Shown: positions 1 through 36,312 of the stretch, in pieces
Layout: each line of letters begins with the position of its first letter
Position numbering within the stretch: the stretch's first letter is position 1
Program-made: the position numbers and the translations under genes
IMG/VR virus record: IMGVR_UViG_2579778938_000006
Direction: 5' to 3' (one strand)
Source of the DNA: a virus
Taxonomy: Duplodnaviria; Heunggongvirae; Uroviricota; Caudoviricetes
Length of the DNA stretch: 36,312 nt
Notes under the pieces: model-generated
What the model saw: only the letters and a program-made list of their open reading frames with translations
What the model was told of the DNA's origin: nothing
Database searches by the model: none

Positions 1-756
1 TTACGGGGTAATGCCAACCGCTGCCGCCACTTTGTCGCCACTAGTGCTTTGTTTTTCGAATTCATCTAAGGCTCTTTCAACATCAGAAAGATACTCTTTG
101 AATGAGTTCAAGATCATGCTTAACGAGCCCCCCATAAATAGGACCTGTTTTCCATCTTTTTTAAAAAAATCAGGATATTTTTCTATAAGTTCAATAATGC
201 TTTTAATATTTTGCCCGTCGTTTTCTAAGTATTTTGCATCATTATGCGCACAACTGTTTCTTAATTTTGTTATTTTTTTGATATTCGAATAGTGGGATGT
301 TGACTTCATCCCTATCATTTTTTTGATAAATAGATGGCTCCTCTCAAATCCACTTCCTTTGAGATCTGAAACATTTATAGGAGAATGATGTCTATTAGCA
401 AAGTTGTTACAGAATTTTTCTATTTCGTGTTCAAAAATTCCGAATATAGTTAAGAATACTGACCTGCGGATAATACTTGGGTAGTATTCTAAAAACATTT
501 CATCGAGATCTAGCGATGAGCTGGTGAGTCCCATGTAATGATCAATTGACTGGTATACACCATCTTCCGGAGATATTTCAATTATATATTCTTCAGGTCC
601 TTTGTCTTTATATTCTGCTATGCCCTTAGCGATTGATGATTCGCTATGAGTGATTAACGTCTCGATAATATCAAATGTTAAAGAGAAGTCGAATATTGGT
701 AATTGAAACAAAAACTTAACCATGCTTGAGCCTTTAAGAATCTGATTTAGTAACAT
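1..756 (-). CDS. Hypothetical cargo protein (~240-251 aa) with RNxxAH (HEPN-like) motif; candidate Abi/defence or toxin protein
   Basis: AT-rich ORF downstream of int on the same strand; alternative start at 723 (MVKF...) has an AAAGG Shine-Dalgarno and avoids the overlap with int; contains LRNSCAHN; last codons cross the attL core. Confidence 0.55.
   Translation of the reverse strand: MLLNQILKGSSMVKFLFQLPIFDFSLTFDIIETLITHSESSIAKGIAEYKDKGPEEYIIEISPEDGVYQSIDHYMGLTSSSLDLDEMFLEYYPSIIRRSVFLTIFGIFEHEIEKFCNNFANRHHSPINVSDLKGSGFERSHLFIKKMIGMKSTSHYSNIKKITKLRNSCAHNDAKYLENDGQNIKSIIELIEKYPDFFKKDGKQVLFMGGSLSMILNSFKEYLSDVERALDEFEKQSTSGDKVAAAVGITP
19..40. repeat. attL: attL core candidate (cgctgccgccactttgtcgcca)
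   Basis: Matches 33458..33479 at 21 of 22 positions; lies just beyond the 3' end of int as in P2-like prophages. Confidence 0.6.
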
Positions 757-1765
757 CCAAAGTTGCTAGTGGATTGAAACGAAGAGCTGTCTCTAAGTGA
801 TCAGGTGATAGATGAGCATAACGCATAGTCATTTTTATGTCGTGATGTCCGAGGATTTTTTGCAAAGCAAGGATGTTTCCACCCGACATCATGAAATGCG
901 CCGCAAACGTATGGCGCAGAACGTGTGTCAGTTGACCGCGAGGGAGTACGATAGACGTTTTTTCCATCACAGATAAAAATTGAAAATAGCAGTCTGTGAA
1001 GAAATTGAACCCATCAAGCGCCATGATCTCTTCGTAAAGGTCTTTACTGATAGGGATGCTTCTGTTTTTCTTCCCTTTCGTTCTTACAAAGGTAATTCGG
1101 TATTTGGTTACCTGTGAGCGGGTAAGATTTACGGCTTCACGCCAGCGTGCGCCTGTGCTTAAGCATATCTTAACTACCAGTGCCAGTATTGGGTCCTGAC
1201 GTTTGCAATCAGCCAGCAATTCAACAATCTGCTCATGAGTAAGCCATGCCATCTCCTTTTCTGCGATGGTGAATTTTCGCATGTTCTCCAGTGGGTTCGG
1301 ATACGACCATTCGCCAAGGCGGGATAGTTCGCTAAAAACACTACTTAGATAGCTTTGCTCCAGGTTAATGGTGACCGGGCTTGCTCCTTTCTTCCATTTC
1401 TCGCTGAAGTAGATCTCGCCTGTCAGGCGTTTATCTCGATAGTGGGCAAACATTTTAGAGGTGAGATCAGTTGCAAGGGGATTGCCCAGAGCGTCAACCA
1501 TCAGCAGCAATTTGTCATAGACATGCTGCCCAGCAGTCAGTGATTTACCATGTAGTTTGAACCATAGCTCAACCACGTCTTTCAGTGTTCGACGATCCAC
1601 TGATTCACCTAGCCAGGGCTTTGCTTCGGTTTCTTCCATCGTGTGACGCTCAAAAGCCAGTGCTTCGCCTTTGGTGGCGAATTGTTTACGCACACGACGC
1701 CCACTACGTCCGGCGGGGTAACATTCGCAAAGCCATTTTCCTGTGGTGAGTTTTCGTACAGCCAT
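734..1765 (-). CDS. int: Tyrosine integrase (P2/186 Int family)
   Basis: Translation has conserved tyrosine-recombinase blocks (LSTGARWREA, HVLRHTFAAHFM, ILGHHDIKMTMRYAHL); likely start MAVRKLTTGKW at 1765 rather than the upstream ATG at 1921. Confidence 0.9.
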   Translation of the reverse strand: MAVRKLTTGKWLCECYPAGRSGRRVRKQFATKGEALAFERHTMEETEAKPWLGESVDRRTLKDVVELWFKLHGKSLTAGQHVYDKLLLMVDALGNPLATDLTSKMFAHYRDKRLTGEIYFSEKWKKGASPVTINLEQSYLSSVFSELSRLGEWSYPNPLENMRKFTIAEKEMAWLTHEQIVELLADCKRQDPILALVVKICLSTGARWREAVNLTRSQVTKYRITFVRTKGKKNRSIPISKDLYEEIMALDGFNFFTDCYFQFLSVMEKTSIVLPRGQLTHVLRHTFAAHFMMSGGNILALQKILGHHDIKMTMRYAHLSPDHLETALRFNPLATLDVTKSDS

Positions 1766-1953
1766 AAAAAATGCCCTCCAATAGAGAGCATTTTTACTGT
1801 ATGCATAACCAGTGTCAATGTATGAAATCCTACGACCATACATCTCACTGAAGCCATAATTAAGTTGGCTATTCTTTTTGCTATGTGAGCATGTAATTTT
1901 TGCGTTTAACCTGCGGCTCATTTTTATTTTAGGCGCAGATATAAAAGCAAAAG

Positions 1954-2145
1954 TTATCGTGAGTTTTTAGTACAGATTTTTTTGGATTTACTAATAGTTC
2001 CATCATTGCAAACGAATTTGCCATCTGAGGTACAGTGAGAAACACCTCCCTTTTTCCCTGAACAGGGATAATTTCTAGCATAGGTAGTTAGTGGGTTTAA
2101 TAACAAAGAACATGACAAAACCACAAAAAATACCTTACCAAGCAT
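1954..2145 (-). CDS. Small (63 aa) predicted secreted, lysine-rich, 4-Cys peptide in the cI-int operon
   Basis: Strong SD (GGAGGA) 5 nt upstream of ATG, 16 bp after the cI stop; N-terminal hydrophobic signal-like segment [23 protein letters not shown]; AT-rich. Confidence 0.5.
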
Positions 2146-2160
2146 AGTTTCCTCCCGGTA

Positions 2161-2736
2161 CTATTTAACATACTTGACTGTTAAACTTATAATTTTACCA
2201 ATTATTTCAATGTCTTCTATCTTGCATTCGAAGGCTCTGTTTCCACCCTCGACGAAGATTCTTCCACCGGGTAAACGAGTAATGTCACGGATCGTTATTT
2301 CGCCATCAATACTTATTACCCATTTACCATCACGTATATCATCAAATTCCTTATCACAAATAAATTCAGAATTATTATCTGTGATTACAAAAAGATTCTT
2401 GAATACCGACGGTAGAAATTCCCTATCGAAAATATAAAAACCGTCTTCACACAAGGCCCCATCAGATAATACATATTTAGCAACTTCCATAGTATTTGTA
2501 TTACCTGAAGTTTGCTTTGAACCATGCCCGGTTGTGAGCCAATTAAGCGAGGTGCCCGTTTCAAGGGCGCACTGGATTACCCATTCTGCGGGGAATGAGT
2601 CACGCATGTAGCGTGTGGCGAGTGTACTTTTAGAGATTCCTAAATGATCGCACAACGCCTGTCGAGTCTTGAATCCATAAGCTTCTACCATGCGCTCTAT
2701 AGCGCCTCGTCCGCCTTTCTCCAAATTCATGGTCAC
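2161..2736 (-). CDS. cI: CI-type immunity repressor (186 CI-like, 191 aa, N-terminal HTH)
   Basis: Position immediately upstream of int on the same strand and divergent from apl/cII; HTH-like segment LCDHLGISKSTLATRYMR; size matches 186 CI rather than the ~100 aa P2 C. Confidence 0.8.
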   Translation of the reverse strand: MTMNLEKGGRGAIERMVEAYGFKTRQALCDHLGISKSTLATRYMRDSFPAEWVIQCALETGTSLNWLTTGHGSKQTSGNTNTMEVAKYVLSDGALCEDGFYIFDREFLPSVFKNLFVITDNNSEFICDKEFDDIRDGKWVISIDGEITIRDITRLPGGRIFVEGGNRAFECKIEDIEIIGKIISLTVKYVK

Positions 2737-2754
2737 TCCAAGTGAACTTTTGTC

Positions 2755-2783
2755 TTGACGATTTCACTGTGCGATCGTATGTT
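2755..2783 (+). promoter_or_regulatory. Candidate rightward lytic promoter (pR-like): -35 TTGACG, 17-nt spacer, -10 TATGTT
   Basis: Sigma70-like hexamers in the cI/apl switch region upstream of apl. Confidence 0.35.
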
Positions 2784-2855
2784 TATGGTGTTCACAAAAT
2801 ACAAACGATCCGTATTCGTCCTGATTAATCATCATTAAACGAGGAATGTTGCATC

Positions 2856-3077
2856 ATGAGACCTAACATTTCAATCACTCTTACCACGCCTCATGTGACT
2901 ATTGAACGCTATAGCGAGCTGACAGGGCTGTCCATCGATACTATCAATGACATGTTGGCTGATGGACGCCTTATCCGTCACCGTTTGCGCAAAGATAAAA
3001 AACGCGAAAAAGTGATGATCAACATAGCAGCCATGACCGTTGATGCGCTTTCAGAATGCAATCTAAACCTTAATTAG
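2856..3077 (+). CDS. apl: Apl/Cox-like excisionase-transcriptional regulator (73 aa)
   Basis: First gene of the rightward early operon facing cI; small basic protein; positional equivalent of 186 Apl / P2 Cox. Confidence 0.6.
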
Positions 3078-3103
3078 TTCGATTCTGAAATACATCAGAG
3101 GCA

Positions 3104-3619
3104 TTGACCATGTTTGATTACCAAGTTTCCAAACATCCACATTTTGATGAAGCCTGTCGTGCATTCGCACTGCGCCACAATCTGGTGCAACTGGCAGAAC
3201 GTGCAGGTATGAATGTGCAGATTCTGCGGAACAAACTGAACCCAGCTCAACCTCATTTATTAACCGCACCAGAAATCTGGCTGCTTACCGATCTGACTGA
3301 AGATTCAACGCTGGTAGATGGTTTTCTGGCACAGATTCATTGTCTGCCATGTGTACCGATTAATGAGGTGGCAAAAGAGAAACTGCCACATTACGTCATG
3401 AGTGCAACCGCAGAGATCGGGCGTGTTGCTGCAGGTGCGGTGTCTGGCGATGTAAAAACCTGTGCCGGTCGTCGTGATGCTATCAGCAGCATTAACTCTG
3501 TAACACGACTGATGGCGCTGGCGGCTGTTTCATTGCAGGCCCGTTTACAGGCTAATCCTGCGATGGCGAGTGCAGTTGATACCGTGACTGGCCTCGGTGC
3601 TTCATTTGGTTTGCTGTGA
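3104..3619 (+). CDS. cII: CII-like lysogeny-establishment activator (171 aa)
   Basis: Second gene of the early operon; size and position as 186 CII. Confidence 0.6.
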
Positions 3620-3626
3620 GGTGCTT

Positions 3627-3827
3627 ATGCTGACGAAAGAACCATCATTTGCATCGCTGCTGGTTAAACAAAGCCCGGCAATGCATTACGGTCACGGCTG
3701 GATCATGGGGGAGGATGGTAAACGCTGGCATCCGTGCCGTTCACAAGATGAATTGCTGGCAGAACTATCTACGAAAAAACGGGGGAACAAATGGCTATTG
3801 AAGGCGCTGCGGCGACTGTTCCATTAA
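3627..3827 (+). CDS. Hypothetical early protein (position of 186 fil)
   Basis: ORF with GAGGTG SD; start taken at internal ATG 3627 after the cII stop. Confidence 0.4.
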   Translation: MLTKEPSFASLLVKQSPAMHYGHGWIMGEDGKRWHPCRSQDELLAELSTKKRGNKWLLKALRRLFH

Positions 3828-4132
3828 GCCCCGGTGAACGCCTGAATGGACTTAATCACATAGCGGAATTAAGGGCGAAAGTTTTTGGCCTGAATATTGA
3901 GTCAGAGCTTGAGCGGTTTATTAAAGATATGCGTGATCCACGGGATATCAATAACGAACAAAATAAACGAGCACTGGCAGCCATATTCTTTATGGCAAAA
4001 ATTCCGGCTGAACGTCATAGCATCAGCATCAATGAGCTGACCACTGACGAAAAGCGGGAGTTGATTAAAGCAATGAATCATTTTCGTGCAGTGGTGAGCT
4101 TATTTCCCAGACGGCTAACCATGCCGAATTAA
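3791..4132 (+). CDS. Hypothetical early protein (113 aa)
   Basis: ORF with GGGGGAA SD in the early operon. Confidence 0.45.
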   Translation: MAIEGAAATVPLSPGERLNGLNHIAELRAKVFGLNIESELERFIKDMRDPRDINNEQNKRALAAIFFMAKIPAERHSISINELTTDEKRELIKAMNHFRAVVSLFPRRLTMPN

Positions 4133-4199
4133 CCAACTAATGAAATTAATGGCGTAAACCCGCCGAGCATCCCTTTATCTAAATTCAGGAGAATTGATT

Positions 4200-4433
4200 A
4201 TGCGTAATATTGAAATCCTCACGACTAAAACCGGACCGGATGATGCTGGGCTTAATATTTTACTGACAGAGGCTCGTCTGGAAGAACGCCGGGCAAGGGC
4301 TGAAGCAATGGCAGCTCGCCTTGATAGCCTGGCGTGTCATATCTCATCCCGTCAGCTAAACCACGTGGAAGCGGCAGAACTGCTGCGTGTGACTGCTGAA
4401 GCAATCCAGAACGAAGCGCAGGAGATCCACTAA
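4200..4433 (+). CDS. Hypothetical early protein (77 aa)
   Basis: AGGAG SD upstream; ATG at 4200. Confidence 0.45.
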   Translation: MRNIEILTTKTGPDDAGLNILLTEARLEERRARAEAMAARLDSLACHISSRQLNHVEAAELLRVTAEAIQNEAQEIH

Positions 4434-4660
4434 TGGCTGATGCAATGGATCTCGTACAGCAGCGCGTTGAAGAAGAACGCCAGCGCCATATCCGTGCTGC
4501 CCGTGCCAAAACACCGGGCGTGTCTCGCGTGCTTTGCATTGAGTGTGAAGCGCCAATTCCGCCAGCACGCCGCCGTGCCATTCCGGGTGTGCAGCTTTGC
4601 ATTACCTGCCAGGAAATTGCAGAGCTGAAAGGCAAACATTACAACGGAGGTGCTGTATGA
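4433..4660 (+). CDS. TraR/DksA-family C4 zinc-finger protein
   Basis: CIECEAPIP...(17 aa)...CITCQ pattern; P2 orf82-like position upstream of the replication gene. Confidence 0.7.
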   Translation: MADAMDLVQQRVEEERQRHIRAARAKTPGVSRVLCIECEAPIPPARRRAIPGVQLCITCQEIAELKGKHYNGGAV

Positions 4661-5514
4661 GCACCATCCTGAAATGGGCGGGAAATAAAATCGCCATTAT
4701 GTCCGAACTGAAAAAACACCTTCCTGCTGGCCCGCGACTGGTTGAACCTTTCGCGGGTTCCTGTGCTGTGATGATGGAGACGGATTACCCCAGCTATCTT
4801 GTTGCGGATATTAATCCTGATTTAATCAACCTCTATAAAAAGGTTGCTGCTGATTGCGAGGCGTTTATATCTCGTGCCAGAGCTTTATTTGAGGAAGCAA
4901 ACAGGGAGGTGGCTTATTACAACATAAGGCAGGAGTTTAATTACTCCACTGAAATTACTGATTTCATGAAAGCGGTATATTTCCTGTATCTCAATCGTCA
5001 TGGTTACCGTGGATTATGTCGCTATAACAAGAGCGGGCATTTCAACATTCCGAACGGTAATTATAAAAATCCGTATTTCCCTGAAAAAGAAATTCGCGCA
5101 TTTGCAGAGAAAGCCCAGCGTGCAACGTTTATCTGCGCAAGCTTTGATGAAACGCTGGCGATGCTGCAGGTGGGGGATGTGGTGTATTGCGATCCGCCGT
5201 ATGACGGTACGTTTTCCGGCTATCACACTGATGGCTTCACTGAAGATGACCAGTATCACCTGGCATCCGTTCTTGAACATCGATCATCTGAAGGTCATCC
5301 GGTCATTGTTTCTAACAGTGACACATCCCTGATTCGTTCGCTGTATCGCAATTTCACTCACCACTACATCAAGGCAAAACGCAGCATCGGCGTGTCGGCT
5401 GGCGAGAGTAAATCTGCAACAGAAATCATTGCTGTTTCCGGGGCGCGCTGCTGGGTGGGATTTGATCCTTCGCGTGGCGTGGATAGTTCTGCCATGTACG
5501 GAGTGCGTGCATGA
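4657..5514 (+). CDS. dam: DNA adenine (N6) methyltransferase, Dam family
   Basis: Motif I FAGSCAV and catalytic DPPY; N-terminal WAGNK; ATGA overlap with the upstream gene. Confidence 0.85.
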
Positions 5515-7925
5515 GCCATGATGATATGAACAACTGCAGCGGCTTTAACGAGGTCGCCGCAGCATTCTCATGGAACAGCCCGAAAAAGGCTATTAACCCT
5601 TATCTGGACCCGGCGGAAGTTGCGCCGGTTTCTGCGCTTTCAAACCTGATCACTCTGTACGCTGCCGATAACGAGCAGGAACAACTGCGCCGCGAGGCAC
5701 TGAGTGATCAGGTCTGGGAGCGTTATTTCTTTAATGAATCCCGTGATCCTGTCCAACGCGAAATGGAGCAGGATAAGCTCATTAGCCGGGCAAAGCTGGC
5801 GCATGAGCAGCAGCGTTTTAACCCGGACATGGTCATTCTGGCAGACGTTAACGCCCAGCCTTCCCATATCAGCAAGCCGCTGATGCAACGTATTGAATAC
5901 TTCAGCAGTCTGGGCAGGCCAAAGGCTTATTCCCGCTATTTGCGTGAGACGATTAAGCCATGTCTGGAACGACTGGAGCATGTACGCGACAGTCAGCTAT
6001 CCACTTCTTTTCGCTTTATGGCAAGCCATGAAGGGCTGGACGGCCTGCTGATCCTGCCTGAAATGAGTCAGGAGCAGGTGAAACGCTTGTCTACCCTTGT
6101 CGCTGCGCATATGAGCATGTGCCTTGATGCAGCTTGTGGCGATTTGTATGTCACCGATGACGTTAAGCCAGAAGAAATCCGCAAGACATGGGAAAAGGTG
6201 GCAGCGGAAACCCTGCGTCTGGATGTCATCCCGCCTGCGTTTGATCAACTCCGCCGGAAAAGAAACCGCCGTAAACCCGTGCCCTATGAACTCATTCCGG
6301 GTTCGCTGGCGCGTATGTTGTGCGCCGACTGGTGGTATCGGAAATTATGGAAGATGCGTTGCGAATGGCGGGAAGAGCAGTTGCGCGCTGTCTGCCTGGT
6401 CAGCAAAAAAGCATCTCCTTATGTCAGCTATGAAGCCGTGATGCATAAACGTGAGCAGCGCCGTAAGTCGCTGGAGTTTTTCCGTTCTCATGAACTGGTG
6501 AACGAAGACGGCGACACGCTGGACATGGAGGATGTGGTAAACGCCAGCAGCAGCAACCCTGCGCATCGCCGCAATGAGATGATGGCCTGTGTTAAAGGTC
6601 TGGAGCTTATCGCGGAAATGCGCGGTGACTGCGCCGTTTTCTACACCATCACCTGTCCGTCACGTTTCCATTCCACGCTAAATAACGGCAGGCCCAACCC
6701 GACCTGGACAAATGCGACGGTAAGACAAAGCAGTGATTATCTGGTCGGCATGTTTGCTGCATTTCGTAAGGCGATGCACAAAGCCGGATTGCGCTGGTAT
6801 GGCGTGCGGGTGGCTGAGCCGCATCATGACGGTACAGTTCACTGGCACCTGTTGTGTTTTATGCGCAAAAAAGATCGCCGCGCCATTACTGCTTTGTTGC
6901 GTAAGTTTGCCATTCGTGAAGACCGCGAGGAGCTGGGTAATAACACAGGACCACGCTTTAAGTCTGAGCTGATAAACCCGCGCAAAGGTACGCCAACAAG
7001 CTACATCGCGAAATACATCAGTAAGAACATTGACGGGCGTGGTCTGGCTGGCGAGATCAGCAAGGAAACGGGTAAATCCCTGCGTGATAACGCTGAATAC
7101 GTTAATGCCTGGGCGTCTCTGCATCGTGTTCAGCAATTCCGCTTCTTTGGTATTCCAGGGCGTCAGGCTTACCGTGAACTGCGGTTGTTGGCTGGTCAGG
7201 CGGCAAGGCAGCAGGGTGACAAAAAAGCAGGTGCGCCGGTACTGGATAACCCGCGCCTTGATGCCATCCTGGCTGCTGCTGATGCTGGCTGTTTTGCCAC
7301 CTACATTATGAGGCAGGGCGGCGTGCTGGTTCCTCGCAAATATCACTTGATCAGAACCGCTTATGAAATCAATGAAGAGCCGACCGCCTATGGCGATCAC
7401 GGTATTCGTATTTATGGCATCTGGTCACCCATTGCAGAGGGCAAGATCTGCACTCATGCAGTGAAGTGGAAAATGGTTCGTAAAGCCGTTGACGTTCAGG
7501 AGGCGGCAGCCGACCAGGGCGCTTGCGCCCCTTGGACTCGTGGCAATAACTGTCCCCTTGCTGAAAATTTGTACCAACAAGGGAAAGACAAATCAGCTGA
7601 TGGGGATACCAGAACGGATATCACCCGTATGGATGACAAGGAGTTGCACGATTACCTGCACAGTATGAACAAAAAAGAACGCCGGGAACTGGCTGCAAGG
7701 TTACGCCTGGTGAAACCGAAACGGCGTAGAGACTACAAACAGCGAATTACAGACCATCAACGACAGCAGCTCGTCTATGAACTGAAGTCCAGAGGATTTG
7801 ATGGCAGCGAGAAAGAGGTCGATTTACTCCTTCGCGGCGGCAGTATTCCGTCAGGAGCAGGCCTGCGTATCTTCTATCGGAACCAGCGTTTGCAGGAAGA
7901 TGATAAGTGGCGGGATCTGTATTAA
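5511..7925 (+). CDS. A: Replication initiation protein A (rolling-circle HUH endonuclease, P2 gpA family)
   Basis: 804-aa protein with HUH-like VHWHLL and tyrosine block [10 protein letters not shown]; position after the early regulators. Confidence 0.85.
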
Positions 7926-8017
7926 TTACGCGGGTTAACAATTCGTGCTCTTAATAATACCAGGCATATCAGGCTGATGAACGTAAAAAAACGTTTTACA
8001 TCAGTAAGATTATTATA

Positions 8018-8037
8018 TACTGTAAATATAAACAGTG
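8018..8037 (+). promoter_or_regulatory. LexA (SOS) box TACTGTAAATATAAACAGTG overlapping a candidate promoter (-35 TTTACA 7995..8000)
   Basis: CTGT-N8-ACAG with AT-rich spacer, about 40 bp upstream of the tum-like start. Confidence 0.75.
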
Positions 8038-8078
8038 GTTATGTGTACAGTATTGCTTGTGGTGTCATAGGAGGAAAA

Positions 8079-8267
8079 ATGCAGGACTATTTTTTGGAGT
8101 CTTTGAAGCTCCAGCGCATTGATTTTTTTCTTAAGCTTGTAGCGGCTAGTGAGTGTAGTGATGAAGAGAAGGGGCTGGCTCTGCAGTGGGTTTCTGAATT
8201 GACTGATGAACTCATGGCAAAAATCAGAAGCCACGAATACAACCGCTCAATGGATGTCATCAGCTGA
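8079..8267 (+). CDS. tum: Tum-like SOS-inducible small protein (candidate antirepressor N-terminal module, 62 aa)
   Basis: AGGAGGA SD; directly downstream of the LexA box; position of 186 tum. Confidence 0.45.
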   Translation: MQDYFLESLKLQRIDFFLKLVAASECSDEEKGLALQWVSELTDELMAKIRSHEYNRSMDVIS

Positions 8268-8277
8268 GGTGACTTTT

Positions 8278-8511
8278 ATGCGCATTGAAATAATGATCGA
8301 TAAAGAGCAGAAAATTAGCCAGTCTACCCTGGACGCCCTTGAATCCGAGCTTTACCGCAATCTGCGCCCCCTGTATCCCAAAACGGTAATTCGTATCCGC
8401 AAAGGTAGCTCTAACGGTGTGGAACTGACCGGACTGCAACTGGACGAAGAAAGAAAACAAGTGATGAAAATTATGCAGAAGGTGTGGGAAGACGACAGCT
8501 GGCTGCATTAA
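8278..8511 (+). CDS. DinI-family protein (77 aa)
   Basis: Translation MRIEIMIDK...LDALESEL...IRIRKG...ERKQVMKIMQKVWEDDSW aligns by eye with E. coli DinI (MRIEVTIAK...IDALAGEL...KQRISEILQETWESADDW). Confidence 0.75.
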   Translation: MRIEIMIDKEQKISQSTLDALESELYRNLRPLYPKTVIRIRKGSSNGVELTGLQLDEERKQVMKIMQKVWEDDSWLH

Positions 8512-9016
8512 GAAACGTTGCTGGCGTCTGAACTTGCTTCTGGCGTCAGCAAGGTTGAATAACGAGCTGTGCGAGGCGTTAGCCATCTGATCAAAAGACA
8601 TCAAATATCATATTGTATATCGTGGTCAAACGCTGGAAACAATCATTCCCGGTCAGAGGGGCTTCTTTCAATGTCTAAAAGAGTGAGATAGAGGATACAG
8701 GATGGGAAGAGCTTATGATGATTGTTCTTGGATTGACTTGGAATATTTGATGTCCATTATCTAATGGACTTGGTCTTGATAGTTATCACGAAAGAGGAAG
8801 CCAACGTCATGTATTTGAAGAGTATCTCTTACCTTTTGATTAATTATTGTCCAAGTTTTTCAAAAGCTTCTTATCTGGCGGTCGATACATGATTTACTGT
8901 TGGATATGGTATTTAAAATTAATCTTTACACTGTGGTATATGCAGAATAGGATATTATCAATACAATCAAACTGTTTTCATACGGTTGTTAATATTGCAA
9001 TGTTATAGGTAATGTC

Positions 9017-10135
9017 ATGTATCTTTTCAAGTATTACCGTCCGGACTTCTTCTTCGAGAAAGCTATTCGTTATAATGAATTATATTTTTCCGCTCCTGCG
9101 CAATTGAATGATCCTAATGATCTCAATATAGATTATCGTTTTGATAATAAATTGAAATTATGGGATATTTTATTGCGTTCTCCTTGCGATAAATCCTATA
9201 AAAATTTGAGTCACATATTAGATTTGAGTAATTTGAATATACATAAGGGATTGAATCGTATTTTTAGAGGAAAAAAAATAAAAAGTAGCATTGAGTCATT
9301 AGATAGCCTGTTTGACTCACACGTTGATGAGATACGTAAGATCATAAATGATGGTTTACTACCTATCAATGTGATTAATTCCGCTATTTATGGGAATATT
9401 CCTGAACCACGCCAATTTTTGGTCTCACTTTGCGAGAACAGTATCAAAGAAAGGTTGTATAGGAAAATAGTTCCTGCAGTATTCAGTGTGTCATTTTCAG
9501 CTAATGCGTTAGATCGTATGATGTGGGCGCATTATGCTGCAGGCTTTAGTGGTTGTGTTGTGATTTATGAAACGCAGGATTTTAATATTAATGGCGTACC
9601 ACATCCTGGAATGAAGTTAAGAGAAAATTTATTTTCATCAGATAAAATTAATTTTCCAGTTAAGCCAATAAAATATAGTAATCAAGCTAAAGAGGTTTCA
9701 CTTCTAGACCCAAGCGCAAATGTTGCAGAGTTATTTTTAACTAAAAATAGATTTTGGAGATATGAAGCTGAATATCGAATGTTTATTCCAGAGGCAAATG
9801 CAGGAATAGGGAGTGAGCGGCATGTTCAAAGACACGTAAATCGAAATATTGGACATGTTTTTCATCATGATGCTAATGTTGTTAAAGGGATCATTTTTGG
9901 TCCTAGAATGTGTGAAATGAAAAAAGAAAGCATATGGAATTGTATCAAGTCAAATATGGAGAATTCAAATTCAACAATATGTTATTTTTTTGACTCTGAG
10001 TTATCAGCATCAGGAAAGATTACTATTTCAAAAGGGCAACGAGCGGAAAAAATGAAAAATTTCCCTTTGTTCAGGAACAAGTTAAGTCAGACGGAAATGG
10101 CTAAAGTTTTGAAGGAAATTGGCATTACGAACTAA
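9017..10135 (+). CDS. Hypothetical 372-aa cargo protein, DUF2971-like N-terminus; candidate anti-phage gene
   Basis: Very AT-rich; N-terminus LFKYYRPDFFFEKAIRYNELYFSAPAQLNDPNDL resembles the DUF2971 signature as I recall it; own terminator downstream; in the P2 old/tin hotspot position. Confidence 0.6.
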   Translation: MYLFKYYRPDFFFEKAIRYNELYFSAPAQLNDPNDLNIDYRFDNKLKLWDILLRSPCDKSYKNLSHILDLSNLNIHKGLNRIFRGKKIKSSIESLDSLFDSHVDEIRKIINDGLLPINVINSAIYGNIPEPRQFLVSLCENSIKERLYRKIVPAVFSVSFSANALDRMMWAHYAAGFSGCVVIYETQDFNINGVPHPGMKLRENLFSSDKINFPVKPIKYSNQAKEVSLLDPSANVAELFLTKNRFWRYEAEYRMFIPEANAGIGSERHVQRHVNRNIGHVFHHDANVVKGIIFGPRMCEMKKESIWNCIKSNMENSNSTICYFFDSELSASGKITISKGQRAEKMKNFPLFRNKLSQTEMAKVLKEIGITN

Positions 10136-10201
10136 CCTAACAACAGTGCATGCCTATGCTGCCTGAATTTGCATGACCGTTTGAGGATCGTTTTTGCTAA
10201 G

Positions 10202-10225
10202 GCCCGCCAGAACTGGCGGGCTTTT
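10202..10225 (+). terminator. Rho-independent terminator (GCCCGCC-agaact-GGCGGGC-TTTT)
   Basis: 7-bp GC stem, 6-nt loop, T-run; 67 bp downstream of the 372-aa gene stop. Confidence 0.7.
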
Positions 10226-10270
10226 GCGTGGATCAGGCACCTGCATGAAAACCACTACACAAAGCGGGCA

Positions 10271-10283
10271 GGCGTGGCGGGGA
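10271..10283. other. cos: cos-like motif GGCGTGGCGGGGA (possible cohesive-end site)
   Basis: Matches the first 13 nt of the P2/186 19-nt cohesive end as I remember it (GGCG[A/T]GGCGGGGAAAGCA); diverges after that. Confidence 0.3.
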
Positions 10284-10409
10284 TACGAGCGCGCGCTAGA
10301 AACGTTTACTGATATTCTTGTAGTACATTGCATTTTTCTTTTTTTATGTCATATCATTAGCCATTTGAATAGGACATTATTATCAATTTGTTGTCTCTGA
10401 GGATAAGTT

Positions 10410-12191
10410 ATGAATTTTGATGCAACACCACTAAATATAAAAAACATTCTATCTGTAAAACAAAGATATGTTATTCCTCGTAATCAACGTGAGTTTAGTT
10501 GGGAAAAGCTTCAGCTTGAAGAGTTATGGCAAGATATTGTCAGAAACATAAGGTTGAATGAAGATGGACAGAACTTGGAGTGTTCAGAATATTTTATAGG
10601 GACTATTGTTCTTTCTGGAGCAGATAGTGATGATGTATTAGAAGTGGTTGATGGACAACAACGATTTTCAGTTATTACTATATTGCTTTCATTAATATCG
10701 CGTAAATTGCGTTCCTTAGGGCAAGATTCATTAGCGGATGATATATTTAAAACATATATCGTTACTGTGAGTCCTACATTTAGCAGAAGCCAATTAGCTT
10801 CAAATGGTGAGACATTTATTGAAAAATTAGCAAAAAATAGCGATAGAACATATTTTAAGTTAAAATATCAAGATCGCGAAGAGCATCAAGTTGATGAATC
10901 TTGTGAAGAGGATGTACGTATAAGTTATGCAGGAATTTTTCTTTCTAGAAAACTAGGGAGGAAATCACTCTGTTCTGCATTGTTGCGAGATGGTGCAAAA
11001 CATTATAATAACCAAGATTATATATTTTGTTTGACTGCTGTATATAGAATGATTACCAATTATTTGAAGTTGGTAAAAATATCTGTAGGTAAGGAGGATG
11101 ATGCTTATGATATTTTTGAAGTGTTGAATGCTCGAGGGATAAACTTAAGTTCAATTGATTTGATAAAGAATAAAGTATTCCAAACTTGCACTCAAACATA
11201 TCCGGTAGATATTGCAAAAACAAAATGGGATTATATCGTTACTCAAATTGAGTCTAGGGATAGTAATAGCACTATTGCTGATTATATTAGAACGTGGTGG
11301 CTTTCTAAGTATAATTATATTGGAGAAGATCAACTTTATCGTGCTTTTAAACGTGAGATTCAAGATGAGAATACTTTATTGTCATCAGCATCATTTCTGA
11401 ACGAATTATATGATGATGTTGAATTATACTGTAAAATAATAGCGCCAAATACAGATGACTGGCCTCAACCTGATCAGCGTGAAATTTACAACTCGTTAAA
11501 AGCATTCGAGATTTTTAATGTGAGTATTCCTCGACCATTTGTACTCTCATTACTTAGAAAACGTAAAGAGAAACCGAGAGCCCTTACACAATCAATGCTG
11601 ATAGAATGTTTGAAGTCCTTAGAGTCATTTCACTTTAAGTTTAATGCAGTATGTCGTCTAAGACCATCTGGAATCGATGCAAAATATTCTGTATTAGCAG
11701 TAAGAATGAATAAGGCATTAAATAAAAGAGATGTTGAGGGTGTTATTAATGACGCGTTAGATTATTTTACACAGAAAGGGCCTTCAGAAAATATATTCAA
11801 ACAAGCATTTTCAAAGAATATTGTTTATACAAATAAAAAGTCTGGGCAAAGGAAGTTGATTGTTTATATTTTTGACAAATTGGAACGTATCAGACGAGGG
11901 ACACGAGAGTTAAAAATGGATATAGTTTCTTTGGAACACATATCATCTCAAAGCAAAACTAACGAGTCAGTCGTGGGTATGATTGGTAATTTACTACCAC
12001 TCTGTTTTTCACTTAATGAAGATTGCAAAAATTATGAGTTGCACAAAAAAATAGAATCTTATAAAAAATCTGATTTAAAATTAGTTACAGAGTTTGTTAG
12101 TGAGTCAGAAGCAAGAGAACATAAATGGGATGATTCATTAATAAAAGAAAGAACAGATAGCTTGGCGTTAGAAACGTTTGCTAAAATATAA
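10410..12191 (+). CDS. DUF262 (ParB-like/GmrS) + DUF1524 (His-Me finger/GmrD) fusion nuclease, 593 aa; GmrSD/BrxU-like type IV restriction candidate
   Basis: Motifs VIPRNQREFSWE, VDGQQRFSVI, FEVLNARGINLSSIDLIKNK (DUF262) and SLEHISSQ...GNLLPL...NEDCKN (DUF1524-like); AT-rich; GAGGA SD. Confidence 0.8.
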   Translation: MNFDATPLNIKNILSVKQRYVIPRNQREFSWEKLQLEELWQDIVRNIRLNEDGQNLECSEYFIGTIVLSGADSDDVLEVVDGQQRFSVITILLSLISRKLRSLGQDSLADDIFKTYIVTVSPTFSRSQLASNGETFIEKLAKNSDRTYFKLKYQDREEHQVDESCEEDVRISYAGIFLSRKLGRKSLCSALLRDGAKHYNNQDYIFCLTAVYRMITNYLKLVKISVGKEDDAYDIFEVLNARGINLSSIDLIKNKVFQTCTQTYPVDIAKTKWDYIVTQIESRDSNSTIADYIRTWWLSKYNYIGEDQLYRAFKREIQDENTLLSSASFLNELYDDVELYCKIIAPNTDDWPQPDQREIYNSLKAFEIFNVSIPRPFVLSLLRKRKEKPRALTQSMLIECLKSLESFHFKFNAVCRLRPSGIDAKYSVLAVRMNKALNKRDVEGVINDALDYFTQKGPSENIFKQAFSKNIVYTNKKSGQRKLIVYIFDKLERIRRGTRELKMDIVSLEHISSQSKTNESVVGMIGNLLPLCFSLNEDCKNYELHKKIESYKKSDLKLVTEFVSESEAREHKWDDSLIKERTDSLALETFAKI

Positions 12192-12197
12192 GTTCAG

Positions 12198-12218
12198 TGG
12201 CAGGTATAGTACCTGCCA
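12198..12218. terminator. Perfect hairpin (TGGCAGGTA-tag-TACCTGCCA) between convergent genes; possible bidirectional terminator
   Basis: 9-bp stem with 3-nt loop between the stop of the DUF262 gene and the stop of Q; no strong T-run. Confidence 0.4.
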
Positions 12219-12227
12219 TTATTCAAT

Positions 12228-13265
12228 TCACATACACTCCACAGAGTATTCACTGAATGAGATGATGTTTTTTTTAGCCCATTCATTAAGTTGCAGAATA
12301 TGTTTTTGAATTGGTAGTAACTCATTCATAACAAATACTTTCGCGGCCTTTTCCACATCCCCAAACCCCCCAACATTATTAGGCATAATCCCCATCATTT
12401 GCGGTGGCACACGATGCGCCGCCATCATGTCATCCCGGCTCACGTTCTTGATGTTTAGAAACTCATCCTTCGCCGCCACTTCTGACAACGGGATAATCTG
12501 AAGTCCGTCCTTTTTCCCGTTAGGCGAGTACATAAATAGGTTGCGGAAGTTACCTGGTCCTTTGGCGCTTTTCATCGCATTGCGGAGGTTGTTCACGTCC
12601 TCCTGGTTCTGCGCGGCATCGGTCATGTACATGATGAAGCCAGCATGACTGCCGTTTATGTAATACTTTCGACGGAACAGCGTGGCGGACTCATTGAGCA
12701 GGGCGGACGGAATAGCAGAAAGATAGCCGGGCAGGCCATAGATCTCCTGATTTATGTCCGGTTCCATCAGATGGAAAATGCTGCCTTTCGTGAACTGATA
12801 CGGCTGCGTAGTCATGCCGTATTGCACAAACCAGTAGGTATCCAGGTCTAATCCGCGTCGGGTGTATTTTGCCAGAGCAGGCTCAAGGGCGATAACTTCA
12901 CCGAACCGGTTTGTGCGTTTCTCCAGGTAGGCGTTACCAAATACCAGATAGTCCTGCACAAAACGCGAAAAAGCCTGCTGGCTGAGCAGCGGATGAGGGA
13001 TATAGGTACTGGTCAGAATGTTGCATTTCACCGCAATTGGTGAACTGTGGTGCACGGCAGCGCGGAAGGTGCGCGCCAGTCCGTCAAAGCTGACGGGCGG
13101 CTCATACCAGCGATCTGTCTGTACGCATTCCACATAGTCCAGCAGTTCTCGGCGGTCCAGAACAGGAACGGGATCGCCGAAGCTGAATACTTCGGCTGTA
13201 GTCTGGCTTTTAAGCTGGATCTGTTTCGTCGCCGCAGCGCGGTTTTTCTTACTCTTTCCCATCAA
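12228..13265 (-). CDS. Q: Portal protein (P2 gpQ)
   Basis: 345-aa ORF, P2 synteny (Q-P leftward, O-N-M-L rightward); overlaps the P stop. Confidence 0.85.
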   Translation of the reverse strand: MMGKSKKNRAAATKQIQLKSQTTAEVFSFGDPVPVLDRRELLDYVECVQTDRWYEPPVSFDGLARTFRAAVHHSSPIAVKCNILTSTYIPHPLLSQQAFSRFVQDYLVFGNAYLEKRTNRFGEVIALEPALAKYTRRGLDLDTYWFVQYGMTTQPYQFTKGSIFHLMEPDINQEIYGLPGYLSAIPSALLNESATLFRRKYYINGSHAGFIMYMTDAAQNQEDVNNLRNAMKSAKGPGNFRNLFMYSPNGKKDGLQIIPLSEVAAKDEFLNIKNVSRDDMMAAHRVPPQMMGIMPNNVGGFGDVEKAAKVFVMNELLPIQKHILQLNEWAKKNIISFSEYSVECM

Positions 13266-15028
13266 AAAATCTCCACAATATTGCTGGTATTGGCGGACTC
13301 GCCCTGCAGCGGTTCGTTAAACAGTGCGTGCATTGTTGCCCAGGCCAGATCGGCATGGCTGGTTTCTTCGCTGCGGCTGGCTTCATAGGTTGGGCGGTTG
13401 CCGCTGGCAGTGGTGGCGCGACGGATTGCCATAAAGGACTGCGCTATGTCGGTGTGCCCGGCGTCAAACTCTAGGCGGCGGTGGCTAATAATGTCGTAGG
13501 CCTTGAGTACCAGGGCGTTTTTAACGTTGGGGTTGTAGACAAACTCCCGGATGGCAGGAAAAAACGCTTTCACGTTCTCGTAAACCCCGTGACCGACGCC
13601 GGTTGAGTCGATACCGATATATGTCACGTTGTACTGTTCGGTCAGTTTTTTGATGGCGTCAGCCTGGGCGCGGAAGTCCATTCCGCGCCACTGGTGACGC
13701 TCAAGAATGCGGAACTTACCACCTGGCACGGCTGGCGGTGCCACCACCACGCATCCGGCGCTGTCGCCGTTCTGCGTACCTTTTGCCGGGTCATAACCGA
13801 TCCACACTTCGCGCCAGCCAAACGGGCGCAGCGCCAGTGCATGAAAGTCGGTCCAGACTTCCCAGCTGTCTACCATGCACGCCTGCAGCTCGCTGAGCGG
13901 GAATACGGACGCGAGATCGTCCACGAACTCACACATCAGCAGATTCTGGTATTCGTCCGGGCTGTACTCCATGCGCAACTGGTCAAGGTCGAACAGGTTA
14001 CATCCGCCGCGCACCGCATCTTCCACAGTGACTATCTGGCGGTACTGCCCGTCTGCGCACAGCAGGCCGGGGGCCAGATTGCTGTGGGACAGGTCGATGT
14101 CCACCTTATCGGCTTTGTTGCGCCCTCGGTTGAACAGCGCACCGGACCAGAACGGATAAGCACTGTGTGTCAGGCTGGATGGCGTGGAAAAATAGGTCTG
14201 TCGCCATTTTTTGTGAATAGCCATACCGGAAGCCACTTTGCGCAGCTCCTGGAATTTCGGTATCCAGAAATATTCATCCAGATACAGGTTGCCGTGGTAA
14301 CTCTGGGCCGTGCGGGCATTGGTGCCGAGGAAGTAAAGCGTGGCCCCGTTAGGAAGCACCATCGGATCACCTTTCAGCTCCACCTCGACTTCTTTGGCGA
14401 AATCGATGATGTACTGCTTAAAGACGTGAGCCTGTGCCTTACTGGCAGAAAGGAAAATCTGGTTACGTCCGGTAAGCAGGGCGTCAATCAGGGCCTCACG
14501 GGCAAAATAGAAGGTCGCGCCGATCTGGCGTGACTTTAGCAGGTTGCGGATGCGGTTGGTTTTTCCGGCTTCCCACCAGTGGCGCTGGTAGTTAAACATG
14601 GAGGAATGGAAAATTTCTTCCAGCTTCTCAATTTGTTCATCGGTGAAAACATTCTTTTCAGGCTGACGGCGTGGGCCTTTGTTGCGGTTGGCGACGTTAG
14701 GGTTTAAGTCGGCTTCGTTGCCGCCATTGTTAAACTTGCCGATCCGCGCGTGGCGTTCAGACTGGCGCGCCAGCAGGTCAATCTCTTTGAAATCTTTCCC
14801 TTCTTTGTGCTCCTTCATGATGAGCTGGCAGTAGCGTGCGGCGGTGGTGAGCTGCATCTGATCCAGCGGCCCATAGTCACCCCACTTGTCGCGTTTTTTC
14901 CAGCTGTGAACGGTTGCAACTTTCTCGCCCAGCATTTCAGCAATGCGGGCTACGCGGTATCCCTGAAAGTACAGCAGCATGGCCTGCCGACGGGGATCGA
15001 GATCTGCGGGTGTCAGTGTGGTGTTCAT
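13262..15028 (-). CDS. P: Terminase large (ATPase) subunit (P2 gpP)
   Basis: 588-aa ORF, synteny with Q; divergent from O. Confidence 0.85.
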   Translation of the reverse strand: MNTTLTPADLDPRRQAMLLYFQGYRVARIAEMLGEKVATVHSWKKRDKWGDYGPLDQMQLTTAARYCQLIMKEHKEGKDFKEIDLLARQSERHARIGKFNNGGNEADLNPNVANRNKGPRRQPEKNVFTDEQIEKLEEIFHSSMFNYQRHWWEAGKTNRIRNLLKSRQIGATFYFAREALIDALLTGRNQIFLSASKAQAHVFKQYIIDFAKEVEVELKGDPMVLPNGATLYFLGTNARTAQSYHGNLYLDEYFWIPKFQELRKVASGMAIHKKWRQTYFSTPSSLTHSAYPFWSGALFNRGRNKADKVDIDLSHSNLAPGLLCADGQYRQIVTVEDAVRGGCNLFDLDQLRMEYSPDEYQNLLMCEFVDDLASVFPLSELQACMVDSWEVWTDFHALALRPFGWREVWIGYDPAKGTQNGDSAGCVVVAPPAVPGGKFRILERHQWRGMDFRAQADAIKKLTEQYNVTYIGIDSTGVGHGVYENVKAFFPAIREFVYNPNVKNALVLKAYDIISHRRLEFDAGHTDIAQSFMAIRRATTASGNRPTYEASRSEETSHADLAWATMHALFNEPLQGESANTSNIVEIF

Positions 15029-15074
15029 GGCACAAACCTACAGCCTTGAATGAAGGCTTTCCCCGCCTGCGGTT

Positions 15075-15092
15075 TGTGTGGTTGTCGGTACA
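15075..15092. promoter_or_regulatory. TGT-N12-ACA dyad (Ogr/Delta activator site) in the divergent P/O late-promoter region
   Basis: TGTgtggttgtcggtACA; the 142-bp P-O intergenic region is where P2 late promoters PP/PO lie. Confidence 0.5.
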
Positions 15093-15170
15093 AATACCGC
15101 GCATTGTTTCACTGCCCCCATCACCGCAACCATAAGGCTCCAGTAAGTTTTTTCTAACGGAGCACGGCTC

Positions 15171-16004
15171 ATGACAGTGAAAGCAAAGCGTTTTCGCATC
15201 GGGGTGGAAGGTGCCACTACCGACGGACGTGAAATCCAGCGTGAATGGCTGGAACAGATGGCAGCCAGCTACAACCCGGCGGTGTATACCGCGCTGATTA
15301 ACCTTGAGCACATCAAGTCTTATCTGCCGGACAGCACCTTTAACCGCTACGGCAAGGTGACGGCGCTGTTTGCTGAAGAAATCACGGAAGGTCCGCTGGC
15401 GGGCAAGATGGCGCTGTATGCCGACGTTGAGCCAACGGAGTCCCTGGTGGAGCTGGTGAAAAAAGGCCAGAAATTATTCACATCTATGGAAGTCAGCCCA
15501 AAGTTTGCTGATACGGGCAAAGCCTACCTGGTCGGCCTGGCGGCCACTGATGACCCTGCCAGTCTGGGCACTGAAATGCTGACATTCAGCGCCAGTGCAG
15601 CCCATAACCCGCTGGCAAACCGCAAGCAGAATCCCGCCAATCTTTTTACCGCTGCAGAGGAAACGGTGATCGAACTGGAAGAAATCCAGGAGGACAAGCC
15701 GTCCCTGTTTGCCCGTGTCACGGCGCTGTTTACCAAAAAAGAGCAGTCCGATGACGCCCGGTTCTCTGATGTGCATAAGGCCGTGGAGCTGGTCGCCACT
15801 GAGCAGCAGAACCTGAGCGCACGCACCGAAAAATCCCTGTCTGAGCAGGAAGAACGCCTGTCTGAGCTGGAGACTGCTCTGCAGGAGCAGCAAACCGCCT
15901 TTAACGAACTGGTGAATAAGCTGAGTCATGAAGACAGCCGCCAGGACTACCGCCAGCGTGCAACAGGCGGTAACGCCCCCGCTGACACTCTGACCAATTG
16001 CTGA
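15171..16004 (+). CDS. O: Capsid scaffolding protein (P2 gpO)
   Basis: 277-aa ORF; synteny; acidic coiled-coil-like C-terminal half. Confidence 0.85.
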   Translation: MTVKAKRFRIGVEGATTDGREIQREWLEQMAASYNPAVYTALINLEHIKSYLPDSTFNRYGKVTALFAEEITEGPLAGKMALYADVEPTESLVELVKKGQKLFTSMEVSPKFADTGKAYLVGLAATDDPASLGTEMLTFSASAAHNPLANRKQNPANLFTAAEETVIELEEIQEDKPSLFARVTALFTKKEQSDDARFSDVHKAVELVATEQQNLSARTEKSLSEQEERLSELETALQEQQTAFNELVNKLSHEDSRQDYRQRATGGNAPADTLTNC

Positions 16005-16020
16005 TGGAGCACAAAACCTG

Positions 16021-17079
16021 ATGAAGAAGAATACCCGCTTTGCTTTTAACGCTTACCTGCAGCAACTGGCACGTCTGAACGGTGTGGCAGTTGAAGAACT
16101 GTCCAGCAAGTTCACTGTAGAGCCGTCTGTGCAGCAGACGCTGGAAGACCAGATCCAGCAGTCCGCCGCTTTCCTGACGCTGATTAACGTCACGCCAGTG
16201 ACTGAGCAGTCCGGTCAGCTGCTGGGGCTGGGTGTTGGCAGCACCATTGCCGGAACCACTGACACCACCGCGAAAGAGCGTGAACCTGTCGATCCGACGC
16301 TGATGGTCGATGTGGAATACAAATGCGAGCAGACCAACTTTGACACGGTGCTGACCTACGCGAAGCTGGACCTGTGGGCGAAGTTTCAGGATTTCCAGGT
16401 GCGTATCCGTGACGCCATCGTGAAACGTCAGGCACTGGACCGCATCATGATCGGCTTTAACGGCGTGAAGCGTGCGAAAACCTCCAACCGTAGTGAAAAC
16501 CCGCTGCTGCAGGATGTGAACAAAGGCTGGCTGCAGAAAATCCGTGAGGATGCACCGGATCACGTCATGGGCAGCACCACCACGGGCGGCGAAACCACAC
16601 CGGGTGCGGTGAAAGTCGGGAAAGGTGGCGAATATGCCAACCTGGACGCTGTGGTGATGGATGCGGTCAATGAGCTTATCGACGTGGTCTACCAGGACGA
16701 TGACGATCTGGTGGTGATTTGCGGTCGTGAACTGCTGTCTGACAAGTATTTCCCGCTGGTCAACAAAGAGCAGGAAAACAGTGAAAAACTGGCAGCCGAT
16801 ATGATCATCAGTCAGAAACGCATGGGTGGCCTGCAGGCCGTGCGTGCGCCGTTCTTCCCGCCGAATGCGCTGCTGATCACCCGTCTGGATAACCTGTCCA
16901 TCTACTGGCAGGAAGATACCCGCCGCCGTTCAGTTATCGACAACCCGAAACGTGACCGGATTGAAAATTTTGAATCCGTTAACGAAGCCTATGTGGTTGA
17001 GGACTACCGCTGCGCCGCACTGGTGGAAAACATCCAGATTGGTGACTTCAGCGCCGCCGCAGCAGAAACCGGAGTGTAA
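16021..17079 (+). CDS. N: Major capsid protein (P2 gpN)
   Basis: 352-aa ORF following O. Confidence 0.85.
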   Translation: MKKNTRFAFNAYLQQLARLNGVAVEELSSKFTVEPSVQQTLEDQIQQSAAFLTLINVTPVTEQSGQLLGLGVGSTIAGTTDTTAKEREPVDPTLMVDVEYKCEQTNFDTVLTYAKLDLWAKFQDFQVRIRDAIVKRQALDRIMIGFNGVKRAKTSNRSENPLLQDVNKGWLQKIREDAPDHVMGSTTTGGETTPGAVKVGKGGEYANLDAVVMDAVNELIDVVYQDDDDLVVICGRELLSDKYFPLVNKEQENSEKLAADMIISQKRMGGLQAVRAPFFPPNALLITRLDNLSIYWQEDTRRRSVIDNPKRDRIENFESVNEAYVVEDYRCAALVENIQIGDFSAAAAETGV

Positions 17080-17082
17080 TTC

Positions 17083-17733
17083 ATGAGCCTGAGTCCCGCA
17101 CGGCAGCATCGCCTGCGCGTTCAGGCTGAACAGACCGCTCGCGAGGGTGGCAGTGTTCGCCACGCGTCGGGCTATGACCTGATGCTGCTGCAACTGGCGG
17201 AAGACCGCCGCCGTCTCAAGGGCGTTCAGTCCACGGTCAAAAAAGCGGAAATCAAGGTGGAACTGCTGCCGAAATACGCCGCCTGGGCAGAGGGTGTCCT
17301 GGCTGGCGGAGGCGCGCAACAGGATGACGTGCTGATGTACGTGATGCTGTGGCGCATTGATGCCGGAGATTATGCCGGGGCGCTGGAGATCGGGCGTCAC
17401 GCCCTGCGTCATGGCTGGGTGATGCCGTTGGGTAACCGCAACGTGCAGACCGTGCTGGCAGAGGAAATGGCAGACGCGGCGCAGAGCGCAATGCTTGCCG
17501 CCACCGGCTTTGATGCTGATCTGTTGCTGCAGACGCTGGAGCTGACTGACGGTCTGGATATGCCGGACCAGTCACGGGCACGTCTGCATAAAGCGATTGG
17601 CGCTGTCCTGAGTGAAAGCAATCCGGCTTCCGCCCTTAATCATCTCAACCATGCGTTACAGCTCGATCCCCGCTGTGGCGTGAAAAAAGACAAACAGCAG
17701 CTGGAGCGCAGACTGCGCAATGACAGCCGCTGA
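17083..17733 (+). CDS. M: Terminase small/endonuclease subunit (P2 gpM)
   Basis: 216-aa ORF following N. Confidence 0.8.
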   Translation: MSLSPARQHRLRVQAEQTAREGGSVRHASGYDLMLLQLAEDRRRLKGVQSTVKKAEIKVELLPKYAAWAEGVLAGGGAQQDDVLMYVMLWRIDAGDYAGALEIGRHALRHGWVMPLGNRNVQTVLAEEMADAAQSAMLAATGFDADLLLQTLELTDGLDMPDQSRARLHKAIGAVLSESNPASALNHLNHALQLDPRCGVKKDKQQLERRLRNDSR

Positions 17734-17828
17734 CAGAACGTGCCCCCGCGCACGGGCGGCACGGGGTGGCGAAAGGCACTGCCACATCAAAACCCCGTCC
17801 ACCGCCCTTTATTTCAGGAGAAAGCAGC

Positions 17829-18293
17829 ATGAAGTTTGTTGCGCCAGAACAGGCACCGGAACAGGCGGAAATCATCAGAAATACGCCGTTCTGGCCTGAT
17901 GTGGACCTGTCGGAGTTTCGCAGTGTCATGCGCACTGACGGCACGGTGACGCAGCCGCGTTTAAAGCAGGTTGCGCTGTCGGCAATTTCGGAGGTCAACG
18001 CAGAGCTGTATGAGTTTCGCAGACGCCAGCAGATGCTGGGGTATGCCTCGCTGGCAGAAGTCCCGGCGGAACAACTGGACGGCAAAAGCGAGCGCATTCA
18101 GCACTATTTCAACGCGGTTTACTGCTGGGCACGCGCCATGCTCAACGAACGTTACCAGGACTATGACGCCACGGCATCCGGTGCGAAGCGGGGCGAGGAA
18201 CTGGCGGAAGCAAGCGGTGATTTATGGCGTGACGCCCGCTGGGCCATCAGCCGGGTGCAGGATGCGCCGCACTGCACAGTGGAGCTTATCTGA
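17829..18293 (+). CDS. L: Head completion/stabilisation protein (P2 gpL)
   Basis: AGGAG SD before ATG 17829; synteny. Confidence 0.8.
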   Translation: MKFVAPEQAPEQAEIIRNTPFWPDVDLSEFRSVMRTDGTVTQPRLKQVALSAISEVNAELYEFRRRQQMLGYASLAEVPAEQLDGKSERIQHYFNAVYCWARAMLNERYQDYDATASGAKRGEELAEASGDLWRDARWAISRVQDAPHCTVELI

Positions 18294-18496
18294 TGAAAGT
18301 GCGTGCGCATCAATATGACACGGTGGACGCACTTTGCTGGCGTCATTACGGGCGCACGCAGGGTGTCACGGAGCAGGTACTGAAGGCAAATCCGGGGCTT
18401 GCCGAATATGGCCCCTTTTTACCTCACGGGCTGCAGGTGGAGTTGCCGGACATTCCGACCACCACCACCGTGCAGACCGTCCAGCTATGGGACTGA
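18293..18496 (+). CDS. X: Tail protein X (P2 gpX, 67 aa)
   Basis: 67-aa ORF overlapping the L stop; size and position as P2 X. Confidence 0.8.
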   Translation: MKVRAHQYDTVDALCWRHYGRTQGVTEQVLKANPGLAEYGPFLPHGLQVELPDIPTTTTVQTVQLWD

Positions 18497-18499
18497 ATT

Positions 18500-18715
18500 A
18501 TGACGCTTGAGCGAATCAGCGCCTTTATCACGTACTGCATCGCCGTTGTGCTGGCCTGGCTGGGCGATTTGTCCATCAAGGATGCCTCAACGCTGGGCGG
18601 CCTGATGATTGGTGTGCTGATGCTGGCTATCAACTGGTACTACAAACACAAAGCCTACCAGCTTCTGCGCGACGGGCAGATCTCGCGGGAGGACTATGAA
18701 TCCATCAATCGTTAA
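18500..18715 (+). CDS. Holin (two-TMD class II, pinholin-like)
   Basis: 71 aa with two hydrophobic segments and a charged C-terminus; first gene of the lysis cassette. Confidence 0.7.
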   Translation: MTLERISAFITYCIAVVLAWLGDLSIKDASTLGGLMIGVLMLAINWYYKHKAYQLLRDGQISREDYESINR

Positions 18716-19208
18716 ACGCTGCCTTGTCGGGGGCGTGCTGGCTATTGCTGCCACGCTGCCGGGTTTTCAGCAGCTTCACACCTCCGTGGAGGGGCTGAAA
18801 CTGATTGCCGATTACGAAGGCTGTCGTCTGCAGCCGTATCAGTGCAGCGCGGGTGTCTGGACCGACGGCATTGGTAATACATCGGGCGTCATTCCCGGCA
18901 AAACAATCACGGAACGACAGGCAGCAGAAGGGCTGATCTCCAACATGCTGCGTGTGGAGCGGGCACTGGAAAGGTGTGTGAAGCAACAGCCACCACAGAA
19001 GGTGTATGACGCTACGGTGTCGTTTGCCTTCAACGTGGGGACGGGCAATGCCTGTAGTTCCACGCTGGTGAAATTGCTCAATCAGCGGCGCTGGGCGGAT
19101 GCGTGCCGACAGTTGCCGCGCTGGGTTTATGTAAAAGGTGTGTTTAATCAGGGGCTGGATAACCGCCGTGCGCGGGAGATGGCTTGGTGTTTACAGGGAG
19201 CAAACTGA
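18696..19208 (+). CDS. Endolysin (phage lysozyme), possible SAR-type N-terminus
   Basis: Lysozyme-like block EGLKLIADYEGCRLQPYQCSAGVWTDGIGNT; N-terminal Gly/Ala-rich weakly hydrophobic segment CLVGGVLAIAATLPGF. Confidence 0.8.
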   Translation: MNPSIVKRCLVGGVLAIAATLPGFQQLHTSVEGLKLIADYEGCRLQPYQCSAGVWTDGIGNTSGVIPGKTITERQAAEGLISNMLRVERALERCVKQQPPQKVYDATVSFAFNVGTGNACSSTLVKLLNQRRWADACRQLPRWVYVKGVFNQGLDNRRAREMAWCLQGAN

Positions 19209-19209
19209 A

Positions 19210-19587
19210 ATGAAAAAGAAATTAATCAGCGGACTGTTTCTGATGTTATGGATGGCGCTGTTAGTCGCAGCAATGGTGTATCCGCAGGGGATTTTTCCGG
19301 TACTGGCAGCGTCCGGCGTTTGGGTAGCCTGTTTGCTGACATGGGCGGTAATTCCGGTAGCACTGGCTGCGTTAATTAAGAATGGCCCGCTCTGGCAGGA
19401 GTTAAGGGCATCTTTGCTGAAGACAATTACCCGAAAAGAAAACGTATTTATCACCTGGGTGATGCGATTGCTGATTGTTGTAAGTCTCGCCTGGACGGGG
19501 TGGGCTATTACCCTGGTCTTTTATCTACTGACCGTTATTGCCTTCTGGATCACCCGTAATCAGATGGCGCAACAGGTAGCAGCATGA
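19210..19587 (+). CDS. lysA: LysA-like membrane protein (lysis timing)
   Basis: 125 aa, multiple TM segments; position after the endolysin. Confidence 0.7.
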   Translation: MKKKLISGLFLMLWMALLVAAMVYPQGIFPVLAASGVWVACLLTWAVIPVALAALIKNGPLWQELRASLLKTITRKENVFITWVMRLLIVVSLAWTGWAITLVFYLLTVIAFWITRNQMAQQVAA

Positions 19588-20012
19588 ACCGGTTGCTGCT
19601 GGTTGTGCTGGCGTTATTACTGGCGGCACTGGGCTGGCAGACGTGGCGGCTGGCTGATGCCAGCCAGACCATTAGCACGCAGGCAGACGAGCTGCAGAGC
19701 AAAAGCCAGGCACTGGCAAAGAGCAACAGCCAGCTTATCAGCCTGTCCATTCTGACTGAAACCAATAACCGGGAGCAGGCGCGGCTCTATGCCGAAGCAG
19801 AACAGACCAGCGCGCTGCTGAGACAACGACAACACCGGATCGAGGAACTGAAACGTGAGAACGAGGATTTACGCCGCTGGGCTGATACTCCTTTGCCTGC
19901 TGACATTATCCGGCTGCGGGAACGTCCGACGCTCACCGGAGGTGCAGCTTACCGTCAGTGGTTGTCCGCGAGTGACGCCGTGTCGGCTGGATCAGGCAGC
20001 GCCGCGCACTAA
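19584..20012 (+). CDS. lysB: LysB (Rz-like inner-membrane spanin)
   Basis: N-terminal TM anchor then coiled-coil-like region; position. Confidence 0.75.
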   Translation: MNRLLLVVLALLLAALGWQTWRLADASQTISTQADELQSKSQALAKSNSQLISLSILTETNNREQARLYAEAEQTSALLRQRQHRIEELKRENEDLRRWADTPLPADIIRLRERPTLTGGAAYRQWLSASDAVSAGSGSAAH

Positions 20013-20145
20013 CGGTGATCTGAACGCGTTGCTGGATGAAACGGAGGCCGCCTGGGCGGTCTGTGCAGACAAAGTGGACATGATTATTGCGTGTCAGGAG
20101 CGAAACAGTGAACAAACCACAATCCCTGCGCCACGCCCTAAATAA
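19855..20145 (+). CDS. lysC: LysC (Rz1-like outer-membrane lipoprotein spanin), overlapping lysB in another frame
   Basis: Signal peptide with lipobox LSGC; Pro-rich; starts inside lysB in a different frame. Confidence 0.7.
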   Translation: MRTRIYAAGLILLCLLTLSGCGNVRRSPEVQLTVSGCPRVTPCRLDQAAPRTNGDLNALLDETEAAWAVCADKVDMIIACQERNSEQTTIPAPRPK

Positions 20146-20539
20146 AGCGGTGCCTTATGTCCGCAATAACCCGGAAAAACTGCATCTGTTTGTGGATAAC
20201 GGTTCGCTGGTTGCCACGGGGGCCAGCTCCATGTCGTGGGAGTACCGTTACACCCTGAACGCGGTGATTGAGGATTTCAGCGGCGACCAGAATCTGTTGA
20301 TGGCCCCGGTTTTGCTGTGGCTGAGGGATAACCAGCCCGATGCCATCAATAACCCGGCGTTACGGGAAAAACTATTCACCTTTGAGGTGGATATTCTGCG
20401 CAACGATGTCTGTGATATCAGCTTGAACCTGCAACTGACGGAACGTGTGCTGGTCAGCACTGACGGCAGTGTGTCGAGCGTTGAAGCTGTAGCGGAACCC
20501 GATGAACCTGAAGAAATGTGGACGGTGAAACGTGGCTGA
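20087..20539 (+). CDS. R: Tail completion protein R (P2 gpR)
   Basis: 150-aa ORF, synteny; exact start uncertain. Confidence 0.7.
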   Translation: MRVRSETVNKPQSLRHALNKAVPYVRNNPEKLHLFVDNGSLVATGASSMSWEYRYTLNAVIEDFSGDQNLLMAPVLLWLRDNQPDAINNPALREKLFTFEVDILRNDVCDISLNLQLTERVLVSTDGSVSSVEAVAEPDEPEEMWTVKRG

Positions 20540-20984
20540 ACTGCAGAAAGTGGACGACTGGCTGAGTGCCTTGCTGGCGAATCTGGAACCAGCCGCCAGA
20601 AGCCGCATGATGCGCCAGCTGGCGCAGGAACTGCGCCGGACACAGCAGCAGAATATCAGGATGCAGCGCAACCCTGACGGCAGCAGTTATGAACCGCGAC
20701 GGGTAACAGCACGAAGTAAAAAAGGGCGCATCAAACGTCAGATGTTTGCAAAGCTGCGCACCACAAAATACCTGAAAACCGCCGCCAGCGCGGATTCTGC
20801 CAGCGTACAGTTTGAAGGTAAGGTGCAGCGCATTGCCCGCGTTCATCATTACGGCCTGCGCGATCGCGTCAGTCCAAAGGGGGGAGTCATTAAGTATCCA
20901 TCCCGAAAATTGCTGGGTTTAAATGAACATACTGAAAATGAAGTAAGAGATTTACTTTTAAAGTATTTTTTGATGAAAAATTAG
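20532..20984 (+). CDS. S: Tail completion protein S (P2 gpS)
   Basis: 150-aa ORF; the last ~30 codons run into AT-rich DNA. Confidence 0.8.
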   Translation: MAELQKVDDWLSALLANLEPAARSRMMRQLAQELRRTQQQNIRMQRNPDGSSYEPRRVTARSKKGRIKRQMFAKLRTTKYLKTAASADSASVQFEGKVQRIARVHHYGLRDRVSPKGGVIKYPSRKLLGLNEHTENEVRDLLLKYFLMKN

Positions 20985-20989
20985 AATGT

Positions 20990-21520
20990 TTACGCACTTA
21001 ATAAACTTAAATAACTTTTTATGCTTTGGCAAAAAGGGAAAAGGTCTATTTTAATTTTCCAGTTTTTTTTGTTTTGAACCCCAGAAGCAATAATAGAACC
21101 ATCCCAATATTTTATTCCATTTTTGCCGGTCTTTTTTGTTAACTCAAAACTTAATGCGTGAATAATTTTATTGCAGCATTCGCGTATAGAACCTTTAACA
21201 TGACCATCTATAACAAAAAGTATATTTTCATGTTCTTCAAATGCTTCTTTCTCAGGTGAGTAATCTGGGTTCCACTCATGTTCACTAGTGTCTTGGAGAA
21301 TTCGTAGTTTTGTACAAAGGCTAATAAGATTGTTGCTAATGGTATATTCCAACCATCCGTTGTACGATAACTCCTCCATTTCAAATTCAGTTACTATAGA
21401 ATCATCATATACTTTCTGTGTGGAATATATACGCTGTAAATAAAATTCAGATGAACAGCATAATTGCTCAATTATTCTTGCGTGTTCTTCTATAGCGTAA
21501 TAATCAATTGGATGGCTCAT
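20990..21520 (-). CDS. Hypothetical moron protein (176 aa; 189 aa if started at 21559) between tail genes S and V on the opposite strand
   Basis: AT-rich ORF antiparallel to the late operons; AAAGG SD before ATG 21520; convergent with S, divergent from V. Confidence 0.6.
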   Translation of the reverse strand: MSHPIDYYAIEEHARIIEQLCCSSEFYLQRIYSTQKVYDDSIVTEFEMEELSYNGWLEYTISNNLISLCTKLRILQDTSEHEWNPDYSPEKEAFEEHENILFVIDGHVKGSIRECCNKIIHALSFELTKKTGKNGIKYWDGSIIASGVQNKKNWKIKIDLFPFCQSIKSYLSLLSA

Positions 21521-21551
21521 TCTTTTACCTTTCTTCGATTGGAATTGTATT

Positions 21552-21569
21552 TGTGTCATTTACCACACA
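21552..21569. promoter_or_regulatory. TGT-N12-ACA dyad (Ogr/Delta site) upstream of V (PV-like late promoter)
   Basis: TGTgtcatttaccacACA centred ~55 bp upstream of the V ATG. Confidence 0.45.
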
Positions 21570-21615
21570 AGGACGTATTGATGCCATAGATTCAAGGTCC
21601 GTGCAACCTAACCCT

Positions 21616-22194
21616 ATGAACGCACAACTAACCGAAATCATGCGCCTTATCACCAACCTGATCCGCACTGGGGTAGTCACCGAAGTGGATCGGGAGAACT
21701 GGCTTTGCCGGGTGAAAACGGGCGAGCTTGAAACCAACTGGATCAGCTGGCTGACGCTGCGTGCCGGGAATGCCCGGACATGGTGGCGACCATCGGAAGG
21801 TGAGCAGGTGGTGCTGCTGAGTCTGGGCGGAAATCTGGAAACCGCCTTTGCGTTGCCCGCCATCTATTCGAATCAGTTCGCTCCACCGTCGACGTCGGCG
21901 GATGCCTGCGTGACAGAGCATCCTGACGGCGGCTGGTTTGAATATGAACCCGCCACCGGGCGCTGGTATGTCAGGGGCATCAAATCCATGGTTATTGAGG
22001 CTGTCGACAACATCACCATGAAAACCAGTGAGTTTGTACTGGAGGCTGACCGCACGCGCATTAACAGCGAAGTGGTGATCAATGGTGGCGTTACCCAGGG
22101 CGGCGGAGCGATGAGTTCTAACGGGATTGTGGTTGATGCGCATCAGCATACTGGCGTCCTGAAAGGCGGCGACACAACCGGAGGCCCGGTATGA
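21616..22194 (+). CDS. V: Baseplate spike/assembly protein V (P2 gpV)
   Basis: 192 aa; synteny V-W-J-I. Confidence 0.8.
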   Translation: MNAQLTEIMRLITNLIRTGVVTEVDRENWLCRVKTGELETNWISWLTLRAGNARTWWRPSEGEQVVLLSLGGNLETAFALPAIYSNQFAPPSTSADACVTEHPDGGWFEYEPATGRWYVRGIKSMVIEAVDNITMKTSEFVLEADRTRINSEVVINGGVTQGGGAMSSNGIVVDAHQHTGVLKGGDTTGGPV

Positions 22195-22550
22195 CGCTTT
22201 ATAGCGGGATGAACAATACCAGCGGCAAAGCCATTACTGATATTGACCATCTGCGCCAGTCGGTGCGGGACATTCTGCTGACGCCACAGGGTAGCCGCAT
22301 TGCCCGTCGTGAATATGGTTCCCTGCTGTCGGCACTGATAGACCAGCCACAAAATCCGGCATTACGCCTGCAGGTCATGTCGGCAGTGTATGTGGCGCTG
22401 AGTCGCTGGGAGCCACGGCTGACGCTGGATTCCATCACCATCAACAGCAACTTTGACGGTTCTATGGTGGTGGAGCTGACCGGGCGGCGGAATAACGGTG
22501 TGCCTGTGTCCCTTTCCGTATCAACAGGAGCAGAGAATGGCAGTGATTGA
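22191..22550 (+). CDS. W: Baseplate protein W (gp25-like)
   Basis: 119 aa; overlaps the V stop; synteny. Confidence 0.85.
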   Translation: MTLYSGMNNTSGKAITDIDHLRQSVRDILLTPQGSRIARREYGSLLSALIDQPQNPALRLQVMSAVYVALSRWEPRLTLDSITINSNFDGSMVVELTGRRNNGVPVSLSVSTGAENGSD

Positions 22551-23445
22551 CCTTTCGCAGTTGCCTGCGCCGCAGATTGTGGATGTGCCGGACTTTGAGA
22601 CGCTGCTTGCCGAACGCAAGGCAGAATTTGTGGCGCTTCATCCGAAAGATGAACAGGAGGCTGTGATGCGTACGCTGGAACTGGAATCTGAACCCGTCAC
22701 CAAATTGTTGCAGGAGAACGCTTATCGTGAGCTGCTTCTGCGCCAGCGCATTAACGAAGCCGCGCAGGCGGTGATGGTGGCTTATGCGATGGGCGGCGAT
22801 CTGGACCAGCTCGCCGCCAATTACAACGTGAAACGCCTGACGGTGATACCTGCTGATGATGACGCTGTGCCGCCCGTTGCGGCTGTGATGGAAAGCGATG
22901 AAGCGTTACGCCTGCGTGTGCCTGCAGCCTTTGAGGGGCTTTCAGTTGCGGGGCCAACTGCAGCTTATGAATTTCATGCCCGAAGCGCCGACGGTCGGGT
23001 GGCGGATGCCAGTGCAACCAGTCCGGCCCCTGCAGAGGTGGTGCTGACTGTCCTGAGTCGCGAAGGCGACGGAACAGCAGAAAAAGACTTGCTGGATGTG
23101 GTGGAGAACGCCCTGAACAGTGAGAACGTCCGCCCGGTGGCTGACCGTCTGACGGTTCGCAGCGCAGAAATCATCCCGTACCGCGTGGAAGCCACCATTT
23201 TTCTCTACCCGGGGCCGGAAGCAGAGCCGGTAATGGCAGCGGCAAAAGCCAGCCTGCAGAAGTACATCGCCAGTCAGACGCGTCTTGGTCGGGATATTCG
23301 CCGTAGCGCCATCTTTGCCGCCCTGCATGTTGAGGGTGTGCAGCGTGTGGAGCTGGCTTCTCCTCTGGCGGATGTGGTCCTGAACAAAACACAGGCGGCA
23401 TCATGTACGCAGTGGAGCGTAACCAACGGAGGAACGGATGAATAG
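22537..23445 (+). CDS. J: Baseplate protein J
   Basis: 302 aa from MAVIDLSQLP; synteny. Confidence 0.85.
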   Translation: MAVIDLSQLPAPQIVDVPDFETLLAERKAEFVALHPKDEQEAVMRTLELESEPVTKLLQENAYRELLLRQRINEAAQAVMVAYAMGGDLDQLAANYNVKRLTVIPADDDAVPPVAAVMESDEALRLRVPAAFEGLSVAGPTAAYEFHARSADGRVADASATSPAPAEVVLTVLSREGDGTAEKDLLDVVENALNSENVRPVADRLTVRSAEIIPYRVEATIFLYPGPEAEPVMAAAKASLQKYIASQTRLGRDIRRSAIFAALHVEGVQRVELASPLADVVLNKTQAASCTQWSVTNGGTDE

Positions 23446-24043
23446 TCTGCTGCCACCGGGTTCAACACCACTGGAGCGCCGACTGGCGCAAACCTGCAGC
23501 GGGATTTCTGATCTGCAGGTGCCGCTGCGTGACTTGTGGAATCCGGCGACCTGTCCGGTCAGCTTCCTGCCTTATCTCGCCTGGGCGTTCTCTGTGGATC
23601 GCTGGGATGAGGGCTGGACTGAAAGCGTCAAACGTCAGGTGGTGAAGGATGCTTTTTATATTCATCAGCATAAAGGAACCACCAGTGCCGTGCGGCGGGT
23701 AGTGGAACCGTTCGGCTTCCTGATCCGCATTATTGAGTGGTGGCAGACCGGAGAAACACCGGGCACGTTTCGCCTGGATATCGGCGTGCAGGACCAGGGC
23801 ATTACTGAAGATACCTATCTGGAACTTGAGCGACTGATAAGCGATGCCAAACCATGTAGCCGTCACATGATCGGCATGTCCATTAACCTGCAGACCAGCG
23901 GCCCGCATTGGGTGGGAGTCGCCAGCTATCTTGGCGAAGAAATCACGATCTATCCGTATATCAACGAAACGATTATTTCCGGTGGCACCGCGCATGAAGG
24001 CGGGGCGGTCCATGTTATTGACACAATGAGAGTGAATCCATGA
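23438..24043 (+). CDS. I: Baseplate/tail protein I
   Basis: 201 aa; synteny. Confidence 0.85.
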   Translation: MNSLLPPGSTPLERRLAQTCSGISDLQVPLRDLWNPATCPVSFLPYLAWAFSVDRWDEGWTESVKRQVVKDAFYIHQHKGTTSAVRRVVEPFGFLIRIIEWWQTGETPGTFRLDIGVQDQGITEDTYLELERLISDAKPCSRHMIGMSINLQTSGPHWVGVASYLGEEITIYPYINETIISGGTAHEGGAVHVIDTMRVNP

Positions 24044-25791
24044 GCACAAAATTTTATACCCTGCTGACGGATATTGGCGCGGCGAAACTTGCCAGCGCCG
24101 CCGCGCTCGGTGTGCCTTTAAAAATTACCCATATGGCGGTCGGTGATGGCGGCGGAACATTGCCAACGCCGGACGCAAAGCAGACTGGGCTGGTGAATGA
24201 GAAACGCCGGGCTGCGCTGAATATGCTGTACATCGACCCGCAGAACAGCAGCCAGATTATTGCTGAACAGGTGATCCCTGAAAACGAGGGTGGTTGGTGG
24301 ATACGTGAAGTGGGCCTGTTTGATGAGTCCGGAGCATTGATTGCCGTGGGCAACTGCCCGGAAAGCTATAAGCCGCAACTGGCTGAAGGCAGCGGGCGTA
24401 CCCAGACCGTGCGTATGGTGTTGATTACCAGCAGCACGGACAATATCACCCTGAAAATCGACCCTGCTGTAGTACTGGCAACTCGCAAGTATGTGGATGA
24501 CAAAATATCAGAGCACGAACAGTCACGACGTCACCCGGACGCCTCGCTGACCGCAAAAGGTTTTACTCAGTTAAGCAGTGCGACCAACAGTGAATCCGAA
24601 ATACTGGCCGCAACACCGAAGGCAGTGAAGGCTGTATATGACCTTGCAGCAGGTAAGGCACCTGTCAGTCACACGCACCCGTGGAATCAGATAACAGGTG
24701 TACCTGCAGCCTCGCTGACGGTAAAAGGCACCGTGCAACTCAGCAGCGCCACTAACAGCACATCAGAAACGCAGGCTGCCACACCAAAGGCAGTGAAGGC
24801 GGCATATGACCTTGCAGCAGGTAAGGCACCTGTCAGTCACACGCACCCGTGGAGCCAGATAACGGATGTGCCTGCAGCTTCACTGACGGTAAAAGGCACC
24901 GTGCAACTCAGCAGCGCCACTAACAGCACGTCAGAAACGCAGGCTGCCACACCAAAAGCTGTGAAGGCTGTATATGACCTTGCCAATGGAAAACAACCTG
25001 CCGACGCCACGCTGACCGCACTGGCAGGCCTTGCCACTGCGGCAGACAAACTTCCGTATTTTACGGGGAATGATACAGCCAGCCTGACAACCCTGACTAA
25101 CGTTGGACGGAATATTCTGGATAAAGCAAGCACACAGGCGGTTATTCAATATCTTGGTCTGAGCGATGCAAGTGGATACGTTGGACGCTGGCTGAATACC
25201 CGGGTTTTCACCTCATCAGGTACGTACACCCCGACGCCAGGAACAAAACGGATCAGGGTCACAATAACTGGCGGCGGTGGCGGTGGGGGCGGCTGCAAGG
25301 CTATATCCAATAATGAAACGTTTTTCGGTGCTGGCGGTGGGGCCGGTGGAACAATAATTTCAATAATGACCCCGACACAGAATAGTTATCCAGTCACTAT
25401 CGGCGCAGGTGGGGCCGGTGGTGTTAGTGCGACGTACGGCATCAATGGCGGTAATAGCTTATTCGCATCGTTAATTGCTCCTGGTGGCGCAGGTGGCGGG
25501 AAAGTGGGAGTTACAAATACAAACGGCGGTAACGGAGGTGTGCCGAGTACTGGCGATATCCGCATCACTGGTGGAAATGGAGGCGACGGTCAGTCCGGAA
25601 ATATCAGCGTCAGCGGTGAAGGCGGAACATCGTACTGGGGTGGCGGTGGACGCGCAGGCGCTGGCGGTGGCGTTAGCGGTAAGGCATATGGTTCAGGCGG
25701 AGGTGGTGCATACGATGCCGGTTATAGCGGAACCAGTATGACGGGCGGGAAAGGCGCTGCAGGGATTTGTATTATCGAGGAGTTTGCATAA
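24040..25791 (+). CDS. H: Tail fibre protein H with tandem 56-aa repeats and a glycine-rich C-terminal domain
   Basis: N-terminus MSTKFYTLLTDIGAAKLA typical of P2 H; 168-bp tandem DNA repeats; C-terminal GGxGG-rich ~190 aa ending GICIIEEFA. Confidence 0.85.
   Translation: MSTKFYTLLTDIGAAKLASAAALGVPLKITHMAVGDGGGTLPTPDAKQTGLVNEKRRAALNMLYIDPQNSSQIIAEQVIPENEGGWWIREVGLFDESGALIAVGNCPESYKPQLAEGSGRTQTVRMVLITSSTDNITLKIDPAVVLATRKYVDDKISEHEQSRRHPDASLTAKGFTQLSSATNSESEILAATPKAVKAVYDLAAGKAPVSHTHPWNQITGVPAASLTVKGTVQLSSATNSTSETQAATPKAVKAAYDLAAGKAPVSHTHPWSQITDVPAASLTVKGTVQLSSATNSTSETQAATPKAVKAVYDLANGKQPADATLTALAGLATAADKLPYFTGNDTASLTTLTNVGRNILDKASTQAVIQYLGLSDASGYVGRWLNTRVFTSSGTYTPTPGTKRIRVTITGGGGGGGGCKAISNNETFFGAGGGAGGTIISIMTPTQNSYPVTIGAGGAGGVSATYGINGGNSLFASLIAPGGAGGGKVGVTNTNGGNGGVPSTGDIRITGGNGGDGQSGNISVSGEGGTSYWGGGGRAGAGGGVSGKAYGSGGGGAYDAGYSGTSMTGGKGAAGICIIEEFA
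24541..24990 (+). repeat. Tandem 168-bp repeat (~2.7 copies) inside tail fibre gene H
   Basis: Units begin at 24541, 24709 and 24877 with a few substitutions; encode ASLTxKGxxQLSSATNSxSExxAATPKAVKAxYDLAAGKAPVSHTHPWxQITxVP. Confidence 0.85.
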
Positions 25792-26204
25792 TGAATGCGT
25801 CATATGCAGTTATTGAAAATGGGATGGTTGTGAATGTCATTGTCTGGGATGGTGAGGATGAATTCACTGTGCCGGATAATCTGCAGCTCATTAATATTTC
25901 TGATATCAGTGAGCAGCCCGGAATCGGCTGGGCGTATTCAGACGGGGTATTTACTGCGCCGCTCCCTCCGGAACGTTCTCATGATGAACTGGTAGCTGAC
26001 GCTGAACAGAAAAAACAGTCGCTGATAGACGCAGCAATGGTCAATATCAGCGTGATTCAGTTAAAGCTGCAGGCCGGGCGCAAACTGACGCAAGAGGAAA
26101 CTACCCGACTTAACGTTGTGCTGGATTATATCGAGGCTGTGACGGCAACAAATACCAGCACCGCACCTGATATTATTTGGCCTGTTTTCCCTGCAAGCAG
26201 ATAA
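25791..26204 (+). CDS. G: Tail fibre assembly chaperone (P2 gpG/Tfa family)
   Basis: 137 aa starting at the ATG that overlaps the H stop; position after H. Confidence 0.75.
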   Translation: MNASYAVIENGMVVNVIVWDGEDEFTVPDNLQLINISDISEQPGIGWAYSDGVFTAPLPPERSHDELVADAEQKKQSLIDAAMVNISVIQLKLQAGRKLTQEETTRLNVVLDYIEAVTATNTSTAPDIIWPVFPASR

Positions 26205-26216
26205 ATACCGTCATTT

Positions 26217-26234
26217 TGTGTGAATAACGGTACA
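26217..26234. promoter_or_regulatory. TGT-N12-ACA dyad (Ogr/Delta site) upstream of FI (PF-like late promoter)
   Basis: TGTgtgaataacggtACA centred ~85 bp upstream of the FI ATG. Confidence 0.5.
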
Positions 26235-26310
26235 ACTGCGCTTAGCTGCTTGTCAGACACAATCACTTCAACATAGGGCGAAGCCTAATCCAATCAGGAG
26301 GTTCGCCACT

Positions 26311-27483
26311 ATGGCTCAGGATTACCACCACGGAGTGCGCGTTGTTGAAGTCAACGAAGGCACTCGATCCATTACCACGGTGAGCACCGCCATCGTGGGC
26401 ATGGTCTGCACGGGCGATGATGCCGATGCAAAAATGTTCCCTCTTAATAAACCCGTGCTGATCACTGATGTGCTTACTGCCAGCGGTAAGGCGGGTGAAT
26501 CCGGTACGCTGGCCCGTTCGCTGGATGCCATCGCTGACCAGGCAAAACCCGTGACCGTTGTTGTGCGTGTGCCGCAGGGTGAAACGGAAGAAGAAACCAC
26601 GACCAATATCATCGGCGCAGTGACTGCTGAAGGTAAAAAAACTGGTATGAAAGCCCTGTTATCTGCCCAGTCACAGCTCGGTGTTAAACCGCGCATTCTC
26701 GGCGTGCCGGGGCACGATAATAAAGCCGTTGCTACTGAGTTGCTGGGCGTGGCGCAAAGCCTGCGTGGGTTTGCTTACCTGTCAGCGTATGGCTGCAAGA
26801 CGGTGCAGGAGGCGATCACTTACCGTAAAAACTTCAGTCAGCGTGAAGGGATGCTGATTTGGCCTGACTTTACTGGCTGGGACACGGTGCTGAATGCCGA
26901 CGCAACGGCATATGCCACCGCCCGTGCGCTTGGTCTGCGTGCCAAAATTGATGAGCAGACAGGGTGGCACAAAAGCCTGTCCAACGTGGGCGTGAACGGT
27001 GTCACCGGAATTTCTGCTGATGTGTTCTGGGATCTGCAGGACCCGGCAACTGATGCGGGACTGCTTAACCAGAACGATGTTACCACACTTATCCGCAAAG
27101 ACGGCTTTCGCTTCTGGGGTTCCCGCTGTCTGAGTGATGACCCACTCTTTGCCTTTGAAAACTACACCCGCACGGCGCAGGTGCTGATGGACACGATGGC
27201 AGAAGCGCCAATGTGGGCGGTCGACAAACCGCTGAATCCGTCGCTGGCCCGCGACATTATCGAAGGTATCCGCGCCAAAATGCGCAGCCTGATCAGTCAG
27301 GGCTATCTCATTGGTGGCGATTGCTGGCTGGATGAGTCGGTGAACGACAAAGACACTCTGAAAGCTGGAAAACTCACCATCGACTACGACTACACACCAG
27401 TGCCGCCACTTGAAAACCTGATGCTGCGTCAGCGCATCACCGATCAGTACCTGGTGAATTTCGCCAGCCAGGTCAGCGCGTAA
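26311..27483 (+). CDS. FI: Contractile tail sheath protein FI
   Basis: 390 aa; AGGAGG SD; synteny. Confidence 0.9.
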
Positions 27484-27492
27484 GGGGACAAC

Positions 27493-28008
27493 ATGGCTTT
27501 ACCACGCAAATTAAAACACCTCAACCTGTTTAACGACGGGAACAACTGGCAGGGGATCGTTGAGTCGCTGACGCTGCCGAAATTCACCCGCAAATATGAG
27601 AAGTATCGCGGCGGCGGAATGCCGGGAGCAGTGGATGTGGATCTGGGGCTTGATGACAGTGCGCTGGACACAGAATTTTCCATTGGTGGTACTGAACTGC
27701 TGCTGTTTAAGCAGATGGGCAAAGCCACGGTGGATGGCATCCAGTTGCGCTTTACCGGCTCTATCCAGCGTGATGATACCGGGGAAGTGCAGGCCGTGGA
27801 GCTTGTGGTGCGTGGACGTCACAAAGAAGTGGATTCCGGCGAGTGGAAGACGGGCGAAAGCAACACCACCAAAGTGACCAGTACCAACAGCTACGCGAAG
27901 CTGACTATCAATGGTGAGGTGCTCTATGAAGTGGACCTTATCAACATGGTGGAAATTGTGGACGGTGTGGACCTGATGGAAGCGCACCGCAACGCCCTCG
28001 GCCTCTGA
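27493..28008 (+). CDS. FII: Tail tube protein FII
   Basis: 171 aa; synteny. Confidence 0.9.
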   Translation: MALPRKLKHLNLFNDGNNWQGIVESLTLPKFTRKYEKYRGGGMPGAVDVDLGLDDSALDTEFSIGGTELLLFKQMGKATVDGIQLRFTGSIQRDDTGEVQAVELVVRGRHKEVDSGEWKTGESNTTKVTSTNSYAKLTINGEVLYEVDLINMVEIVDGVDLMEAHRNALGL

Positions 28009-28062
28009 TGTATCTGAACGGCGCGGAATGCCGCGCCAGAACCTAATTTACAGGACAGCAAA

Positions 28063-28365
28063 ATGAGCGATAAGCAGACTGAAAAGACCATTCAACTGGA
28101 TACCCCCATCATGCGTGGTAAAACTGAAATCACCGAAATTGTGCTGCGTAAACCGCAGTCCGGTGCGCTGCGCGGTACACGCCTGCAGGCCATTATGGAT
28201 ATGGATGTGAACGCGATGATGACCGTGATCCCCCGCATCTCCAGCCCGGCGCTGACTGCACAGGAAATTGCAGAGATGGACCCGGCAGATCTCACTGCCA
28301 TGTCGGTTGAGGTTGTCACTTTTTTGTTGAAGAAGTCGGTGCTTGCCGGTTTACCGACAGCCTGA
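28063..28365 (+). CDS. E: Tail assembly chaperone E
   Basis: 100 aa upstream of the tape measure gene; contains the TTTTTTG slippery site near its 3' end. Confidence 0.8.
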   Translation: MSDKQTEKTIQLDTPIMRGKTEITEIVLRKPQSGALRGTRLQAIMDMDVNAMMTVIPRISSPALTAQEIAEMDPADLTAMSVEVVTFLLKKSVLAGLPTA

Positions 28366-28499
28366 CGGTTGATGATCTGGTGGCAGATATCGCCACCATT
28401 TTTCACTGGCCGCCATCCGTTACTGACGTTATGCCGCTGACCGAAGTGCTGGAATGGCGGTATAAAGCGATTCAGAGAAGCGGGGCCAACGATGAGTGA
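28063..28499 (+). CDS. E': E+E' fusion chaperone made by programmed -1 frameshift at TTTTTTG (28320..28326)
   Basis: The -1 frame after the slippery heptamer stays open for 57 codons (VEEVGACRFTDSL...QRSGANDE) and stops at 28497..28499, overlapping the T start; analogous to P2 E/E' and lambda G/GT. Confidence 0.7.
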
Positions 28500-31400
28500 T
28501 AATAACCTGCGCCTGCAGGTCATTCTTAATGCGGTTGACAAACTCACCCGCCCATTCCGTGCTGCACAGGCCAGTTCGAAAGAGCTGGCTGGCGCAATCA
28601 GAAACTCCCGTGACGCATTAAAGCAACTCAATCAGGCGGGTAACAACCTGGAAAAATTTCGCAAGCTGCAGGCCGATAACAAAAAGTTAGGCGACAGGCT
28701 GAACTATGCCAGACAGAAGGCAAATTTGCTTAGTTCTGAGCTGGAAGCGATGGAACAACCATCACAAAGGCATCTTGTGGCTTTAGGTCGGCAAACGCTG
28801 GCAGTCCAACGCCTGGAAGAACAACAAAAATATTTGCAGAAGCAAACGGCGCTTGTGCGTGCAGAACTGTACCGGGCGGGAATTTCTGCGAAAGATGATG
28901 CGGGAGCAACTGCCCGTTTAGCCCGTGAAACATCACGTTATAACCAGGAATTGTCGAAACAGGAGGCGCGGCTGAAGCGACTGGGGGAAGCTCAGCGCAG
29001 GATGAATGCAGCGCGTGCCAGTTATGCCCGTTCGCTGGAGGTGCGCGATCGCATCGCAGGAGCCGGAGCCACTACTACGGCTGCAGGGCTGGCAATGGGG
29101 ACGCCAGTGATGGCGGCAGTAAAAAGCTATACCAGCATGGAAGATGCCATGAAAGGTGTGGCAAAGCAGGTCAATGGTCTGCGTGACGATAATGGCATCC
29201 GCACTGCACGTTTTTATGAAATGCAGGATGCCATCAAAGCTGCCAGCGAACAGTTGCCGATGGAAAACGGTGCGGTGGACTTCGCTGCACTGGTTGAAGG
29301 TGGTGCGCGTATGAACGTCGCAAACCCTGACGACAGCTGGGAAGACCAGAAACGTGACCTGCTGGCCTTCGCCAGTACGGCAGCAAAGGCGGCAACAGCC
29401 TTTGAGCTGCCAGCGGATGAACTGTCAGAAAGTCTGGGGAAAATCGCCCAGCTCTACAAAATACCAACCCGCAATATTGAACAGCTCGGCGATGCGCTGA
29501 ACTATCTGGATGATAACGCCATGTCGAAAGGGGCGGACATCATTGATGTGATGCAACGTCTGGGCGGTGTGGCTGACCGTCTGGATTATCGTAAAGCGGC
29601 GGCACTGGGTTCCACCTTTCTGACACTGGGCGCTGCGCCGGAGGTTGCAGCCAGTGCAGCAAACGCGATGGTGCGTGAATTGTCCATTGCCACCATGCAA
29701 AGCAAGAGTTTCTTTGAAGGAATGAATCTGCTGAAACTCAATCCTGAAGTGATTGAAAAGCAGATGACGAAGGATGCGATGGGAACTATCCAGCGCGTGC
29801 TGGAGAAGGTGAACGCACTGCCGCAGGACAAGCGTCTGTCTGCCATGACCATGTTGTTTGGTAAAGAGTTTGGCGATGACGCGGCGAAACTGGCAAACAA
29901 CCTGCCGGAACTGCAGCGTCAGTTAAAACTGACAGCGGGCAATGATGCGCTCGGCTCCATGCAGAAAGAATCCGACATTAACAAGGATTCACTTTCTGCG
30001 CAGTGGTTGCTGGTCAAAACCGGAGCGCAGAACACCTTCAGCAGCCTGGGCGAAACGCTGCGCCAGCCGCTGATGGATATTCTGTACACGGTGAAAAGCG
30101 TCACGGGGGCGTTGCGTCGCTGGGTGGAAGCTAACCCGGAACTGACAGGCACACTGATGAAAGCATCGGCTGTTGTGGCTGCGGTGACCGTCGGCCTCGG
30201 CACCTTAGCGGTGGCGCTGGCTGCAGTGCTGGGGCCGCTGGCAGTGATCCGTCTGGGATTCTCTGTGCTGGGTATCAAAACGTTACCTTCCGTTACGGCA
30301 GCAGTAACTCGAACCAGCAGCGCGTTGTCCTGGCTGGCTGGCGCACCACTGGTACTGCTGCGACGCGGGCTTGCTTCATCGGGCAACGCTGCGGGTTTAC
30401 TTACTGCACCGTTGTCATCTTTGCGCCGCACGGCATCACTGACGGGAAATGTCCTGAAAACTGTAGCAGGTGCGCCGGTTGCACTTTTGCGGTCTGGATT
30501 ATCCGGTTTACGTGCTGTTGCTGTGATGTTTATGAATCCTCTGGCGGTACTGCGCGGTGGACTGGTCGCCGCAGGCACGGTGCTGCGAGTACTGGCATCT
30601 GGTCCACTGGCGATGCTGCGCGTTGCCCTGTATGCCGTATCTGGTCTGTTAGGTGCTCTGCTCAGTCCGATAGGTCTTGTGGTTACTGCACTGGCGGGCG
30701 TGGCGCTGGTTGTCTGGAAATACTGGCAACCCATCACCGCATTTCTTGGTGGCGTGGTGGAAGGATTCAAAGCGGCGGCAGGTCCCGTCAGTGCAGCATT
30801 CGAACCGCTTAAGCCCGTGTTCCAGTGGATTGGCGACAAAGTACAGGCGCTGTGGGGCTGGTTTACTGATCTGCTGACGCCCGTTAAGTCGACCTCTGCC
30901 GAACTGCAGAGTGCAGCGGCAATGGGGCGGCGATTCGGGGAGGCACTGGCGGAAGGGCTGAATATGGTCATGCATCCGCTGGACTCCCTGAAATCCGGCG
31001 TTTCCTGGTTGCTGGAGAAGCTCGGCATTGTCAGTAAAGAGGCCGCAAAGGCAAAACTGCCGGAAAGCGTGACGCGTCAGCAACCTGCGACGGTGAATGC
31101 AGACGGTAAAGTGATGATGCCATCGGGTGGTTTTCCATCATGGGGATATGGCTTTGCGGGGATGTATGACAGCGGCGGCTATATCCCGCGCGGGCAGTTT
31201 GGCATCGTCGGTGAAAACGGGCCGGAAATTGTTAACGGCCCGGCAAATGTGACCAGCCGGAGAAATACAGCTGCACTGGCTGCCGTTGTTGCCGGAATGA
31301 TGGGCGTTGCTGCCGCGCCTGCAGAGCTTCCACCGTTGCACCCTTTGGCACTTCCCGCGAAAGGCGGCGAAGCGATGGTGAGTCGTGCAGCCACTGTGCC

Positions 31401-31569
31401 GCCCGTTCAACGGATTGAGGCACCGATGCAGATCATCATTCAGACGCAGCCAGGACAAAGTGCGCAGGATATTGCGCGGGAGGTGGCCCGCCAGCTTGAT
31501 GAACGTGAACGCAGGCTGAAGGCAAAAGCCAGGAGTAACTACAGCGATCAGGGGGGATACGACGCATGA
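28492..31569 (+). CDS. T: Tail tape measure protein T (1025 aa)
   Basis: Long ORF after E/E'; coiled-coil-like N-terminal half, hydrophobic repeat region in the C-terminal half. Confidence 0.9.
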   Translation: MSDNNLRLQVILNAVDKLTRPFRAAQASSKELAGAIRNSRDALKQLNQAGNNLEKFRKLQADNKKLGDRLNYARQKANLLSSELEAMEQPSQRHLVALGRQTLAVQRLEEQQKYLQKQTALVRAELYRAGISAKDDAGATARLARETSRYNQELSKQEARLKRLGEAQRRMNAARASYARSLEVRDRIAGAGATTTAAGLAMGTPVMAAVKSYTSMEDAMKGVAKQVNGLRDDNGIRTARFYEMQDAIKAASEQLPMENGAVDFAALVEGGARMNVANPDDSWEDQKRDLLAFASTAAKAATAFELPADELSESLGKIAQLYKIPTRNIEQLGDALNYLDDNAMSKGADIIDVMQRLGGVADRLDYRKAAALGSTFLTLGAAPEVAASAANAMVRELSIATMQSKSFFEGMNLLKLNPEVIEKQMTKDAMGTIQRVLEKVNALPQDKRLSAMTMLFGKEFGDDAAKLANNLPELQRQLKLTAGNDALGSMQKESDINKDSLSAQWLLVKTGAQNTFSSLGETLRQPLMDILYTVKSVTGALRRWVEANPELTGTLMKASAVVAAVTVGLGTLAVALAAVLGPLAVIRLGFSVLGIKTLPSVTAAVTRTSSALSWLAGAPLVLLRRGLASSGNAAGLLTAPLSSLRRTASLTGNVLKTVAGAPVALLRSGLSGLRAVAVMFMNPLAVLRGGLVAAGTVLRVLASGPLAMLRVALYAVSGLLGALLSPIGLVVTALAGVALVVWKYWQPITAFLGGVVEGFKAAAGPVSAAFEPLKPVFQWIGDKVQALWGWFTDLLTPVKSTSAELQSAAAMGRRFGEALAEGLNMVMHPLDSLKSGVSWLLEKLGIVSKEAAKAKLPESVTRQQPATVNADGKVMMPSGGFPSWGYGFAGMYDSGGYIPRGQFGIVGENGPEIVNGPANVTSRRNTAALAAVVAGMMGVAAAPAELPPLHPLALPAKGGEAMVSRAATVPPVQRIEAPMQIIIQTQPGQSAQDIAREVARQLDERERRLKAKARSNYSDQGGYDA

Positions 31570-32051
31570 TGATGGTGCTGGGATTGTACGTGTTTATGCT
31601 GCGCACCGTGCCGTATCAGGAACTGCAGTATCAACGCAGTTGGCGACATGCGGCAAACAGCCGGGTAAACCGTCGTCCGTCCACGCAGTTTCTGGGACCG
31701 GAAAACGACATGCTGACGCTTTCCGGTGTTCTTATGCCGGAGATAACAGGCGGCAGGCTGTCGTTGCTGGCACTTGAGCAGATGGCAGAACAGGGGAAAG
31801 CATGGCCTCTGATTGAAGGCAGCGGCACGATTTACGGCATGTATGTGATTGAGGGACTGAATCAGACTAAAACGGAGTTTTTCCGCGACGGTATGCCGCG
31901 CCGGATTGAGTTCACCCTGTCGCTCAAACGGGTGGATGAATCCCTGTCCGATATGTTCGGTGATCTCAGTGCGCAGCTGAATAATCTGCAGGGAACGGCA
32001 ACATCTGCCTTAAGCGATATCAGTAAAACGGTGGGAGGGCTTCTGTCGTGA
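31566..32051 (+). CDS. U: Tail protein U
   Basis: 161 aa; synteny. Confidence 0.85.
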   Translation: MMMVLGLYVFMLRTVPYQELQYQRSWRHAANSRVNRRPSTQFLGPENDMLTLSGVLMPEITGGRLSLLALEQMAEQGKAWPLIEGSGTIYGMYVIEGLNQTKTEFFRDGMPRRIEFTLSLKRVDESLSDMFGDLSAQLNNLQGTATSALSDISKTVGGLLS

Positions 32052-33148
32052 ATTTCAGCTCTGAACTGCTTAACAAAGGCAACAAAACTCCCGCATTCAG
32101 CATCAGTATTGAGGGCAGGGATATCACCACTGTGCTGGACAACCGCCTGATTGGGCTGACGCTGACGGATAACCGGGGATTTGAAGCGGACCAGCTTGAT
32201 CTGGAACTGGACGACGCCGATGGAAAAATCGTGCTGCCGCGCCGTGGTACGGTCATTACGCTGGCGCTGGGCTGGAAGGGGCAGCCGCTTTTCCCGAAAG
32301 GGGCATTCACGGTGGACGAGATTGAACACACTGGCGCACCGGACCGCCTGACTATCCGGGCGCGAAGTGCTGATTTTCGGGAAACCCTGAATACCCGCCG
32401 TGAAAAATCGTGGCATAACACCACCATCGGGGAAGTGGTGAAGGAAATAGCCGCGCGGCACAAGCTGAAGATGGCACTGGGTAAAGAGCTGTCGGATAAG
32501 CCCGTGGAGCATATAGACCAGACTAATGAGAGTGACGGCAGTTTTCTGATGCGACTGGCGCGACAGTACGGTGCCATCGCGTCGGTGAAAAATGGCAATC
32601 TGTTATTCATCCGGCAGGGGCAGGGCAAAAGCGCCACTGGTAAACCACTGCCAGTGATCACTATCACACGCAAGGACGGCGACAGTCACCGATTTACCCT
32701 GGCAGATCGCGGAGCCTACACGGGCGTAATTGCCAGCTGGTTGCATACCCGTGAACCCGCGAAGAAAGAAAGCACCACGGTGAAGCGTAAGCGCAGAACT
32801 AAGAAGCAGAAGAAAGAGCCGGAAGCGAAGCAGGGCGATTACCTGGTGGGTACGGATGAAAACGTGCTGGTACTTAATCGCACCTATGCCAACCGGGGCA
32901 ACGCTGAACGGGCAGCGAAAATGCAGTGGGAACGTCTGCAACGCGGCGTTGCGTCATTCTCGCTACAACTGGCGGAAGGGCGGGCAGATCTCTACACGGA
33001 AATGCCTGTGAAGGTCAGTGGTTTTAAACAGCCGATAGATGATGCGGAATGGACCATTACGACTCTGACACATACCGTCAGCCCGGATAACGGTTTTACG
33101 ACCAGTCTGGAGCTTGAAGTGAGGATTGATGATTTCGAAATGGAATGA
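32048..33148 (+). CDS. D: Tail protein D (late gene D)
   Basis: 366 aa; synteny. Confidence 0.85.
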   Translation: MNFSSELLNKGNKTPAFSISIEGRDITTVLDNRLIGLTLTDNRGFEADQLDLELDDADGKIVLPRRGTVITLALGWKGQPLFPKGAFTVDEIEHTGAPDRLTIRARSADFRETLNTRREKSWHNTTIGEVVKEIAARHKLKMALGKELSDKPVEHIDQTNESDGSFLMRLARQYGAIASVKNGNLLFIRQGQGKSATGKPLPVITITRKDGDSHRFTLADRGAYTGVIASWLHTREPAKKESTTVKRKRRTKKQKKEPEAKQGDYLVGTDENVLVLNRTYANRGNAERAAKMQWERLQRGVASFSLQLAEGRADLYTEMPVKVSGFKQPIDDAEWTITTLTHTVSPDNGFTTSLELEVRIDDFEME

Positions 33149-33238
33149 TTCTTCGCAATGGAGAACTTTTAAGTTTGCAAAATGGAATAATGCGGTATCA
33201 TTATTGTGAATTTAGCAAAAATGGGGAGAACTCGAAAA

Positions 33239-33457
33239 ATGATGATTTGCCCACTGTGTGGAAGTGCCGCCCATACTCGCAGCAGTTTTCAGGTATCTTC
33301 ATTGACCAAAGAGCGTTACAACCAGTGCCAGAACATTAACTGCAGCCATACTTTTGTTACCCATGAAACTTTTGTTCGTTCGATTGCAACGCCAAAAGAG
33401 TCAAATCCGGTTCAGCCGCATCCAATGAAATCAGGACAGGTGGCGCTCTCTCTTTGA
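33239..33457 (+). CDS. ogr: Ogr/Delta-family zinc-finger late transcription activator (72 aa)
   Basis: MMICPLCGSAAHTRSS...ERYNQCQNINCSHTF matches the P2 Ogr Cys4 pattern (CPLC...CQNxNC); last phage gene before attR. Confidence 0.85.
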   Translation: MMICPLCGSAAHTRSSFQVSSLTKERYNQCQNINCSHTFVTHETFVRSIATPKESNPVQPHPMKSGQVALSL

Positions 33458-33479
33458 CGCTGCCGCCATTTTGTCGCCA
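33458..33479. repeat. attR: attR core candidate (cgctgccgccattttgtcgcca)
   Basis: Direct repeat of 19..40 (1 mismatch); located 1 bp after the ogr stop, before the ybjL terminator. Confidence 0.6.
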
Positions 33480-33534
33480 TCGTTAAAAAACAGTGTTTCT
33501 AACATCATGATTTTAAACAGCTTAAATTTCAGGC

Positions 33535-33580
33535 AACAAAAAACCCATCAACCTTGAACCGAAATGGCGGGGTTGATGGG
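33535..33580 (-). terminator. Rho-independent terminator downstream of ybjL (minus strand)
   Basis: 10-bp stem CCCATCAACC / GGTTGATGGG followed on the minus strand by TTTTTTGTT; loop is long (17 nt). Confidence 0.5.
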
Positions 33581-33692
33581 CTCCACAAAATGGGGACATC
33601 AAAGAAAAGCAGTGGCACTAATTAAGACTGATGCCCTGCGGAAAAGTTCTGCGGTTGTGCAAAAAAATTTCATTTTCAGGGCAACTTCAGTT

Positions 33693-35378
33693 TTATCCTA
33701 ATCCTGGCCATACCATGACGATGATTGTCCCTGCCAGCGTCAGCAGGACGTTGGCGATTGCGTAGGTGCCCGCATAGCCCAGCGCAGGGATGTTACTGCG
33801 AGCTGTATCACTGATGATCTCCATTGCCGGCGCGCAGGTGCGTGCGCCCATCATTGCGCCGAACAACAGTGCGCGGTTCATTCGCAATACATAAGCACCG
33901 AACAAGAAACAGATAACCACGGGCACAAGACTGACAATTAATCCGGCAATCAACATCTGACCGCCAATCGCGCCCAGGCCGTTATTAATACCGCTACCGG
34001 CGCTCAGACCAACGCCTGCCATAAACACCATCAAGCCGAACTCTTTCACCATGCTTAATGCACCTTGCGGAATGTAACCGAAGGTCGGGTGGTTAGCACG
34101 CATAAAGCCCAGCATAATTCCGGCGAATAACAACCCGGCAGCGTTCCCCATGCCGAAACTGAATGTGCTGAACTGGAAGGTGATCATCCCGATCATCAGC
34201 CCAATAACAAAGAAGGCGCAGAATGCCAGCAGGTCAGTGACCTGGCTGTGAATCGAGATAAAGCCGATGCGATCGGCGATGGTTTTTACGCGGCGGGCAT
34301 CGCCGCTGACTTGTAAAACGTCACCTTTGTTAAGCACGACGTTGTCATCTATCGGCATCTCAATCTGGCTACGAATGACGCGGTTAAGGAAGCAACCGTG
34401 ATCGGTCAACTTCAGTTGTGCGAGACGTTTACCTACAGCGTTATGGTTTTTAACGACCACTTCTTCAGTGACGATACGCATGTCGAGAAGGTCACGATCG
34501 AAAACTTCTTTACCGTTACGGAAGCTGGGATCGAGTCGGGCATGGGCGTCGGGATAGCCTACCAACGCTATTTCATCGCCCATTTGTAGCACGGCATCAC
34601 CGTCTGGATTTGCCAGAATCCCGTTACGTCGAATACGTTCAATGTAGCAGCCGGTTTGTCGATAAATACCCAGTTCACGCAGATTTTTGCCGTCGGTCCA
34701 GGCCACCAGTTCCGGGCCGACGCGATAGGCGCGGATCACCGGTAAATAAACCTTACGGTTGGCATCAGTGTCCAGGCCACGTTCGCGGGCGATTTGCTGG
34801 GCGCTGGTCTGTAAGTCCTGATGCTGCAATTTCGGCAAGTAACGCGCACCAACAATCAAACTCACCAGACCGATTAAATAGGTTAAGGCATACCCGAGGC
34901 TCAGATTATCCAGTGCCAGTGAGAGCTGCCTGCTTTCCATGCCGGAATGACGCAGTGTATCGCCAGCACCGACCAGAACCGGTGTCGACGTCATAGAGCC
35001 TGCTAACATACCGGCCGTCAGGCCAATATCCCAGCCAAACAGCTTACCTAACCCTAAGGCGATCACCAGCGCACTGCCAACCATCACCAGTGCTAACATT
35101 AGGTAATTTTTCCCATCGCGAAAAAAAATGGAAAAAAAGTTCGGTCCGGCTTCGACCCCGACGCAGAAAATAAACAGCATAAAGCCAAGATTAAGCGCAT
35201 CGGTGTTAATGCTGAAATGTTGTTGGCCTAATAACAGCGATACGACTAAAACGCCAATGGAATTACCCAGTTGGATCGAACCAAGTCGTAACTTTCCGAG
35301 ACATAGCCCAAGCGCGAGGACCACAAATAATAACAGAATGTAATTCCCATTTAACAATTCGGCGACGTTTATATTCAC
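33693..35378 (-). CDS. ybjL: Putative transporter YbjL (AAE-family membrane protein with TrkA-C domains)
   Basis: 561-aa translation starting [34 protein letters not shown] matches E. coli YbjL from memory. Confidence 0.9.
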
Positions 35379-35647
35379 GGAGGCTAACTTCTTGTTTACT
35401 AGTAAGCTGTTGAAAGAAATGGTAATTTACGATAATGTTTTTTACCAGAATTCAGGGCGCAGATTCATTCAGCGCACCTAAACGATAGTAAAGTAACAAT
35501 ATATTTTACTAGTGTAATCACATTAGGTATCAACGGCTATATGAATTGCGTTGGCCTATATTAGCATGGAATGCGAAGCGGCTTTATCTTACTGAACGCC
35601 ACACTGGCGAAAAATGTGTTCGATAGACGCAGTGTCAGGAGGAACGA

Positions 35648-36025
35648 GTGAAACATAAACAACGTTGGGCGGGGGCAATCTGCTGTTTTGTCCTCTTCAT
35701 TGTGGTGTGCCTTTTTCTGGCGACGCACATGAAAGGCGCTTTTCGGGCTGCCGGGCATCCTGAAATCGGCTTGCTATTTTTCATTCTTCCTGGAGCAGTC
35801 GCCAGCTTCTTTTCACAGCGTAGAGAAGTCCTGAAACCTCTGTTTGGCGCAATGCTGGCGGCACCCTGTTCGATGCTCATTATGCGGCTGTTTTTTTCAC
35901 CGACGCGCTCATTCTGGCAAGAGCTGGCATGGTTACTAAGCGCGGTGTTCTGGTGTGCGCTGGGGGCACTGTGTTTCTTATTTATCAGTAGTTTGTTTAA
36001 ACCACAGCACAGAAAAAATCAGTAA
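35648..36025 (+). CDS. ybjM: Inner membrane protein YbjM
   Basis: 125-aa hydrophobic protein in conserved position between ybjL and grxA. Confidence 0.8.
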   Translation: MKHKQRWAGAICCFVLFIVVCLFLATHMKGAFRAAGHPEIGLLFFILPGAVASFFSQRREVLKPLFGAMLAAPCSMLIMRLFFSPTRSFWQELAWLLSAVFWCALGALCFLFISSLFKPQHRKNQ

Positions 36026-36054
36026 AGCCCTCAACGCGAGGGCTTGTCAGACGA

Positions 36055-36312
36055 TCAGGCGTCCAGATTTTCTTTCACCCATGCAGCAAAATCGGTATAG
36101 CCGCCGATATGTTGCTGATCGACAAAAATCTGCGGCACGGTTTCTACGGGTTTACCTGCCTTTTGTTGTAGATCTTCTTTAGTGATCCCTTCCGCACGAA
36201 TATCTACATACTGATACTGAAAATCATCGCGTTCATTGCTCAATTTCTCAGCCAGATCTTTTGCACGCACACAGTAAGGGCAACCCGAACGACCAAAAAT
36301 AACGGTTTGCAT
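36055..36312 (-). CDS. grxA: Glutaredoxin 1
   Basis: 85 aa with active site CPYC (MQTVIFGRSGCPYCVRAK...). Confidence 0.95.
   Translation of the reverse strand: MQTVIFGRSGCPYCVRAKDLAEKLSNERDDFQYQYVDIRAEGITKEDLQQKAGKPVETVPQIFVDQQHIGGYTDFAAWVKENLDA

Follow-up and report, generated by a model that had tools for sequence, protein, structure and literature searches.

The interval between the tail genes S and V of P2-like phages, known as the P2 orf30 locus, varies between relatives and holds AT-rich, horizontally acquired content (PMC3091744, PMC6823313), and a defence hotspot has also been described 3' of gpL, within the tail genes (PMC13586616). P2 orf30 itself measures 261 bp (PMC6823313). At other variable loci P2 carries old, tin and fun(Z), AT-rich and non-essential genes that are expressed from the prophage and exclude other phages (PMC9122126 and general P2 biology). 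Standalone HEPN or HEPN-like proteins of small to medium size, namely AbiD/AbiF/Abi2, AbiV, AbiJ, AbiU2 and the V. cholerae cassette protein "Esos", confer phage resistance by growth arrest and are carried by prophages, plasmids and integron cassettes (PMC3710099; bioRxiv 2024.07.02.601686). Further HEPN families to be considered are the MNT-associated toxins (5yep, 7ae2, 1jog) and the "integron cassette HEPN" (3jrt, Vpc_cass2).

The DNA analyzed here, a stretch of 36,312 nucleotides referred to as the window, contains at its S-V junction an antiparallel ORF that is horizontally exchanged cargo at the variable orf30 locus of a P2-like (Peduoviridae) prophage (Table 1). In size the cargo bears no relation to P2 orf30; in addition, the module in the window takes the place of the V promoter and of the C-terminal end of S, and its cargo family is not recognized by defence-finding tools. 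The proteins encoded by old, tin and fun(Z), which lie at different loci and have demonstrated phenotypes, are unrelated to the window protein, Old being an ATPase-Toprim nuclease.

Table 1. Features of the S-V junction (positions in the window; strand "." where none applies)
Feature	Position	Strand	Remark
Tail-completion gene S	20532..20984	+	PF05069
Imported AT-rich S 3' end, last ~36 codons plus stop	20875..20984	+	GC 0.31
AT-rich cargo module, ~730 bp	20875..21602	.	From GC and junctions against empty-site relatives
Cargo gene, 176-aa cytoplasmic protein of a HEPN-like family without annotation (PHROG 18838)	20990..21520	-	Internal ATG at 21520
Signature motif R113-E-C-C-N117-K118-I-I-H121-A122, predicted active-site helix	21156..21184	-	Numbered from the 21520 start
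Divergent regulatory region, ORF start to V start	21521..21615	.	87-100 bp in occupied loci
Candidate -10 TACAAT	21549..21544	-	Read from the sequence; not called by the consensus scan
TGT-N12-ACA dyad of the V late promoter, putative Ogr/Delta-type activator site	21552..21569	+	7/7 loci
Upstream in-frame ATG (189-aa reading), probably unused	21557..21559	-	Inside the dyad, without Shine-Dalgarno
Baseplate gene V	21616..22194	+	PF04717 and Apex

GC content averaged over 200 bp gave values of 0.27-0.35 from ~20880 to ~21600 and of 0.54-0.61 in both flanks, which confirms the AT-rich island that a first-pass annotation of the sequence had placed in the GC-rich tail region. Its extent, put at ~650 bp in that annotation, came to ~730 bp when the junctions were mapped against empty-site relatives, with phages 500465-1 and 4LV2017 as the reference. 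The left junction falls at ~20875-20885, inside S, where a recombination junction had been suspected, and the right junction at ~21600-21603, ~13 nt 5' of the V ATG. A simple insertion was rejected, as ~160 bp of the empty-site close relatives are replaced by the module, the replacement taking in both the S tail and the V promoter. Rfam returned nothing in the island, and when its flanks were folded as RNA the z-scores lay between -0.5 and +0.9.

The GC content of S is 0.58 in the first 330 nt of the gene and 0.31 in the last 110 nt, so that the AT-rich DNA encodes ~36 codons and not the ~30 originally counted, and the same pattern was seen in all five occupied loci. The peptide encoded by this tail is divergent from, yet homologous to, the S C-terminus of empty sites, and the Pfam Phage_tail_S match still spans residues 3-146. 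Comparison of alleles revealed that the S tail co-diverges with the cargo ORF. On the other side of the ORF, the dyad proposed for the V late promoter was found as described, and an equivalent dyad is present in seven of seven loci (five occupied, two empty) with its centre 55-56 nt 5' of the V ATG. Because it recurs at the same spacing in all seven loci although the sequence around it differs among them, it is not a chance occurrence; its role as an activator site is one that we take from established P2 biology. The module thus has three linked parts, an AT-rich S end, the 176-aa gene in antiparallel orientation and a V late promoter that the module itself supplies, and this architecture is common to the occupied loci. 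Modules that alter the 3' end of a structural gene and bring their own late promoter offer a model for how cargo can be swapped while phage morphogenesis is spared.

To define the distribution of the module, we searched 5,426 E. coli genomes and found it at ≥99% identity in 22, always adjoining S. A related S-V region is present in 1,040 of the E. coli genomes, 22 of which carry the cargo gene (~98% are without it); the ORF is thus mostly absent from relatives, whereas conservation in all of them had been named beforehand as an outcome that would speak against cargo. Lying between S and V, absent from close relatives and of atypical composition, the gene is a moron, as had been proposed. Other prophages hold TIR, FRG or DUF6216 genes or hypothetical proteins at the same junction, which has been less studied than the gpA-gpQ hotspot and swaps defence-type cargo modules (TIR, FRG and the window family). 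Prophages of Salmonella, Enterobacter and Pantoea carry alleles that are 75, 59 and 52% identical, each at this site and in this orientation, the gene adjoins V in 19 of 19 IMG/VR contigs, and it is antiparallel to the late genes in every occupied locus. A tblastn search of 50,697 phage records returned Cartapus only. Judged from these sequence comparisons, cargo does lie between S and V, as first described, but it is part of an old three-part module that a sub-lineage of P2-like phages has long kept at the hotspot, and not a one-off insertion. P2-like phages would exchange the module through homologous recombination, with crossovers within S and where V begins. Among the Vibrio and Pseudoalteromonas loci that carry homologues, a P2-like donor was rejected, since homologues of S, V, R and W are absent nearby.

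The minus-strand ORF can be read from 21520 (176 aa) or from 21559 (189 aa), and the preference of the first-pass annotation for the shorter form was upheld. Homologues are 176-177 aa long, the family N-terminus is M-x-H (with His-3 in 85% of 107 members), and a Shine-Dalgarno sequence, AAAGG, can be read 7 nt 5' of the 21520 start. We rejected the longer reading because its ATG lies inside the dyad, lacks a Shine-Dalgarno sequence and is not conserved, its position not being kept in loci L033, L034 and L036. The stop codons of S and the ORF overlap or are 5 bp apart. A consensus scan called neither a σ70 promoter on the minus strand nor a terminator. The ORF is, on the substitution pattern, under purifying selection, the comparison with the Salmonella allele giving a dN/dS of ~0.10; for pairs that are further apart, synonymous substitutions have reached saturation. 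Chance can yield long ORFs, and the gene is expressed near background in overnight LB, yet the view that the ORF is spurious, or is decaying within AT-rich junk, is refuted by this dN/dS with saturated synonymous sites between alleles, by 432 clusters of homologues that span phyla and keep invariant residues, by the confident AlphaFold2 models described below, and by the conserved length and N-terminus.

Published RNA-seq of the LF82 lysogen provides transcript data for the gene (LF82_787/CARTA_14), with log2(fpkm+5) values of 5.1-6.0 in DMEM and 4.4-5.3 in macrophages, whereas S reads 2.3-3.6 and V 2.3-4.3 (PMC9928086, S1 Table); it lies above both neighbours in both conditions, in data that are possibly not strand-specific. 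In overnight LB the gene is near background, and it falls under the authors' 5x cut-off (PMC9928086). Transcription in the lysogen is therefore low and condition-dependent, and the absence of a transcript, which would have counted against a functional gene, was not what we found. The moron list of the LF82 study omits the gene (PMC9928086); the "moron" LF82_789 was considered and rejected as the cargo gene, being a different gene at another hotspot. No paper mentions the accession, PHROG or locus-tag identifiers of the cargo gene. These data bear on whether the gene serves the lytic cycle, as a counter-defence or host-takeover function that benefits the phage, and not lysogenic conversion. Its place inside the late region, with the late-promoter activator dyad overlapping its upstream region, would fit such a role, and anti-defence genes do occur in some P2-like phages (PMC13586616). 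However, the gene runs antiparallel to the late genes at every locus and is transcribed in the uninduced LF82 lysogen, where S and V appear to be silent; distant members are found in integrons of the chromosome and in defence islands that no phage surrounds; and anti-defence genes were reported to be rare in P2 (28 elements; PMC13586616). We consider a lytic-cycle role highly improbable.

The protein family was examined for clues to function. PHROGs gave a single match, phrog_18838, which has no functional annotation, and scans of the window protein and of 13 and 107 relatives against Pfam, NCBIfam and PADLOC yielded nothing reproducible. With PADLOC-DB v2.0.0, the window protein matched no family, and the 107 members gave isolated single-member matches (best E-value 7e-4), no family being matched by more than one of them. 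The family comprises 432 clusters across phyla, in Proteobacteria and beyond, and the mean column identity across more than 100 members is only ~17%. Against this background, a constellation of polar residues is nearly invariant in 107 diverse members: R113 (93%), N117 (99%), K118 (97%), H121 (99%) and R73 (99%). D77 is conserved in 88%.

Two AlphaFold2 models, with pLDDT values of 89 and 94, have the same architecture, in which the core is an up-and-down four-helix bundle, as in HEPN proteins, and an insert separates helix 2 from helix 3. The motif closes the predicted helix 112-120 and runs into the next loop, and its location at the end of helix 3, with an acidic residue in helix 2, matches the description of HEPN domains (PMC3710099). 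R113 and H121 occupy the structural position of the HEPN motif, and E114 follows the arginine, although the spacing of 7 is outside Rx4-6H; N117-x3-H121 is in register with the canonical RNxxxH, C116 standing where the arginine would be. At the C-terminal end of helix 2, R73 and D77 form an i/i+4 pair in inverted order (R-x3-D compared with Ex3[KR]) that we assume to be near the motif. Variant HEPN motifs are documented, and Csx1 provides a precedent for a β-hairpin directly after the motif (PMC3710099). On these grounds, the core of this soluble protein is probably a divergent HEPN-type four-helix bundle with a β-sheet insert. Homology to HEPN proteins is argued from fold and motif position only: HEPN-type Pfam families searched with 107 members at E ≤ 1 gave no repeated match, the family profile A3 found no HEPN chain among PDB sequences at E ≤ 10 (one chance match, E-value 0.24), and Foldseek against the PDB found nothing (best E-value 0.18). 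Compared with the MNT-associated and integron-cassette HEPN families, the window family is without detectable sequence or profile similarity, has an R-to-H spacing of 7 and not 4-6, an xNKxxH register in which cysteine replaces the canonical arginine, a helix-2 pair R-x3-D and not E-x3-[KR], and a four-stranded β-sheet insert. It likewise has no match to Pfam Abi_2, Abi_C or AbiV, the signatures of the Abi families.

Given the non-canonical spacing, we asked whether the protein might be a non-catalytic binder or superinfection-exclusion factor, a helical protein that binds nucleic acid or protein (for instance a component of an incoming phage or a host factor) and that either prevents infection or modulates host functions, leaving RNA intact. 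P2 Tin acts by binding a phage protein. The HEPN clan includes non-catalytic, substrate-binding versions (PMC3710099). However, the R, N, K, H and second R are 93-99% kept in more than 100 members at ~17% mean column identity, and near-invariance amid such divergence is the signature of catalysis and not of a binding surface; moreover, a histidine stands at the place of the catalytic histidine of HEPN RNases. We judge the binding role distinctly unlikely, and the guess at function, originally defence, superinfection exclusion or toxin, would narrow to a HEPN-like enzyme.

Some distant members of the family, in contrast to the window copy, are integron cassettes, each a single gene flanked by attC repeats and one of them beside a Lit cassette; in an Aliivibrio locus (L004) repeat copies at 5853-5984 and 6547-6678 flank the gene, and in V. 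mimicus (L016) VCR-like repeats lie between all ORFs. In five Rhodobacterales genomes the family member is the third gene after AbiEi-AbiEii, in Erysipelotrichia it lies between GmrSD and SIR2/PDC-S25, and other members are near Avs2, PbeA and PDC-S66. This guilt by association is in part non-independent, because the five AbiE loci represent one clade. In the prophage of the window itself, the other AT-rich island contains GmrSD/HEC-06 and PDC-S31. No conserved neighbour was found across 28 genome loci. A conserved partner or antitoxin was rejected, as the neighbours do not cluster and two ~280-aa downstream genes are unrelated; so was a type II toxin-antitoxin system, there being no adjacent antitoxin and no room for one in the 730-bp module, and a type III ToxN-like system, for which neither an upstream repeat array nor a Pfam match was found.

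These contexts also bear on a selfish toxin or stress-dormancy module, in which a HEPN-like RNase would serve addiction, stabilization of the element or growth arrest under stress, with no phage-specific protection. The fold and motif are toxin-like, expression is condition-dependent, the family is common in integron cassettes, where toxin-antitoxin-like stabilizers abound (bioRxiv 2024.07.02.601686), and Anantharaman et al. proposed the same for the integron-cassette HEPNs of the 3jrt family (PMC3710099). In contrast to the MNT-associated HEPN toxins, though, the window gene has no MNT antitoxin partner, and no antitoxin or conserved partner was found in any context. Addiction modules normally require a labile antidote. 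The absence of the gene from ~98% of related prophages also means that it is not needed for prophage maintenance, and its neighbours are more often defence genes than classic toxin-antitoxin pairs. We therefore consider a selfish module unlikely.

Most likely, we infer, the gene encodes a solo HEPN-like effector of abortive infection or exclusion. Low-level transcription from the prophage, independent of the late operons, would supply a latent, metal-independent RNase; infection by a foreign phage would activate it, and the activated RNase would halt translation so that the infection is aborted. The cargo gene would then belong with P2 old, tin and fun as a gene for abortive infection or exclusion. 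RNase activity, activation by phage and a defence phenotype are each proposed for the protein on this reasoning, and to the explanation as a whole, a swapped S-V cargo module with a HEPN-like RNase that aborts foreign-phage infection, we give an even chance. If it is correct, this is a compact, 176-aa, single-gene family of anti-phage effectors with hundreds of clusters that is invisible to current defence-finders, and the definition of the HEPN active site widens to R-x3-N-K-x2-H.

A point against the defence model is that a solo toxin without an antitoxin would need some mechanism of control. We wondered whether the three parts of the module (S tail, ORF and V promoter) might together be a defence unit complete in itself that has its own self/non-self control, an idea that we hold to be very doubtful. 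One possible form is that late transcription of the prophage through S, running antisense into the ORF, silences the effector during the phage's own lytic cycle; this is suggested by the stop codons that overlap or are 5 bp apart, the lack of a detected terminator and the overlap of the dyad with the region upstream of the ORF. Another possible form is that the co-diverging S tail is an "immune" allele of a target sensed in competing P2-like phages. In either case, it would represent a new non-canonical HEPN defence family with its regulation wired into a structural operon. The Crohn's-associated strain LF82 carries the gene, and with transcript data already in existence for it the hypothesis is directly testable.

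The window prophage is P2-like (Peduoviridae), and, as the first-pass annotation had noticed, an AT-rich island lies between its tail genes S and V, with a GC content of 0.27–0.35 over ~20880–21600 compared to 0.54–0.61 in the flanks on either side. In a megablast search of 50,697 phage genomes, Escherichia phage Cartapus alone matched the 1.8-kb S-V region over its full length (97% identity). Both flanks also match in dozens of relatives from Klebsiella and Escherichia, but within 1,232 bp instead of the 1,801 bp of the window; 68 bp separate S from V in phages 500465-1 and 4LV2017. By alignment, the left junction falls at ~20875–20885, within S and ~36 codons ahead of its stop, and the right junction at ~21600–21603, ~13 nt ahead of the V ATG, so that ~730 bp in the window stand in place of ~160 bp. 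The suggestion of a junction within S is thus borne out, but plain insertion is ruled out, as the module is a replacement that includes the 3' end of S. The S tail encoded by the island is homologous to the empty-site tail, yet divergent, and the Pfam model still spans S residues 3–146.

Coordinates of features in the window and of family members in comparison loci
Feature	Coordinates	Strand	Remarks
S, tail-completion gene	20532..20984		Pfam Phage_tail_S
Minus-strand ORF	20990..21559	-	189 aa; internal ATG at 21520 gives 176 aa
V, baseplate spike gene	21616..22194		Phage_base_V + Apex
DinI-like gene	8206-8511		just upstream of second AT-rich block
PDC-S31/DUF2971 candidate	9017-10135	+	372 aa, PADLOC
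GmrSD-type type IV restriction enzyme (HEC-06/Orf5)	10410-12191	+	593 aa
RybB sRNA	33535-33613	-	Rfam RF00110, 105 bits
Five Rhodobacterales genomes, one clade (L017, L018, L020, L021, L023)	~4150-6420		family member directly after AbiEi (DUF6088) + AbiEii
Aeromonas caviae (L040)	6001-6546		family member adjoins Zot, RstB-like and Rep_trans of integrated filamentous phage; tyrosine integrase nearby
Aliivibrio (L004), V. mimicus (L016)			single-gene integron cassette between attC/VCR repeats
Erysipelotrichia MAG (L042)			flanked by GmrSD and SIR2/PDC-S25 gene, after PLD-helicase
Brevundimonas (L037-L039)			near MNT-HEPN fusion
Other genome loci			Avs2, PbeA, PDC-S66 among neighbours

Both start codons proposed for the minus-strand ORF are present. 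ORF alleles of 75, 59, and 52% identity lie in the same antiparallel position in P2-like prophages of Salmonella, Enterobacter, and Pantoea, and the subfamily adjoins V in all 19 IMG/VR viral contigs carrying it, with S also directly adjacent in 17. All occupied loci examined have an AT-rich end to S, as had been seen in the window (last 110 nt at a GC of 0.31–0.37 versus 0.57–0.62 for the rest of S), and 87–100 bp separate the ORF start from the V start; the stop codons of S and the ORF lie at a distance of 5 bp, except in Pantoea, where there is a 12-bp overlap. Against the Salmonella allele, the ORF has a dN/dS of 0.10, equal to that of S and V (more distant pairs show saturation at synonymous sites), and this codon comparison indicates purifying selection on the ORF. 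A spurious ORF is excluded.

The TGT-N12-ACA dyad reported at 21552–21569 was confirmed, with a counterpart in all seven loci compared (five occupied, two empty). In each, its centre precedes the V ATG by 55–56 nt, whereas the surrounding sequence differs, so the imported DNA brings its own putative V late promoter element. We take the dyad to be an Ogr/Delta-type activator site, from established P2 knowledge. The first ATG (21559) falls inside the dyad and has no Shine-Dalgarno sequence, whereas the second (21520) has AAAGG 7 nt upstream; homologues are 176–177 residues long, and an M-x-H N terminus is kept in 85% of 107 family members. These features argue, as first proposed, for a gene at 20990..21520, and the 189-residue start is rejected. 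The ORF and S tail diverge much faster than the backbone (window versus Enterobacter identity of 60% for the ORF, 51% for the S tail, 83% for S(1–113), and 82% for V), so the module alleles are either older than the surrounding backbones or faster-evolving. The S tail always travels and diverges together with the ORF, and despite this divergence module GC stays at 0.32–0.38, with no drift toward that of the host phages. On sequence grounds the island is an old three-part module of S tail, ORF, and V promoter element, which P2-like phages would exchange through recombination within S and at the start of V.

The view of the ORF as a moron holds, since it is absent from most relatives: the island occurs at an identity of at least 99% in 22 of 5,426 complete E. 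coli genomes, each time as one chromosomal copy adjoining S, versus 1,040 genomes with a related S-V region. The proposed comparison of this junction across P2-like genomes returned empty, occupied, and other-cargo junctions. In a spread sample of the 1,040 genomes, approximately two-thirds of junctions with both flanks matched are empty, and the remainder hold a DUF6216 protein (BL21 included), a TIR-domain protein, an FRG-domain protein, or one of several hypotheticals. The TIR-domain protein of E. coli strain 410 runs in the direction of the late genes, the FRG-domain protein of E. coli W13-16 is antiparallel, and the DUF6216 protein of BL21 is antiparallel with a 3' end overlapping the end of S by 59 nt. 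In one viral contig (IMG/VR 3300048924_000172, ~4213–5631), ~1.4 kb of extra DNA separates the family member from S, suggesting a second cargo gene stacked at the hotspot. The S-V (P2 orf30) site has already been described as harbouring horizontally acquired genes (PMC3091744, PMC6823313), and the analysis of Rousset et al. 2022 was limited to the gpA-gpQ hotspot; a moron at a known P2 hotspot is an ordinary phenomenon.

Cartapus is prophage 4 of AIEC strain LF82, and the ORF is LF82_787/CARTA_14 in the S1 Table of PMC9928086, where values are log2(fpkm+5) with a floor of 2.32. CARTA_14 reads 3.5/2.7 in overnight LB, 5.1/5.2 after 1 h and 5.9/6.0 after 6 h in DMEM, and 4.4–5.3 in macrophages, compared to 2.3–3.6 for S and 2.3–4.3 for V in the same conditions; for the CI repressor, the values are ~5 (LB) and ~8 (DMEM). 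By these values the ORF is transcribed in the lysogen, at a low and condition-dependent level, the RNA-seq signal being possibly of either strand. Because CARTA_14 in LB is under the authors' 5x cut-off, it is not among their morons, and their two Cartapus morons are other genes. Expression of CARTA_14 is 6–8 times higher in DMEM than in overnight LB, and several genes of the other hotspot (CARTA_1 and CARTA_44 to CARTA_47) rise strongly in macrophages (S1, Cartapus sheet), so that Cartapus cargo expression is condition-dependent. A consensus scan called no minus-strand promoter and no terminator; on the minus strand, TACAAT at 21549..21544 could serve as a -10 element, in which case the -35 region would fall across the dyad. 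With signal in the lysogen, we consider a lytic-cycle or anti-defence gene a less likely reading of the ORF.

A word-indexed search found 12 relatives; an exhaustive profile search extended the family to 432 clusters at E<=1e-3, of which 131 reach E<=1e-10. Almost all are standalone and 170–210 residues long; every source lists them as hypothetical, and none has a Pfam domain. Models from Pfam, NCBIfam, and PADLOC all miss the window protein, and none of them matches the family reproducibly; the sole assignment is PHROG 18838, function unknown. In an alignment of 107 diverse members whose columns average 17% identity, H3 (85%), R73 (99%), D77 (88%), R113 (93%), N117 (99%), K118 (97%), H121 (99%), G147 (97%), and W154 (99%) are conserved, and the family signature is [IV]-R-E-x-C-N-K-[IV]-I-H-A. 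This well-conserved polar constellation suggests an active site, and a non-catalytic binder is the less likely alternative.

AlphaFold2 models of the window protein (pLDDT 89, pTM 0.85) and of a ~24%-identical Brevundimonas member (pLDDT 94) are confident and concordant: two long helices and an insert precede a short motif helix ending at H121, which is followed by another insert, a beta-sheet, and by the C-terminal helix. Ranked matches to the first include 3jrt (4th) and the HEPN toxin 5yep (8th), and to the second the HEPN toxin 7ae2 (3rd), 1jog (HI0074, 4th), 5yep (5th), and 3jrt (7th), with 1ylm, 8xdj, 1wwp, and ANT(4') lower. Anantharaman et al. (PMC3710099) place 3jrt in their 'integron cassette HEPN' family. 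They describe HEPN domains in which helix 2 bears a conserved acidic residue and helices 2 and 3 are often separated by an insert; in Csx1, a beta-hairpin follows directly on the motif. The predicted model fits the insert and the hairpin placement, and its D77 may correspond to the acidic residue. The x-N-x3-H register fits canonical R-N-x3-H, although with Cys in place of Arg. In contrast, the conserved Arg lies one helical turn earlier, giving an R-to-H spacing of 7, the helix-2 pair is R-x3-D rather than E-x3-[KR], and no sequence-profile link of the family to HEPN was found. Weighing these likenesses and mismatches, we regard the family as probably HEPN-like, albeit short of an established member.

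Among 28 loci from representative bacterial genomes, there are no P2 tail genes nearby and no conserved neighbour gene; the gene moves by itself, and its AT content often far exceeds that of the host (e.g. a GC of 0.37 versus 0.62). In the Rhodobacterales loci, the stop and start codons of AbiEii and the family member overlap or nearly abut, and the latter looks like the third gene of an AbiE operon in that clade. The Aeromonas caviae member may be inovirus cargo as well. In Aliivibrio sp., the product of the cassette immediately upstream (4736–5866) is a U49 peptidase resembling Lit (PADLOC Lit, E 2e-23), Lit being a classical phage-exclusion protease. Integron cassettes without assigned function have been proven to yield small defence systems of a single gene, of which 'Esos' has a HEPN-like domain only (bioRxiv 2024.07.02.601686). 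The best-supported reading is that the prophage would express a standalone HEPN-like effector acting in abortive infection or phage exclusion, presumably as an RNase homologous to HEPN and activated by infection; a selfish or stress toxin is less likely. The cargo family is widespread and uncharacterised, its predicted HEPN active site is plausible albeit non-canonical, and it makes a good experimental candidate.

Elsewhere in the window, a second AT-rich block larger than the S-V island (8800–12400, GC 0.31–0.35) lies at the classical gpA-gpQ (old/tin) hotspot and holds the PDC-S31/DUF2971 candidate and the GmrSD-type enzyme. No tRNA gene was found in the window. RybB marks host chromosome, and therefore the prophage ends on the right immediately before it. 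Close to the left end of the window, AT-rich stretches at 1–800 and 2001–2400 (GC ~0.35) may represent host flank or else integrase-proximal cargo.

Follow-up and report, generated by a model that had tools for sequence, protein, structure and literature searches.

Gene H of a P2-like Escherichia coli prophage encodes a modular tail fibre with a variable repeat shaft and a glycine-rich tip

We analysed a 36,312-nucleotide stretch of viral DNA (IMG/VR record IMGVR_UViG_2579778938_000006; hereafter the window) and conclude, with a probability of about 85%, that in a complete P2-like (Peduovirus-type) prophage of E. coli its gene H specifies a trimeric tail fibre, assembled from four exchangeable modules. 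[quoted passage not shown] Four sets of observations carry this reading: the domain identities, the fold of the tip, the series of repeat copy numbers among relatives, and the sharing of the tip cassette with other phages.

Gene H lies in a P2 tail operon

A preliminary description of this DNA had called the open reading frame at 24040..25791 (+ strand) tail fibre H, and both the reading frame and the name are borne out. The frame encodes 583 amino acids, its product is identical to the NCBI entries WP_032173769.1 and KDH00132.1, and it shares 56% identity with P2 gpH across amino acids 1–382. Pfam profiles recognise one PF12571 domain, three PF03406 matches and one PF21722 domain. H is located downstream of the genes for gpJ (PF04865) and gpI (PF09684) and upstream of those for the assembly chaperone Tfa (PF02413), the sheath and the tube, which is the P2 tail operon (V-W-J-I-H-Tfa-sheath-tube). 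The sheath-equivalent frame (26311–27483, 390 aa) and the tube-equivalent frame (27493–28008, 171 aa) correspond by synteny to genes annotated as sheath and tube in relatives, and the other large reading frames in the window belong to the P2 core or to defence cargo. Because the right flank of the prophage is 100% identical to ogr-grxA-ybjM-ybjL of E. coli, we assign the host to this species.

The putative baseplate anchor (Phage_tail_fib, PF12571; amino acids 1–150, 24040..24489, + strand) matches its profile over positions 1–150 of 150, with 218 bits against a gathering cut-off of 23 (E 7.4e-65). At the nucleotide level, identity of 95–97% to related Klebsiella and E. coli phages is limited to nucleotides 1–461/464 of the gene, so that the match to this backbone stops at window positions 24500–24503; megablast with H as the query, run on 50,697 phage records, matched these first 461–464 nt only.

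The closest known system is P2 gpH with its chaperone gpG, which shares with H the gene position, the PF12571 anchor, the Phage_fiber_2 repeats, the connector and a downstream Caudo_TAP chaperone. However, P2 gpH carries two 44-aa repeats without the His-x-His insert, whereas the units of H are 56 aa long; beyond the residues YLGL its C-terminus is unrelated and has a Gp34_trimer match in place of the Gly_rich_2 tip; and gpG has 175 aa, compared with 137 aa for the Tfa of the window. By analogy with known fibres of this kind, H would form a homotrimer joined to the baseplate by way of gpI and gpJ.

The shaft repeats vary in number among relatives

Downstream of the anchor lies an array of three Phage_fiber_2 motifs (24541..24990, + strand) with a period of 168 nt or 56 aa. 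PF03406 matches H in three tandem stretches (186.5 bits, gathering cut-off 22), and Tandem Repeats Finder detects a single strong array (24606–24983, period 168, 2.2 copies, 91% matches, score 651), which is the sole direct repeat of at least 40 nt in the window. In the register that starts at 24541, full units begin at 24541 and 24709 and are followed by a third of about 0.65 unit (24877 to approximately 24990), in agreement with the 2.7 copies counted previously. The accompanying claim that the copies differ by only a few substitutions is an overstatement. Copies 2 and 3 are about 95% identical across roughly 100 nt (95% in the initial 60 nt and 94% in the initial 90 nt) and unrelated past about nt 106; copies 1 and 2 are 81% identical in nucleotides and 84% in amino acids. 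The 32 differences per 168 nt between copies 1 and 2 fall mostly within the first ~70 nt, with 5 mismatches in the last ~95 nt. The copies are thus a mosaic whose similarity is uneven along the unit, and from this pattern we infer that the near-identical part arose by a single recent duplication, in register but displaced from the frame in which the repeats were first described. In a search of PDB sequences with the shaft, the only match was the single repeat of the Mu fibre S, whose solved structure contains the PF03406 motif once (5YVQ, residues 107–154).

Among E. coli H alleles that are ~94–95% identical in DNA, we observed 2, 3, 4, 5 or 6 repeat motifs in proteins of 527, 583, 639, 695 and 751 aa, respectively, rather than a number invariant across relatives. 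Complete E. coli genomes provide alleles, matched over their full length at this ~94–95% identity, with 2 motifs (D3, AH04), 3 motifs (FREC5, D7) and 5 motifs (EcPF20); those of AH04 and D7 carry an extra inserted domain. Within the best 120 protein clusters, the 639-aa form with 4 motifs accounts for 41, forms of 694–695 aa for ~75 (74 with 5 motifs and one 695-aa protein with 4), and the 751-aa form with 6 motifs for 3, while the 527-aa form is represented by a cluster of 66 members. Gaps in DNA alignments between alleles measure exactly 336 and 504 nt, that is, 2x and 3x 168 nt. Since allele lengths differ in whole steps of 168 nt, the array expands and contracts, as had been proposed from the sequence of this one allele. 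The number of 56-residue units would change by unequal homologous recombination or by slippage between the 168-nt repeats. Shaft length is also more variable than the tip within this group: across many E. coli prophages the tip is 87–98% conserved and the shafts are very different.

Every full repeat unit contains one His-x-His motif, which in this allele reads His211-Thr-His213 in unit 1 (24670..24678, + strand) and His267-Thr-His269 in unit 2 (24838..24846, + strand). The sequence S-H-T-H is invariant in all 453 of 453 units taken from 135 alleles. In R-pyocin fibres, T4 gp37 and P2 gpV, six histidines from three such motifs bind Fe (PMC6116203), and by this analogy the motif in H is a probable ligand of a metal ion located on the three-fold axis of the fibre. 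Each full unit of the shaft would then hold one metal ion at a putative site on the trimer axis.

What the copy series does for the phage can be read in two ways. We advance with low confidence the idea that the 168-nt unit acts as a rheostat of fibre length, in which each unit would add one metal-clamped His-x-His segment, unequal crossing-over would generate fibres with 1 to 5 such segments, and the reach of a conserved tip through O-antigen or capsule would vary accordingly. If so, the chief rapidly evolving determinant of host range in the lineage would be copy number and not the sequence of the tip, and the tip with its chaperone would represent one receptor class common to P2-like prophages, prophages with a Mu-type baseplate and the jumbo phage Goslar. 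A better-placed reading, although still one we consider less than even, is that the differences in copy number are a neutral by-product of recombination or an artefact of assembly, without effect on infection; copy number is not known to be linked to a phenotype, and 168-nt arrays are prone to both slippage and mis-assembly from short reads. The artefact part of this reading is unlikely and was rejected, given that alleles with 2, 3 and 5 motifs occur in finished E. coli chromosomes with intact reading frames, that the gaps are exact multiples of 168 nt, and that every size class is represented by many independent members. The variation itself could be selectively neutral. The natural series of 2 to 6 copies offers a ready test of the effect of fibre length on adsorption.

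The tip is predicted to be a folded receptor-binding domain

The C-terminal module (amino acids 383–583; 25186..25788, + strand) is a candidate receptor-binding tip, predicted to combine a TNF-like beta-sandwich with a glycine-rich lattice. Its glycine-rich character had been noted at the outset, and glycine makes up 33% of the last 192 aa of H as compared with 6.9% of the first 392. PF21722 (Gly_rich_2) matches amino acids 392–580 over profile positions 2–224 of 226 (50.4 bits, gathering cut-off 24.3), and the tip, predicted as a monomer, shares the three-dimensional fold of the solved Gly_rich_2 member of the Pam3 gp24 type. A search of PDB sequences with the tip gave Pam3 gp24 as its lone match, which was non-significant (E 0.46) and showed strong compositional bias; the relationship to Pam3 therefore rests on the predicted structure and Pfam. 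Cyanophage Pam3 gp24, solved with its chaperone gp25 (PDB 7YFW/7YPX), is a minimal fibre: it measures ~280 aa, has an alpha-helical anchor and, unlike H, lacks a repeat shaft.

Conservation follows the glycines. In an alignment of 107 diverse tip homologues, 7 columns are invariant and another 14 nearly so, with glycine in 20 of these 21, and among 150 close variants the glycine tracts are invariant and the variation falls between them. The invariant tracts would form a rigid polyglycine lattice, and the variable residues between them would sit at the tips of distal loops that contact the receptor, a placement suggested by the sequence pattern and by analogy with Pam3 gp24.

It is highly improbable, in our judgement, that the glycine-rich C-terminus is instead an enzyme, or a linker of low complexity, whether disordered or collagen-like. 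The glycine content of 33% speaks for such a reading, as do the suppression of tip matches by BLAST low-complexity filters and the many NCBI records in which 308-aa relatives are called carbohydrate kinases; the linker and the kinase readings are both contradicted and were rejected, the kinase name being a misannotation. Current annotations of the tip read "phage tail protein", "glycine-rich domain-containing protein" or, erroneously, "carbohydrate kinase", and literature found under the Pfam name of the family consists of plant papers. The present analysis connects this tip, which occurs in many prophages of E. coli, with one particular solved fold and with a plausible class of receptor.

No fibre of known receptor has a tip identical to that of H. 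Among the homologues, functional data exist only for TFP_Y of Klebsiella phage SCNJ1-Y, a gp24 homologue that interacts with lipopolysaccharide (LPS) and whose host-adaptation mutations, T169 and S209, lie in the glycine-rich domain. TFP_Y has the TNF-like, glycine-rich class of tip seen in H, a likeness of class and not of direct alignment, and, in contrast to H, it is short and comes from another phage lineage. By analogy with TFP_Y, the receptor of H is most likely LPS. A less probable but credible alternative keeps the same fold and takes the receptor to be a loop of an outer-membrane protein, as for the polyglycine-rich gp38 adhesins of T2, T6, S16 and PP01. The gp38 adhesins of T2/T6/S16-type phages work on the same principle as that proposed for the tip of H, with a rigid lattice of glycine motifs presenting variable distal loops to the receptor; they differ in that gp38 of the T2/S16 type is a separate, small monomeric cap protein, whereas the glycine-rich domain of H is its own C-terminus. 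The glycine-rich domain of the eukaryotic receptor tyrosine kinases ALK and LTK (PDB 7LIR, 7LS0), part of a ligand-binding ectodomain, resembles the tip in fold only.

Invertible segments and diversity-generating retroelements act on the tail-fibre C-termini of related phages, and a programmed system of either kind, a Mu/P1-type inversion or a retroelement directed at the tip, might in principle switch host range here. We regard this as the remotest of the readings considered. There is no open reading frame between Tfa and the sheath gene, and hence no serine invertase gene there; inverted repeats throughout the window are all ≤28 nt with 74–83% complementarity, and none involves H. These results uphold the earlier statement that invertase and inverted fibre duplicate are missing, and they rule out for the window an invertible segment of the Mu G or P1 C type, which requires an invertase gene and flanking inverted repeats. 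A diversity-generating retroelement is likewise ruled out for the window, which holds no template repeat for the tip and no second copy of any tip segment, its long direct repeats being confined to the shaft; the other large reading frames, already accounted for, also argue against a switching system.

The tip and its chaperone are shared across phage types

The tail-fibre assembly chaperone of the P2 G/Tfa type (25791..26204, + strand; 137 aa) belongs to Caudo_TAP (PF02413, E 3.2e-19). Its ATG overlaps the stop codon of H (TAATG), and the sheath gene begins 106 nt past its end. This overlapping gene would encode the protein that folds and trimerises the tip. A search of PDB sequences with Tfa gave zero matches, and sequence similarity between it and the Pam3 chaperone was undetectable.

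The same pair occurs on other scaffolds. In other E. coli prophages, a tip 87–96% identical to that of H, together with a 137-aa Tfa, stands behind a Mu-type baseplate, and Tfa is 87–93% identical beside the Mu-type prophage fibre; it is these fibres that bear the mistaken name carbohydrate kinase. A scan of one genome per species, which yielded no full-length E. coli copy of H, found the tip after a single repeat in P2-like H proteins of Serratia. Furthermore, gp090 of Goslar (1324 aa) carries a PF12571 N-terminus and a tip 72.6% identical to that of H (Foldseek TM 0.95), followed by gp089, a cognate Caudo_TAP protein 62–65% identical to the Tfa of the window. Goslar is a nucleus-forming jumbo phage, and its fibre differs from H in a far longer shaft with one Phage_fiber_2 motif; a literature search found no receptor reported for it. 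It is the only isolate with this tip among 50,697 phage records and the only match to the tip in a tblastn search of them, a result to which masking of the glycine tracts by the low-complexity filter probably contributed. As judged from these sequence comparisons, the tip and chaperone transfer between phages as a single cassette.

H nevertheless belongs to families already known, and the fold of its tip is already solved; we consider it a sound but ordinary example of phages shuffling host-recognition modules, one that leaves the current view of phage host recognition unchallenged. The boundary of the exchanged unit lies at the end of the connector (amino acids 317–382, DATLTALAGLATAADKLPYFTGND...YLGLSDASGYVGR; 24988..25185, + strand), which is common to P2 gpH up to YLGL. 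The alignment between the two proteins stops at amino acid ~382, and a linker of the form LGL.D.SGYVGR also stands in front of the tip in proteins with four other N-terminal architectures, a sequence pattern that marks YLGL as the junction of tip exchange. This clean junction, with the co-transferred 137-aa chaperone, provides a recipe for tip swaps onto P2, Mu-type or tailocin scaffolds.

Tail fibre H belongs to a complete P2-like prophage

The window represents a complete P2-like E. coli prophage. Many E. coli chromosomes have an ogr/grxA-ybjM-ybjL region 100% identical to the right flank (33400-36312). At the left end lie an integrase and a 186-type CI repressor, and after them come CII, replication protein A, a cargo region, portal, terminase, and morphogenesis genes. 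The gene order around the tail fibre gene H (24040-25791, +) is the P2 arrangement: S, V (spike with an Apex motif), W, J, I, H, the chaperone gene Tfa, and 390-aa and 171-aa ORFs that occupy the sheath and tube positions by synteny with relatives.

H encodes 583 aa with matches to three Pfam families: PF12571 (tail-collar fibre N-terminus, aa 1-150, E 7e-65), PF03406 (phage tail fibre repeat, three matches, E 5e-56), and PF21722 (Gly_rich_2, aa 392-580, 50.4 bits, cut-off 24.3). The ORF 3′ of H is a Caudo_TAP chaperone (E 3e-19), which correctly begins at ATG 25791, overlapping the H stop as TAATG and giving 137 aa. P2 gpH shares 56% identity with H from residue 1 to ~382, the alignment stopping just past YLGL, but its repeats number two, at 44 aa each, and its C-terminus is unrelated; compared with the P2 repeat, the 56-aa unit of H carries a 12-residue insert with S-H-T-H-P-W. 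Klebsiella and E. coli peduoviruses have a backbone ~95.5% identical to the window until 24500-24503, where similarity ends ~155 codons into H.

Shaft repeats vary in copy number by exact units

Tandem Repeats Finder reported one strong array (24606-24983, period 168, 2.2 copies, 91% matches, score 651). As it is the sole direct repeat of at least 40 nt in the 36-kb window, chance is not a concern. The preliminary description of this fibre was in essence correct and its reading is borne out, including a glycine-rich C-terminus (Gly makes up 33% of the final 192 aa vs. 6.9% of the first 392). Its array and register also stand, the first two units being complete (starts at 24541 and 24709) and the third, from 24877, about two-thirds long, but the copies are not uniformly near-identical. 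Units 1 and 2 are 81% identical (32/168 positions differ), with mismatches concentrated in the first ~70 nt and nearly identical tails, while units 2 and 3 share ~95% identity across the first 60-90 nt and are unrelated beyond. Given these identities and a unit 1 head that matches the first repeat of P2 gpH, we read the array as a P2-like head, two tail-plus-head units, and a connector; the recent duplication lies out of the originally proposed frame.

The same gene in complete E. coli genomes is ~94-95% identical in DNA and differs in length: 527 aa with two repeat motifs in strain D3, 583 aa with three in FREC5 and the window, and 695 aa with five in EcPF20. Aligned with EcPF20 DNA, the window and FREC5 are short by exactly 336 nt and D3 by 504 nt, multiples of 168 in either case, and no reading frame is broken. 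In a search of 5.8 billion proteins, the 120 best-scoring clusters include ~75 of 694-695 aa (74 with five motifs and one 695-aa protein with four), 41 of 639 aa (four motifs), and three of 751 aa (six motifs); the 527-aa form represents a cluster of 66 members. Copy number is therefore not invariant among relatives, and expansion and contraction through recombination between repeats, as proposed from the sequence, is the simplest reading.

Other H alleles have 44-aa repeats or mix 44- and 56-aa periods. The shafts of EC130 and MS 124-1 (loci L006 and L008) are of these kinds, with 44-aa repeats lacking the His-x-His insert or with mixed units; these strains join a second, divergent P2-type anchor (MTVKYYAILTNQGAARL...) to the same connector and tip. 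The 44- and 56-aa units evidently recombine with one another.

In a set of 453 complete 56-aa units, drawn from 135 distinct alleles, S-H-T-H and the next W are invariant. Iron is held octahedrally on the trimer axis by three symmetry-related HxH motifs in R-pyocin fibres, T4 gp37, and the P2 spike (PMC6116203). By analogy, we infer that the H motifs may bind a metal ion likewise, in which case the window allele would have two putative sites (codons 211-213 and 267-269).

The tip adopts a widespread fold

A PDB sequence search with the tip returned a sole match, an end-to-end but biased and non-significant alignment with the Pam3 cyanophage fibre (E 0.46). When 1.84 billion cluster representatives were scanned in full with HMMER, 1010 relatives emerged at E <= 1e-10, and an alignment of 106 of these gave a confident AlphaFold2 model (pLDDT 94.7, pTM 0.89, 193/217 residues at pLDDT >= 90). 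In structural comparison the model scored 22.7 with Pam3 gp24 (7ypx_A; 201 residues, 31% identity), 17.6 and 12.6 with mycobacteriophage Bxb1 gp33 (tail wing brush) and gp29 (tail spike), and 8.6 and 7.9 with the ALK glycine-rich domain (7lir_B, 7ls0_C). In a Foldseek search of predicted viral structures, 275 matches reached E <= 1e-3, among them Goslar (TM 0.95), fibres from cyanophages and from phages of Xanthomonas, Edwardsiella, and Achromobacter, and giant-virus proteins. The tip thus falls into a widespread, previously described domain class.

Pam3 gp24 is trimeric. [quoted passage not shown] Across 150 close tip variants the glycine tracts are invariant, and substitutions fall between them (aa 420-424, 439-447, 464-476, 484-489, 504-513, and 523), a pattern that appears to fit the Pam3 picture. 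LPS is our best guess for the H receptor.

Programmed tip variation was excluded: in the window, the Tfa-sheath interval holds no gene, no inverted repeat involves H, and the tip has no second copy that could serve as a template, in agreement with the earlier remark that an invertase and an inverted fibre duplicate are absent.

Tip and chaperone form a mobile cassette

The same tip (87-96% identity), with the linker LGL.D.SGYVGR upstream, is joined to several other N-terminal architectures. The commonest is a 308-aa protein named "carbohydrate kinase" at NCBI, whose gene has a Mu-type baseplate (gp45/46/47/48 homologues) upstream and, downstream, a 137-aa Caudo_TAP protein 87-93% identical to the window Tfa. 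Its only Pfam match is Gly_rich_2. The kinase name is wrong; it is a short tail fibre with the same tip. Hundreds occur in E. coli (P0008, P0110, and others; 6001-6927 in prophage loci L080-L082), each with its cognate Tfa and a gene for an O-antigen-type acyltransferase behind it. The 1324-aa fibre of jumbo phage Goslar carries the tip at 72.6% identity, then a Tfa 62-65% identical to that of the window, and Serratia P2-like prophages place the tip after one single repeat. Tip and chaperone are a mobile cassette, in classical tail-fibre mosaicism.

Some H alleles (AH04, D7, and L3452210II; L003, L004, and L007) add a ~110-120-aa domain, in two unrelated versions, between connector and tip, a second putative binding domain stacked above it. 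RefSeq splits AH04 H (L003 3001-4980, NZ_CP081706.1) into a truncated pseudogene and a separate "glycine-rich domain-containing protein"; since the stretch is a single uninterrupted 659-aa ORF, resembling that of L3452210II, the split appears to be an artefact of annotation.

No part of H falls outside known families, and NCBI already lists the exact protein (WP_032173769.1). Modestly new are the documented series of two to six copies in exact 168-nt steps, an HxH motif that is invariant in every unit, placement of the tip in the Pam3 gp24/ALK glycine-rich fold, and the corrected "carbohydrate kinase" name.

Cargo genes

Between replication gene A (5511-7925) and the portal gene (12228-13265, -), the cargo region (9017-12191, +) holds two defence-type genes. 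One encodes a 372-aa protein that matches PDC-S31, a candidate system in PADLOC (E 2e-23), with a weak DUF2971 match, and the other a 593-aa, type IV restriction-like GmrSD_N/GmrSD_C protein matching PADLOC HEC-06 (E 7e-75). A 189-aa ORF without Pfam or PADLOC matches lies on the opposite strand between S and V (20990-21559, -). This spot is just 69 nt in FREC5 and D7 and holds a TIR-domain gene in D3 and AH04; it looks like a second cargo hotspot.
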